DNA from: an uncultured Bacilli bacterium
GTDB lineage: Bacteria > Bacillota_I > Bacilli_A > RF39 > UBA660
NCBI GenBank assembly: GCA_944372425.1
Contig: CALVZC010000002.1
Span: forward strand, 7,139 to 71,138
Reading direction: 5' to 3'
DNA length: 64,000 nucleotides
Part shown: piece by piece, positions 1-64,000 of the stretch
Layout: each line of letters opens with the position of its first letter
How positions within the stretch are numbered: the first letter of the stretch is position 1
Notes under the pieces: generated by a model
Databases searched by the model: none
Told to the model about the DNA's origin: nothing
What the model saw: the letters and a program-made list of their open reading frames with translations, nothing else
Program-made: the position numbers and the translations under genes

Positions 1-1
1 A

Positions 2-703
2 AATGATAAGGGTGGAGGTTGTTGGGAGAATTTAAAAGAAACTCCAAATAGTTGGAAAGTTAAATATAAAGATTTAATATTCAATATTAAACAGATGGGA
101 TTTAAGCATACTGGATTATTTCCAGAACAAGCTATAAATTGGGATTTTATGATGAATAAAATAGAAAAGGCTAATAGAAAAATTAAAGTATTAAATTTAT
201 TTGCATATACAGGTGGTGCAACTGTCGCATGTTTAAAGAAAAAAGCTAGCGTAGTTCATGTTGATTCATCACGTGGAATGGTCGATTGGGCTAAAGAAAA
301 TGTAAAACTAAATGGTTTAGAAGATGAAGATATAAGATATATTGTTGACGATGTTGTAAAATTTGTTCAAAGGGAGATAAGAAGGGGACATAAATACGAT
401 GCTATTATAATGGATCCACCTAGTTATGGTCGTGGTTCTAATAAAGAAGTTTGGAATATTGAAAAAGATCTATTTAATTTGGTAGAGTTATGCACAGATT
501 TGTTAAGTGATAATCCATTGTTTTTTATAATTAATTCTTATACTACTGGATTATCAAAAGAAGTATTTACTAATATTTTAAAGTTAACAGTTGGATTAAA
601 ATATAATGGGAGAATTTATTCTGAGGAGATAGGATTACCAATAAAAAATAAAAATATAGTACTTCCATGTGGAATATGTTCAAGGTTTGAGTCATATGAA
701 TAA
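2..703 (+). CDS. Class I SAM-dependent rRNA methyltransferase, RlmI/YwbD-like. The 5' end lies outside the window.
   Basis: The frame is open from position 2 with no stop before 703. Motifs FKHTGLFPEQ and DAIIMDPPSYG (DPP SAM-methyltransferase motif) are present, and the track ORF 95..703 is the C-terminal part. Confidence 0.75.
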   Translation, partial: NDKGGGCWENLKETPNSWKVKYKDLIFNIKQMGFKHTGLFPEQAINWDFMMNKIEKANRKIKVLNLFAYTGGATVACLKKKASVVHVDSSRGMVDWAKENVKLNGLEDEDIRYIVDDVVKFVQREIRRGHKYDAIIMDPPSYGRGSNKEVWNIEKDLFNLVELCTDLLSDNPLFFIINSYTTGLSKEVFTNILKLTVGLKYNGRIYSEEIGLPIKNKNIVLPCGICSRFESYE

Positions 704-1370
704 TTTAGAAGTTATATATGAAGATAATCATATTATTGTAGTTGTTAAGCCACCTAATGTATTAAGTCAAAAAGATAGTACCAATGATATTGATATGTTA
801 ACATTAGTAAAAAATTATATAAAAGTTAAATATAATAAACCTGGAAATGTTTATGTTGGATTAGTGCAAAGATTAGATAGACCAGTAGGTGGACTTATGG
901 TGTTTGCAAAGACTTCTAAGGCGGCATCAAGAATGTCAAATATGATAAAAAATCATCAGTTTACAAAGAAATATTTAGCAGTCATAAATGGAATGCTTGA
1001 AAGAAAAAATGGTGAATTTGAAGATTATCTTTTAAAAAAAGAAAATGGTACGACAATTGTGTCAAGTAATGGCAAATATTGTTGCCTTAAATATAAAGTA
1101 CTTGAAGAAAATTTGAATATGAATTTATCATTAATAGAAGTAGACTTAATTACTGGTCGTCATCATCAAATTAGAGTGCAATTCGCATCTAGAAATCATC
1201 CTTTGTATGGTGATTATCGATATGGAAATAGTAGTAACAAACAGATTGCTTTATGGGCTTACAAATTGTCATTAATACATCCAGTTTTAAAAAAAGAAAT
1301 GATTTTTGAAAAATATCCTAATATAAAAGATTCTGCTTGGAAATATTTTAATGAATATTTTGTAAAATAA
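696..1370 (+). CDS. RluA-family pseudouridine synthase
   Basis: GRHHQIRVQFA (RluA HQIR motif), and VVKPPNVLS.. and LVQRLDRPVGGLMVFAKT (conserved catalytic Asp region). The track start 669 is a GTG that overlaps the upstream gene, so ATG 696 is preferred. Confidence 0.85.
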   Translation: MNNLEVIYEDNHIIVVVKPPNVLSQKDSTNDIDMLTLVKNYIKVKYNKPGNVYVGLVQRLDRPVGGLMVFAKTSKAASRMSNMIKNHQFTKKYLAVINGMLERKNGEFEDYLLKKENGTTIVSSNGKYCCLKYKVLEENLNMNLSLIEVDLITGRHHQIRVQFASRNHPLYGDYRYGNSSNKQIALWAYKLSLIHPVLKKEMIFEKYPNIKDSAWKYFNEYFVK

Positions 1371-1436
1371 ATCTTGCATTTATATTTGAATTTTGTTATT
1401 ATTTTATTAGAATAGATTAGGGAAGAAGGATATGAG

Positions 1437-2390
1437 ATGAATATTTTTGAATTATTAAGTTTTGATATTGTTGAATTTGTTACTTCAGTAGAGGGAATTT
1501 TGATTATTGTAGGCATTTTATTTTTAATAATTGGAATTGTGTTACTTTGCATGGGGAAAGGTAAAAAGAAAGAAGCTGTTTCTGAAACAACTGACATTAA
1601 CACATCAGTAGCGATAGAAAATATACCAAAAACACCAGTTGTTAATGATTCGCCTGTGATTACTCAGGAAACTCCAAAAGTTGAAATCCCAGTTGTAAGT
1701 GAACCAGAATTGGTTCAATCTGCTCCTACGGTTTTAAATAATACTAGTGAAGCTACCCCAATAGTTGTTCCTTCAACAACTGATGGTTTACAAGAAAGTG
1801 CAACAGCACCAGTAGTTGAACCTATTAATTTTACTGAAGAGACTAAAAATGATAATGTTGAACCCGAATCACTTGGAATAGATAATATAGTTGATAGTAA
1901 TAAAGCGGAGGAATTAAATGTTAGTTCTTTACAAACAGAAAAAGTTGATGCAGCCGTCGATAGTAATTTGAATGATGTTTCTGTTGTGAAAGGTGAACCA
2001 ACAGTTACTGTTTATGGTGGTACTAATCCAGAAACTGTAATAAAAAAAGAAAATTTAGAAGAAAAGCCAAGAGAAATATATGGTGGAGCCAATCCACTGG
2101 AAAATACAGCGCCAATTCCAACTAATACAGTTCGTGAAGCATATTCAGGTGGTATTGTTACTCCAACAACTTTAGTATCTGAACCAAAAGTAGAATCAGT
2201 ACCAGTAGTTGAAACTAATACAGAACCAGTATTAAATGAGCCAGTTATTACAAAAACTGCAGAAACTGTTACTACGCCAGATGTTTCACAATCTCAAAAT
2301 GAAGTATCAGCACCAATAGTATCAGAAACAGAAAATAAACCTGAAAATAAGATTAATGAAAAAGAAGAAATAGAAAAATTAGAATTTTAA
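1437..2390 (+). CDS. Membrane-anchored Thr/Pro/Val/Glu-rich surface protein of unknown function
   Basis: There is an N-terminal TM helix (ILIIVGILFLIIGIVLLC) followed by a low-complexity region with three Y(G/S)GG..P repeats. No recognisable catalytic domain. Confidence 0.5.
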   Translation: MNIFELLSFDIVEFVTSVEGILIIVGILFLIIGIVLLCMGKGKKKEAVSETTDINTSVAIENIPKTPVVNDSPVITQETPKVEIPVVSEPELVQSAPTVLNNTSEATPIVVPSTTDGLQESATAPVVEPINFTEETKNDNVEPESLGIDNIVDSNKAEELNVSSLQTEKVDAAVDSNLNDVSVVKGEPTVTVYGGTNPETVIKKENLEEKPREIYGGANPLENTAPIPTNTVREAYSGGIVTPTTLVSEPKVESVPVVETNTEPVLNEPVITKTAETVTTPDVSQSQNEVSAPIVSETENKPENKINEKEEIEKLEF

Positions 2391-2420
2391 ATACCATAAA
2401 AATTTATGGTATTTTTTTTC
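2391..2420 (+). terminator. Rho-independent terminator
   Basis: Hairpin ataccataaa/tttatggtat followed by a T8 run directly after the stop codon. Confidence 0.6.
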
Positions 2421-2470
2421 ATAAAAAATTATTTAAGACATAATATTATTGTAGAAAGGAAGATATAATA

Positions 2471-2731
2471 ATGGAAACACTTAAGGTATCAAATAAATCA
2501 AATCCAAATTCTGTTGCAGGCGCTCTAGCAAATATATTTAAAGAAAAAAATAAAGTTGAGGTGCAATCTATAGGCGCAGGTGCTTTAAATCAGGCTATAA
2601 AAGCAATAATAATTTGTAGAGGATTTTTAGCACCTGCTGGTAAAAATTTAGTCTGTGTACCGTCGTTTACAGATATAATGATAGGTGAAGAAGAAAGAAC
2701 TGCTATAAAATTACTAGTTGAAATTGTGTAA
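2471..2731 (+). CDS. spoVS: Stage V sporulation protein S homolog
   Basis: The 86-aa product closely matches SpoVS: LKVSxKSNPNSVAGALA...IGAGALNQA.KA..IARGF.AP.G..L.C.P.FTDI.I..EERTAIKL.VE. Confidence 0.85.
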   Translation: METLKVSNKSNPNSVAGALANIFKEKNKVEVQSIGAGALNQAIKAIIICRGFLAPAGKNLVCVPSFTDIMIGEEERTAIKLLVEIV

Positions 2732-2875
2732 TAATTTTATAATTTAATCTAATAATATAGAGTATAATTCTATATTGTTTTTTTTTTATGAAATAAAATA
2801 ATTATAAATATAGTAAAACAAAAATAATAAGTTTGCATAAAATTAGAAATTTATTTAAAATTTTAAATTGTAAAC

Positions 2876-2904
2876 TTGAAAAGTTCAATAAAAATGTTTA
2901 TACT
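2876..2904 (+). promoter_or_regulatory. Sigma-A-type promoter TTGAAA-N17-TATACT
   Basis: Read directly from the sequence upstream of pilin gene 1. A TG lies 2 nt upstream of the -10 hexamer (extended -10-like). Confidence 0.5.
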
Positions 2905-2928
2905 TTATTTAAGGTAGGTGAATTTGTT

Positions 2929-3498
2929 ATGAAATCTAGCAAGGCTTTTACTTTGATTGAACTTTTGGCTGTTGTTGTAATTCTAGGTGTTATTATGACA
3001 ATAGCAATTCCGAATATTGTGTCAACTATAGATAAGAACAAAAAAGAAACTTTTCTTGAAGATGCAAAGCAAATGATTAGTTCGGCTGAATATAAAATAA
3101 GAAGTGATACTTCTATTAATTATCCAGATCAATATAGCGTAGTTATATTAAAATTAGAGAATCTAGAAAGTGCAAATTTAGAAATGTCTCCATATGATAC
3201 TTATTATTCAAAAGAAAAATCTTTTGTTGCAATAACTAAAGAACAAATAACTGGAACTACAGACTATGAATACGTTTTTTATGCACATTTGGTTTCTTGT
3301 ACTGATGAAAAGTGTGAAAACTTAGAAATCGATTCGGCAGCTTATAATAGAGGAATTAATTTAAGTAGATTAACTGATTTAAACACTTCTGATAGATTTG
3401 ATTTAGTATTAAAAGGTGCCGATGTAGAAAGAGATTTGATTGAAAATGTTGACAATATTAAAACAATGCTTGACAGAGACATTGTAAATATATATTAA
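2929..3498 (+). CDS. Type IV prepilin-like protein (ComGC/pseudopilin-like), paralog 1
   Basis: MKSSKAFTLIELLAVVVILGVIMTIAIP is a class III signal peptide / N-methylation motif (xFTLIE). An RBS AAGGTAGGTG lies 8 nt upstream of ATG 2929. The track start 2833 is in-frame upstream read-through. Confidence 0.8.
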   Translation: MKSSKAFTLIELLAVVVILGVIMTIAIPNIVSTIDKNKKETFLEDAKQMISSAEYKIRSDTSINYPDQYSVVILKLENLESANLEMSPYDTYYSKEKSFVAITKEQITGTTDYEYVFYAHLVSCTDEKCENLEIDSAAYNRGINLSRLTDLNTSDRFDLVLKGADVERDLIENVDNIKTMLDRDIVNIY

Positions 3499-3586
3499 TG
3501 TATGAAATATAAGCCATTAATTTGTTGACAAAAAAAAAATAATATAATAAAATTAATTTATAAGATAAGAGAGGAAGGATTTTTAA

Positions 3587-4249
3587 ATGAAAAAAATAAA
3601 TAAAAAAGGTTTTACGTTAATTGAATTACTTGCAGTTATCATTATACTAGGTGTTTTAATGATTATTGCTATTCCTAGTGTTACTGAGTATATTTCAAAT
3701 TCTAGGAAAAGTGCTTTTGCAGATAGTGCTGTAGGTTATATTGATAGTACTAGAAATATGGTTAACCAAGCACAAAAAGTTTCATTTTTCGATGTTAACA
3801 CATTATATTTAGTACCTGTTGGACATGATGAAACATTATCTTGTGTATCACTTGAAAAAGGTGGGGTATCTCCATATTCTGATACATGGGATTATGCTTA
3901 TGTAGGTGTTACTTATAGTGGTACAAGTTACAATTATTATTTTATAGCTAAAGATGGTTCAAATCAAGGAATCAATTTTGTAAGCCAAGATGAACTTGCT
4001 GATAAAACTGGTGATCTTGTAGTTTCTGGATCTAATGAATTAAGAAATTACGATGCATTAAAGACTCAATATGCACAAAAAACTACAGATAAAATTTATT
4101 TAATGCAAGCACCAGATGAAGGTGAGGGAGAAGTTTGGACTGAACCTGCAACACCTGATTCAGTTAAGAGTATTGCTGAAGTAATTAGCGATGCTGAAGG
4201 TAAAACTATCACACAAATCGAAATTGTTGCAGTTGATAATTGTAAATAA
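3587..4249 (+). CDS. Type IV prepilin-like protein (ComGC-like major pilin), paralog 2
   Basis: MKKINKKGFTLIELLAVIIILGVLMIIAIP is a canonical prepilin leader with KGFTLIE cleavage/methylation site and an RBS GAGGAAGG. It shares the EKGGxSPxxxxxxYxYVxVTYxGxxYxYY block with paralog 1 and the pilin-LRR protein. Confidence 0.85.
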   Translation: MKKINKKGFTLIELLAVIIILGVLMIIAIPSVTEYISNSRKSAFADSAVGYIDSTRNMVNQAQKVSFFDVNTLYLVPVGHDETLSCVSLEKGGVSPYSDTWDYAYVGVTYSGTSYNYYFIAKDGSNQGINFVSQDELADKTGDLVVSGSNELRNYDALKTQYAQKTTDKIYLMQAPDEGEGEVWTEPATPDSVKSIAEVISDAEGKTITQIEIVAVDNCK

Positions 4250-4283
4250 ATAATTTAAAAATAATGTAAATTCAATTAAGGTA

Positions 4284-4311
4284 AGGATGATCAATTCATC
4301 CTTTTTGTTTT
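4284..4311 (+). terminator. Rho-independent terminator
   Basis: aggatga-tcaat-tcatcct hairpin followed by ttttgtttt. Confidence 0.6.
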
Positions 4312-4357
4312 GTTGCTTTTTTTTAATATTTATAATAAAATTTTTATAGGTGATTTT

Positions 4358-5230
4358 ATGTTAATATTAGGTAGTCATGTTAGTTTTAATTCTAAAGAAC
4401 AATTATTAGGAAGTGTTAGAGAAGCTATTAGTTATGGAAGTAATACTTTTATGTTTTATACTGGTGCTCCCCAGAATACTTTTAGAAGTAAAATATCTTT
4501 TGAAAAAACAAGTGAAGCAGTAAAGTTAATGGTTGATAACAATATAGAAGTAAAGAATATAGTAGCTCATTCTCCATATATAATTAATTTAGCTAACGAT
4601 AAAGATGAAGAAAAATATAATTTTTCAATAAATTTTTTGATTGAAGAAGTTAAACGCTGCTCTGAAATGAAAATTAAATATTTAGTTCTTCATCCGGGCA
4701 GTCATGTCGGTTTAGGTATCGATAAAGGTATTAATAATATTATTAAAGCTTTAAACATAGTTAATAAGCAAAATGATAGTGTAGTAATATTACTTGAGAC
4801 AATGGCAGGAAAAGGGACTGAGATAGGATCTAATTTTTTTGAATTAAAAAAAATAATTGATGGTGTAGAAGATAAAAGTAAAATAGGTATCTGTCTAGAT
4901 ACTTGTCATTTAAATGATAGTGGTTATGATATTGAAAATTTTGATTCGCTTTTAGATGAATTCAATCAAATAATAGGAATAGATTATATTCGTTGTGTTC
5001 ATATTAATGATAGTAAAAATATTAGCGGTTCTAAAAAAGATAGACATGAAAATTTTGGTTATGGAACTATTGGATTTGATACTTTAATAAATATTGTTTA
5101 TAATAAAAGACTTGAAAATATTCCTAAAATACTTGAAACACCTTGGATAGGAGAGAAAGCACCTTATAAAGAAGAAATTGAAATGATAAAAAATAAAAAA
5201 TTTAATGAAAAATTAAAAGAAATAGTGTAA
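4358..5230 (+). CDS. nfo: Endonuclease IV (AP endonuclease, Nfo)
   Basis: TIM-barrel Nfo motifs: VLHPGSH, LLETMAGKGTEIG and ICLDTCH. RBS TAGGTGA precedes ATG 4358. Confidence 0.9.
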   Translation: MLILGSHVSFNSKEQLLGSVREAISYGSNTFMFYTGAPQNTFRSKISFEKTSEAVKLMVDNNIEVKNIVAHSPYIINLANDKDEEKYNFSINFLIEEVKRCSEMKIKYLVLHPGSHVGLGIDKGINNIIKALNIVNKQNDSVVILLETMAGKGTEIGSNFFELKKIIDGVEDKSKIGICLDTCHLNDSGYDIENFDSLLDEFNQIIGIDYIRCVHINDSKNISGSKKDRHENFGYGTIGFDTLINIVYNKRLENIPKILETPWIGEKAPYKEEIEMIKNKKFNEKLKEIV

Positions 5231-5232
5231 TT

Positions 5233-5478
5233 CTATTTCTTTTTGTATTTATTTAATAATTCAACAATTTTAGCATATGTATTTGGTTTAAGTTTTTCTT
5301 TTAATTCTTTAAGTAAATAACTCGCATCTTCTTTATAAAAAATTTGCCAATAATTTTTTATATACATGTATATAGTTTTTAATTCTTCGTTTTCTAACAT
5401 TATACCTTCTTTTAAGGCAAAATTGTTTATGTCATTTTCTGTTAGATTACTTACAAATTCTTTAATAATAAATTCCAC
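5233..5478 (-). CDS. Small hypothetical protein (81 aa)
   Basis: GTG start with RBS AGGTGA. Lys/Glu-rich and helical, with no recognisable motif. Convergent with nfo. Confidence 0.5.
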   Translation of the reverse strand: MEFIIKEFVSNLTENDINNFALKEGIMLENEELKTIYMYIKNYWQIFYKEDASYLLKELKEKLKPNTYAKIVELLNKYKKK

Positions 5479-5543
5479 AATATCACCTATTAAAATATAT
5501 TAAATAACTTTTTAAATATTACACAAAATATTAGTGTGATGTT

Positions 5544-7571
5544 ATGAAAAAAATAAAAAATAAGAACAATTTAAAAAATAATATTAATAAAAGATTAAAT
5601 ATATTGAAAGTTATTATATATTTATCTTTTATAATAATATTATTACAAATATTTAATATTTCGATACTAAAAAATACCTATTATAATAAATTATTAATTG
5701 AAAAGACAAATAATACTTATTCCTTTGCAACAGTTCCTCGTGGGAAAATATATGATAGAAATTATAATGTTATTGTAGATAATATAAGCATACCTGTACT
5801 TTATTATTTAAAACCTAATAAAGTAGATTCTATAAGTGAAATTAAATATGCTAATTTTCTTAGTGAAATTATTGATTTAGATTATTCAAAACTTACTGAA
5901 AGAATGTTAAAAGATTATTGGTTAATAGAAAATGCTAGTGTTTCTAAAGAATTGATAAGTGAAGAAGAATGGCAGAAATATGAAAATAGAAAACTTGACG
6001 ATGAAGATATTTATTATTTAAAATTGAGTAGAATAAATGAGGAAGAATTAAATAAATATGATGATATTAAAAGAAAAGCTGCATATATATATTATTTAAT
6101 GAATAATGGTTATTCATATGAAGAAAAAATAATAAAAAAGGAAAATTTGACTGATTTAGAACTTGCAAATATTTCTGATAATTTAGAAAAGATTCCAGGT
6201 TTTTATATAAAGTATGATTGGGAAAGAGTGTATCCATATGGAGATACATTTAGATCTATTTTAGGAAATATATCAAAGATATCTAAAGAAGAAAAAGATT
6301 ATTATTTATCTAAAGGTTATTCTTTAAATGATATAGTAGGCGTAAGTTATCTTGAAAAACAGTATGATGATATATTAAGAGGGGAAAAAGGTACTTATAC
6401 TATTGATAATAATGAAATTGTTACGATTAGCCAAGGAAAAAGAGGTAATGATATTGTTTTAACTATCGATATAGAATTACAACAAGAAATTGAAAAAATA
6501 CTAGAAGAAGAAATTATTAAAATAAAAAAAGATCCTGGAACTGATTTGTTTAATCATATATATGTTGTGATTAATGATCCTAATACAGGTGAGATTTTAG
6601 CAATGGCCGGTAAGCAAGTAATTAAAAAGAATGGAGAATATTATACTTATGATGTTACTACTGGTGTAATTACTAATTCAGTAACTCCTGGAAGTGTAGT
6701 TAAAGGTGCTTCGATGTTAGTTGGTTATAATGAAAATGCTATAGAAATAGGGGAATATCAGGTTGATGAATGTATTAAGTTATATTCTAAACCAGAAAAA
6801 TGTTCATGGACAACATTGGGAAGAATAAATGATATAACAGCATTGAGTCAATCTTCAAATGTATATCAGTTTAAAACAGCAATGAAGGTTGCAGGCTATG
6901 AATATACTTATAATGGAAAGTTTACCGATACTGAAGAAGCGTTTAAAAAGTATCGCAAAACTTTTAATGAGTTTGGTTTAGGTGTAAAGACAGAAATAGA
7001 TTTACCTATTGATGGAATTGGTAATGTTGGAAAAAGTAGTGAGCCAGATTTGCTTTTAAATTACGTAATTGGACAATATGATACTTATACTACTATGCAA
7101 TTATCAGAGTATATTTCTACAATAGCAAATGGTGGTATAAGATATAAACCTCATTTATTAAAGGAAGTTTATGAAAGTAATAATGGTAGTAATTTAGGAA
7201 CACTTTTGTATAAACAAGATAGTATAATTCTTAATAAAGTTACTACTAAAAAAGAATATATTGAAAGAGTACAATTAGGTTTTAGAGAAGTTATGACTAC
7301 TGGTCTTGGAAAAAATTATATGAAAGGTGTACCATCTCCTGCTGGTAAAACAGGCACTTCAGAATCATTTATCGATACAAACGACGATGGAATAATAGAT
7401 ACACCTACCATTACTAATTCTTTTGTAGGATATTATCCTTTTGAAAATCCTAAAATGTCTATGGCAGTAACATTTCCTAATATAGTAAGTTCTGATAGTG
7501 ATAATAGAAGTTATGGTAATATTAGAGTTACTAGATTAATTGCTAATAAATTCTTTGAATTATATGGATAA
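5544..7571 (+). CDS. Penicillin-binding protein 2-type transpeptidase
   Basis: N-terminal TM anchor. Transpeptidase motifs SVVK-like, SSN (SQSSNVYQ) and KTGT (AGKTGTSESF). Confidence 0.9.
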   Translation: MKKIKNKNNLKNNINKRLNILKVIIYLSFIIILLQIFNISILKNTYYNKLLIEKTNNTYSFATVPRGKIYDRNYNVIVDNISIPVLYYLKPNKVDSISEIKYANFLSEIIDLDYSKLTERMLKDYWLIENASVSKELISEEEWQKYENRKLDDEDIYYLKLSRINEEELNKYDDIKRKAAYIYYLMNNGYSYEEKIIKKENLTDLELANISDNLEKIPGFYIKYDWERVYPYGDTFRSILGNISKISKEEKDYYLSKGYSLNDIVGVSYLEKQYDDILRGEKGTYTIDNNEIVTISQGKRGNDIVLTIDIELQQEIEKILEEEIIKIKKDPGTDLFNHIYVVINDPNTGEILAMAGKQVIKKNGEYYTYDVTTGVITNSVTPGSVVKGASMLVGYNENAIEIGEYQVDECIKLYSKPEKCSWTTLGRINDITALSQSSNVYQFKTAMKVAGYEYTYNGKFTDTEEAFKKYRKTFNEFGLGVKTEIDLPIDGIGNVGKSSEPDLLLNYVIGQYDTYTTMQLSEYISTIANGGIRYKPHLLKEVYESNNGSNLGTLLYKQDSIILNKVTTKKEYIERVQLGFREVMTTGLGKNYMKGVPSPAGKTGTSESFIDTNDDGIIDTPTITNSFVGYYPFENPKMSMAVTFPNIVSSDSDNRSYGNIRVTRLIANKFFELYG

Positions 7572-7625
7572 TTGTGTTATAATAACTCATGTTGCAACTT
7601 TTTATATATCTTTAATAAAAAAAAT

Positions 7626-7653
7626 TTGCAAAATATTATTTTTTTGATATAAT
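7626..7653 (+). promoter_or_regulatory. Promoter TTGCAA-N16-TGaTATAAT (extended -10)
   Basis: Read directly upstream of rpmG. Confidence 0.5.
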
Positions 7654-7679
7654 ACCAATAGGAACCAAGGAGGGATAAA

Positions 7680-7844
7680 ATGGCTAAAGTAGGTAATAGG
7701 CAAGATAAGATTCTTGTATGTCAAAATTGCAAAGAAGAAAATTATGTTACTTCTAAGAATGTAAAAAATACAACTGATCGTCTAGAATTAAATAAATATT
7801 GTAATAGATGCAAGCAACATACTGTTCACAAAGAAAAGAAGTAA
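7680..7844 (+). CDS. rpmG: 50S ribosomal protein L33
   Basis: 54-aa ORF not in the supplied track: [22 protein letters not shown]...[14 protein letters not shown] (L33 zinc-ribbon Cys pairs). RBS AAGGAGGG. Confidence 0.85.
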
Positions 7845-7865
7845 TTAGATTGTAGGTGAAATCGT

Positions 7866-8423
7866 ATGATAAATGTAAATGATATTAAGAATGGATTAAC
7901 AATTAAAATAGACAATAATTTATATCAAGTAGTAGAATTTCAACATGTAAAACCTGGAAAAGGATCTGCTTTTGTTAGAACTAAATTAAAAAATTTAAGA
8001 ACAGGAACAACCGTTGAAACAACTTATAATACTAATGTTAAATTAGAAACAGCTCGTATAGAAAAGCAAAATATGCAATTTTTATATTCACAAGGTGATA
8101 CTTATTATTTTATGAATATGGTTACTTATGATCAAGTAGAATTGAAAAAATCACAGTTAGGCGATGATTATAAATTCTTAAAGGAAAATTTAGAGGTTAT
8201 AATTTCTTTTTATGAAGGTGAAGTATTGGGAATGATTTTACCTGACAAAATAGAATATGCAATTACTAAATCAGAACCTGGAGTTAAAGGTAATACTACT
8301 TCAACAGCAATGAAAGATGCAGAACTTGAAAATGGAATGGTAGTAAAAGTTCCTATGTTTATAGATGAGGGTGAAAAAATCTTAGTTTCTACTGCTGATG
8401 GAAAGTATGTGTCAAGAGCATAG
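7866..8423 (+). CDS. efp: Elongation factor P
   Basis: VKPGKGSAFVRTKLKNL..G, the typical EF-P KOW/OB signature. 185 aa. Confidence 0.95.
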   Translation: MINVNDIKNGLTIKIDNNLYQVVEFQHVKPGKGSAFVRTKLKNLRTGTTVETTYNTNVKLETARIEKQNMQFLYSQGDTYYFMNMVTYDQVELKKSQLGDDYKFLKENLEVIISFYEGEVLGMILPDKIEYAITKSEPGVKGNTTSTAMKDAELENGMVVKVPMFIDEGEKILVSTADGKYVSRA

Positions 8424-8441
8424 TATATATGCTTTTTTTTA
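8417..8441 (+). terminator. Rho-independent terminator
   Basis: agcata-gtata-tatgct hairpin followed by T8. It overlaps the efp stop. Confidence 0.6.
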
Positions 8442-8498
8442 TATTAAAATAATTAAACAAGTATTTTAAAATTTGTTATAATAAATTTGGTGGTTAAA

Positions 8499-9245
8499 AT
8501 GAGAAAAGTAGTTTTTATTACTGGTGGTGCAAGTGGATTAGGAAAGCATTTGTCTTTAAGTTTTGCTAATGAAGGATATAATTTAGTAGTAACTTATAAT
8601 AATAGTAAAGATGATGCTGAAAAATTAAAAAATATAATAAATGATAAATATAAAGTAGATGTTTTAATTTTAAAATGTGATTTAGCAAATGAAGAAATGA
8701 TTTGTGAATGTGTAGATAAAGCAATAAAGTATTTTAAAAAAATAGATATTTTGGTTAATAATGCTGCAGTAGAATATAATCTTGAATTTAGTGATAAGAC
8801 TAAAGAAATGTTTATGCATACATTAGAAATTAATTTGGTGGGAACGTTTTTAATTAGTAGGAAAATAGCTGAAGAAATGTATAATAATAAATCTGGAAAA
8901 ATAATTAATATATCTTCTAATAATGCATTTGATAAATTTGATCCTACTACTTTAGAATATGATGCTTCAAAGGCTGCTCTTATTTCTATGACTCATAATT
9001 TTGCTAAGCAATACGCACCATACATTAATGTTAATGCTATTGCACCAGGATGGATTATGACAGATAAAATTTTAAAGTTAGATGAATCATTAGATAATAA
9101 GTTTATTTCTTCTGAGAGTAAAAATATTTTATTAAATAGATTTGCTACTATGGATGATATTGCAAATTTAGTGTTATTTTTAGCTAGTGATAAAAGTTCT
9201 TATATAAATAATGAGGTAATAAAAATAGATGGAGGAACTTATTAA
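8499..9245 (+). CDS. SDR-family oxidoreductase (3-oxoacyl-ACP reductase-like)
   Basis: TGGASGLG Rossmann motif, and NNAA and YxxxK (YDASKAAL) catalytic motifs. ATG 8499 after GGTGG RBS. Confidence 0.85.
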   Translation: MRKVVFITGGASGLGKHLSLSFANEGYNLVVTYNNSKDDAEKLKNIINDKYKVDVLILKCDLANEEMICECVDKAIKYFKKIDILVNNAAVEYNLEFSDKTKEMFMHTLEINLVGTFLISRKIAEEMYNNKSGKIINISSNNAFDKFDPTTLEYDASKAALISMTHNFAKQYAPYINVNAIAPGWIMTDKILKLDESLDNKFISSESKNILLNRFATMDDIANLVLFLASDKSSYINNEVIKIDGGTY

Positions 9246-9247
9246 TT

Positions 9248-10477
9248 ATGGATAATAAAATATATAAATTGGTTAACGAGTGTGAAAAAGAAGTTAAAGA
9301 ACAATTTGATGAGATAAATATTTTATGTGAAAAAAACAGTTTGAAAGTTCTTAATGCTTTTAGAAATAATAATGTTTCAGAAGCTCATTTTAGTTCTTCT
9401 ACAGGATATGGTTATAATGATATTGGAAGAGAAGTAATAGAAAAAGTTTTTGCTGAGGTTTTAGATGGTGAAGATGCAATAGTTAGAAGTCAATTCATTT
9501 CTGGATCTCATGCTTTGACAGTAGCTTTTTTTGCTTTTTTAAGACCTAATGATATTCTTTTAAGCATTACAGGTAAACCATATGATACGTTAGATGAAGT
9601 TATCGGAATAAAAGAAAATGCTAGTTCTTTGAAATCTTTTGGTGTAAGATATGAGCAAATTGATTTAATTGATAATGAATTTGATTATGATAAAATAGAA
9701 AAATTTTTAAATAATAATAAAGTAAAAGTTATTGAAATTCAAAGATCTAAAGGTTATTCTACAAGAAAAAGTATCGATGTTTATAAATTAGAGAATGTTA
9801 TAAAATTTATAAGAAATATAGATAAAGAAGTAATAATAATGATTGATAACTGTTATTGTGAATTGACAGAAGAAAAGACTCCTTTGACAGTTGGTGCTGA
9901 TATAATTGTTGGTTCTTTAATTAAAAATCTAGGTGGAGGAATTGCTCCTAATGGTGCATATATTGCAGGAAAAAAAGATTTAATAACACTTGCAGCCGAA
10001 AGATTAACTTTGCCAGGTGAAGGACGTGAAGTAGGACCTACTTTAGGTATTAATAAGAGCTTATTGCAAGGATTATTTTTAGCACCAAGTGTTGTTGCTA
10101 ATAGCCTTAAAGTTGCAGTTCTTACTAGTAAAGTATTAGAAAGATTAGGTTATGATGTAGAACCAAAATATAGTGAACATAGATGTGATATTGTACAAAA
10201 TATTATTTTTCACGATAAAGAAAAACTTATTAAATATTGTCAAGGAATTCAAAATGCTTCTCCAATCGATTCTAATGTTCTACCAATTCCTTGGGATATG
10301 CCAGGATATTCGGATCAAGTTATAATGGCAGCTGGGACATTCATTCAAGGATCTTCTATCGAGTTATCATGTGATGGACCGATAAGAGAACCATATATTT
10401 CTTATCAGCAAGGCTCCCTTACATATGAATATGGAAAATTAGCTATTATTAACGCAATAAGCAATATATTAAATTGA
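9248..10477 (+). CDS. PLP-dependent aluminium-resistance/methionine gamma-lyase family protein (YnbB-like)
   Basis: About 410 aa with an overall match to the Cys/Met-metabolism PLP family (aluminium resistance protein family). ATG lies 4 nt after the SDR stop. Confidence 0.75.
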   Translation: MDNKIYKLVNECEKEVKEQFDEINILCEKNSLKVLNAFRNNNVSEAHFSSSTGYGYNDIGREVIEKVFAEVLDGEDAIVRSQFISGSHALTVAFFAFLRPNDILLSITGKPYDTLDEVIGIKENASSLKSFGVRYEQIDLIDNEFDYDKIEKFLNNNKVKVIEIQRSKGYSTRKSIDVYKLENVIKFIRNIDKEVIIMIDNCYCELTEEKTPLTVGADIIVGSLIKNLGGGIAPNGAYIAGKKDLITLAAERLTLPGEGREVGPTLGINKSLLQGLFLAPSVVANSLKVAVLTSKVLERLGYDVEPKYSEHRCDIVQNIIFHDKEKLIKYCQGIQNASPIDSNVLPIPWDMPGYSDQVIMAAGTFIQGSSIELSCDGPIREPYISYQQGSLTYEYGKLAIINAISNILN

Positions 10478-10528
10478 CAATTATTTTTTCGCTTGTTACA
10501 ATAACAACTACAAATTGGAGGGACATTT

Positions 10529-11431
10529 ATGTATGATTATAATAATTTAAATGAAATAGAAAAAGCAGTTATTTCATCAGTTGCTCAAATAACTCAAATA
10601 TTTAAACCAACTAAAGAACAGTTGTTCTTGTTTAAAAGCTATTTAGAAGACATTCTTTTATATGAGATAATTTCTTGCAAAACAAATTGTGTTAAAATAG
10701 GTATTGATGATGGAAATATTTCTGATAATTTAAGAATTGCCTTGATTGCTTCTGGTATTTCTTCAAATGGTAATTTGCCTAAAGATATAACTTACAATAA
10801 TAGTAATATTCATGTTAATATTAACACACACTTGCATGCTAAAAGAATGAGTAGAATTTTAGAAAATGAACGTCTACGAAGTATGTATTCTCAAAGAGTA
10901 TCAGATGCTATATATAATTGCAATAAATTTAAAAATATGTATGAATTAGTTGAATTAGGAATTGCTGGTATAGAAAGAGAATGTGGATATATCGAGAGCT
11001 TAGATACATCCGATGATTTTTATTTTGGTGCATATTTAGGTTTATGGGAAATTGAAAGAGATAATTTAGAAAAAATGGGCTTAGAAAATTCTCTTGCTTA
11101 TGATATTTGTAGTTATGTTAATGACTTAGATGATGGTAATAGAGGTTTTAGACATTATCCTTTAGCTACTAATGTTGCCCTTTGTCGAATGGCTGATATA
11201 GACTTTTCTATAGCAACAACTGGAGATTTTAATAATAAAGAAGTATTAATTGATACTTTAAGAAATATAGAAGCAGCAAAAATTACTGATAAGGAATTAA
11301 TTGAACCATTTGAAAAAAGGTTTTTAGAGATTGTTAAGCCTTATGCTAAGAAAATGGGTGTTTCTCTACCAAAAATTAAAACAAATTCTTTAAAAAAGCA
11401 TTTAACAAATATTAGCAAATATTTTGTATAA
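10529..11431 (+). CDS. Hypothetical protein (300 aa)
   Basis: Good RBS GGAGGG. No recognisable motif. Confidence 0.6.
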   Translation: MYDYNNLNEIEKAVISSVAQITQIFKPTKEQLFLFKSYLEDILLYEIISCKTNCVKIGIDDGNISDNLRIALIASGISSNGNLPKDITYNNSNIHVNINTHLHAKRMSRILENERLRSMYSQRVSDAIYNCNKFKNMYELVELGIAGIERECGYIESLDTSDDFYFGAYLGLWEIERDNLEKMGLENSLAYDICSYVNDLDDGNRGFRHYPLATNVALCRMADIDFSIATTGDFNNKEVLIDTLRNIEAAKITDKELIEPFEKRFLEIVKPYAKKMGVSLPKIKTNSLKKHLTNISKYFV

Positions 11432-11488
11432 ATTGCTTTTTTTTTGACATTTTATATATAAAGTTTTAAAATGAATATGGTGATTTAA

Positions 11489-12109
11489 ATGAATGAAAAT
11501 TATCAAATAATTTTAGATAAAATAATAGATAATATTATAGTAAATAATGAAAAACCTACCTTATTACTTCATAGTTGTTGTGCTCCTTGTTCTTCATATG
11601 TACTTGAATATTTGTCTAAATATTTTCTTATAACGGTTTTTTATTATAATCCTAATATTTCTTCTAAAGAGGAGTATTTAAAAAGAATGAACGAGCAGAA
11701 AAAATTTATTGAAGGAGTAAATTTCGCTAATCCAGTAAGATTCATTGAGGCACCTTATGATAATGAAAAGTTTGAAAATATAATTTTAGGATTAGAAAAA
11801 GAGCGTGAAGGTGGATTACGTTGTCATAAATGTTACTATCTTAGACTTGAAGAAACTGCCAAATTTGCTTCCAATAATCATTTTGATTATTTTACGACTA
11901 CATTATCTGTAAGTCCTTATAAAAATTCTAAAGTTTTGAACGAAATTGGAAAAAAATTAAGTGAAATTTACAATATTAAATATCTTTATTCTGATTTTAA
12001 GAAAAAAAATGGTTATAAACGTAGTATTGAGTTATCTCATATTTATAATCTATATAGACAAAATTATTGTGGTTGTAAATATTCTAAAAAAGAAAATATA
12101 GAGGATTAA
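11489..12109 (+). CDS. queH: Epoxyqueuosine reductase QueH (DUF208)
   Basis: LLLHSCCAPCSSY and CxxC (CHKCYY) and GCKYS motifs typical of QueH. Confidence 0.85.
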   Translation: MNENYQIILDKIIDNIIVNNEKPTLLLHSCCAPCSSYVLEYLSKYFLITVFYYNPNISSKEEYLKRMNEQKKFIEGVNFANPVRFIEAPYDNEKFENIILGLEKEREGGLRCHKCYYLRLEETAKFASNNHFDYFTTTLSVSPYKNSKVLNEIGKKLSEIYNIKYLYSDFKKKNGYKRSIELSHIYNLYRQNYCGCKYSKKENIED

Positions 12110-12110
12110 T

Positions 12111-12635
12111 ATGAATATAAAATGTATAAAAACAGGATTTTTAGAGGAAAATTGTTATATTTTAGAAAAAGATAATGAATGTTTGATAATTGATCCTGGT
12201 AGTGATTTTAATAATATTAAAAGCAATATTAAAAATAAAGTTATTGGGGTTTTAATTACTCATAGACATTATGATCATATTGGGGCGTTAGAGCAAGTAT
12301 TAAATGAGTATAAAGTTCCAATATACGAAAAAATAAATTTAGATGAAGAAAATTATAAATTAGGGAATTTTTCTTTTAATGTTATATTTACTCCTGGTCA
12401 TACTAATGATTCAGTTACTTATTATTTTTATAAAAATAAAGTAATGTTTACAGGCGATTTTCTTTTTTTTAATAATATAGGACGTTGTGATTTAGAAGGT
12501 GGAAATTTTTCTGAAATGAAAAAATCAATCGAAAAAATAAAAAGATATGATGATAATATTAAAATATATCCAGGTCATGGACAAACGACAACTTTAGCTA
12601 GAGAAAAAGAAAAAAATATCTATTTTAATAGTTAA
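12111..12635 (+). CDS. MBL-fold metallo-hydrolase
   Basis: THRHYDHIG (HxHxDH) metallo-beta-lactamase motif. Confidence 0.85.
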   Translation: MNIKCIKTGFLEENCYILEKDNECLIIDPGSDFNNIKSNIKNKVIGVLITHRHYDHIGALEQVLNEYKVPIYEKINLDEENYKLGNFSFNVIFTPGHTNDSVTYYFYKNKVMFTGDFLFFNNIGRCDLEGGNFSEMKKSIEKIKRYDDNIKIYPGHGQTTTLAREKEKNIYFNS

Positions 12636-12672
12636 ATTTATGTTATTATATTTATAATAAGAGGTGTTTAAT

Positions 12673-12984
12673 ATGTATATTGATTTAACTATATTAATAA
12701 TTTTATTGTTATTGGTTTTATTTTTCTTTAGAAGATTTTCTAGTTTTGTTTATGCTGTAGCAATAATTGATATTTTTTTAAGAATATTAGATTTTATTAA
12801 AGATAATGTTCCTATACCAGAACTTAAGGCTCTGATAGGTAAATATTTACCTAGTAGTATTCCTTCAGTAATTGGAAAATATTCAAATGGTATTTTTTAT
12901 ACAATATTAATGTGGGTATTTGTGTTTATCTATATATGCTTTTTATTTTATGTTACTAGGACATTTGTTCATAAGAAAAAATAG
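12673..12984 (+). CDS. Small membrane protein
   Basis: Three predicted TM helices. RBS AGAGGTG lies 7 nt before ATG 12673. Confidence 0.5.
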   Translation: MYIDLTILIILLLLVLFFFRRFSSFVYAVAIIDIFLRILDFIKDNVPIPELKALIGKYLPSSIPSVIGKYSNGIFYTILMWVFVFIYICFLFYVTRTFVHKKK

Positions 12985-13003
12985 TGTTTTCTAATTAAAA
13001 TAC

Positions 13004-13032
13004 TTGATAATTGTCTATAATTATAATATAAT
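13004..13032 (+). promoter_or_regulatory. Promoter TTGATA-N17-TATAAT for the rimP-nusA-infB operon
   Basis: Read directly from the sequence. Confidence 0.45.
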
Positions 13033-13045
13033 TATCGTAGCAACT

Positions 13046-13072
13046 GGTGGAAGAAGACTTCCACCTTTTATA
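13046..13072 (+). terminator. Leader terminator/attenuator hairpin in the nusA operon leader
   Basis: Perfect 8-bp GC-rich stem ggtggaag-aaga-cttccacc followed by ttttatatt. It lies between the promoter and the rimP RBS. Confidence 0.6.
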
Positions 13073-13088
13073 TTGATGAGGTGATAGT

Positions 13089-13337
13089 TTGAAAGAAAGA
13101 GTAATTAATTTAGTTGGTAATAAACTAGATAATTTAAATGTTCATATATATGATGTTGTATATGAGAAAGAAGGAAAAAATAATTATTTAAGAGTAGTTT
13201 TAGATAGTGAAGAAATGATAGATATTGATAAAGTGGTAGAGGCTACTAAAATAATAGATCCTTTATTGGAAAAGGAAAATATTATTGAAGAAAAATATAT
13301 ATTAGATGTTTATGCTAAATCAAAGGGAGATGATTAA
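13089..13337 (+). CDS. rimP: Ribosome maturation factor RimP, N-terminal domain only (82 aa)
   Basis: TTG start after AGGTGAT. The position is immediately upstream of nusA and the ORF ends 1 nt before it. Only the N-terminal RimP-like domain is present (full RimP is about 150 aa). Confidence 0.55.
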   Translation: MKERVINLVGNKLDNLNVHIYDVVYEKEGKNNYLRVVLDSEEMIDIDKVVEATKIIDPLLEKENIIEEKYILDVYAKSKGDD

Positions 13338-13338
13338 A

Positions 13339-14442
13339 ATGAATGGAAAAGAATTTATAAAAGCAGTTGATTTGATTGTTAAAGAAAAAGGTATAGAAAA
13401 AGATGTTGTTTTTGAAGCAATGGAGTTGGCACTTGCTACTGCTTATAAGAAAAATTTTAATTCTTTAACTAATTCTAAAATATTAATTGATAGAAATACT
13501 GGTGATATAAAAGTATATTCTTATAAAACTGTAGTGCCTGATGAAATGGAAAATGATGATAGTGATGATGAAGAAAAAGAGGAATTTAATCCAAATTATC
13601 ATATTACACTTACTGAAGCAAGAAAATTTAATAAGTCTTTAAACATTGGAGATACTATTGATACTGAAGTAACACCTAAAGACTTTGGGAGAGTTGCAGC
13701 GTCTACTGCTAAACAAGTTATTATTCAAAAAATAAGAGAAGCTGAAAGAAATTCTATTATGGAAGAGTATGGAGATAAACAAGATGAATTATTAGTTGGT
13801 ACTGTTGCTTTAGAGGATGTTGATAATTATTTTATAGATCTTGGTAGAAGTAATGGTATACTTCCTAAAAAAGAATGTATCCCATCAGAAAAAATAGAAA
13901 TGGGAAAACAAATAAAAGTATATGTAAGTAAAGTTGAAAATACTGGAAAAGGCTTATTTATTTTATTATCAAGATGTCACTATGGATTTCTAAAGAGACT
14001 TTTTGAATTAGAAATACCAGAGATAAATGATGGAAGTGTTTTAGTTTATAGTGTAGCACGTGATGCTGGATCAAGAAGTAAAGTTGCTGTTTATAGTGAA
14101 TATTCTAATGTTGATCCAATTGGAGCATGTATTGGTGAAAAAAGAAGTAGAATAACAAGAATTATTGATGAATTATCAGGTGAAAAAATTGATCTTGTAA
14201 AATATGATAAAGATCCTGCAGTATTTATTGCTAATGCTTTAGCTCCTGCTAAAAATCTACACGTAATAATAACTGATCCTAAAAAACAAGAGGCTATTGT
14301 AGTAGTAGATGATGATAATTTTTCTTTAGCTATTGGAAAAAAAGGACAAAATGCTAAACTTGCTTCAAAATTAACTCATTATAAAATAGATATTAAAAAT
14401 ACTGAACAAGCAAGAGAAATGGGTATAAATTTTAAAAATTAG
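13339..14442 (+). CDS. nusA: Transcription termination/antitermination factor NusA
   Basis: MNGKEFIKAVDLIVKEKGI.. is the NusA N-terminus. S1 and KH domains are present. RBS AAGGGAG. The track start 13306 is an in-frame upstream extension. Confidence 0.95.
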   Translation: MNGKEFIKAVDLIVKEKGIEKDVVFEAMELALATAYKKNFNSLTNSKILIDRNTGDIKVYSYKTVVPDEMENDDSDDEEKEEFNPNYHITLTEARKFNKSLNIGDTIDTEVTPKDFGRVAASTAKQVIIQKIREAERNSIMEEYGDKQDELLVGTVALEDVDNYFIDLGRSNGILPKKECIPSEKIEMGKQIKVYVSKVENTGKGLFILLSRCHYGFLKRLFELEIPEINDGSVLVYSVARDAGSRSKVAVYSEYSNVDPIGACIGEKRSRITRIIDELSGEKIDLVKYDKDPAVFIANALAPAKNLHVIITDPKKQEAIVVVDDDNFSLAIGKKGQNAKLASKLTHYKIDIKNTEQAREMGINFKN

Positions 14443-14453
14443 GAGGTATTATT

Positions 14454-14735
14454 ATGAAAATAAAAAAAATACCACTTAGAACATGTGTCATTACAAAAGA
14501 AAAATTACCTAAAAAAGAACTTCTTAGAATAGTTAGAACACCAGAAGGTAAAGTAGAAATAGATTTAAATGGAAAAATGAATGGACATGGTGCATATATT
14601 AAAAAAGATAAAGATGTTGTATTGAAAGCCAAAAAGAGTAAAATATTAGAGAGAAATTTGGAAGTAGTTATTGAAGATTCTATTTATGATGAAATAATGA
14701 CAGTAATTCAGGATGGTGAGAAAAATGAAAAATGA
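14454..14735 (+). CDS. ylxR: YlxR/RnpM family RNA-binding protein (DUF448)
   Basis: PLRTCVITKEKLPKKELLRIV is the DUF448 signature. Operon position after nusA. Confidence 0.85.
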   Translation: MKIKKIPLRTCVITKEKLPKKELLRIVRTPEGKVEIDLNGKMNGHGAYIKKDKDVVLKAKKSKILERNLEVVIEDSIYDEIMTVIQDGEKNEK

Positions 14736-15189
14736 AGAAAGACCTGATTGGGATGAATATTTTATAAATATGGCCCATCTTGTAGCAACCAGATCTAATT
14801 GTGTAAGTAGAAAAGTTGGTGCAGTCATTACTTTAGATAATCAAGTTGTTACTACGGGATATAATGGTGCTCCTAAGGGCTTAAAACATTGTGTTGATAA
14901 TGGAGGATGTCTACGCAAAAATAATAATATTGCTTCAGGTACAAGACAAGAAGTATGTAGAGCTGTCCATGCTGAGCAAAATGCTATTATAAGTGCAGCA
15001 ATAAAAGGTGTCAGTATAAAAAATGCAACAATATATGTTAATACTTATCCTTGTTCTATTTGTGCTAGAATGCTTATAAATGCTGAAATTAAAAGAATTG
15101 TATACGATAGTGATTATAGTGATCCATTGTCAAAAGAAATGTTAGAGGAAAGTAATATTGAAGTTGTTAAATATAAAAAGGAAAAATAG
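14725..15189 (+). CDS. comEB: dCMP deaminase (ComEB-like cytidine/deoxycytidylate deaminase)
   Basis: HAEQNAI and PCSICARMLINAEI zinc-binding motifs. It occupies the slot usually held by the L7Ae-type gene between ylxR and infB. Confidence 0.8.
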   Translation: MKNEERPDWDEYFINMAHLVATRSNCVSRKVGAVITLDNQVVTTGYNGAPKGLKHCVDNGGCLRKNNNIASGTRQEVCRAVHAEQNAIISAAIKGVSIKNATIYVNTYPCSICARMLINAEIKRIVYDSDYSDPLSKEMLEESNIEVVKYKKEK

Positions 15190-15204
15190 AAAGAGGTGAT
15201 TATC

Positions 15205-17313
15205 ATGATGAGTATATTAGAATATGCAAATGACGTTAATAAAACAGTAGATGAAATTAAAATGTTTTGTGATAGATTAAACATTAAATACGATGATGAA
15301 AATACAATGTTGACAGAAGATGATATTGTTTTATTGGATGGAGAAATTGAAACAAATTCAGATAATGACGTTTTAGACGATGAAGTTTTAGATGAAAAAG
15401 TAGAAAAAATGATAAGTGATGCCAAAATTGATATTGATAATACTACTAATAAACAAAAATTTAAACCTAAATCTGAACGTATTGAGAATAATAAAGTAAA
15501 GTTTCAAAAGGAAAGAAAAGAATTATATAAGCATAGAGAAAAATTAATGCAAAATGATGATAGAAATGAGGAAAATGTCATTCTATATAAAGAAGATATG
15601 ACGGTATCGGATTTAGCTAATTTGTTATCAGTAAATAGTACCGAGATAATTAAAAAGTTGATGAAATTAGGTATAATGGCTAATATAAATTATTCTCTTT
15701 CTTTAGAAATTGTTGAACTTATTGCACTTGATTATGATAAAGAAGTAAAAAGAGAAGAATCTAAGGATATTAGTAATTTTGAAAAATATGAAATTAATGA
15801 TAAGAAAGAAGATTTAATTGTAAGACCACCTATTGTTACAGTTATGGGACATGTTGATCATGGTAAAACTTCTTTATTAGATAAAATAAGGAAAACTGAT
15901 GTAGTAAGTGGTGAAGCTGGTGGTATAACTCAAGCAATTGGTGCTTATCAAGTATCTTATAATGATAAAAAAATAACCTTTATTGATACACCAGGGCATG
16001 AAGCGTTTACAGAAATGCGTGCTCGTGGTGCAAGCGTTACGGATATTGTCATTATTATTGTAGCAGCCGATGATGGGGTAAAGCCACAGACTAAAGAAGC
16101 AATTGATCATGCGAAAGCAGCAAAAGTTCCGATTATCGTAGCAATAAATAAAATTGATAAGCCAGAAGCTAATATTGAACGTGTTATGACAGAACTTTCA
16201 GAATACGGACTTACACCTGAATCTTGGGGTGGAGATACTATTTTTAATAATATATCATGTAAAACTGGAGAAGGAATTGATAAGTTATTAGAAAATATTA
16301 TTTTAGTAAGTGAGATGGAAGATTATGAAGCAAATCCATCTAGGTATGCTGTTGGTACAGTTATAGAATCAAAACTTGATAAAAAAATAGGAGTAGTAGC
16401 TACTGTTTTAGTCCAAAATGGAACATTGAGATTAGGAGATCCTGTTGTAGTAGGTACTAGCTGCGGTAAAGTTAGAAGCTTAAAAGATGATAAAGGAAAA
16501 GAATTAACTGAAGCATCACCATCTATGCCAGTTGAAATTACTGGTTTAAGTGAAGTTCCATCAGCAGGTGATAGATTTATGGCTTTTGAAACTGAAAAAC
16601 AAGCAAAAAATGTTGCTGAAAAAAGAAAAATAAGGGCAAGACAAAAAGATACTAATCGTTCTGGAATGAGTCTTGATGATTTATTTGGAGCAATAAAAGC
16701 TGGTGCTAAAGAAATAAGTGTGGTACTTAAAACAGATGTTAATGGTAGTTTAGAAGCTATAAAGCAAAGTTTAGCTAAAATAGATATTGATGGTGTTAAA
16801 GTTGATGTTATTAGAGGTGGAGTAGGTGCTATTACAGAAAGTGATGTTGTTTTAGCTCATGCTTCTAATGCTATAATTATCGGCTTTAATGTAAGACCAA
16901 GTTCATCTGTTATTGATAGCGCAAAAGAATATAGTGTCGATATTAAAGTATACGATGTTATATATAAAATGATAGAAGATATCGAAAATGCTATGAAAGG
17001 ATTACTTGATCCAGTATATGAGGAAGTAGTAATTGGAGAAGTTGAAGTAAGGCAATTATTTAGATTTTCTAAAATTGGAATTATTGCGGGAAGTTATGTT
17101 AAAACAGGTATTGTAAAAAATGGAGCAAATGCAAGAGTTATTCGAGATGGAATAGTTGTAGCAACAACAAAAATAAAATCATTACAACGTGAAAAAGATC
17201 AAGTTAAAGAAGTTGCTAAAGGAATGGAATGTGGTATAACTCTTGAAAATTTCCAAGATATTAAAGAAAACGACATTATTGAAATTTATGAATTAAAGGA
17301 GATAAAAAGATAA
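15205..17313 (+). CDS. infB: Translation initiation factor IF-2
   Basis: [20 protein letters not shown] and NKIDK GTPase motifs. RBS AAGAGGTGA. Confidence 0.95.
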
Positions 17314-17341
17314 ATTTAACTTATAGTATAGAGGTGGTTAT

Positions 17342-17695
17342 ATGAGTAGCATAAAAATTGAAAGATTAAACCATGCTTTTGTAGAAGAAATTAGTTATAT
17401 ATTACATAATGAAGTTAAAGATAAGGATATTAAATTTGTCACTATAACTGGATGTGATATAAGTAGTGATTTAAGCTATGCAAAGGTTTACTTTACAGTA
17501 TTAGATGATTCAAGAAAAAAAGAAACATTAGAAGCACTTAATAATGCTAAAGGCTTTATAAGAACTAATTTAAGTCAAAGAGTAGATATAAGACATACCC
17601 CAGAATTAAAATTTATTTATGATACTTCGATAGAATATGGCAATAAAATAGAAGATATAATAGATTCGATTCATGAAAAAGAAAATAATCAATAG
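17342..17695 (+). CDS. rbfA: Ribosome-binding factor A
   Basis: 117 aa with a KH-like RbfA signature (RVDIRHTPELKF). Operon position after infB. Confidence 0.9.
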   Translation: MSSIKIERLNHAFVEEISYILHNEVKDKDIKFVTITGCDISSDLSYAKVYFTVLDDSRKKETLEALNNAKGFIRTNLSQRVDIRHTPELKFIYDTSIEYGNKIEDIIDSIHEKENNQ

Positions 17696-17751
17696 ATTTA
17701 CATTATTATTATGTAAAATTATGGGAAACTATTTATTATTCTTTATATTTG

Positions 17752-17760
17752 TGATATACT
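17752..17760 (+). promoter_or_regulatory. Extended -10 element TGaTATACT
   Basis: Read directly. It lies immediately upstream of the GC-rich structured region. Confidence 0.4.
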
Positions 17761-17834
17761 ATAAATGTCTAAGAGATTAGAAGTGTTTTTTAAAACCGAC
17801 TAAGTAACGATACGGGAGTTCGGAGCGAGTCAAT

Positions 17835-17871
17835 CTGTGTTGAATGCCTATTTTTAATAGGAATCCTAAGG
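17835..17871 (+). repeat. 37-nt direct repeat, copy 1
   Basis: Identical to 17902-17938. It contains the internal hairpin cctatt-ttt-aatagg. Confidence 0.9.
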
Positions 17872-17901
17872 TGGTCGCGGTGACCTTTTCACCACGGCTA
17901 C

Positions 17902-17938
17902 CTGTGTTGAATGCCTATTTTTAATAGGAATCCTAAGG
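17902..17938 (+). repeat. 37-nt direct repeat, copy 2
   Basis: Identical to 17835-17871. Confidence 0.9.
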
Positions 17939-18024
17939 GTTGAGTATGGACACCCACCTGCGAGAATGCGGGTTTTTCGTACACCTATCTTTTGGACATT
18001 TTTTTATGCAAAAAAGGAGATTAT

Positions 18025-18714
18025 ATGTTTGAACGTTTAGAATTATTAATAGGTAAAGAATCTTTAGAAGAAATAAAAAATAGTAAAATTTTAATAGTAG
18101 GAATAGGTGGAGTAGGTGGAAGTGTTGCTACATCTCTTGTTAGAAGCGGTGTTCAAAATATTGTGCTAATTGATTTTGACATAGTGGATATTACAAATAT
18201 TAATAGGCAGGTAGTAGCATATCATTCTACAATTGGCTTAAAAAAAGTAGATGTAATAAAAAAGATTCTTTTAGATATTAATCCTTCTTTAATAGTCAAA
18301 ACTTATGATATTTTTTTAAACAAAGATAATATAAAAACTATATTAGACGAAGAAAAACCAACATATATTATTGATGCTTGTGATTCTAAAGAAACTAAAA
18401 AGAGTATTATTTTAGAAGCAATATCGAGAAAAATAAAATTTATTTCTTCGATGGGAACAGGTAATAAAATGAATCCATCTGACTTAGAAATTATTGATAT
18501 TAGAAAAACTGTTAATGATCCTTTAGCAAGAATTTTTAGAAAATGGGTAAAGGATAATAAAATTAAAAGTAAAATAACTGTATTATCTTCACGTGAATTA
18601 CCAATAAAAACAGGTAATATTGTTTCATCGAACAGTTTTGTACCCACAAGTGCAGGTCTACTTATCACTAGTTATGTTATTAAAGATATTATAAATGATG
18701 ATAGTAAAGATTAA
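18025..18714 (+). CDS. tcdA: ThiF/MoeB-family tRNA threonylcarbamoyladenosine dehydratase (TcdA-like)
   Basis: ILIVGIGGVGGSVATSLVRSGV Rossmann motif of the E1-like ThiF family. About 230 aa, the TcdA size class. RBS AAGGAG. Confidence 0.75.
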   Translation: MFERLELLIGKESLEEIKNSKILIVGIGGVGGSVATSLVRSGVQNIVLIDFDIVDITNINRQVVAYHSTIGLKKVDVIKKILLDINPSLIVKTYDIFLNKDNIKTILDEEKPTYIIDACDSKETKKSIILEAISRKIKFISSMGTGNKMNPSDLEIIDIRKTVNDPLARIFRKWVKDNKIKSKITVLSSRELPIKTGNIVSSNSFVPTSAGLLITSYVIKDIINDDSKD

Positions 18715-18749
18715 ATTTTATTTGCATAAATTAATATCGAGGTGGTTTT

Positions 18750-27853: not shown

Positions 27854-30130
27854 ATGGCAAAGAAAAAGAGTAGAAAAGAAGAAAAGAAAAAAAAATTTGA
27901 ATATAGTTTAGAGTTATATGGAATTGCTTTAATAATTCTGTCTATAATGGCTTTTGGGCCAGGTAAACCTTTAGGATATATTGGAAAATTAGCAAGATGT
28001 TTTGCTATATTTCTATTTGGAACATTAGACTGGCTATTTTTAGCTACTATATTTTTTCTTGGAATTTATCTTTTATTTAAAGGGAAATCACCCTCTTTTT
28101 GGTCAACTAAATTTATTGGACTTTTAATTGTTACAATTGGTATTTTAGTATTTAGTCATCTTGAATATGTTACAGAAAATAATGGAGATGCATCTTTAAT
28201 TTTTGAAACTACAATAAACGATATTATGGCAACTTTTGAAAATATAAAGCAAGGAATTGCTTTTACTACATATGGGAGTGGAATTATTGGATGTTCGTTG
28301 GCTGTTTTATTTAATATATTATTTGATCAAACAGGGACAAAAATTGTATCTATTATTTTAATGATTACTGGAACATGCTTCTTTACTGGTTTTTCAATAG
28401 TAGATTTAATAAAAACTGGTTTTGAAAAAAGTAAAAAATTTATTCCTAAAAATAAAAAAGCTGATAGCCAAGAAGATAGTGGAGAAAGTAAAGAATCAAT
28501 TGTTATTATTAATGATAATAATTTACCAAAAGAAGAATCTAATGAGCCTAAACTTGTAGTTTCAAGCATAGATGAATTAAAAAGAATGAATAATGAGGTA
28601 AAAGAAGTAAATGAAGAAGAAAATGTTTCTTCTGTAGTCAATGAACAACATATACAAAATAATAATTATGTTTTGCCAACTTTGTCTTTATTAAAACCAC
28701 CTGAGAGAAAGAAAAATCCAAATAGTCAAGCAACTATTGAAAATAATATAATAACGTTGGAAAAAACTTTAAAAGATTTTGGGATTATCGGAAAAGTAGT
28801 TGAAGTTAATAGTGGCCCTACTGTAACACAATATGAAATGGAATTACAAACAGGTACTAAGTTAAGTAAACTTTTAAGTATAAATAGAGAAATTTCATTA
28901 GCACTTGCAAAACGTGATGTCAGAATACAAGCTCCAATTCCTGGGAAAAGTACTGTTGGAATTGAAATACCCAACGAAGTTATTTCCACAGTATCATTAC
29001 GTGAAATTCTAGAAAATATTCCTCAAAATAAGGTTAATAATAAACTTTTAGTTGCTTTAGGAAAAAATATTATGGGCAAAAGTTTATTTGCCGAAATAGA
29101 TAAAACTCCACATTTACTTGTTGCTGGTGCAACAGGTAGTGGTAAATCTGTTTGTATAAACTGTATAATTGCTTCAATTCTTATGCGTGCTAAACCTGAT
29201 GAAGTAAAGTTAGTTATGGTCGATCCTAAAAAAGTCGAACTTTCTATGTATAATGGAATTCCACACTTATTAATGCCTGTTGTTACAGATCCAAAAAAAG
29301 CAAGTGTAGCTTTGCAAAAAATTGTTTCGGAAATGGAACATCGTTATGACTTATTTAGTGAAAAAAATGTAAAAAATATTGCTACATATAATGCTTGGGT
29401 TGAAAAAGAAAATTCAGTTAGATCAAATGAAGACAAAATAAGTAAGATGTATTACATTGTAGTTATTGTCGATGAATTAGCTGATTTAATGCTTGTTGCT
29501 AGCAAAGAAGTAGAAGATTCAATTATGCGTATTACACAAATGGCAAGAGCTGCAGGTATTCATTTAATTGTAGCAACTCAAAGACCATCAACTGATGTAA
29601 TAACAGGGGTAGTAAAAGCTAATATTCCATCACGTATTTCTTTTGCGGTTTCTAGTAGCATAGATTCTAGAACAATATTAGATATGACAGGAGCAGAAAA
29701 ACTTTTAGGAAAGGGAGATATGTTATTTTTACCTATGGGTGAAATTTCACCAGAAAGAATTCAAGGCGCTTACGTTTCAGATGAAGAAATAGAAACACTA
29801 GTTAATTATACTGTTAATCAGCAAAAAGCCCAATATGATGAAAGATTTATGAACTTAAATCATGCCAATGAACAAGGAAATGCTGGTGGTATGATAAAAG
29901 ATCAAGAAGAAGAATATGATGATCCACTTTACAACGATATTGTCGAATTTGTTATTACTACTGGGAAAGCTAGTGCATCTTTATTGCAAAGAAGGTTTAA
30001 ATTAGGGTATAATAGAGCTGCTAGGTTAATTGATTTATTAGAAGAAAGAGGAATAATTGGACCTCAAAATGGATCGAAACCTAGAGAAGTTTTAGTTAAA
30101 TTAGATAATAGTCATGATGAAAATAACTAA
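27854..30130 (+). CDS. ftsK: DNA translocase FtsK/SpoIIIE
   Basis: N-terminal TM segments. Motor domain with Walker A GATGSGKS and a C-terminal gamma (winged-helix) domain. Confidence 0.9.
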   Translation: MAKKKSRKEEKKKKFEYSLELYGIALIILSIMAFGPGKPLGYIGKLARCFAIFLFGTLDWLFLATIFFLGIYLLFKGKSPSFWSTKFIGLLIVTIGILVFSHLEYVTENNGDASLIFETTINDIMATFENIKQGIAFTTYGSGIIGCSLAVLFNILFDQTGTKIVSIILMITGTCFFTGFSIVDLIKTGFEKSKKFIPKNKKADSQEDSGESKESIVIINDNNLPKEESNEPKLVVSSIDELKRMNNEVKEVNEEENVSSVVNEQHIQNNNYVLPTLSLLKPPERKKNPNSQATIENNIITLEKTLKDFGIIGKVVEVNSGPTVTQYEMELQTGTKLSKLLSINREISLALAKRDVRIQAPIPGKSTVGIEIPNEVISTVSLREILENIPQNKVNNKLLVALGKNIMGKSLFAEIDKTPHLLVAGATGSGKSVCINCIIASILMRAKPDEVKLVMVDPKKVELSMYNGIPHLLMPVVTDPKKASVALQKIVSEMEHRYDLFSEKNVKNIATYNAWVEKENSVRSNEDKISKMYYIVVIVDELADLMLVASKEVEDSIMRITQMARAAGIHLIVATQRPSTDVITGVVKANIPSRISFAVSSSIDSRTILDMTGAEKLLGKGDMLFLPMGEISPERIQGAYVSDEEIETLVNYTVNQQKAQYDERFMNLNHANEQGNAGGMIKDQEEEYDDPLYNDIVEFVITTGKASASLLQRRFKLGYNRAARLIDLLEERGIIGPQNGSKPREVLVKLDNSHDENN

Positions 30131-30150
30131 GCTTTTGCTTAGTTATTTTG
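30125..30150 (+). terminator. Rho-independent terminator
   Basis: aactaagc-tttt-gcttagtt perfect hairpin followed by atttt. It overlaps the ftsK stop. Confidence 0.65.
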
Positions 30151-30175
30151 ATAAAAAAAGAAAGAAGGTATATTA

Positions 30176-30907
30176 ATGTCAACAGCACATATTGAAGCAA
30201 AAAAAGAGGATATTGCCCCAATTGTATTAATGCCTGGTGATCCACTAAGAGCAAAATATATAGCAGATAATTTTTTAGAAAATGCTAAATTAATTAATTC
30301 GGTTAGAAATATGTATGGATATACTGGCTTTTATAAAGGTAAAAGAGTAACAGTCTTTGCCTCTGGAATGGGAATTGCTAGTATTGGTATATATGCGTAT
30401 GAATTGTACAAATTTTATGATGTAGAAAAAATAATAAGAATTGGTACTTGTGGAACAAATAATAAAAATTTAAAAATTTTAGATATAGTTCTTGCAGAGT
30501 CATCTTATAGTCTTAACCCTTTTCCTTATCTTTTTGATGGTGATGAAGAAAAGGAATATTTTGCATCAATAGAATTAAATGAAAAAATAAAACAAATGGC
30601 TGCTAATTCATCAATAAAATTGAATTGTGGAAAAATAATTACTAGTGATGTTTTTGATCCCTATGTTAATTATGAAAAATATATAAAAAAATATCCAAAT
30701 TTTGATAGTTTTTTAGCTAATGAAATGGAAAGTTTTGCCCTTTTTTATTTAGCATACAAATTAAAAAAAGAAGCAGCTTGTCTTTTAACAGTTGTTGATT
30801 CGCCATTTGATAGTAAAAAACTTACTAGCGAGGAGCGTCAATCTTCACTTAATTTAATGATAAAACTATCTTTAGATACTGTAACTTCTTTAAATAAATT
30901 TAATTAA
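30176..30907 (+). CDS. deoD: Purine nucleoside phosphorylase, DeoD type
   Basis: STAHIEAKKEDIAPIVLMPGDPLRAKYIA and GMGIAS are typical of DeoD (PNP family 1). Confidence 0.9.
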   Translation: MSTAHIEAKKEDIAPIVLMPGDPLRAKYIADNFLENAKLINSVRNMYGYTGFYKGKRVTVFASGMGIASIGIYAYELYKFYDVEKIIRIGTCGTNNKNLKILDIVLAESSYSLNPFPYLFDGDEEKEYFASIELNEKIKQMAANSSIKLNCGKIITSDVFDPYVNYEKYIKKYPNFDSFLANEMESFALFYLAYKLKKEAACLLTVVDSPFDSKKLTSEERQSSLNLMIKLSLDTVTSLNKFN

Positions 30908-30937
30908 TTTATTTATAATAAATAATGAGGTGATAGA

Positions 30938-32203
30938 TTGAAATATGTAAAAAAAGAGTTTGGATCGTATAATTTACATATGATACATACAGATAAATTT
31001 AAAACTATTACAGTTGAAGTGATTTTTCAAAACAAAATAGAGAAAAATAAAATAACTATTACAAATTTTTTATCTTCTATGCTTTCTTATTCTACTAAAA
31101 AGTTTCCAACGAAAAATAGTTTAATGTTATATATGCAAGATTTATATTCAGTTAAATTATTTCCAAGCTGTTACAGAATAGGTAAATGTTATAATGCTGA
31201 TTTCAACATGTGCTTTTTAAATGAGAAATATACTGAAAAGGGTATGTATGAAAAAACATTGGAACTTTTGAAAAATATTATTTTTGATCCAAATGTTTTA
31301 GAAAATTCATTTGATGAGACAAGTTTTAATATTGTAAAAAACGATGAAAAATCACAAATAGAAAGAATAAAAGAAGATCTTCGAAAATATTCCATAATTC
31401 AAATGCTTCAATTATTAAATGATAAAGAAGTCTTTTCCTATTCTGAATATGGTTATATTGAAGACTTAGAGCAAATAACTCCATCTAACTTATATCAGTT
31501 TTATAAAGAGTTTATCAATAATAGCATTATAGATATTTTTATAGTAGGAAATATAGATTTTAAAGAAACAGAAAATTTAATTAGGGACAAATTTAAATTT
31601 AGAACATTTAAAAATTCAAAAATTAACCCAATTTTAAATGATATCGAAATAAGGAAAAAAACTCAAATAATTTTTGAGAAAGAAAAAACACTTCAATCAA
31701 AGCTTAGTATTGGATGTATTATTAACAATATGACTAAATTTGAACGTGAATATGTTTTAAATATTTATAATTTAATATTAGGTTCAACAGCAGATTCTAA
31801 ATTTTTCAAGAATATACGTGAAAAATATTCAATTTGTTATTATATTTCATCTATTGGTAATAAGCTTGATAATCTACTTATTATTACATCTGGAATAAAT
31901 AAAGAAAATTTTGATAAAACACTTAGCCTCATAAAGAAAGAAATGAATGATATGCAAAATGGTATTTTTACAGATGAAGAAATTGAAAATGCTAAAAAAT
32001 ATTATTTATCGTTATTGGAAGAAGCTTTAGATAATCCAAATCAAATTATATCTTCTTATTATGCAATGAACTTATGGCAAGTTGATTCCATTGAAAAAAG
32101 AAAAAGTGAAATAAAAAAAGTAACAAGAAATGATATTATCAATTTATCAAAGAAAATTTTTATTGATACAGTTTTCTTATTAGGAGGTGATAATAGTGAT
32201 TAG
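30938..32203 (+). CDS. M16-family peptidase, non-catalytic partner subunit
   Basis: TTG start after GAGGTGA. M16 fold length but no HxxEH motif. Directly upstream of, and overlapping, the catalytic paralog. Confidence 0.7.
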   Translation: MKYVKKEFGSYNLHMIHTDKFKTITVEVIFQNKIEKNKITITNFLSSMLSYSTKKFPTKNSLMLYMQDLYSVKLFPSCYRIGKCYNADFNMCFLNEKYTEKGMYEKTLELLKNIIFDPNVLENSFDETSFNIVKNDEKSQIERIKEDLRKYSIIQMLQLLNDKEVFSYSEYGYIEDLEQITPSNLYQFYKEFINNSIIDIFIVGNIDFKETENLIRDKFKFRTFKNSKINPILNDIEIRKKTQIIFEKEKTLQSKLSIGCIINNMTKFEREYVLNIYNLILGSTADSKFFKNIREKYSICYYISSIGNKLDNLLIITSGINKENFDKTLSLIKKEMNDMQNGIFTDEEIENAKKYYLSLLEEALDNPNQIISSYYAMNLWQVDSIEKRKSEIKKVTRNDIINLSKKIFIDTVFLLGGDNSD

Positions 32204-33479
32204 TAAAGAATTAAAAGGTCTAGAGCAAAAAATCTATATTGAAAAATTGGCTAATGGCTTGACAATTTATTTAATACCATTTGAAAATAGAAAAAACTAT
32301 TATATAGAATATGTTACCAAGTTTGGTGCTGCAATAAATAAATTTATTCCTATTACAAAAAAAGAATATAAAAAAGTTCCATATGGTGTAGCACATTTTT
32401 TGGAACATAAGATGTTTGAACAAGAATCAGGAGAATTACCATTTGAGTTTTTTTCTAAATATGGAAGTGATGCTAATGCAGCAACAGGATATAAAACAAC
32501 ATCATATACTGTAGAAGGTACTAATAATATAGAAGAAAATTTAGATTATCTGCTTACTTATGTAAATAGTCCTTATTTTACTTTGGAAAATGTTGATAAA
32601 GAAAAAAACATAATTATAGAAGAAATAAATATGTATAATGATGAACCAGAAGGAAAACTTTATCGAGAAAGCAGTAAGGCAATTTTTAAATATCATCCAA
32701 TGCGTATTGATATTGGTGGAACAGAAAAAAGTGTTAATAGTATTACAAAAGAAGATCTTTATGATTGCTATAATTTATTTTATCAACCAAGTAATATGAT
32801 ATTATTTATTGGTGGAAATTTTAATGTTGATAGTGTTATTAATGTTATAAAGTCGAATAAAGCATTATTAAAGAATAAGATTAATCAACCAATAAAAATA
32901 AAAAAAGTAAATGAGCCATTAAATATAAATATTCCATATAAAAATTTAAAAATAAGTGGTTTAATTATTCCAAAATTTATTTTTACATTAAAAATTTCAA
33001 TAAAAAATATTCCTAAAAATAACCTTTATAAATATGTTTTAGCCGTTACTTTATTGACTAATATTTTATATGGCAGTTCTTCAAAGTTTAGAGAAAATGC
33101 TTTGAAATTAGGTATTATGTCATTCTTTACTATTTCGAAAGCAATTATTGATGATTTTTTATTAGTCGAATTTATTGCCGAAAGTAAAGAACCTGAAAAT
33201 TTATCAAAAATGGTAAAAGATTATTTTTTTAATCAAAATATTGAAGAATTGGATTTAGAAAGAAATAAAAAAAGTCACATAGCTGGATTAGTATTAAGTT
33301 CGGATAGAGTCGTTTCTACTGTCAGCAATTTAGTAGATACTGTAATAGATTATGATGATATTATTTCTAATAAATTAGAAATTATAAAAAGTATTAATTT
33401 AAAATATATATTTGATATTAAAAATAAAATTAATATTGATAATTCTTCTCTTATAATTGCATATCCTAAAAATAATTAG
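32196..33479 (+). CDS. M16-family (pitrilysin/insulinase) zinc peptidase, catalytic subunit
   Basis: HFLEH inverted-zincin motif (HxxEH). GTG 32196 lies 8 nt after the GGAGG RBS. The track start 32187 sits inside the RBS. Confidence 0.8.
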   Translation: MISKELKGLEQKIYIEKLANGLTIYLIPFENRKNYYIEYVTKFGAAINKFIPITKKEYKKVPYGVAHFLEHKMFEQESGELPFEFFSKYGSDANAATGYKTTSYTVEGTNNIEENLDYLLTYVNSPYFTLENVDKEKNIIIEEINMYNDEPEGKLYRESSKAIFKYHPMRIDIGGTEKSVNSITKEDLYDCYNLFYQPSNMILFIGGNFNVDSVINVIKSNKALLKNKINQPIKIKKVNEPLNINIPYKNLKISGLIIPKFIFTLKISIKNIPKNNLYKYVLAVTLLTNILYGSSSKFRENALKLGIMSFFTISKAIIDDFLLVEFIAESKEPENLSKMVKDYFFNQNIEELDLERNKKSHIAGLVLSSDRVVSTVSNLVDTVIDYDDIISNKLEIIKSINLKYIFDIKNKINIDNSSLIIAYPKNN

Positions 33480-33548
33480 CTTAATTATAATAAAACCTCT
33501 TTTTTTATTGTTAGAGTATGATATAATAAAAAAGAATAGGGTGATTAT

Positions 33549-35324
33549 ATGAATAATAATATTGGTAAGATTATAAATATTGAAGAAAATATAGTTACTG
33601 TAAAAATAGATGTCAATGTTTTAAATTATGGTAATCTTATGAATATACATACGGTGTTTGATGATGGAAAAAGAAAATTAATAGGAGAAATTTTAAAAGT
33701 AGATATTGAATATTTAAAGATAGCAATAGTTGGAGAATTAAAAGAACAAATATTTATTCCAGGTATAAGTTTAAAGCCTAGTTTTTCTTCTATTATTAGA
33801 ATTGTTACAAAAGAAGAATTGTCATATATTTTAGGGCCACAAGAGATAATCGATAATAATCAAATTGCGCTTGGAGTATCTTCAGTTTACCCTGGATATA
33901 AAATAAATGTCGATGTTAATTCTTTTTTTAGTAATCATTTTGCTATTTTAGGTAATACAGGGTCAGGTAAGAGTTGTACTTTTGCTCGTATTGTTCAAAA
34001 TATTTTTACAACTTCAAAATATTTACCAGTTAACGCAAGTATTTTTGTTTTTGATGCTTATGGAGAATATAAAAATGCTTTTTCTTTTCTTCATGAATTT
34101 AATGCTGGTCTTAACTTTAAGTCTTATACAACTAATACACAATATCCTGATACGGAGCTTTTAAAGATACCATTATGGCTTTTAGATGTCGATGATATTG
34201 CATTATTGTTAAATGCAACAAGTCCATCTCAGTTACCGATAATTGAAAAAGCTCTAAAACTTGTTCCAATATTAAAAGGTACAGGTGAGGAATCTACTAA
34301 AATAAAAAATGATATTATTGCACGTGCAATTTTAGACATTTTGAAAAGTGGAAAAGATTCAATAAAAATTCGTGATCAAGTTACAGCTGTTTTATCTACA
34401 TATAATACAGAATTACTTAATTTAAATAGTCAAATTATTCAACCAGGATATGTTAGAACATTGAAACAATGTATATACGTTGATAATTCTGGAAAAATGC
34501 AAGAAATGGAATTAGTTGTTAACTTTATAAGTGCTTTTGTAATTGAAGGTTTTGAAATATCTAATCCTAAGGGAGATGTACAATACGAACTTTCGGATTT
34601 AGAATTAGCATTAAATTTTGCTCTCATATCAGAAGGTATTTTAAAAAGTGATAAAGTTTTCGATTATGCCAATGTACTTTCTGTTAGGTTACATTCTTTA
34701 GTTAATAGTGACTATGCTGATTATTTTAAATATGATAAAATGGTAACAATAAATGGTTATATTAGTGATTTGTTAACGACATTCGATGGTAAAAAAGCTC
34801 AATTAATTGATTTTAATATTAACTATGTAGATGATAGATTGGCTAAAGTTATGACAAAAATAATTTCAAAAATTTTATTTGACTTTTCAGCTAATAATGA
34901 AAATAGAGGAAAATTTCCATTTCATATAATTATTGAAGAAGCACATCGATATGTACAAAATGATAAGGACGTCGAGTTGCTAGGATATAATATTTTTGAT
35001 AGAATTACAAAAGAAGGAAGAAAGTATGGAGTAATTTTAGGACTTATTACTCAAAGACCTAGTGAACTTAGCGAAACAAGTATTTCACAGTGTTCAAATT
35101 TTTTAGTTCTGCGTACTTTACACCCTAAAGATTTGCATTATATTAAAGAAATGGTACCTAACGTTAGTGATGAAATATTGGCAATTTTAAAAACATTACA
35201 ACCTGGTAGTGCAATTGCTTTCGGTAGCGCTTTCAAAGTACCAATATCTTTAAAAATGGATAAACCGAATCCAGAACCTTATAGTAGTAATAGTAATATT
35301 GCTAAAATTTGGTATGCGTTATAA
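33549..35324 (+). CDS. HerA/FtsK-like (DUF87) P-loop ATPase
   Basis: Walker A GNTGSGKS and Walker B HIIIEEAHRY, plus an N-terminal beta-rich domain. No NurA-like or other partner gene adjacent. Confidence 0.65.
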   Translation: MNNNIGKIINIEENIVTVKIDVNVLNYGNLMNIHTVFDDGKRKLIGEILKVDIEYLKIAIVGELKEQIFIPGISLKPSFSSIIRIVTKEELSYILGPQEIIDNNQIALGVSSVYPGYKINVDVNSFFSNHFAILGNTGSGKSCTFARIVQNIFTTSKYLPVNASIFVFDAYGEYKNAFSFLHEFNAGLNFKSYTTNTQYPDTELLKIPLWLLDVDDIALLLNATSPSQLPIIEKALKLVPILKGTGEESTKIKNDIIARAILDILKSGKDSIKIRDQVTAVLSTYNTELLNLNSQIIQPGYVRTLKQCIYVDNSGKMQEMELVVNFISAFVIEGFEISNPKGDVQYELSDLELALNFALISEGILKSDKVFDYANVLSVRLHSLVNSDYADYFKYDKMVTINGYISDLLTTFDGKKAQLIDFNINYVDDRLAKVMTKIISKILFDFSANNENRGKFPFHIIIEEAHRYVQNDKDVELLGYNIFDRITKEGRKYGVILGLITQRPSELSETSISQCSNFLVLRTLHPKDLHYIKEMVPNVSDEILAILKTLQPGSAIAFGSAFKVPISLKMDKPNPEPYSSNSNIAKIWYAL

Positions 35325-35424
35325 ATTTATTATGTAAAATAATAAAATGTATATAAAATAAGTCTTTAAAAAAAATATTGTTTGTGATAGAATAATAAAT
35401 ATAGATATAATTGGAGGATATAAA

Positions 35425-35838
35425 ATGGCATTAGAGAAATTAAAAGGAATATTTGGTGGACAAGATTCAGATGATGATAATGTTGAAAATGATACAGTAA
35501 TAGAAAGAAATAGCTCTGCTGAAAATACAATGATACTTTTAGAACCAAGAGCTTATTCAGAGTCTCAACAAATAGCAGACTACTTAAAAAGTAATTCATC
35601 TGTTGTAGTTAATTTGAAAAGAGTTACTCCTGATCAAGCAAAAAGAATTGTTGATTTTTTAAGCGGTACTATTTATGCAATAGGTGGAGATTTGCAAAAA
35701 TTAGGTGGTGGAATTTTTCTATGTACTCCTAAAAATATTAATGTTGAAGGAAAAATTAGTGATGATTCTGCCAATAGCAAAAATAATAAAAATAAGAAAA
35801 GTGACGAACAATTAGAAGACGATGAATTTAACTTTTAA
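35425..35838 (+). CDS. sepF: Cell division protein SepF
   Basis: [18 protein letters not shown]...VVVNL..V....[25 protein letters not shown] is the DUF552/SepF signature. Confidence 0.85.
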
Positions 35839-35867
35839 ATTAATTCTGTTTTTGAGGTGATAAAATC

Positions 35868-36299
35868 ATGGATAAATTTAAAATTGAAGAAAATGGTTAT
35901 AGCATAGCAGAAGTTAACAAATTTGTGGATGACGTTATCGCCCAAACAGAGAATATGCTTGAAAAAATGAAAAAGCAACATAGAGATAATGAAGAATTAC
36001 ATAGACAAGTAGAGCACTATAAAAAAATAGAAACTGAATTAAAAAACGCTCTTTTTAAGGCTGAACAGTCTAGTAGTGAAATAAAAAAACAAGCCTATGA
36101 TGAAAAAAATACAATTATTGAAGAAGCTAGAAAGAATGCTTCGCGAATTGTTAATGATGCATTATTGCGTGCAGAAAAAATAGAAATAAAAGCAGATACA
36201 TTAGAAAGAAATATGAGAATTTTTAAGAAAAAGTTAAAACTTGTTGTAGAACAACAATTGACTGTTATTGATGAAATAGAAGATTTAGATTTAAAATAA
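35868..36299 (+). CDS. DivIVA-domain protein
   Basis: The N-terminal motif F....NGYS..EV..FVD.V is the DivIVA domain. Coiled-coil remainder. Located next to sepF. Confidence 0.75.
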   Translation: MDKFKIEENGYSIAEVNKFVDDVIAQTENMLEKMKKQHRDNEELHRQVEHYKKIETELKNALFKAEQSSSEIKKQAYDEKNTIIEEARKNASRIVNDALLRAEKIEIKADTLERNMRIFKKKLKLVVEQQLTVIDEIEDLDLK

Positions 36300-36328
36300 A
36301 AAAACATTTGATTTCAAATGTTTTTTTA
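36299..36328. terminator. Bidirectional rho-independent terminator
   Basis: Palindrome aaaacatttga-ttt-caaatgtttt flanked by A and T runs. It lies between the convergent DivIVA-domain gene and rpmB. Confidence 0.7.
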
Positions 36329-36520
36329 CATACTTTCTTGTGAAAGTTTTTCAGCTTTTCTTAATGTTCTAGCTTCTTTAGCACTAATTCTTACTCTAGT
36401 TCCATCAGTTAATCTAACTACTTGTAAATTTAAATTTTGAGTACTGTTAGTAGTATTTAAAGCATGAGAACGGATTCTTTTTCTTTTATTAGGTTTTCTA
36501 TCTGATAAATTAATTGCCAT
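36326..36520 (-). CDS. rpmB: 50S ribosomal protein L28
   Basis: RSHALN..N..NLQ.VR......RVRISAKEARTL matches L28. RBS AAGGAGG. Confidence 0.85.
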   Translation of the reverse strand: MAINLSDRKPNKRKRIRSHALNTTNSTQNLNLQVVRLTDGTRVRISAKEARTLRKAEKLSQESM

Positions 36521-36622
36521 AATAATATAGAGCCTCCTTCATTAAATTTAATTTTGCCATATAACTTTATCATAAATTTATCTATTAGTCAATTTCAATT
36601 AAATATTTTTATTTATAAATTT

Positions 36623-37339
36623 TTATATAAGTTTGCCTAAATCGTGTAACTTGCTAGCTTCTTTATCATGATTATATAGTTCATCTAATACTAAATCGTT
36701 ACTTTCTTTTACACCGTTAATTAAAAAATCTATAAATTTAGGTGCAAAATAAAGAGATTCTTGAAGTCTATAGTTTTGATCAGTCAAAAGAGTGTCAACT
36801 TCATTTCTACTAAGACCAAAAAGATATGAAAGTAAAATTTCATTTAAATGTTTTTGATGTTCAGAAACATCTTCTTTTTTTCTAATTCCTACTAAATCTA
36901 TTGCATATATATTAGCATCAGTGGATAAAAAATTATCTGAGTGTAAGTCATTATGATAATATTTAAGTCTATTTAATGCATCGACAAATGATATTAATTG
37001 ATACATTTTTGGAATCCTATCATTTATTGATCTTTGAGGATTATAAAACTGGGTTTTTTGAGTAAGTGTCTGACTATTTTCTATAAATGGTGTTACATCT
37101 CCAATTATTTGATGCTTATCATTTATAATAAAAGCTTCTGGAAATAAAGCATGAGGAATATCTTGCTGACTTAGTGCATGCATTTCACTTGCATATCTAA
37201 ATGGCAAGCATTGATGATAAAACTTATATACTTTATCTTTATCTTTAAATAATCTACTATTAGTGTTTATAGTTCCACAATCTAATTCTAATCTTGTTAA
37301 TCCTTTAGGAAGGTTTTTACTTTCTATTGCAATAAACAT
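36623..37339 (-). CDS. Small atypical protein-kinase-like fold protein (RIO/Kdo-kinase/APH-like)
   Basis: YYHNDLHSDNFL (catalytic-loop-like HxDLxxxN) and IDLVG (DFG-equivalent). 238 aa. RBS GGAGGT. Confidence 0.45.
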   Translation of the reverse strand: MFIAIESKNLPKGLTRLELDCGTINTNSRLFKDKDKVYKFYHQCLPFRYASEMHALSQQDIPHALFPEAFIINDKHQIIGDVTPFIENSQTLTQKTQFYNPQRSINDRIPKMYQLISFVDALNRLKYYHNDLHSDNFLSTDANIYAIDLVGIRKKEDVSEHQKHLNEILLSYLFGLSRNEVDTLLTDQNYRLQESLYFAPKFIDFLINGVKESNDLVLDELYNHDKEASKLHDLGKLI

Positions 37340-37467
37340 AATACCTCCGATTTTTTCTTAATATTTAAATATATTATATACTTATTAATAATATATTTCA
37401 ATTCTTATCTTCTTTTGCGTAAAAACATAATACATATGTTATAATTATTATGAAAGGAGTAGTAATC

Positions 37468-40392
37468 ATGTATACACCATTATATATTAAAAGTAATTAT
37501 TCATTTTTTTCAAGTCTTGTTAAAATAGAAAATTTAATAGAAGAATGCGTAGCTAAAAATATTAAAAATATAGCTCTTTGTGATGATAACATGATTGCTA
37601 CAATGTATTTTTATAAATTATGTAAATCTAAGAATATTAAACCAATAATAGGTTTAGAAGTTACTTATTCAGATTATAAAATTTTATTATACGCTAAGAA
37701 TTATGAAGGATATCAAAACTTATTAAAAATAATAACAATTGGAAATACTATAAATATTGATACTTTTTCTTTATATAAAGATAATCTAATTGTTGTATTA
37801 CCATATGATTCATTACCAATTTTTAAAGATTTTGATAATATTACTAATTCTATATATTTAGGATTTTCTAATAAGAATGAGGAATATGAATTATTAAAAT
37901 TTTCAAGTAGACTAGTCTTTTTAAATAAAGTTTTATATCTTAATAAAAAAGAAAGTGAATATTTTAAGTATTCTATAATGTTAAAAGAAAAAAAGAATAT
38001 ATTAGATGATATATCTTTTTCAGATAATAATAATTATTTATTGTCAAATGACGAAGTTTTATCTTTAAGTAGCAATAATGGAATTGATTCAACTAATTTT
38101 ATAGCTAATTTATGTAATGTCGATTTTCCAAGTTATAGTAATTTATTGCCAGTTTATAATAATAATTTAAAAATATCTAGTGAAGATTATTTAACAAAAC
38201 TTAGTATTCAAGGTATTACGATAAGATTAAATAATGAGGTAAACGAAGTTTATAAGAAAAGATTGTTATATGAATTAGATGTTATAAAAAAGATGGGGTT
38301 TGCTAATTATTTTCTTATTGTATATGATTATGTGAAATATGCAAAAAAAAGTGGGATTTTAGTAGGACCAGGAAGAGGAAGTGCTGGAGGAAGTTTAGTA
38401 GCTTATGCATTAGGAATAATTGATGTTGATCCAATAAAATATGATTTATTGTTTGAAAGATTTTTAAATCCAGGCCGCATTACAATGCCTGATATCGATA
38501 TAGATTTTCCTGATATTTATCGTGATAGAGTAATTGACTATGTAAAAGAAAAATATGGTGAAAAAAACGTAGCTGGTATAGTAGCAATTGGAACGTTAAA
38601 AGCAAAAGCTGTTTTAGATGATGTAGCTAAAATTTTGAAAATATCTCAAGATAAAGTTGACATGTTAAAAAAATTTATAAGTCTTAATTCTAAATTACTA
38701 GAAGTTTATAATACTAACTTAGAATTTAAAAATATTATTGATAACGATGAAAGATTAAATCTTTTATTTAAAATTTCTTTATATTTTGAAGGATTTCCTA
38801 AAAATATAACAACTCATGCTTCAGGTATTATTATTTCTAGTGTTCAACTTGATTCAATAATTCCATTAATAAAACAAGATAATATGTATATAAGTTCTTA
38901 TGAAATGGGCTTTTTAGAAGAATTAGGACTATTGAAAATGGATTTTTTAGGTAATAGAAATTTAACTATTATCATGGATATTATTGAAAATATTAAAAAA
39001 TATGAAAATAGAAATATAGATTTTCTTAATATACCATTAGATGATTCAAAAACATTAAAATTATTTTATGATGTTGATACAAATGGAATTTTTCAATTTG
39101 AAAGTGATACAATGAAAAATCTTTTAAGAAGACTTAAAGTAACTTCTTTTGATGACATTGTAGCAGCTGATGCTTTAGTAAGACCTGGACCTGATACTGA
39201 TAGTTATATAGAAAGAAAAAATAATAATATCGAAGTAAAATACATCAACGATGACATAAAAAAAATACTTAGTCCAACTTATGGAGTTTTAGTATATCAA
39301 GAGCAAATCATTTTAATGGCTAATGTCATGGCAGGATTTTCTTTATCAGAAGCCGATATTTTAAGAAGAGCCATGGGAAAAAAGAAAAAGGATATTTTAA
39401 AAGTTCAAGAAGAATCTTTTATAAAAGGAGCTTTAAAAAATGGTTATGATTATAATACTGCTAAAAAGTATTATGATGATATACTAGCTTTTGCACAATA
39501 TGGATTTAATAAATCACATGCAGTTGCTTATTCAATTATTGCATATAAAATGGGATATTTAAAAATTCATTTTCCAAAATATTTTTATTTAAGCTTATTA
39601 TCGATGATTATTGGAAGTGAATATAAAACTTCAGTAATAATACGTGAGGCTAGACAAAAAGGTGTAAATTTCTTTTTGCCAGATATTAATAAAAGTACAG
39701 AGAAATATGAAATAGTTGAAGATGGTATTTTATTTCCAATTTCTAATATTCGTAGTGTTGGAATTAATACAGCAAGAGAAATTGTTAAGATTAGAGAAAA
39801 TAAACCTTTTAAAAATATTTTTGTTTGTTTAACAAAATTAGTAGAAATTGGAATAAATAAGAAATTAATAGAAATTTTTATATATGCATCAATGTTTTCT
39901 TCTTTTGGCTATAATAAGAATACTTTAATAACAAATCTTGATAATTTACTTACCTATGCTTTTATTGCTAAAGGACTTGATGATGACGAGATAGAACATC
40001 CTACTATTGAAATAAAAGAAGAATTTTCAAGAGATGTTTTAATGAGTAAAGAAAAAGAATTATTCGGTTTTTATTTAAGTTATCATCCCGTTACTAAATA
40101 TAAAGATACTTATAAAGTAATAAATTTAAATGATTTAAAAATATACTATAATAAAGTAATAGATACAATTGTGCTAGTAGAAAAGATTAAATTGCATACT
40201 GATAAAAACAATAATAAAATGGCTTTTATAAGTGGTAGTGATGAAATAGCTTCTTGCGATTATATCATTTTTTCAGAAGTGTTTAATACTATATCCAATG
40301 TAAAAAAAGGTGATATTCTTTTAGTAAGAGGACGAGTTGATAAAAAAGAAAATTTTCAAATTATTGCTCAAAAAGCAAAAATAATTGTGTAA
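37468..40392 (+). CDS. dnaE: DNA polymerase III alpha subunit DnaE
   Basis: N-terminal PHP domain. Polymerase core motifs (GPGRGSAAGS, MPDIDIDF). 975 aa. ATG 37468 after AAAGGAG. Confidence 0.9.
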   Translation: MYTPLYIKSNYSFFSSLVKIENLIEECVAKNIKNIALCDDNMIATMYFYKLCKSKNIKPIIGLEVTYSDYKILLYAKNYEGYQNLLKIITIGNTINIDTFSLYKDNLIVVLPYDSLPIFKDFDNITNSIYLGFSNKNEEYELLKFSSRLVFLNKVLYLNKKESEYFKYSIMLKEKKNILDDISFSDNNNYLLSNDEVLSLSSNNGIDSTNFIANLCNVDFPSYSNLLPVYNNNLKISSEDYLTKLSIQGITIRLNNEVNEVYKKRLLYELDVIKKMGFANYFLIVYDYVKYAKKSGILVGPGRGSAGGSLVAYALGIIDVDPIKYDLLFERFLNPGRITMPDIDIDFPDIYRDRVIDYVKEKYGEKNVAGIVAIGTLKAKAVLDDVAKILKISQDKVDMLKKFISLNSKLLEVYNTNLEFKNIIDNDERLNLLFKISLYFEGFPKNITTHASGIIISSVQLDSIIPLIKQDNMYISSYEMGFLEELGLLKMDFLGNRNLTIIMDIIENIKKYENRNIDFLNIPLDDSKTLKLFYDVDTNGIFQFESDTMKNLLRRLKVTSFDDIVAADALVRPGPDTDSYIERKNNNIEVKYINDDIKKILSPTYGVLVYQEQIILMANVMAGFSLSEADILRRAMGKKKKDILKVQEESFIKGALKNGYDYNTAKKYYDDILAFAQYGFNKSHAVAYSIIAYKMGYLKIHFPKYFYLSLLSMIIGSEYKTSVIIREARQKGVNFFLPDINKSTEKYEIVEDGILFPISNIRSVGINTAREIVKIRENKPFKNIFVCLTKLVEIGINKKLIEIFIYASMFSSFGYNKNTLITNLDNLLTYAFIAKGLDDDEIEHPTIEIKEEFSRDVLMSKEKELFGFYLSYHPVTKYKDTYKVINLNDLKIYYNKVIDTIVLVEKIKLHTDKNNNKMAFISGSDEIASCDYIIFSEVFNTISNVKKGDILLVRGRVDKKENFQIIAQKAKIIV

Positions 40393-40441
40393 TTGTTTAA
40401 TTAATATGATATATTATTTATAAAGATGGAAGGTGAAGTTT

Positions 40442-41278
40442 ATGAATGTTGAATTTGTAGTTAATGATTATTTATTGGCATGGAATTTATTATTTAAACC
40501 TTCTATTTCAGAAGATATTCAAAACTTAAAAGAACGTCTTTGGAAAAATTATTCAAAACAATATATGAAAATGGAAAAAGAAAATGTTGAAATCTTAAAG
40601 TATACTAATGATTTTATTCCAGATGATGATACAATTTATAATTTTATTTTTAATACAGATGAGTTTAAATTAGTTAAAAAGCAAACAGATAAATATCGAA
40701 GATTTTTAATGCGAATATGGGATTCTCATCAAAAAGATATTCAAAATTCTTTAAAAGAATTATTAAGATTTAAAGTAGAGAACAATTATCAAATTTTAGT
40801 TGTCCATCCTTATTTAGATAATGTAGAATATTTAAAGAAAAACCCTAAAAAAAATATTGTTTGGGGTAAAAAAGAAGATATAGAAGATGGACTTAAAGCA
40901 ATAATTAGGATATTATTTACTTTAGTAAAATATGAAATCGGCGATTATCAAAGTGTTAATAAAGAAATGGTATCAGCAATAATAGATTTATTAGTTAGCA
41001 ATGAAATATATACTAGACTTTCTGGATTTAGTAGATATGAAGAAGGATTAAAAAAATTAAGATTTTTAAAAAGACAATTGTATCCTTATTGGTTAATGTA
41101 TATGGGAGCAGATCGAGAGGAATTAGTTAGCTATATGATGCGTGATAGACTACCATTTGATATTGATAAATATCCTGTTGAAAAAGCTCTTAGAGAAGTG
41201 GATTTGTTTGGTTTTATTGATTTTTGCTGTAATAATCAAAAGCATATAATAAGATTAAATAATTTAGAAACTATATAA
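40442..41278 (+). CDS. Hypothetical protein (279 aa)
   Basis: Lies between dnaE and polC. No recognisable motif. Confidence 0.55.
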   Translation: MNVEFVVNDYLLAWNLLFKPSISEDIQNLKERLWKNYSKQYMKMEKENVEILKYTNDFIPDDDTIYNFIFNTDEFKLVKKQTDKYRRFLMRIWDSHQKDIQNSLKELLRFKVENNYQILVVHPYLDNVEYLKKNPKKNIVWGKKEDIEDGLKAIIRILFTLVKYEIGDYQSVNKEMVSAIIDLLVSNEIYTRLSGFSRYEEGLKKLRFLKRQLYPYWLMYMGADREELVSYMMRDRLPFDIDKYPVEKALREVDLFGFIDFCCNNQKHIIRLNNLETI

Positions 41279-41323
41279 GATTAAGAATTTTTCTTAATCT
41301 TATGTTTATGTGAGGTGTTAGAA

Positions 41324-44300
41324 ATGGATTTAAAATTAAGTAAAATATTAAAAAAAATAGGTATTTCTGAGAATAATTATAATGAATTTTCTAATGCCAA
41401 ATTAAGTTCTGTCAATGTTGATGATTTAAATAATGTTATTACTATTAAAATTGAAAATAATAATGATGTTTCTTATAATCTTTTTCAAGAGTTAGTTAAT
41501 AAATTTAAGACATATTTTGAAGGTACTACTATTAATCTTAGTATTATAAATAATTCTTTAAATTCTAATCATTTTAAAGAATATTTTGATAAATTTTTTA
41601 TTGAAGATAATATTATTCCTAATATTGATATATTAGTTAATAAAATTACATTTAATGGTAATGATTTATCAATAAGAGCAGTTAATGAGTTAGAAAAAAA
41701 AGATTTTGAAAAAGTTTTGGAAGAGATGAAACAATTTTTATTGAAATATGGAGTAACTTTTTCTTATAAAATTGATATTGATGATAATCTTAGAACAGAA
41801 ATAAATAATTCTATCGATTATGAATCTAAAGATATTATGAGTAAGCCATTTTCTAATTTTGAGACTAATAAGTCAAATAATTTTAACTTTCCAAAGAGGA
41901 GAAAAAAAGAAGTTGACGATAAAACAATTTTTGGCAATTTAATTAAAGAAGAAGAAGCAATTGATAAAATAGGATCTATCGTAGGTGAAAACGATAGTAT
42001 AGTTATTGAAGCTAAAGTATTTGGAATTGATGAATTTGTACCTAGTAGTAAAGCTTTTAAAATATTAACGCTTAAAGTTACTGATTATACTGATAGTATT
42101 CTTGCTAAAGTATTTATTCGTGATGATGAGGTATATGATGATGTTAAGAAAAAAACAAAACCTGGTACTTGGATTAAATTAAGAGGAAGTACAAAATTTG
42201 ATCAGTATGCTGGTGATGAACTTGTTTTAAATGTCTATGATATATATGAATCTAATAAAAAAGATACTAAACTAGTTGATGATAGTAAAGTCAAAAGAGT
42301 AGAACTTCATGCTCATACTATGATGAGTCAAATGGATGGTGTTACTAAATTAGACTTAGATAAACATACTTGTGAGCTAGTAAGTAATGCTATAGAGATG
42401 GGATATAGAGGAGTAGCTATAACTGATCATTCGGGATGTCAAGCATTTCCTATCGCTTTTGAACTTATTACATCTTACAATAAAGGACTTATAAAAAAAT
42501 TAAAAGTTAAAAAAGAAGAATTAGAAAAAAAATTAGAAACAGAAAATGATACGGAAAAACCACTTATTTTAAAAGAATTGGAAGAAGCTACTGAAGAATT
42601 AAAAAATCCTCCTAAATTTAAAGGATTATATGGAACTGAACTTGTTTTAGTAGATGATACTGTAAATATAGTAATAAGACCTACTGATGATGAACTATTA
42701 GATAGTACTTATGTTGTTTTTGATACTGAAACTACTGGTTTTAATGCTGCTGGTGGCGATCAAATGATTGAAATTGGTGGAGTTAAAATAAAAAATGGTG
42801 AAGTAATAGATCGTTTTGATGAACTTATTAACCCAAATCGTCATATTCCAGATAAAATTACAAAATTAACGAATATAAGTGATGAAATGGTTAAAGATTG
42901 TGACAATGAAGAAAATGTCACAAAACGTTTTTTAGAATGGACTGGAAATTTGCCAATGGTTGCTCATAATGCTAAGTTTGATATATCATTTATAGAAATG
43001 GCAATGAAAAAATATAATTTAGGAACATTTAAAAATACTGTTATTGATACTTTAGAATTATCTAGAACTTTGGATCAAGGATTTGCAAGACATAGTTTAT
43101 CAGCCTTAGTTAATAGATATAATGTTGAATTTGATGAAGAAGGACATCATAGAGCAGATTACGACTCTGAGGGTACTGCAAAAGTTTTTCATAAAATGAT
43201 GCAAAAACTTATTAATCAAAATTATAGAAAAATTAGTGATCTAGATAAATTAATTTCTAAAGATGAAATTCATAAATTCGGTAGAACATTTCATTTCAAT
43301 GCCATAGCACTTAATAAAAAAGGTTTAAAAAATTTATTTAAAATAATTTCTTTGGCTAATACTACTTATCTTTTTAAAACTCCAAGAATTTTAAGAAGTA
43401 AGCTTGAAGAATTAAGAGAAGGTTTATTGATTGGAAGTGGATGTTATAATTCAGAAGTATTTATAGAAGCAAGAAGCAAAGAAGGACAAGAACTTACTAA
43501 CATAATTAATTTTTATGATTATGTTGAAGTTCAACCTTTAGAAGTATATAATCATTTAATTCAAACTAGTGATTTTAAAGATGAAGAAGAATTAAAAGAA
43601 CATATTAAGAAAATAATTAGTGCTGTTAGTGAAGCTGGAAAAATAATTGTAGCTACAGGAGATGTTCACCATTTTTATAAAGATGATAAAATATATAGAG
43701 AAATAATTATTAATCAAAAAGTTCCAGGTGGTGGAAGACATCCTTTGTCTAAAAAAGAAATAACTAATATTCCATCTCAGCATTTTAGAACAACTAATGA
43801 AATGCTTGAAGATTTTTCATTTTTAGATAAAGAACTGGCTTATAAAATAGTTGTTGAAAATACTAATAAAATTTTAGACATGGCAGAAGAAATTGAAGTT
43901 ATAATTGATACTGGTGGAATACCTTTTTCGCCAAGAGTAAAAAGTGATGATGGTAAAAGTTATCTTGACTGTCCACAAGTGGTAACAGATCTTGTATTTG
44001 AAAAAGCATCAAAATGGTATGGAGAAGTTTTACCATTTAATATAGAAGAAAGAATTGCCAAGGAATTATATGGTGATATTGTTTATAATTGTTTTAATAG
44101 ACAAGTAAAAGAAGAAATGCCACAATTAGAAGGAAAAGATTTTGATAGTGAGGTATTTAAAAGAATTCATAATACTGTGTCAAAAGGATTTGAAGAAGTA
44201 AAAAGTGTATTAATCCCATTTATAAAAGAGAATTGGACTGAAGAAGATGGAGAACCAACAGATGATGCTATCAAGAAAAAGTTAAAGAAAGAACTTGGTG

Positions 44301-46273
44301 GTATTATTGGTGGGGGATTTGATCCTATTTATCTTATTGCCCAACGTTTAGTTAAGCATTCTAATGATGAAGGTTATTTAGTTGGTTCACGTGGTTCAGT
44401 AGGATCTAGTTTTGTAGCTACTTTAATGGGAATTACAGAAGTTAATCCACTTCCAGCACATTATAGATGCACTAAATGTAAACTTAGTTTGTTTAATGAT
44501 GAAGATGGAAATGCTCTTGGTGCTAAATATTCATCAGGATTTGATTTACCAGATAAAGCTTGTCCTAATTGTAATATACCATTATATAAAGATGGTCAGG
44601 ATATGCCATTTGCAACTTTTTTAGGATTTAATGCTGATAAAGTACCAGATATTGATTTAAACTTTTCAGACCTTAATCAAGCATCAGCTCATGAATATAC
44701 TAAAGTTTTATTTGGAATAGATAATGTTTATCGTGCAGGAACAATTGGAACAGTAGCAGATAAAACAGCCTATGGTTTTGTTTTAGGATACTTTGAAGAT
44801 AAAATAATGGAATTAATAACAGAAGTTAGTAAATCATTAGATAAACCATTTGAGGAATTATTATCTATTGATAAAAAAGAAAAAGTATTTAAAATAGCAA
44901 AAAAATTCTTGCTTTTACAAGAAAGTATAAAAAAAGAATTATCTGGTGATATTTTATTAAAATTTGATAATATCGTGCAAAAGATTAAAGAATATTCTAA
45001 TGTTAGAAGTGCTGAAATAGAGAGAATTTCCCTAGGCTGTATAGGTGTAAAAAGAACAACAGGACAACATCCTGGGGGAATAGTTGTAGTCCCAGATTAC
45101 ATGGAAATATCAGATTTTACTCCTTATCAATATCCAGCAGATGATCCAAATAATGCATGGCGTACTACTCATTTTTCATATCATGCAATCGATCAAGATT
45201 TATTAAAATTAGATATTCTAGGACATTCTGATCCTACACAATTGCGAATGATTCAAGACTTAACTAAAACAGATATTTTGAAAGTACCGCTTGATGACAA
45301 AGAAACAATGAGTATTTTTACTTCGACTAAAGTTCTAGGAGTAACAAATGAACAAATTTTGTGTGAAACGGGTACGTTAGGAATTCCAGAGTTTGGAACA
45401 CCGTTTACAATAGGAATGGTTGCAGAAACAAAACCTAAAACTTTTGCCGAATTAGTAAAAATATCAGGACTTTCTCACGGTACTGATGTATGGCTTGGTA
45501 ACGCTCAAGAATTAATAAAAAATAATGTTGTACCGTTTAGTGAAGTAATCGGATGTCGTGATGATATCATGGTTTATTTAATGTATCATGGTGTAGTACC
45601 AATAAAAGCCTTTAAAATAATGGAATTTGTACGTAAAGGAAAGGCAAGCAAAGATCCAGAAACATGGAAAATTCATAAAGAAACAATGAAAGAAGCAGGA
45701 ATAGAGGAGTGGTTTATAGATTCTTGTGAAAAAATTAAATATATGTTCCCTAAAGCTCATGCTGCAGCATATGTTATAAGTGCTTTTAGAATAGCATGGT
45801 ATAAAGTACATATGCCAGTATACTTTTATGCATCATGGCTTACATCGAAAGCAACAGATGTTGATGTTGAAGTTATGATGCGTGGCTATGATGCTATAAG
45901 AGAAAAAATAATAGAAATTCAAAGTAAAGGTTATGATGCTTCAAATAAAGAAATGGGACAATTAGAAAGCCTAAAAGTTTGCTTAGAAGCTACAGCACGT
46001 GGAATAAAATTTGTTCCAATTGAACTAGATAAGAGTGAAGCTACTACTTGGGGTGTAAAAAGTGAAAATGAAATTTATCCTCCATTTTCATCAATTGATG
46101 GATTAGGAGATACAGTAGCAAATGCAATAGTTATTGAAAGAGAAAAAAGAAACTTTACTAGTATTGAAGATTTACAAAAACGTGCTAAAATTTCTCAAAC
46201 ATTATTGGAAAAAATGCGTCGAATGAAAATATTAAATAATCTTGATGAATCAGATCAATTAACATTATTTTGA
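41324..46273 (+). CDS. polC: DNA polymerase III PolC-type (Gram-positive replicative polymerase)
   Basis: Internal DEDDh exonuclease domain (VVFDTETTG ... HRADYD), PHP domain and polymerase core. About 1650 aa, with an N-terminal region longer than typical PolC. Confidence 0.95.
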   Translation: MDLKLSKILKKIGISENNYNEFSNAKLSSVNVDDLNNVITIKIENNNDVSYNLFQELVNKFKTYFEGTTINLSIINNSLNSNHFKEYFDKFFIEDNIIPNIDILVNKITFNGNDLSIRAVNELEKKDFEKVLEEMKQFLLKYGVTFSYKIDIDDNLRTEINNSIDYESKDIMSKPFSNFETNKSNNFNFPKRRKKEVDDKTIFGNLIKEEEAIDKIGSIVGENDSIVIEAKVFGIDEFVPSSKAFKILTLKVTDYTDSILAKVFIRDDEVYDDVKKKTKPGTWIKLRGSTKFDQYAGDELVLNVYDIYESNKKDTKLVDDSKVKRVELHAHTMMSQMDGVTKLDLDKHTCELVSNAIEMGYRGVAITDHSGCQAFPIAFELITSYNKGLIKKLKVKKEELEKKLETENDTEKPLILKELEEATEELKNPPKFKGLYGTELVLVDDTVNIVIRPTDDELLDSTYVVFDTETTGFNAAGGDQMIEIGGVKIKNGEVIDRFDELINPNRHIPDKITKLTNISDEMVKDCDNEENVTKRFLEWTGNLPMVAHNAKFDISFIEMAMKKYNLGTFKNTVIDTLELSRTLDQGFARHSLSALVNRYNVEFDEEGHHRADYDSEGTAKVFHKMMQKLINQNYRKISDLDKLISKDEIHKFGRTFHFNAIALNKKGLKNLFKIISLANTTYLFKTPRILRSKLEELREGLLIGSGCYNSEVFIEARSKEGQELTNIINFYDYVEVQPLEVYNHLIQTSDFKDEEELKEHIKKIISAVSEAGKIIVATGDVHHFYKDDKIYREIIINQKVPGGGRHPLSKKEITNIPSQHFRTTNEMLEDFSFLDKELAYKIVVENTNKILDMAEEIEVIIDTGGIPFSPRVKSDDGKSYLDCPQVVTDLVFEKASKWYGEVLPFNIEERIAKELYGDIVYNCFNRQVKEEMPQLEGKDFDSEVFKRIHNTVSKGFEEVKSVLIPFIKENWTEEDGEPTDDAIKKKLKKELGGIIGGGFDPIYLIAQRLVKHSNDEGYLVGSRGSVGSSFVATLMGITEVNPLPAHYRCTKCKLSLFNDEDGNALGAKYSSGFDLPDKACPNCNIPLYKDGQDMPFATFLGFNADKVPDIDLNFSDLNQASAHEYTKVLFGIDNVYRAGTIGTVADKTAYGFVLGYFEDKIMELITEVSKSLDKPFEELLSIDKKEKVFKIAKKFLLLQESIKKELSGDILLKFDNIVQKIKEYSNVRSAEIERISLGCIGVKRTTGQHPGGIVVVPDYMEISDFTPYQYPADDPNNAWRTTHFSYHAIDQDLLKLDILGHSDPTQLRMIQDLTKTDILKVPLDDKETMSIFTSTKVLGVTNEQILCETGTLGIPEFGTPFTIGMVAETKPKTFAELVKISGLSHGTDVWLGNAQELIKNNVVPFSEVIGCRDDIMVYLMYHGVVPIKAFKIMEFVRKGKASKDPETWKIHKETMKEAGIEEWFIDSCEKIKYMFPKAHAAAYVISAFRIAWYKVHMPVYFYASWLTSKATDVDVEVMMRGYDAIREKIIEIQSKGYDASNKEMGQLESLKVCLEATARGIKFVPIELDKSEATTWGVKSENEIYPPFSSIDGLGDTVANAIVIEREKRNFTSIEDLQKRAKISQTLLEKMRRMKILNNLDESDQLTLF

Positions 46274-46283
46274 TTTTGTAATT

Positions 46284-46311
46284 AGGCTCATGTTATTCAT
46301 GAGTCTTTTTA
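46284..46311. terminator. Bidirectional terminator between polC and the convergent P-type ATPase
   Basis: ggctcatg-ttatt-catgagtc hairpin followed by ttttt. Confidence 0.6.
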
Positions 46312-48915
46312 TACACCACCAATTATTCCTTTTTTTCTTAAATATAATTTTCTCAAAAAATCAACAGGAATTACTGTCGCAGCCATTAAAATCATTATTT
46401 GGAATTCTTTAAAATTGAGACCTATAGTTCTAAATAAATTACCTCCAAAATAAATTAATATAATTTGAATAATAGCAATTATTATTACTATTGTTAAAAA
46501 TATTTTATTTTTTAATATGTTAGAAAATAAATTTAATCTGTGAGTTCTAGCATTAAAACTGTTAAATATATCAATAAATATAAATAATCCAAAAAATGCT
46601 GACATTAAATATTTTGTGTTATTACGATATAGACTTATAAATATTGGTAGTTTTAAAAATAATATACATAGTATAAAAGAATAAAAACCAGTAAAAAATA
46701 TTTCTCCAAACATATATCTATTTATAATAGATTCATTCTTTTTCTTTGGCGGTTCGGTCATATATTCTAAAAGAGGTGGTTCAAAAGCAAAAGCTAATCC
46801 TGTTAGTGTATCCATTACCATATTTATCCATAGCATTTGAATTACTGTAACTGGAGTATCAATTCCAATAAATGAGCCAACAAATGATAGACCAATTGCT
46901 GATAAATTAATTGTTAATTGGCATATAACGAATTTTCTTATACTTTTAAATATTGTTCTCCCATATAAAACGGCCTTAGAAATAGATAAAAAGTTATCAT
47001 CTAAAATGACAATATCAGCAGCTTCTTTAGCTACTTCAGTACCACTACCCATTGCAAATCCGACATCAGCACTTTTTAAAGCTGGAGAATCATTTACACC
47101 ATCGCCAGTCATACCTACAACTAGATCTATACTTCTAGCAATTTTTACTAATCTTGTTTTATCAGATGGAAGACTTCTTGCAACAATTTTTAAATTTGGT
47201 AATATTTTTATTACTTCTGAGTCGGACATTTTGTTTAATTCATTTGATGTTATTACTATATCTTTATTACTGGATAAAAGTTTTAAATCTTTTCCAATAG
47301 CAATAGCTGTATCTTTGTTATCTCCAGTAATCATTACAGTTTGAATACCAGCTTTTTTTACTAAATTTAGACCTTCTATAGCTTCTTTTCTAATATCATC
47401 TTTAATGCTTACTATTGCAACTAAAGTTAAATTTCGAAAACATTCTCTATATGGATCTCCAGTTGCCAAGATAATTACCCGTATTCCTTTTTTTGTAGTA
47501 TCTTCAATATATTTTTCAATTTTTTCTTTATTATATAGTTTTTCTTTGTTTCCATTTGAATTATAGCAATAATTACAAAAGGGAAGAATTATTTCCGTTG
47601 CTCCTTTAATTAATTTAATTTTTCCATTATAATCAATTATTGTAGACGAATATTTTTTTTTACTATCAAATTGTTCTGTTTTAATTATTTTAATATTTTT
47701 ATTTCGATTAGTATGAATAAAAGAGAAAAGAGCTCTATCTGTTATATTTCCACCAACTACTTTGTTATTGTCCCAAAAACTATCTGTGTTATTAAGAATA
47801 CTTGTACTAAAAATGTTATAAAATTTAGGATTCTTTATTATATCTATTTCATTATTGTATTTGTTTAATAATCCATCAGCAACTTCGACAACTTCAAGTT
47901 TACCTTTGGTAAGGGTACCAGTCTTATCAGTAAATAAAATATTTATATTTCCAGCAGTTTCAATACCGACTAATTTTCTAACAAGTACATTATTTTTTAG
48001 CATTCTTTTCATATTTGATGATAATACTAAAGTAATCATCATAGGGAGTCCTTCTGGAACAGCAACTACTATTATAGTTACAGAAAGAGTAAGTGCATAC
48101 AAAATGTAATCAGCCATTAAAGGAAAATTATATATTGTTTCTTTTATTAATTGATAATCAAAATTATTTTTTATAACTATTACTGAAAATAAATATGAAA
48201 GAGATACTAAGATTGCTCCAACATATCCTATTTTACTTATTGTAAATGCTAAAGAACGAAGTCTAATCTTTAAAGGACTTTCTGGTGCATCTTCAGAAAG
48301 TTCTAAATTCATCTTTCCATATATAGTATTATTGCCGACAGAAGTAACTTTCATTATTGCTTTTTTTGCATAAACAGTTGTTCCTCTATATACTTTATTA
48401 TTATCAGTAATTTCATTTTCAATTGCTATTTTTTCTTTTTCCTTAGATTCCCCATTAAGTGTGGATTCATCAACTGCTATTTCACCTTCAATAATAATAC
48501 CATCTGCTGGTACTTTGTCGCCAGATTCTAATATTACAATGTCTTCATTAACAATTTCTTCAATTGGAATAAGTATAATTTTTCCATTTCTCATTACTTT
48601 GCTTTTTATTTTAGAGGCTTCTTCTTGTAATGATTTAAAAGCTTTTTCACTTCCATATTCAGAAATGGAAGATATAAAAGAAGTGATTAGTATTGCTATT
48701 AATATACCAATGGTTTCATACCAATCAAAATCTTTAATTAGAAATACTATTTTTATTATTAACGCAATTAATAAAATCTTTATTATTGGGTCTCCTAATG
48801 ATTCTATAAATAAGTGCCAAAAACTGTTAGATTTAATTTCTTTTAATGAGTTATTTCCATACTTATGTCGATTTTGCAATACTTCTTCGTCTGTTAGCCC
48901 TTTAAGATTCTTCAT
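46309..48915 (-). CDS. Cation (Ca2+-type) transporting P-type ATPase
   Basis: DKTGTLT phosphorylation motif, and MITGDN and GDGVNDSPALKSADVGFAMG. 10 TM helices. RBS AGGAGG. Confidence 0.9.
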   Translation of the reverse strand: MKNLKGLTDEEVLQNRHKYGNNSLKEIKSNSFWHLFIESLGDPIIKILLIALIIKIVFLIKDFDWYETIGILIAILITSFISSISEYGSEKAFKSLQEEASKIKSKVMRNGKIILIPIEEIVNEDIVILESGDKVPADGIIIEGEIAVDESTLNGESKEKEKIAIENEITDNNKVYRGTTVYAKKAIMKVTSVGNNTIYGKMNLELSEDAPESPLKIRLRSLAFTISKIGYVGAILVSLSYLFSVIVIKNNFDYQLIKETIYNFPLMADYILYALTLSVTIIVVAVPEGLPMMITLVLSSNMKRMLKNNVLVRKLVGIETAGNINILFTDKTGTLTKGKLEVVEVADGLLNKYNNEIDIIKNPKFYNIFSTSILNNTDSFWDNNKVVGGNITDRALFSFIHTNRNKNIKIIKTEQFDSKKKYSSTIIDYNGKIKLIKGATEIILPFCNYCYNSNGNKEKLYNKEKIEKYIEDTTKKGIRVIILATGDPYRECFRNLTLVAIVSIKDDIRKEAIEGLNLVKKAGIQTVMITGDNKDTAIAIGKDLKLLSSNKDIVITSNELNKMSDSEVIKILPNLKIVARSLPSDKTRLVKIARSIDLVVGMTGDGVNDSPALKSADVGFAMGSGTEVAKEAADIVILDDNFLSISKAVLYGRTIFKSIRKFVICQLTINLSAIGLSFVGSFIGIDTPVTVIQMLWINMVMDTLTGLAFAFEPPLLEYMTEPPKKKNESIINRYMFGEIFFTGFYSFILCILFLKLPIFISLYRNNTKYLMSAFFGLFIFIDIFNSFNARTHRLNLFSNILKNKIFLTIVIIIAIIQIILIYFGGNLFRTIGLNFKEFQIMILMAATVIPVDFLRKLYLRKKGIIGGV

Positions 48916-49215
48916 AATATCCTCCTATATAATTTTATGGTTATATAGGTTATGTTATTAAAAAAAAATAGTTTGTTTTTCGACAAAAAAACTAATATTT
49001 TGCTAATAAAAAAATTTCTTTAAAAATGAATGTTGTAATGAATTTGTTTAATTTTAAAATGTATAATATAATGTAACAAATAATAAAAAAAATTTTAAAT
49101 ATTATATTTGTATATGTGATAATTTTTAATGTCCTTATATTTTTATAAAGATATTTACATGGTATATAGAATTGATGTATAATAAAGGAGTTATTGAAAG
49201 TGTGGGATTGTATAT

Positions 49216-49605
49216 ATGGATAGTGAAATTATAGAATTTTATAATAAGTTAAGCGCTGAAAAAATGAAAGATGATTTTTTAGTTTCTAATTATCGTGATG
49301 TTTTACATAGAAGAGAAAAATATTTAAATGATTTACACTTAGAATATTCTACATTATCTAAAGTATTATGCCACCCTATAATTGTTGTACGTATTGCTTC
49401 GCAGACAAGAAGGTTAAGAAAAATATCTAAAAAATTAGATTCTCTAGTTGATTCAAGTGTAATTGATTATGTAATGGACGACAGTAATTTAGAAGAAGAT
49501 TTAATTGAGGCCTATAGATATTATAAGCCTAAAAGAATTAAAGAATTTATAGAAACAAATCCGATAAATCGACAGTCATTAATTAAAAGTAAAAAAATAA
49601 GATGA
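49216..49605 (+). CDS. Hypothetical protein (129 aa)
   Basis: No recognisable motif. Lies upstream of yebC. Confidence 0.5.
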   Translation: MDSEIIEFYNKLSAEKMKDDFLVSNYRDVLHRREKYLNDLHLEYSTLSKVLCHPIIVVRIASQTRRLRKISKKLDSLVDSSVIDYVMDDSNLEEDLIEAYRYYKPKRIKEFIETNPINRQSLIKSKKIR

Positions 49606-49614
49606 GGTGAATTT

Positions 49615-50334
49615 ATGAGTGGTCATTCAAAATGGGCAACAATTCATAGAAAAAAAGGTGAATTGGATGCTGCAAGAGGTAAAATATTTCAAAAAATAGC
49701 AAAAGAAATTTATGTTGCTGCAAAAGGAACAAATGGAGATCCTGATTCTAATCCAGCTTTACGTGCTGTTATTGAAAAGGCAAGAGGTAATAATATGCCT
49801 AAAGAAAATATTCAAAAGGCAATAGATAAAGCTGTAGGAAATGGAGATGCCGAAAATTACGAGCAAGTTCGTTACGAAGGATATGCTTCTGGTGGTGTAG
49901 CATTAATGATAGACTGCTTGACGGATAATAGAAATAGAACTGCTATGTTGGTTAGAAGTACCCTTACTAAAAAAGGTGGAAATTTAGGAACAGATGGTTC
50001 TGTATCTTATTTATTTGAAAGAAAAGGTGTTATTGTAATCGACAAAGAATTAGATGAAGATACAATAATGTTAACATCTTTAGATAATGGCGCAATAGAT
50101 GTTGTAGTCAATGATGATAGTTATGAAATATACACTACGACAGATAGTTTTTTAAAAGTTAAAGATGCTTTAGAAGAATTAGGAGTAAAAGAATTTATAA
50201 CTAGTGAAATTACTTTTGTTGCTAAAAATACTATAAGTTTAGATGATGATACAAAAGAAAAAGTATTAGAGTTAGTTGAACAATTAGATGATTTAGATGA
50301 TGTCCAAAATGTATATCATAATTTAGAAGTTTAA
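49615..50334 (+). CDS. yebC: YebC/PmpR-family transcriptional regulator
   Basis: MSGHSKWATIHRKKG...KIF.K is the YebC/TACO1 N-terminus. Confidence 0.9.
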   Translation: MSGHSKWATIHRKKGELDAARGKIFQKIAKEIYVAAKGTNGDPDSNPALRAVIEKARGNNMPKENIQKAIDKAVGNGDAENYEQVRYEGYASGGVALMIDCLTDNRNRTAMLVRSTLTKKGGNLGTDGSVSYLFERKGVIVIDKELDEDTIMLTSLDNGAIDVVVNDDSYEIYTTTDSFLKVKDALEELGVKEFITSEITFVAKNTISLDDDTKEKVLELVEQLDDLDDVQNVYHNLEV

Positions 50335-50346
50335 ATTGAGGTTTCA

Positions 50347-51324
50347 ATGAATATAGCAATATTAGGAACAGGAGCATATGGAATAGCTTTAGCTCTTATG
50401 TTTTATAAAAATAATAATAGTATAAAAATGTGGACTAAATTTAAAGAAGAAAAAGATTCTATTTTAAAAAATAGAATTAATGAAAATGTATTACCAAATG
50501 TAAAAATACCAGAAGACATTATAATTTCTAATAATTTTGAAAAAGTAGTAGAAGATGCCAATCTTATTGTTATTGCTGTGCCAGCAGCATTTGTTGATGA
50601 TGTTAGTATTAAATTAAAAGAATATATAAAAAAAGATCAATATGTTCTTTTAGCTTCAAAAGGAATAGAAAGAGATAGTTGTCTTTTTGTTGGAGATATT
50701 TTTAATAAACATATAAAAACAAAAAAATACGCAATTGTATCTGGACCTTCGTTTGCAATTGATATAGTTACTAATTGTCCTATTGGGTTAACTATTGCTA
50801 GTAAAAGTAAAAAAACTATAAAATTGGTAAAATCATGTCTAGAAAGTGATACATTAAAATTAAGAAGTACTACTGATATTATTGGTGTTGAAATTTGTGG
50901 ATCAATAAAGAATGTTATAGCAATAGCAGCAGGTATTTTAGATGGTATGGGTTATCCTGAATCAACTCAAGCTATGTTTATTACGGAATCTTTACACGAT
51001 ATAAAAGAGTTAATTAATAAACTTGGAGGAGATAAAAAAACAATTTTATCTTTTGCTGGATTTGGTGATTTATTACTAACTGCTACTAGTAAGAAAAGTA
51101 GAAACTTTTCTTATGGATATATGATAGGTAAAAAAGAAGATAAAAATAAAATTGATGAATATGTAAAGAATACTACTATTGAAGGTCTTTATACAATAAA
51201 GTCAATTTATAAATTATTAAAAAATAAAAAAGTTAGAATACCCATTATTAATTTAATTTATGATATTATTGAAAACAAAAAAGAAGTAGAAAAGCTTCCT
51301 GAATTTTTAATAATAAAAAAATAG
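50347..51324 (+). CDS. gpsA: NAD(P)H-dependent glycerol-3-phosphate dehydrogenase
   Basis: ILGTGAYGIALA Rossmann motif. GpsA-length protein (325 aa). Confidence 0.9.
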   Translation: MNIAILGTGAYGIALALMFYKNNNSIKMWTKFKEEKDSILKNRINENVLPNVKIPEDIIISNNFEKVVEDANLIVIAVPAAFVDDVSIKLKEYIKKDQYVLLASKGIERDSCLFVGDIFNKHIKTKKYAIVSGPSFAIDIVTNCPIGLTIASKSKKTIKLVKSCLESDTLKLRSTTDIIGVEICGSIKNVIAIAAGILDGMGYPESTQAMFITESLHDIKELINKLGGDKKTILSFAGFGDLLLTATSKKSRNFSYGYMIGKKEDKNKIDEYVKNTTIEGLYTIKSIYKLLKNKKVRIPIINLIYDIIENKKEVEKLPEFLIIKK

Positions 51325-51349
51325 CAAATGATTAAATATTCATTTGTTT

Positions 51350-51847
51350 TTATTTAGTATCAGTTTTTTCTTTAATCTTTTTATAATAAGAAAATAGAAT
51401 ATCGTCAATATTTTTAGGACAATTAGCAGCTGAAGTACTAGGTAAATAAATAGCTTCGATTTTAGTATTTGGGTAGCAAAATTTTTTATATAGAGTGTAT
51501 GCTTTTCTTCCAGTAGTAAAAATAGTAGTAATAGAAGAATTATTTAATATAGTAGACAAATCATTTGCAACTGGATTTTTTATTGAACTATCACTAGATG
51601 ATGAAATTTCACAACTTTGTAAAACGTCAAATAAAGCAATTTTATTCGTTTTTAAAAACACAATTTTTTCTTCTTTAGAATTTCCAATTTTAGTATTATA
51701 AACTTTTTCTAATGTAGTCCAAAATCTATTTTTAGGATGTGCATAGTAAAATCCTAATTCGCGAGATTTTAAAGAAGGCATACTTCCTAATATTAAAACT
51801 TTTGAGTCGTTAAAATAAATAGGATCTAATGTATGAAAAACTAACAT
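51350..51847 (-). CDS. MUG/TDG-family DNA glycosylase (uracil/deoxyinosine)
   Basis: ILGSMPSLKSRELGFYYAHPKNRFW matches the family-2 UDG active-site motif (G.NPG..S...G..FAHP.NRFW). Confidence 0.75.
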   Translation of the reverse strand: MLVFHTLDPIYFNDSKVLILGSMPSLKSRELGFYYAHPKNRFWTTLEKVYNTKIGNSKEEKIVFLKTNKIALFDVLQSCEISSSSDSSIKNPVANDLSTILNNSSITTIFTTGRKAYTLYKKFCYPNTKIEAIYLPSTSAANCPKNIDDILFSYYKKIKEKTDTK

Positions 51848-51978
51848 AATACCACCAAAAATAATATATCTTTTTTCTTATATTTATGCAATATTTTTAC
51901 AAGTTAATAAAGTTAAAAATATTTACATATTAAAATAATTACTATATAATATATTCAAATTGAAAAGGAGTAATCTTT

Positions 51979-53457
51979 ATGAGAGAATTTACAGAACAAG
52001 AATTAGTTAGAAGAGAAAAGCTTGATTTTTTAAGAGAAAAAGGAATTGATCCTTTTGGGAAGAAATATGATGTTAATACGACAACTAAAAATTTAAAAGA
52101 AGAATTTGAAAACAGTACAACAGAAGAACTTGACGAATTAAAAAAAGAAGTTTCTATTGCAGGAAGAATTATGACAAAAAGAGGTAAAGGGAAAGCAGGA
52201 TTTATAAATCTTCAAGATAAATATGGACAAATTCAAATATATGTTAAATTAGATAATATTGGAGAAGAAGCTTATTCTGTATTTGATAAATCAGATTTAG
52301 GTGATATAGTAGGAATCAAAGGAACTGTTATGCGTACTCATATGGGTGAATTAAGTATTCGTGCTTTAGAGTTTACTCATCTAGTTAAAGCTCTTCGCCC
52401 TCTTCCAGATAAATTCCATGGATTAGTTGATATTGAGGAAAGATTTAGAAGAAGATATGTTGATTTAATAGTTAATGAAGATGCTCGTAGAGTAGCATTT
52501 GCTAGAGCAAAGATTATTAGATCAATTCAGCATTATTTAGATAATCTAGGTTATACAGAAGTAGAAACACCAGTTTTAGGTACCGTTTTAGGTGGTGCAG
52601 CAGCAAAACCATTTATTACTCATCATAATACATTAGATATTGATATGTATTTAAGAATTGCTACTGAATTATCATTAAAAAGACTTATTGTTGGTGGAAT
52701 GGATGCTGTATATGAAATTGGAAGATTATTTAGAAATGAAGGAATGGATAAAAATCATAATCCTGAATTTACTACAATTGAAGTATATAAAGCGTATAGT
52801 GATTTAGAAGGAATGATGGAGTTAACAGAGGGTATTATTTGTAATGCTTGTATGGAAATTAACAATTCTTACGATATAGAATTTCGTGGTCAAAAAATAT
52901 CATTAAAACCAGGATTTAAAAAAATTTCAATGTGTGATGCAATTAAGAAAGAAACAGGAGTAGATTTTAAAAATATTAAATCTTTTGAAGAAGCTAAAAA
53001 AGTAGCTGAAGAACATAATATTGAAATAGAAAATCATTTTGGTTATGGTCACATAGTAAATGCTTTCTTTGAAAAATATGTAGAAGAAAAATTGATTGAA
53101 CCAACCTTTGTATATGAATATCCAATAGAGATAACACCACTTGCTAAAAAAGAACCAGACGATGAAAGATTTACTCAAAGATTTGAACTTTTCATTGCTG
53201 GTGGAGAATATGCTAATGCTTATACTGAATTAAATGATCCAATAGATCAATATGAAAGATTTGAAAATCAATTGAAAGAAAAAGAGTTAGGAAACGAAGA
53301 AGCAAACGAAATGGATATTGATTTTATAGAAGCTCTAGAATATGGTATGCCACCAACAGGTGGAATGGGAATGGGAATAGACCGTTTAGTAATGTTACTT
53401 ACTAATAGTGAGACAATAAGAGAAGTAATTTTATTCCCAACAATGAAATTAAAGTAA
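51979..53457 (+). CDS. lysS: Lysine--tRNA ligase (class II)
   Basis: N-terminal OB anticodon-binding domain. Class II motifs FRNEG and [15 protein letters not shown]. Confidence 0.95.
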
Positions 53458-53463
53458 TTAAAA

Positions 53464-53497
53464 AAGTTCATTTTATAACTGCAATGAACTTTTTTAT
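53464..53497 (+). terminator. Rho-independent terminator
   Basis: aagttcatt-(10-nt loop)-aatgaactt followed by ttttt. Confidence 0.7.
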
Positions 53498-53547
53498 TGC
53501 ACAAATATATTATTAAGTAGTAGAATATTGTGAGAAAGGATAATATT

Positions 53548-54204
53548 ATGACTTTAAAAGAAAAAATTGAAATACCAAAATATTCACTAGGTGAGGAAAT
53601 AATGAGTGCAATAACTCATGGAATAGGAGCATTATTATCAGTTGCTGCTTTAGTTATCTGCATTGTTTTTAGTGCAATAAGTGGAAGCGCATTGTCTGTT
53701 GTAAGTAGTTGTATCTATGGTACTACACTAATAATTCTTTATACAATGTCTACATTATATCATTCATTGAAGGTAAATAATGCTAAAAGAGTATTTAGAA
53801 TTATTGATCATTGTAGTATATATCTTTTAATTGCAGGAACTTATACACCATTTACTTTATTAGCACTGCCAAAAACTATTGGTTTAATATTATTTACAAT
53901 AATATGGATAATTGTAATCTTAGGAATTGTTTTAAATTCTATTGATTTAAAGAAATTTAGAATTATTTCTTTTATAAGCTATCTCATATTAGGTTGGATT
54001 ATTGTTTTTGCTTTTAAACCACTAACTGAAGCAGTTGCTAAACCAGGAATTATGTTATTAGTAGCTGGTGGTTTTTGCTATACAGTAGGTTGTATTTTTT
54101 ATGGCGCTGGAAATAAAATTAAATACATGCATTCAATATTTCATTTATTTGTTTTAGCAGGATCAATTCTTCATTTTTTTTCTATATTGCTTTATGTTAT
54201 TTAA
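53548..54204 (+). CDS. Hemolysin-III family (PAQR) membrane protein
   Basis: 7-TM protein. The N-terminal EEIMSAITHGIGALLS and the HxxxH region are typical of the hemolysin III family. Confidence 0.85.
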   Translation: MTLKEKIEIPKYSLGEEIMSAITHGIGALLSVAALVICIVFSAISGSALSVVSSCIYGTTLIILYTMSTLYHSLKVNNAKRVFRIIDHCSIYLLIAGTYTPFTLLALPKTIGLILFTIIWIIVILGIVLNSIDLKKFRIISFISYLILGWIIVFAFKPLTEAVAKPGIMLLVAGGFCYTVGCIFYGAGNKIKYMHSIFHLFVLAGSILHFFSILLYVI

Positions 54205-54257
54205 TCAATAAAACGATATAAGTATTAATTAAAATAAAAATTTGTTATAATTGTAAT

Positions 54258-55745
54258 GTGATAACTATGAAAAAATATAAATTTTATTTATTGTTGACTA
54301 TAACAATTTTAAGTATGGCTTTTATTCTAACAAAAAAAGAATTTCAAAATGATACTTTTTATACTATAAAAGTAGGAGAACAAATATTAAAAACAGGAAT
54401 TGATATGAAAGATCATTTTTCTTGGATAAGTAATCTTTCTTATACATATCCTCATTGGCTATATGATGTTATTATTTTTTCTATTTACAATTTATTTGGC
54501 TTTACAGGAATTTATATATCGACATTAGTTCTTGCTAATACTTTATTTTTTACTATGTATATTACATTAAATAATAAAATTAAAAATAAAACCATATCAT
54601 ATATATTAGTAGTATTTCTTGGATTAACTTTAAAAAATTTTATAACTGCACGTGCTCAATTAATAAGTTATATTTTATTTTTATTGATTTTATATTTTAT
54701 TGAAAAATTATGGGAAGATGGCAAAAAAAGACATATTATATATATATTTATTTTTTCATTATTAATTGCTAATTTTCATTCAGCGGTATTTCCTTTTATA
54801 TTTGCATTATTTCTTCCATATTTGGTATCAGATTTTCTTTCTCTTTTTTTAGAAAAAATAAATAAAAATAATTTAAAAAAAATAAGTTTTGGTAAAATTG
54901 AAATTGACAGGCCAAAAAATTTAAAAAAAATTATTACAGCTTTTCTAGTATCAATTTTATCTGGTGTTTTTACTCCAAATTTTCCTGTAGCATATACATA
55001 TTTTATTAAAACAAAAATGGGGATAACTATGTCTTATATAGCGGAACATTTACCTACAACTATAGATAAAAGGCCAGAATTTTTTATAATAATTGGAATA
55101 TTAATTATTTTACTTCTACAACGAAGGATAAAAATAAGCTTAAATGATTTATTTTTACTTGGTGGACTATCTTTTTTAACCCTTATGTCTAAAAGAAATT
55201 ATGCTTTATTTGCTATTTTATCAATATTTAGTATAGGAAGAATAATAAATCAATTTTTTGATACAAAGTTAAAAAAAGATAAGTTAGAAGAATTATTATG
55301 CAATGAAATTACTTTTATTTCTTTAAATTTGTTATTTATTATTTCAACAGTTTTAATAATTAATAATAACGTTTCAAGAGAATATATTAATTATAGTAAA
55401 TACCCAGAAGAAGCAAGTAATTATGTATTAAAAAATTTAGACATTGAAAATATAAGAATTTATAATGAATATAATTTTGGTAGTTACTTATTATTTAAAA
55501 ATATTCCAGTTTTTATTGATTCGCGAGCTGATTTGTATACTGAAGAATTTAATAGAAATTGTACAGTTTTTAAAGATGGCGTTGTAAAAAAAGTAAATAA
55601 TTATGAAGAAATATTTAATAAATATAATATTTCTCATATTCTTATTTATAATACCAATACTTTGAATACAGTTCTTAAAAATGATAATAATTATAAAAAA
55701 ATATATGTTGATGAATATTTTAGCTTATATGAAAGAATTTTATAA
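54258..55745 (+). CDS. Polytopic membrane protein, putative GT-C-fold glycosyltransferase
   Basis: More than 10 TM helices with a large C-terminal extracytoplasmic domain. Weak resemblance to PMT/ArnT-like glycosyltransferases. Confidence 0.45.
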   Translation: MITMKKYKFYLLLTITILSMAFILTKKEFQNDTFYTIKVGEQILKTGIDMKDHFSWISNLSYTYPHWLYDVIIFSIYNLFGFTGIYISTLVLANTLFFTMYITLNNKIKNKTISYILVVFLGLTLKNFITARAQLISYILFLLILYFIEKLWEDGKKRHIIYIFIFSLLIANFHSAVFPFIFALFLPYLVSDFLSLFLEKINKNNLKKISFGKIEIDRPKNLKKIITAFLVSILSGVFTPNFPVAYTYFIKTKMGITMSYIAEHLPTTIDKRPEFFIIIGILIILLLQRRIKISLNDLFLLGGLSFLTLMSKRNYALFAILSIFSIGRIINQFFDTKLKKDKLEELLCNEITFISLNLLFIISTVLIINNNVSREYINYSKYPEEASNYVLKNLDIENIRIYNEYNFGSYLLFKNIPVFIDSRADLYTEEFNRNCTVFKDGVVKKVNNYEEIFNKYNISHILIYNTNTLNTVLKNDNNYKKIYVDEYFSLYERIL

Positions 55746-55912
55746 AAATAAATTCTAAATTATAGTATTTTTAAGTTTTTAATATGGACGGTTTAAGTAA
55801 TTAGAAAATTATTTAATAATTATAATAGCAATATATATCGTAAATTTTTAGACTAAATGCAGGTTTATAAAAATTTATTTAATTTACAAGACTTATTTCG
55901 GGTTAAAAATAC

Positions 55913-56013
55913 AAAAACTGCAATAAGTCTTTTAATTTTGTTAAATATTACACAATTTATTCCATGCCAAAAATACGGAGTTATTTCCGTTTTTCAGACT
56001 TATTGCAGTTTTT
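55913..56013. repeat. 18-bp perfect inverted repeat flanking a 65-nt segment with a nested hairpin-T-run
   Basis: aaaaactgcaataagtct is at 55913-55930 and its reverse complement at 55996-56013, followed by tttttattt. The inner hairpin is acgga-gttatt-tccgt followed by ttttt. Flanking direct repeats ataatagcaatatatat lie at about 55822 and 56044. Confidence 0.8.
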
Positions 56014-56129
56014 ATTTATAAAACGGACTTCCAAATGAAAATTAATAATAGCAATATATATATTAATTTATCTTTTCTTTTTTTTATTTAACTGATATAA
56101 TGTTTATATATAATATTCGAGGTGATGTT

Positions 56130-57587
56130 ATGAATATAGATAATAGATTATTAGAGTTTCAATCAAATGTCGGATCAAAGTTGAGTGAAATAGAAGCTGC
56201 TAAGACACAACTTTATGACGATATAGTGATGTTTAAATCTATAAATGATAGTATTAGTAGTAACTTGATGTCTGTTTTTAAAGGTAATGGTGGTGACTCT
56301 ATTAAACCAGAGATTGAATATATTAATCAGACAGTTGATAAAGTTAAACAAAGTATAGAATCAGAATTGTCTAGTGCTATATCTAGTTCGAATAATTTGA
56401 ATTCTGGTATAGATGAATTAAAAAGATTACTTAGTGCATATGAGGCGGCAGTATCTAAATATAATAGCATAAGTAATGATGCTGATCATATTAATGAGAG
56501 AAATTCAGCTCGTTCAGAAAAGAATAGTGCTTATAATAATTTTATGAATAAACAATCACAACTTTTAAATGATCTTGCTAATTTAAAAAGTTTAGATTCA
56601 AGTCTTACAATTTTAGAACAATATGGTAAAGCTGATAATTCAATATTACAATCTTTATCATCTCTTAGTGGCTTTACAGCTAGCTATGACAATAAAGTTT
56701 CATTTGCAGGTATATATTACGAAAGTGATGGTGTTATATATCAAAAAATAATTCCAATTTGTAAAAATGGTATTTCATATACTCCAGATATGCAATATGT
56801 AGTGGTATATGATAAAAAGAAGCTTTTGGATGCTGATATAAATGCTGGGCAGGATGCTATAGATTTTTTAACTGGTAAGATGAATGGCTCTAGAAATGAT
56901 CAGTATCTTTGGGATTACTGTAGTGGCAACTATCCTAATACATCACAAGCCATTGCAAAAGTTATGAATCAAATTTTAGAGGATACTTATAAAGCTAATA
57001 ATGCAAGTACTGTTGTGGATTATGCTTCCCTTTCGGCAATGGTAGCAACTAACTCACTTGTTCATTTAGGATACAGTAGTAATGTCAGTGAAAATACATA
57101 TGGTTTTGAACAACTTTTAGGAAGTGGTGGTGGAATTGATTGCATAGGATTTGTCAGATGGAGTTACAGTCAAGGACTTTATGAAACAGGCATTGTAAAA
57201 AATGGTCAAAACCCTGCTGATTATTATAATCAGGGTACAGATCTTACACCACTTAATTTACTATTACATCATTCTTATGATTTAGGTGAAATGAGTATTG
57301 AAGATAAAATGAATATTGAGATAGGATCAGTTTTATCAAAACCAACTGATAGTAATTATCATGTTGGAATTGTTATTGGGCATACAACTACTGAAGATGG
57401 TGACCCTGCAATAATAGTTGCCCAGTCAAGCAATACTACAATTGGAGCTAATAATAGAGTTTACACTTTGGAATCATTAGGTGCTGAAGGAAATTGGCAA
57501 GGAGTAACAACACCATCGTTAATGTCTGACCGTATTATTAACGGTTCTACTTCTTCTACAAGGCTTAGTTCAAAGCAAACTTCATGA
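56130..57587 (+). CDS. CHAP/NlpC-P60-like peptidoglycan hydrolase domain protein with a long N-terminal helical domain and no signal peptide
   Basis: The C-terminus carries GGGIDCIGFVRWSY (Cys nucleophile) and YHVGIVIGH (His). The N-terminal 300 aa are Ser/Asn-rich and helical. RBS GAGGTGA. Confidence 0.7.
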   Translation: MNIDNRLLEFQSNVGSKLSEIEAAKTQLYDDIVMFKSINDSISSNLMSVFKGNGGDSIKPEIEYINQTVDKVKQSIESELSSAISSSNNLNSGIDELKRLLSAYEAAVSKYNSISNDADHINERNSARSEKNSAYNNFMNKQSQLLNDLANLKSLDSSLTILEQYGKADNSILQSLSSLSGFTASYDNKVSFAGIYYESDGVIYQKIIPICKNGISYTPDMQYVVVYDKKKLLDADINAGQDAIDFLTGKMNGSRNDQYLWDYCSGNYPNTSQAIAKVMNQILEDTYKANNASTVVDYASLSAMVATNSLVHLGYSSNVSENTYGFEQLLGSGGGIDCIGFVRWSYSQGLYETGIVKNGQNPADYYNQGTDLTPLNLLLHHSYDLGEMSIEDKMNIEIGSVLSKPTDSNYHVGIVIGHTTTEDGDPAIIVAQSSNTTIGANNRVYTLESLGAEGNWQGVTTPSLMSDRIINGSTSSTRLSSKQTS

Positions 57588-57677
57588 TATTTATAATATA
57601 TTTATAAATATCTTTTTCTTTTTAATGATTGGTTGAAAACATTTGTTTGATTTGCTATAATTATTTAGGAGGAATTT

Positions 57678-58235
57678 ATGTATAATTATATTATTGGAAA
57701 AATAACAGAAATAACAGGTACTTATATAGTACTTGATAATAATGGTATAGGTTTTTTAATATATACTCCTAATCCATATGCTTTTAATGAAAATAGTGAA
57801 TACAAAGTATATATATATCAACAGGTAAAAGAGGATGAAGAATGTTTGTTTGGTTTTAAAACTATAGAAGAAAAAAGCTTGTTTTTGAAACTAATTTCAG
57901 TAAAAGGTCTTGGTCCTAAAATGGCATTACCAATACTTGCTACAGGAAGTGTTTCAGGAGTTATTGATGCAATCGAAAGAGAAAATCTTTTATATCTAAA
58001 AAAATTTCCTAAAATAGGTGATAAAGTAGCTAAACAGATGATTCTTGATTTAAAAGGAAAATTAGGAAATATCGATGCAGTTGATTCAAAGGAAAATAGT
58101 TATGATGAATTAATCGAAGTCCTTAAAGGTCTTGGCTATAAAGAAAAAGAATTTAAAGCAGTTATTCCAAAAATTGATAATAGTCTTTCAATTGAAGAAC
58201 AAGTAAAAGAAACTTTAAAATTATTACTAAAGTAA
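57678..58235 (+). CDS. ruvA: Holliday junction DNA helicase RuvA
   Basis: Y.IGKI.E.....IVLDNNGIG, HhH motifs (GLGPKMA), C-terminal domain III. Confidence 0.9.
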   Translation: MYNYIIGKITEITGTYIVLDNNGIGFLIYTPNPYAFNENSEYKVYIYQQVKEDEECLFGFKTIEEKSLFLKLISVKGLGPKMALPILATGSVSGVIDAIERENLLYLKKFPKIGDKVAKQMILDLKGKLGNIDAVDSKENSYDELIEVLKGLGYKEKEFKAVIPKIDNSLSIEEQVKETLKLLLK

Positions 58236-58286
58236 TAGTCAGCAATTTTATTTTTATGTATTATAATAATTAATGGAGGTAATATT

Positions 58287-59297
58287 ATGAACAAAAATGA
58301 AATTTTTAAAGATGAAGAAATTAATGATGATATTGCTTTAGAAAATATAAGGCCAGAAACTTTAGATGAGTATATAGGGCAGAAGGATGTAAAAGATAAT
58401 ATTAAAGTATTTATTGAATCTGCAAAGCTTAGAAATGAAAGTTTAGATCATGTTCTTTTATATGGACCACCAGGTTTAGGAAAAACGACACTTGCGCATA
58501 TTATTGCTAATGAACTTGGTAGTAATATAAAAATGGCTAGTGGTCCTAGTATTGAGAAGTCTGGTGATTTAGCAGCTATTCTTTCATCACTTGAGCCAGG
58601 TGATGTATTGTTTATTGATGAAATTCATAGAATACCATCTTTTGTCGAAGAAATATTGTATTCGGCAATGGAAGATTTTGTCCTAGATATAATAATTGGA
58701 AATGAAGGAAATTCTCGAAATATTAGAATAAATTTGCCACCATTTACATTGGTAGGCGCTACAACTAGAGCAGGTGATTTAACAGCACCTCTTCGCGATA
58801 GATTTGGAATAGTAGCAAAAATGCAATATTATACTTCTGAAGAGTTAAATTTAATCGTAAAGAGAACGGCACGAGTGTTGGAATCTCCGATAACAGATGA
58901 AGCAGCTTTTGAATTAGCATCAAGAAGTAGGGGGACTCCAAGAATTGCTAATAGAATGTTTAAAAGAGTAAGAGATTTTGCTATTGTCGATGGTAAAGAC
59001 GTAATAGATTTAGATGTTACTAAGCTTGCCCTTGAAAGATTAAAAGTCGATAGTATGGGATTAGATGATGTTGATTATCAATTATTAAAAACAATAGTTG
59101 AAAAATTTAATGGTGGTCCGGTTGGTGTTGAATCAATTGCTAGCGTTATTGGAGAAGAAGTTACAACAATTGAAGATGTTTACGAACCTTATCTTTTACA
59201 AACAGGACTTTTAAAAAGAACGTCTCGCGGTAGAATGGTTACTGATAAAGGTTATAAGCATTTGAATATATCACATCAAAATAGTTTATTTGATTAG
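58287..59297 (+). CDS. ruvB: Holliday junction DNA helicase RuvB
   Basis: Walker [12 protein letters not shown], Walker B LFIDEIHR and the RuvB arginine finger region. Confidence 0.95.
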
Positions 59298-59312
59298 GAA
59301 AGAGAAAAAATT

Positions 59313-59729
59313 ATGGAAAATATGGATGAATTAACAAAACATTTAATGAGTGTAGCAATGTTTTCTTTAAAATATCAAGAGGCATTAAATTTAGATGAAA
59401 AGAAAATATCAAATACATTAGGAATAATATTTAGAAGAAATCAAAATCAAATTAAAAATTTTACTGCTCAAGAGTTGGCTCTCGTTACAATATTTTTATC
59501 TAATATAAATGAACAATATTTTTCTGATTATTTGAAATTATTTAATAAAAATGTTATTGAATATGCTATAAAAAATGCTAAGAGTATAGAAGAACAAGTA
59601 TCTTTTTTAAATAGTGTAGAATATTTTTCTTTGACATTTTATAAAGATTTTAGTAGTATATCTAATATTATTGATATAGTGAAAAATTTTGATATATCAT
59701 TATTTATAAAAATAGTGTGTGGTGATTAA
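59313..59729 (+). CDS. Hypothetical protein (138 aa)
   Basis: Good RBS. No motif. Inserted between ruvB and queA. Confidence 0.5.
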   Translation: MENMDELTKHLMSVAMFSLKYQEALNLDEKKISNTLGIIFRRNQNQIKNFTAQELALVTIFLSNINEQYFSDYLKLFNKNVIEYAIKNAKSIEEQVSFLNSVEYFSLTFYKDFSSISNIIDIVKNFDISLFIKIVCGD

Positions 59730-59730
59730 T

Positions 59731-64000: not shown

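Follow-up and report, generated by a model that had tools for sequence, protein, structure and literature searches.

The locus described here raises the question of whether two adjacent pilin-like genes, in a region of ~84 kb where no pilus-assembly genes were found, belong to a working filament, and of what kind. They lie near the start of a stretch of 64,000 nucleotides (hereafter the window; G+C content 25.7%), which matches scaffolds of an uncultured bacterium in metagenome assemblies; its relatives are MAGs that go by the names 'uncultured Bacilli', 'Clostridium sp.' or 'Erysipelotrichia'. It is likely that the two genes form a conserved cassette whose products are functional pilins of the type IV class and represent two old, lineage-specific head subfamilies of uncultured low-GC gut Bacillota. 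Signatures, family relations, synteny and selection are observed; how the three pilins encoded in the window are processed and assembled, and what each of them does, is predicted.

Prepilin signatures and gene signals

Pilin 1 (2929..3498, + strand) is a type IV prepilin of 189 amino acids with a head of the 'type-1' subfamily, and its N-terminus consists of the leader MKSSKA followed, after the cleavage site, by FTLIELLAVVVILGVIMTIAIP, with FTLIE at the start of the mature protein. Pilin 2 (3587..4249, + strand), a prepilin of 220 amino acids with a head of the 'type-2' family, carries the leader MKKINKKG in front of FTLIELLAVIIILGVLMIIAIP. Both pairs of coordinates, as given in the initial annotation, agree exactly with the list of open reading frames, and the two genes are flanked by spoVS-like and nfo-like genes. 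A third pilin gene (22781..24724, + strand), placed between rseP-like and smc genes, encodes a modular pilin of 647 amino acids (the LRR-pilin), in which a type-2 head (residues ~16–135) is fused to a BspA-type LRR module.

The leaders of pilin 1 and pilin 2 are short and basic, that of the LRR-pilin ends in ...FTKIKG, and all three mature proteins begin with FTLIELLAV(V/I)..., with Glu at position +5 and a run of about 20 hydrophobic residues. Pfam N_methyl (PF07963) scores 29.1, 31.6 and 25.3 bits in pilin 1, pilin 2 and the LRR-pilin, respectively (gathering score 21.2), and TIGR02532 scores 26.4, 30.5 and 25.0 bits (cut-off 16.3). Three sequence hallmarks of type IV pilins (PF07963/TIGR02532/IPR012902), namely a leader ending in Gly or Ala, a hydrophobic stretch with Glu+5 and a profile score above the cut-off, were found, and a six-frame scan of the 64 kb detected three class III signal motifs only, those of the same three proteins. 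The class III signals and the above-cut-off matches to both profiles uphold the earlier reading of the adjacent genes as prepilins, although their leaders proper, which had been called near-identical, are merely similar.

Pilin 1 has Ala at position −1, which had been thought to be capable of altering its processing. Gly occupies this position without exception in the pilin 1 orthologues of seven other species, and Ala is found in every sequenced strain of the window's species that has an intact N-terminus. Since the last residue of a leader peptide is 'invariably' Gly or Ala, with cleavage after either (PMC10191384), the residue falls within the rule, by which a processing defect is ruled out. 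Judged by its distribution among the orthologues, Ala at −1 is a derived, species-specific and fixed, yet permitted, cleavage residue, while a quantitative effect on the processing of pilin 1 is still conceivable.

The start of pilin 1 was assigned to the ATG at 2929 rather than to the TTG at 2833 (221 amino acids) that is chosen by some gene callers, because the orthologues begin 5–8 residues ahead of the cleavage site and a Shine–Dalgarno-like AGGTAGGTGA lies 7 nt 5′ of the ATG. The ribosome-binding site of pilin 2, GAGAGGAAGGA, also 7 nt 5′ of its ATG, was graded strong. Promoter-like sites precede both genes: TTGAAA-17-TATACT (2876..2904, + strand; 10/12 in a consensus scan) lies 5′ of pilin 1 and TTGACA-17-TAAAAT (3525..3553, + strand; 11/12, the top match of the region) 5′ of pilin 2. 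AT-rich DNA yields many matches of this kind, 21 being observed in the region against 15.3 expected, which makes them weak evidence, and the site in front of pilin 2 is a tentative candidate by its match to the consensus. A hairpin followed by a T-run 3′ of pilin 2 (4283..4303, + strand) is the sole terminator-like site within 2300..4500, and the same scan found none between the two pilin genes. A c-di-GMP riboswitch occurs upstream of clostridial pilA; here, no Rfam match to a regulatory RNA was obtained in the window at the gathering score, or in 2400..4400 at E ≤ 1.

Kinship of the three pilins

Full-length BLASTP comparisons gave 51% identity over 119 residues between pilin 2 and the LRR-pilin (E = 9e-31) and 33% identity over 183 residues between pilin 1 and pilin 2 (E = 1e-16), but because the universal N-terminal helix inflates such scores the comparisons were repeated with the heads alone. 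Pilin 2 and the LRR-pilin then aligned with 39% identity over 76 residues (E = 2e-11), pilin 1 and pilin 2 with E = 0.024 and 29% gaps, and no alignment was obtained between the heads of pilin 1 and the LRR-pilin. Comparison by hhalign of the type-1 and type-2 head alignments, the former composed of the pilin-1-type heads of seven other species, gave a probability of 77% (E = 2e-5), with 86 aligned columns in register across the whole head.

A 'diagnostic block' shared by the three proteins had been proposed, and each protein contains the peptide quoted for it: pilin 2 has LEKGGVSPYSDTW, the LRR-pilin LEKGGKSPFGEW and pilin 1 EMSPYDTYYS. The share of pilin 1 in the block is weak. Pilin 2 and the LRR-pilin also have the 24-residue KGFTLIELLAVIIILGVLMIIAIP in common, without a single amino-acid difference and, as claimed, with synonymous differences at 14 of its 24 codons; the helix of pilin 1 departs from it at five of the 24 residues. 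Pilin 2 and the LRR-pilin are clearly head-domain paralogues by these alignments, and pilin 1 is best placed as a remote relative, in a separate and older subfamily with orthologues of its own. The 'three-member family' of the initial annotation is, on the same comparisons, valid at the superfamily level only, the similarity of pilin 1 to the other two heads being marginal or failing to give an alignment. A recent tandem duplication as the origin of the pair is ruled out by the separate orthologues and the marginal head-only similarity.

A specific pilin-head family

The shared block could in principle be a feature of the pilin fold common to all ComGC proteins. The ComGC, GspG, PilA and other NCBIfam models, however, cover only the first 30–60 residues of the pilins, far below their cut-offs, and a family profile compared with all PDB sequences matched solved pilins, among them PilE1 (8pfb), at positions 3–60 only, so that what is held in common is the N-terminal helix. 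ComGC (NF040999) scored 30.9 bits in pilin 1 and 32.3 bits in pilin 2 against a cut-off of 75, over model positions 1–35 of ~84, and GspG (TIGR01710) scored 34.6 and 29.5 bits against a cut-off of 88.85, again over the N-terminal part only. No match to Flp or TadE (PF07811) was found at E ≤ 1 in any of the three proteins, in a scan that does detect the true TadE protein of a related locus (L021).

A head-only profile of 97 positions, which leaves out the N-terminal helix, was searched against 1.84 billion representatives and returned 750 cluster representatives at E ≤ 1e-3, 442 of them at E ≤ 1e-10, in which the head domain almost always occupies residues ~42–140, straight after the helix. Long proteins account for about 30% of the best 150 matches. 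Among the 43 long proteins that were scanned (42 profile matches and the window's own LRR-pilin), N_methyl is kept in 38, LRR_5 is found in nine and DUF285 in seven, and DUF6273, HINT/pretoxin, lectin-like and pectate-lyase-like modules also occur. The family alignments show Cys86/Cys219, S95-P96, W101 and Y117-Y118 as the conserved positions of the type-2 head. On the strength of these profile searches, the block marks a specific pilin-head family that many modular pilins also use as their carrier.

The LRR-pilin itself fits the definition of a modular pilin sensu Raynaud et al. (2021), combining N_methyl (residues 14–38) with PF13306, which is present as four LRR_5 stretches from residue ~192 onward (E = 2e-59). 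Five full-length homologues, 37–42% identical to it, stand in tandem in L011, and in L015 a pilin gene occupies the same slot in front of smc.

AF2 models calculated on the family alignment were of good confidence, with pLDDT values of 81–82 and, for pilin 2, pTM values of 0.75 (full-length) and 0.83 (head-only). In the predicted structure of pilin 2, a helix of ~50 residues leads into four β-strands, with an α/β extension at the C-terminus, and the conserved block forms the loop ahead of strand 2 and the hairpin of strands 2 and 3. A Foldseek search of the PDB with the full-length and head-only models returned nothing below E = 0.9, and it is the predicted order of the secondary-structure elements that suggests a pilin fold for the head. 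The conservation of Cys86 and Cys219 in at least 90% of the family suggests a disulfide bond, which would tie down the C-terminus of pilin 2.

A conserved chromosomal slot

The gene order SpoVS–[one to four pilin genes]–Nfo–(DUF2624)–PBP2–L33–EF-P recurs in many related loci of low-GC uncultured Bacillota, and a pilin-1-type gene followed by one or more pilin-2-type genes is seen in L005, L008, L009, L013, L014, L090 and L091. Because the same slot is occupied in species in which Nfo and PBP2 are just 41–62% identical to those of the window, the pilin cassette must have been kept there for a long time; the arrangement is, by this comparison of gene orders, old, with a pilin copy number that differs by lineage. 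An ORF of 139–143 amino acids that is conserved 5′ of the cassette in relatives is missing from the window. In L021, a Tad locus lies 4 kb from the pilin–Nfo slot.

Selection and strain variation

Relative to another strain (L088), the window shows a dS of 0.29 and a dN of 0.09 for pilin 2 (dN/dS 0.31; 86% amino-acid identity) and a dS of 0.11 with a dN/dS of 0.14 for pilin 1; the dS of the flanking genes was mostly 0.02–0.05, EF-P and QueH reaching ~0.16. These ratios, the scrambled synonymous codons and the presence of orthologues in other species substantiate the earlier view that the duplications are old and have been under purifying selection. Across 16 alleles of the species, 43% of the sites of pilin 2 are variable in residues 44–71 and 28% in residues 171–220, while the N-terminal helix (residues 9–43) is nearly invariant (6%). 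When strains are compared, pilin 2 stands out as an island of divergence, a pattern expected of an exposed filament subunit. The rise of both dS and dN within so short an island would favour recombinational exchange between diverged alleles over positive selection in place.

Assembly machinery and alternative explanations

No prepilin peptidase, ATPase or platform gene was found in the window or in the 10 kb on each side of it (~84 kb in all), a result that confirms the earlier statement on the 64 kb and carries it upstream and downstream; within the 64 kb, GxxGSGK[ST] Walker A motifs occur only in the ORFs read as FtsK and SMC and in one ORF of 591 amino acids. When the loci of relatives were searched by tblastn with the ATPase of L108, no T2SSE ATPase was found within 10 kb of the pilin genes in ~45 low-GC loci, with the exceptions of L023 and L066. 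The slot in L023 holds, in order, a 397-amino-acid ATPase on the − strand (with a motif of the GATGTGKST type), pilin-like ORFs of 171 and 154 amino acids, four pilins and Nfo–DUF2624–PBP2–EF-P. Since the same slot adjoins a T4F ATPase in this relative, the orphan state of the window's pair looks like a rearrangement and not like a special design.

In L108, a modular pilin of 1229 amino acids with a domain of the head family lies 4 kb from a T2SSE ATPase of 506 amino acids, which is 60% identical to that of L023 over ~400 aligned residues and, as in L023, is divergent from two pilin-like ORFs. The L108 ATPase scores 410 bits with Pfam T2SSE, and the ATPases of these relatives score 521 and 486 bits with the GspE/PilB models and 265 bits with ComGA (cut-off 300), and are devoid of the PilB N-terminal domain. 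L093, a locus with a pilin 2 orthologue whose head is 78% identical, shares its sample of origin with L108; with coverages of 8.8 and 8.4 and the best mutual tetranucleotide correlation (0.991), the two probably come from the same genome, and a close relative would thus probably keep its ATPase at a separate locus. The proposal that the pilin loci of the window are serviced in trans by machinery encoded elsewhere is plausible, and the probable separate ATPase locus of that relative supports it as a model.

The ATPases also bear on whether the pilins might be subunits of a Com pilus, which takes up DNA and is the minimal type IV filament commonly found in monoderms, rather than of an adhesive pilus. 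The gene content suggests a monoderm of the low-GC Bacillota type, the linked ATPases of relatives are short (397 amino acids in L023) and without the PilB N-terminal domain, the adjacent pilin-like ORFs give faint ComGE/ComGD matches (E = 3e-4 to 4e-3), and ComGC is among the top NCBIfam matches of pilin 1 and pilin 2. The ComGC matches are nevertheless confined to the first 30–35 residues (31–32 bits, against the cut-off of 75), both pilins are about twice the size of ComGC, the ATPases are nearer to GspE/PilB than to ComGA, and neither the neighbourhood of the pair, which has no comGA–comGB–comGC...GG genes, nor any locus that was read through contains a co-directional operon of the comGA–GG type. 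Adhesin-type modules on the same head and a hypervariable pilin 2 are also a better fit to an exposed adhesive filament, and a role in DNA uptake is unlikely.

A second alternative takes the pilin head as a membrane anchor or display stalk, which would be cleaved and not polymerized, in the manner of the archaeal 'bindosome' substrate-binding proteins. It would account for the many dispersed genes that share the same N-terminus, some of them very long and with diverse C-terminal modules, and for the distance of most of these genes from an ATPase (the ~45 loci above, L023 and L066 apart). It leaves short members with no cargo module, such as pilin 1 and pilin 2, without an obvious purpose, whereas the invariance of the N-terminal helix, including Glu+5, is as expected if helix–helix packing in a filament were under selection, and L023 and L108 physically tie the family to an extension-type ATPase; we consider an anchor function quite unlikely. 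That the genes are decaying, functionless relics of a lost pilus system, as the lack of machinery within ~84 kb, the absence from the window of the slot ATPase of L023 and the loss of the upstream 139–143-amino-acid ORF might suggest, is highly improbable given ORFs intact in all sampled strains, dN/dS values well under 1, good ribosome-binding sites and promoter-like sites, and three intact pilin genes in 64 kb.

Proposed mechanism and implications

If the pair encodes functional type IV pilins, as we favour, each protein would enter the membrane by way of its class III signal peptide and would be cut after Gly or Ala(−1) by a prepilin peptidase. The subunits could then be polymerized through their invariant N-terminal helix by a type IV filament machine consisting of an extension ATPase and a platform, and the genes of both peptidase and machine would lie elsewhere in the genome. 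Pilin 2 would most likely be abundant and exposed at the surface, and pilin 1 would be a conserved, minor subunit of low abundance, as their variability and the quality of their promoter-like and ribosome-binding sites suggest; the LRR-pilin, as a 'modular pilin', would use its head as a carrier to bring an LRR module of the adhesin type onto that filament. The negative gene search over ~84 kb, the empty Foldseek search and the length of mature pilin 2 (212 amino acids), which is large for a monoderm major pilin, count against this scheme.

A bolder extension, which we regard as doubtful, is that the head domain marks a distinct, undescribed subtype of type IV filament, in which a wide repertoire of pilin-anchored surface proteins, encoded at scattered sites and evolving fast, would depend on a single minimal machine. 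The repertoire would then range from plain pilins to LRR, DUF285 and lectin adhesins and even HINT/pretoxin modules, the machine would include an N-terminally truncated GspE/PilB-like ATPase divergent from the pilin genes, as in L023 and L108, and the pilus would be the main surface-display platform of the organism and not a single-purpose appendage.

The traits of the head family point to pilus-mediated attachment as an important trait of organisms that cannot yet be cultivated, and they make pilin 2 and the LRR-pilin concrete candidates for studies of host or partner binding.

Comparison with known type IV filaments

The locus is real and was for the most part read correctly in the initial annotation; it enlarges a very big pilin superfamily by two members, and both dispersed pilin genes and pilin–LRR fusions are already documented patterns. 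Pilus genes are also a conserved hallmark of another uncultured, reduced-genome, low-GC gut clade, the order TANB77, in which a Tad-type cluster is conserved (Kim et al., 2024; PMC11680825). The 'conserved pilin' of that clade was ruled out as the same system, being of the Tad type: TANB77 possesses CpaB/TadZ/CpaF/TadBC and TadE-like pilins, in contrast to the PilA/GspG/ComGC-type N_methyl motif of the window.

The Com pilins ComGC–ComGG of Bacillus and Streptococcus also form a monoderm type IV filament, share the same N-terminal motif and provide the best-scoring named NCBIfam models. They differ from the pilins of the window, which have helix-only scores below the cut-off, about twice the length and no comG operon, and whose relatives possess ATPases nearer to GspE/PilB.

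The dispersal of the genes recalls the T4aP of diderms, in which pil genes are scattered (Pseudomonas and Neisseria) and species-specific minor pilins such as ComP, PilV and PilX of Neisseria are encoded apart from the assembly genes, with one peptidase and one machine acting in trans (PMC10191384). In those diderms the machinery is known, whereas the system of the window is known from its pilin genes alone and belongs to a monoderm, where clustering is more usual.

The LRR-pilin has exactly the architecture, a pilin plus BspA-type LRR (IPR012902 + IPR026906), catalogued by Raynaud et al. [quoted passage not shown] Their work is a database census in which no member of the pilin–LRR architecture was studied, and the head family, the tandem arrays of L011 and the link to short paralogues are not part of it.

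A close parallel is the T4aP of Streptococcus sanguinis, which is likewise a monoderm filament of pilins with class III signals and combines more than one non-modular pilin, the major pilins PilE1 and PilE2, with modular minor pilins, PilB (vWA) and PilC (lectin), in which an adhesion module is grafted onto a pilin head (PMC8179133). The grafted module here is a BspA-type LRR instead of a vWA or lectin module, the pilin genes, all clustered with the machinery in S. sanguinis (PMC10191384), are dispersed in the window, and the head has neither a sequence nor a Foldseek match to PilE1 or to any solved pilin. What is mildly new, set against these systems, is a head family that lacks a Pfam or NCBIfam match in the three proteins of the window and a match in the PDB, together with fixed chromosomal slots, an allelically hypervariable pilin 2 and the repeated use of the head as a carrier by uncultured gut bacteria with small genomes.

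Genomic surroundings of the pilin cassette

In the close relatives L093 and L109, lysS and a hemolysin-III-family gene sit between pilin 2 and nfo (L093:10145-12356 and L109:10790-13001), whereas the corresponding pair of the window is found at 51979..54204, about 48 kb away from the cassette formed by pilin 1 (2929..3498) and pilin 2 (3587..4249), showing that the surroundings of the cassette have been rearranged. On its other side, at least nine related loci carry an ORF of 139-143 aa (MNTMKQSYIFEYQNENDFRKKERT...) between spoVS and the pilin genes (L093:8118-8546; also L096, L091, L094, L051, L101, L005, L109 and L110). This ORF is absent from positions 2732..2928 of the window and is wholly missing from its species, and searches of Pfam, NCBIfam and the PDB returned no match to it. 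Across the seven loci compared by tblastn its identity is 84-93%, in contrast to the pilin heads of the compared loci, which are only 35-78% identical to those of the window.

Besides pilin 2, a second island of divergence between the window and the second strain, L088, was observed at 10529..11431. The 300-aa ORF encoded there, which has no Pfam match, displays 86% amino-acid identity between strains, with a dS of 0.34 and a dN/dS of 0.22, while all of its neighbours, pilin 2 excepted, are at least 96.8% identical.

Assembly-type genes near the slot in relatives

At the Nfo-PBP2 slot of L023, a compact, divergent module (L023:1654-6206) combines ATPase and pilin genes: a GspE/PilB-like ATPase of 397 aa, devoid of the PilB N-terminal domain, is encoded on the minus strand, and two atypical pilin-like ORFs (GYFLVE and GFTLYE) followed by four pilins are encoded on the plus strand. 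ATPase and pilin-like genes are arranged in the same way at L108:17758-20258. Separately, in an uncultured Bacilli MAG the pilin-Nfo slot is followed, 4 kb downstream, by a Tad-type locus (L021:14187-18759), comprising two TadE-like genes, a ParA/CpaE-like gene, a CpaF-type T2SSE ATPase and two T2SSF proteins; a Flp-like ORF was found at L035:7319-7582.

Diversity of the LRR-pilin and of the head family

The LRR-pilin (22781..24724), a pilin head fused to a BspA-type LRR, varies in length within its species-level 90% cluster (614, 639, 647, 649 and 653 aa), probably as a result of differences in repeat number or start site. In an uncultured Bacilli MAG, five tandem genes (L011:1291-12052) encode homologues of 679-691 aa, each matching the LRR-pilin of the window over its full length with 37-42% identity.

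In a few representatives of the head family, including P0040 (317 aa), the head lies at residues 100-350 and is preceded by a non-pilin N-terminal region, which in P0040 is hydrolase-like (MKKNELFFPSKDKK...); possible explanations are wrongly annotated start sites, chimeric assembly or true fusion of the two regions. Among the longer members, a protein of 1229 aa (L108:9875-13564) contains Gly_rich_2, CHB_HEX_C and Y_Y_Y domains. The presence of HINT/pretoxin domains (PT-HINT, Hint_2 and intein-splicing) in some long head-family proteins of alignment A5 suggests that these are pilin-anchored proteins resembling polymorphic toxins.

Follow-up and report, generated by a model that had tools for sequence, protein, structure and literature searches.

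The GC-rich island that separates rbfA from tcdA in the window (the whole 64,000-nt stretch of DNA from an uncultured Bacilli bacterium that was analysed here) is very likely a 6S RNA gene whose apical arm carries an insertion, R-H-R, in which two copies of a 6S hairpin segment (R) flank a foreign hairpin (H) from a toxin-linked small RNA gene, and whose product probably still works as 6S RNA. Considered separately, the assignment of the feature at 17763–18002 (+ strand) to a 6S RNA gene (ssrS) is almost certain from its sequence. The core 6S identity is ordinary; it is the chimeric allele that is unusual.

The rbfA–tcdA spacer and its assignment to 6S RNA

The window is gene-dense, is transcribed nearly entirely from the + strand, and belongs to a low-GC gut bacterium. 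Upstream of the island lies rbfA (17342–17695, + strand), a 117-aa ORF for the 30S ribosome-binding factor A with a Pfam RBFA match on an identical product. Downstream is a tcdA-like gene of the ThiF family (18025–18714, + strand), which encodes 229 aa from the ATG at 18025, has a Pfam ThiF match on an identical product, and is preceded by the RBS AGGAG at 18015–18019. A TTG at 17992, the start given in the ORF list, falls inside the 6S gene and was rejected as spurious, the real start being the ATG at 18025. Between these genes, GC content is 0.37–0.47 over 17750–17999, compared with 0.17–0.26 in both flanks. A repeat search found the 37-nt sequence CTGTGTTGAATGCCTATTTTTAATAGGAATCCTAAGG twice (17835–17871 and 17902–17938), with 100% identity and a spacing of 67 nt; chance alone would not be expected to produce an exact repeat of this length in 64 kb. 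TRF did not report the 67-nt period because only 1.55 copies are present. The 30 nt that separate the copies (17872–17901) form a predicted hairpin of 13–14 bp with a pairing probability of ~1.0, and a 246-nt stretch of the + strand has a folding energy of −80 kcal/mol, with z = −5.5 relative to dinucleotide shuffles. These results confirm the features that a first-pass annotation had described at 17765–17990, namely the GC-rich island, the 37-nt repeat, and the hairpin between its copies; that annotation had overlooked a 15-nt inverted repeat, I2 (17763–17777 with 17987–18001, 87% complementary), which encloses the entire island.

Two sets of sequences were compared with the window. With the exact RbfA protein as query, ten metagenome contigs of this organism (L001–L010) were retrieved, which over ~6 kb are 99.6–99.8% identical to the window (L001–L009) or 97.2% identical (L010). 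An RbfA scan of a genome collection returned 80 loci from uncultured low-GC gut MAGs (Bacilli, Tenericutes, Mycoplasmatota, and Mycoplasma sp. CAG:877), and the three closest relatives among them have nucleotide identities to the window of ~93–97% (L011), 89–93% (L012, a circular long-read MAG, OZ006981.1), and 80% (L013).

The 6S assignment came from sequences that lack the insertion. The segment L005 3422–3594, identical to the window bar a 67-nt block, matches Rfam RF00013 with 61.9 bits (E = 4.8e-12; model positions 1–187 of 187; gathering score 46.4), and the 173-nt genes of L011, L012, and L013 score 62.2, 62.7, and 61.6 bits against the same model. Coordinates were transferred from L005 (offset 14341, plus 67), which places at 17763–18002 on the + strand a 240-nt long allele that would measure 173 nt if the insertion were removed; for this allele, the assignment is drawn from its identity to the short alleles outside the insertion. 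The long allele itself gave no match to RF00013 at the gathering threshold because the 67-nt insertion sits inside the apical helix. In a permissive Rfam scan of 17650–18100, the second repeat copy gave a 14.3-bit partial match to the apical region of the 6S model; the other matches were at chance level. At the gathering threshold, Rfam detected no family in all 64 kb, and ARAGORN found no tRNA or tmRNA in the window; in this low-GC lineage, ribosomal-protein leaders and comparable elements are missing or have diverged too far.

Mapped onto the window sequence, the Rfam consensus pairs outline a closing stem and an apical arm on either side of a large central bubble. The closing stem corresponds to the inverted repeat I2 (5′ strand 17763–17777, 3′ strand 17987–18001, both on the + strand) and is paired in the Rfam consensus. 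The 5′ side of the bubble, GACUAAGUAACGAUAC (17798–17813, + strand), is unpaired in the mapped consensus, and the 3′ side (17956–17970, + strand, placed by the Rfam alignment) contains a small internal hairpin, CUGCGAGAAUGCGG, and the conserved motif CACCCACCUG. This 3′ side was flagged as terminator-like by a simple scan, and the element cccacctgcgagaatgcgggttttt had been read as a terminator in the first-pass annotation; it is actually the conserved 3′ side of the 6S central bubble. The same annotation had excluded 6S by eye, a judgement that is overturned by the match of the insertion-free allele to RF00013 (61.9 bits, E = 4.8e-12). One of its two proposals, an independent small RNA, agrees with this full-length match of the short allele.

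The extended −10 element that it had read, TGaTATACT at 17752–17760 (+ strand), is present and is a predicted promoter; the sequence at the −35 position (17732–17737, TTTATT) is weak. The promoter box is kept as TGTGATATACT in L011 and L012 and as TGTGGTATACT in L013. The 173-nt gene and a TGnTATACT box are retained in all three related species, at flanking identities of 80–97%, as for an independent gene. Just upstream of the 6S promoter and overlapping it, the window contains a 30-nt imperfect direct repeat (17703–17762, 73% identity), within which ATGTAAAATTATGGGAAACTATTTATTATT is kept in L011–L013 and may be a regulatory or UP-like element.

The model used to place the start of the product RNA (pRNA) was B. 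subtilis 6S-1. By this analogy, the predicted pRNA template is AAAACCGAC (17792–17800), from which synthesis would start near C17800 and yield a pRNA beginning 5′-GUCGGUUUUAAAA or 5′-GUCGGUUUU, with GG at positions 4/5, a feature noted in PMC8414754. By homology, the gene would be transcribed from the extended −10 promoter and its RNA would fold into the closing stem, large central bubble, and apical arm; it would then bind the sigma-A RNA polymerase holoenzyme as a mimic of an open promoter, and the polymerase would be released from 6S when it copies a short product RNA off the 5′ strand of the bubble. The gene thus shares with B. subtilis 6S-1 and RF00013 the closing stem, the bubble, the apical arm, the CACCCACCUG motif of the 3′ bubble, a promoter of its own, and a predicted pRNA template. 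The window allele differs from RF00013 in the 67-nt R-H-R insertion in the apical arm and in scoring below the family threshold.

The T-run at 17999–18005 probably marks where 6S ends, or else acts as a leaky terminator. The start codon of tcdA lies 22 nt past this T-run, with only the RBS between them, and tcdA is probably co-transcribed with 6S because this gap leaves no room for a tcdA promoter; 6S would thus occupy the leader position of tcdA. The linkage of the two genes is retained in L011, L012, and L013. In E. coli, 6S RNA is co-transcribed with the downstream gene in the ssrS-ygfA arrangement. The present locus resembles that arrangement in having a protein gene 22 nt past the 6S 3′ end, without space for a promoter and with a linkage kept in relatives; it differs in that the downstream gene is a tcdA-like member of the ThiF family and not 5-formyltetrahydrofolate cyclo-ligase, and in that co-transcription is here a prediction. 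In the ~80%-identity relative (L013 2849–4986), 6S directly precedes tcdA but rbfA is ~2.1 kb off, something having been inserted between rbfA and 6S, and a sister lineage (L105/L106 981–1469) has an additional 162-aa ORF in the infB–rbfA interval, without a Pfam match, that the window lacks.

Allelic variation and origin of the inserted block

Across the ten contigs of the same organism, every position of the rbfA–tcdA spacer is identical to the window save for one block, which is 67 nt long in the window and in L001–L004, 66 nt long in L006, L008, L009, and L010, and absent (0 nt) from L005 and L007. Long alleles are found in 9/11 same-species sequences, including the 97%-identity strain L010, and also in L107. 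Outside the block, the gene and its promoter are 100% conserved in all nine long alleles, L010 included. Only the short 173-nt form, with one copy of the 37-mer, is found in L011, L012, and L013. Read from these alleles, the short form is ancestral, because three related species carry it exclusively, and the 66/67-nt block is a derived insertion that is polymorphic within the species. The caution in the first-pass annotation that the repeat might be a local duplication was well placed: the repeat is recent, polymorphic, and absent from related species.

Within the cluster of sequences that are 99.7% identical, the flanking SNP haplotypes do not predict which of the three alleles a sequence carries, and the nearest sequences to the window (67 nt) are L009 (66 nt) and L007 (0 nt). 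Such a distribution is consistent with an insertion that is older than the ~3% divergence, that has spread by recombination, and that has been lost by precise deletion between the 37-nt repeats. Alternatively, the short calls in L005 and L007 could result from collapse of the 37-nt repeat by the assembler. In L107 (1845–2195), RbfA and the upstream spacer are those of the sister lineage, yet the 6S SNPs are of the window type and the allele is the 66-nt one; this mosaic suggests recombination between the lineages. In L108 (1250–1690), a scaffold N-gap and a duplicated flank are located exactly at the apical repeat and indicate assembly trouble there. Of the two long forms, we think that the 66-nt form is the primary product.

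In the window, the block and its surroundings consist of R1 (17835–17871, + strand), the first copy of the 37-nt segment of the 6S apical hairpin, as defined by the repeat search and the allele comparison; H, TGGTCGCGGTGACCTTTTCACCACGGCTAC (17872–17901, + strand), a foreign 30-nt hairpin that reads in the same sense as the toxin-linked small RNA but lacks the U-tract of that gene; and R2 (17902–17938, + strand), the copy that aligns to the 6S consensus. The short allele lacks H. Compared allele with allele, the insertion is therefore a second copy of the 6S apical hairpin plus the foreign hairpin H, and not a simple tandem duplication. H occurs once in the 64-kb window, even when three mismatches are allowed. 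Several origins were considered for it and rejected: as a diverged copy of another part of 6S, it has a local alignment score below the shuffle mean; as a dispersed repeat, it is single in the window and in no other fetched locus; and an insertion derived from a MITE or IS is at odds with its single occurrence in 64 kb at ≤3 mismatches and with a duplication 37 nt long.

The four contexts outside 6S in which H was found by a metagenome scan all represent one type of toxin-linked gene, and it is highly likely, from these matches, that H is foreign and toxin-linked in origin. The closest donor is a phage MuF-toxin locus (L092), which is identical over 33/33 nt to the 66-nt allele and over 31/31 nt to the window; identity to H in L091, L093, L094, and L100 extends over 29/29 nt. 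The donor small RNA gene and its toxin were not found in the 64-kb window by a pattern search for H or by tblastn of the toxin, MuF, and portal proteins, which gave nothing significant. An exact pattern search for H in IMG/VR viral contigs gave 0 matches, and the DNA of the H gene had no match among GenBank phages. In nucleotide comparisons, the toxin loci match the window in H and, for L097, in a cdsA/rseP-like region (its CTP_transf_1 and Peptidase_M50 genes) that is ~65–71% identical to window positions 21267–22704; none of the toxin loci so compared comes demonstrably from the window's species.

The junctions between donor and 6S share a G on the left (1 nt) and CTG on the right (3 nt; CTGT.TT.A in L094). 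What was captured is the hairpin alone, in the sense orientation of the small RNA, and the U-tract was left behind. From these 1-nt and 3-nt microhomologies, the insertion most likely arose by template switching: replication would have switched from 6S to the donor at the shared G and then, at the shared CTG, from the donor to the start of R, which would have been copied again to give R-H-R. Insertions of the FoSTeS/MMBIR type arise by microhomology-mediated template switching. The present one resembles them in that a short foreign segment lies between two copies of the target and in that the junctions share 1 and 3 nt; it differs in that the mechanism is here deduced from junction sequences only. 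A limited search of the literature found no natural 6S RNA with a captured foreign hairpin.

The probable donor: a small RNA gene beside CdiA_C-type toxin genes

When the metagenomes were scanned with the core of H and an IUPAC ‘not-A’ position that excludes the 6S context, four contigs were retrieved. In each of them (4/4), H stands alone as part of a unit composed of TTGACA, 17 nt, TACAAT or TATAAT, ~10 nt, the hairpin, and a T-run. This stand-alone hairpin abuts the 3′ end of a toxin gene and is always convergent to it. The toxin products match Pfam CdiA_C (PF18451) with E-values of 1.6e-10 and 3.5e-08, and in L092 the CdiA_C domain forms the C-terminal end of a phage minor capsid protein 2 (MuF) whose gene lies beside a portal-like gene. 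The family PF18451 is the PD-(D/E)XK tRNase family of CdiA-CTII Bp1026b (PMC9990079), and MuF fusions are polymorphic toxins of temperate phages (PMC5576092). A PDB sequence search with the toxin returned no match.

Homologues of the 197-aa toxin (45–98% identity) were traced to further contigs. Eight distinct toxin loci have an invariant TTGAC, a 17-nt spacer, TAnnAT, and the hairpin, in which 93.8% of cells pair across the eight loci and three pairs show compensatory changes, a result equalled by 7/500 shuffles. Fold z-scores of the donor hairpins range from −4 to −9. The hairpin is more conserved than the toxin, its core TGGTCG..TGAC..TTTCA being kept at 45% protein identity; the toxin homologue in L097 lacks the hairpin. 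The predicted small RNA genes, of ~45–50 nt, lie on the minus strand in L091 (1461–1577), L098 (4507–4623), L100 (4574–4690), L101 (3001–3117), L102 (1037–1153), L103 (2996–3112), and L095 (3022–3138), and on the plus strand in L092 (387–503) and L094 (4060–4176). In L102 (530–1096) and L103 (2501–3055), the toxin ORF lacks a stop codon ahead of the hairpin and continues across it to a C-terminus ending in SAAVVKSHRD, which puts the small RNA antisense to coding sequence at these two loci.

No conserved protein-coding neighbour was found at the toxin loci, where the small RNA is the sole conserved neighbour, and a protein immunity gene is not evident because no protein-coding neighbour is conserved. 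Rfam identified only tRNA-Pro on the four contigs with stand-alone H and has no family for the hairpin RNA, which is also absent from the literature searched. The tRNA-Pro(UGG) follows directly after the toxin/small RNA pair, on the strand of the toxin, in two contigs that are both of phage type (L092 325–401, minus strand, and L095 about 3131–3207, plus strand). This placement could reflect a link to the tRNA target of the toxin, or an attachment site.

A diverged version of this layout was found in Streptococcus phage Javan513 (MK448789.1; host S. pyogenes MGAS5005), in which the C-terminal domain of a MuF-like protein is 32% identical to the CdiA_C protein P0121. There (L115 2590–2690, about 20.55–20.65 kb in Javan513), the opposite strand carries a TTGATA-17-TATAAT promoter ahead of a U-run and a long hairpin that folds at −41 kcal/mol (z −5.7), the hairpin coming first. 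The two small ORFs that also follow may encode immunity proteins. Both L092 and Javan513 conform to the MuF toxins of PMC5576092 and to PF18451: in each, the portal gene is followed directly by a gene for a MuF/minor-capsid protein that ends in a CdiA_C-like domain. The small downstream ORFs are proposed as the immunity genes of such toxins in PMC5576092, which makes no mention of a convergent promoter-hairpin.

A convergent small RNA that has a promoter and a terminator and overlaps the 3′ end of the toxin, an arrangement like that of antisense type I systems, is accordingly present at eight distinct loci and in Javan513. On the simplest reading of these sequences, the hairpin small RNA would be an antisense or decoy partner of the toxin, which makes it a candidate RNA antitoxin. 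Type I toxin–antitoxin (TA) pairs with convergent antisense RNAs that overlap at the 3′ ends include bsrG/SR4 and txpA/RatA of B. subtilis. The type I pair RalR/RalA is cited in PMC5576092. The candidate shares with these systems a short RNA with full complementarity to the 3′ end of the toxin mRNA, a constitutive-looking promoter, a shared bidirectional terminator hairpin, and a frequent location on prophages. It differs from them in that the toxin is not a small membrane peptide but a 176–197-aa protein with a CdiA_C nuclease fold or the C-terminus of a MuF capsid protein, in that the donor RNA is only about 45–50 nt long, and in that its antitoxin role is putative. With type III TA systems (ToxIN, CptIN, TenpIN), it has in common a toxin of a ribonuclease family and, possibly, an RNA partner in place of a protein immunity factor. 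Membership of type III was rejected: there is no upstream array of tandem repeats and no co-directional transcription, and the hairpin is single, downstream, and convergent.

Effect of the insertion and alternative readings

When the outer 6S pairs are enforced, the long allele folds at −76.4 kcal/mol, compared with −45.3 for the short one, into an extended rod with H at its tip. In this rod, CCUAUU and AAUAGG of R1 are paired with their complements in R2 and H forms the cap, so that the two R copies would pair with each other and lengthen the arm by ~30 bp. For 17828–17945 alone, the rod (−41.0 kcal/mol) is favored over a three-hairpin junction (−34.1 kcal/mol), with pair probabilities of 0.94–1.0; those of H are ~1.0 in either architecture. 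The junction, which is ~7 kcal/mol less stable in these models, might disturb the ‘−35-like’ part of the arm. As read from the sequence, the extra C of the 67-nt variant adds pairs at the base of the H stem. The central bubble, the predicted pRNA template, and the closing stem are unaltered by the insertion, and in this model the long-allele RNA probably still works as 6S. In B. subtilis, a 6S-1 RNA cut down to the bubble and short arms completes the 6S cycle in vitro, with an affinity for RNA polymerase that is ~10-fold lower (PMC8876501). By analogy, an extension of the distal arm is plausibly tolerated, because the truncated RNA still cycles in vitro.

It might instead be argued that the long allele is a damaged or null 6S, slightly deleterious and purged by deletion between the 37-nt repeats. 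The Rfam match is indeed lost in this allele, the arm that carries the insertion is the mimic of upstream promoter DNA, and short alleles sit on several flanking haplotypes, which is consistent with recurrent precise excision. We nevertheless regard damage as improbable: the bubble and closing stem are intact, the distal arm of B. subtilis 6S-1 is dispensable in vitro (PMC8876501), the long form is the majority in the sample, and the rest of the gene and its promoter are 100% conserved in nine long alleles, even in L010, whose flanks are 97% identical. Far less credible still is a tandem-aptamer riboswitch or a regulatory leader of the ThiF-family gene, as the first-pass annotation had proposed. 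The island does immediately precede the co-oriented tcdA gene, whose start codon is 22 nt away, with a linkage that is kept in L011–L013. However, no riboswitch family matches even at E ≤ 10, the short allele matches the 6S model over its full length, the ‘two aptamers’ result from a recent duplication not seen in relatives, which have one copy of the 37-mer, and the segment between the copies is foreign DNA; a 6S gene in the leader position of tcdA does not imply the sensing of a ligand. That the allele is an assembly artefact, from a chimeric or mis-joined contig, can be given almost no credence. Repeats of 37 nt can confuse de Bruijn assemblers, as the N-gap of L108 at this site illustrates, but identical 66- or 67-nt junctions are present both in the window and in nine assemblies made independently in several studies, and any k-mer common to 6S and the donor locus is too short to produce a chimera.

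A further possibility accepts the 6S identity and makes the insertion functional: 6S would be an abundant and stable carrier that displays H, and H would serve as an orphan antitoxin RNA or confer immunity to CdiA_C-type tRNase toxins that are delivered or encoded by MuF phages or carried by neighbouring cells. H could act as an antisense to the 3′ end of the toxin mRNA or as a decoy that binds protein. In 6S, H has the orientation of the promoter-driven small RNA, and the hairpin was captured without the terminator U-tract; the 66-nt allele and the phage MuF-toxin locus L092 agree at 33/33 nt; beside the toxin genes, the small RNA alone is conserved and a conserved protein immunity gene is lacking; and the hairpin is better conserved than toxins that diverge down to 45% identity. 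Moreover, long alleles are common and occur in strains that are 3% apart, and the extra C of the 67-nt variant adds pairs to the H stem. We nonetheless hold a role as carrier to be rather unlikely. The antitoxin activity of the donor small RNA is itself only putative, neither such a toxin nor a MuF phage was found in the 64-kb window, and short alleles coexist at 99.7% identity without haplotype structure, which is the expectation for a neutral and unstable insertion; the sample is too small for selection on 30 nt to be detected. If the carrier hypothesis were true, this bacterium would have grafted a phage toxin-associated hairpin onto the tip of its 6S RNA and used 6S as a scaffold, and the convergent promoter-hairpin beside the toxins would be a previously unrecognised RNA antitoxin.

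Under the preferred reading, a probably functional 6S RNA with a captured hairpin, a single 67-nt insertion makes a genuine 6S gene undetectable by Rfam/Infernal defaults, and genomes of this kind would be scored as lacking 6S. The locus also represents a clean and datable capture of a short fragment of a foreign RNA gene inside a structured RNA gene, with duplication of the flanking sequence. A by-product of the comparison is a conserved hairpin RNA gene that is paired with CdiA_C-type toxins in gut Bacilli and their phages and, in diverged form, in S. pyogenes prophages. For the organism itself, the polymorphism amounts to a natural experiment, in which otherwise identical strains carry a 6S RNA of 173 or 240 nt and extension of the apical, ‘upstream DNA-like’ arm is tested in vivo.
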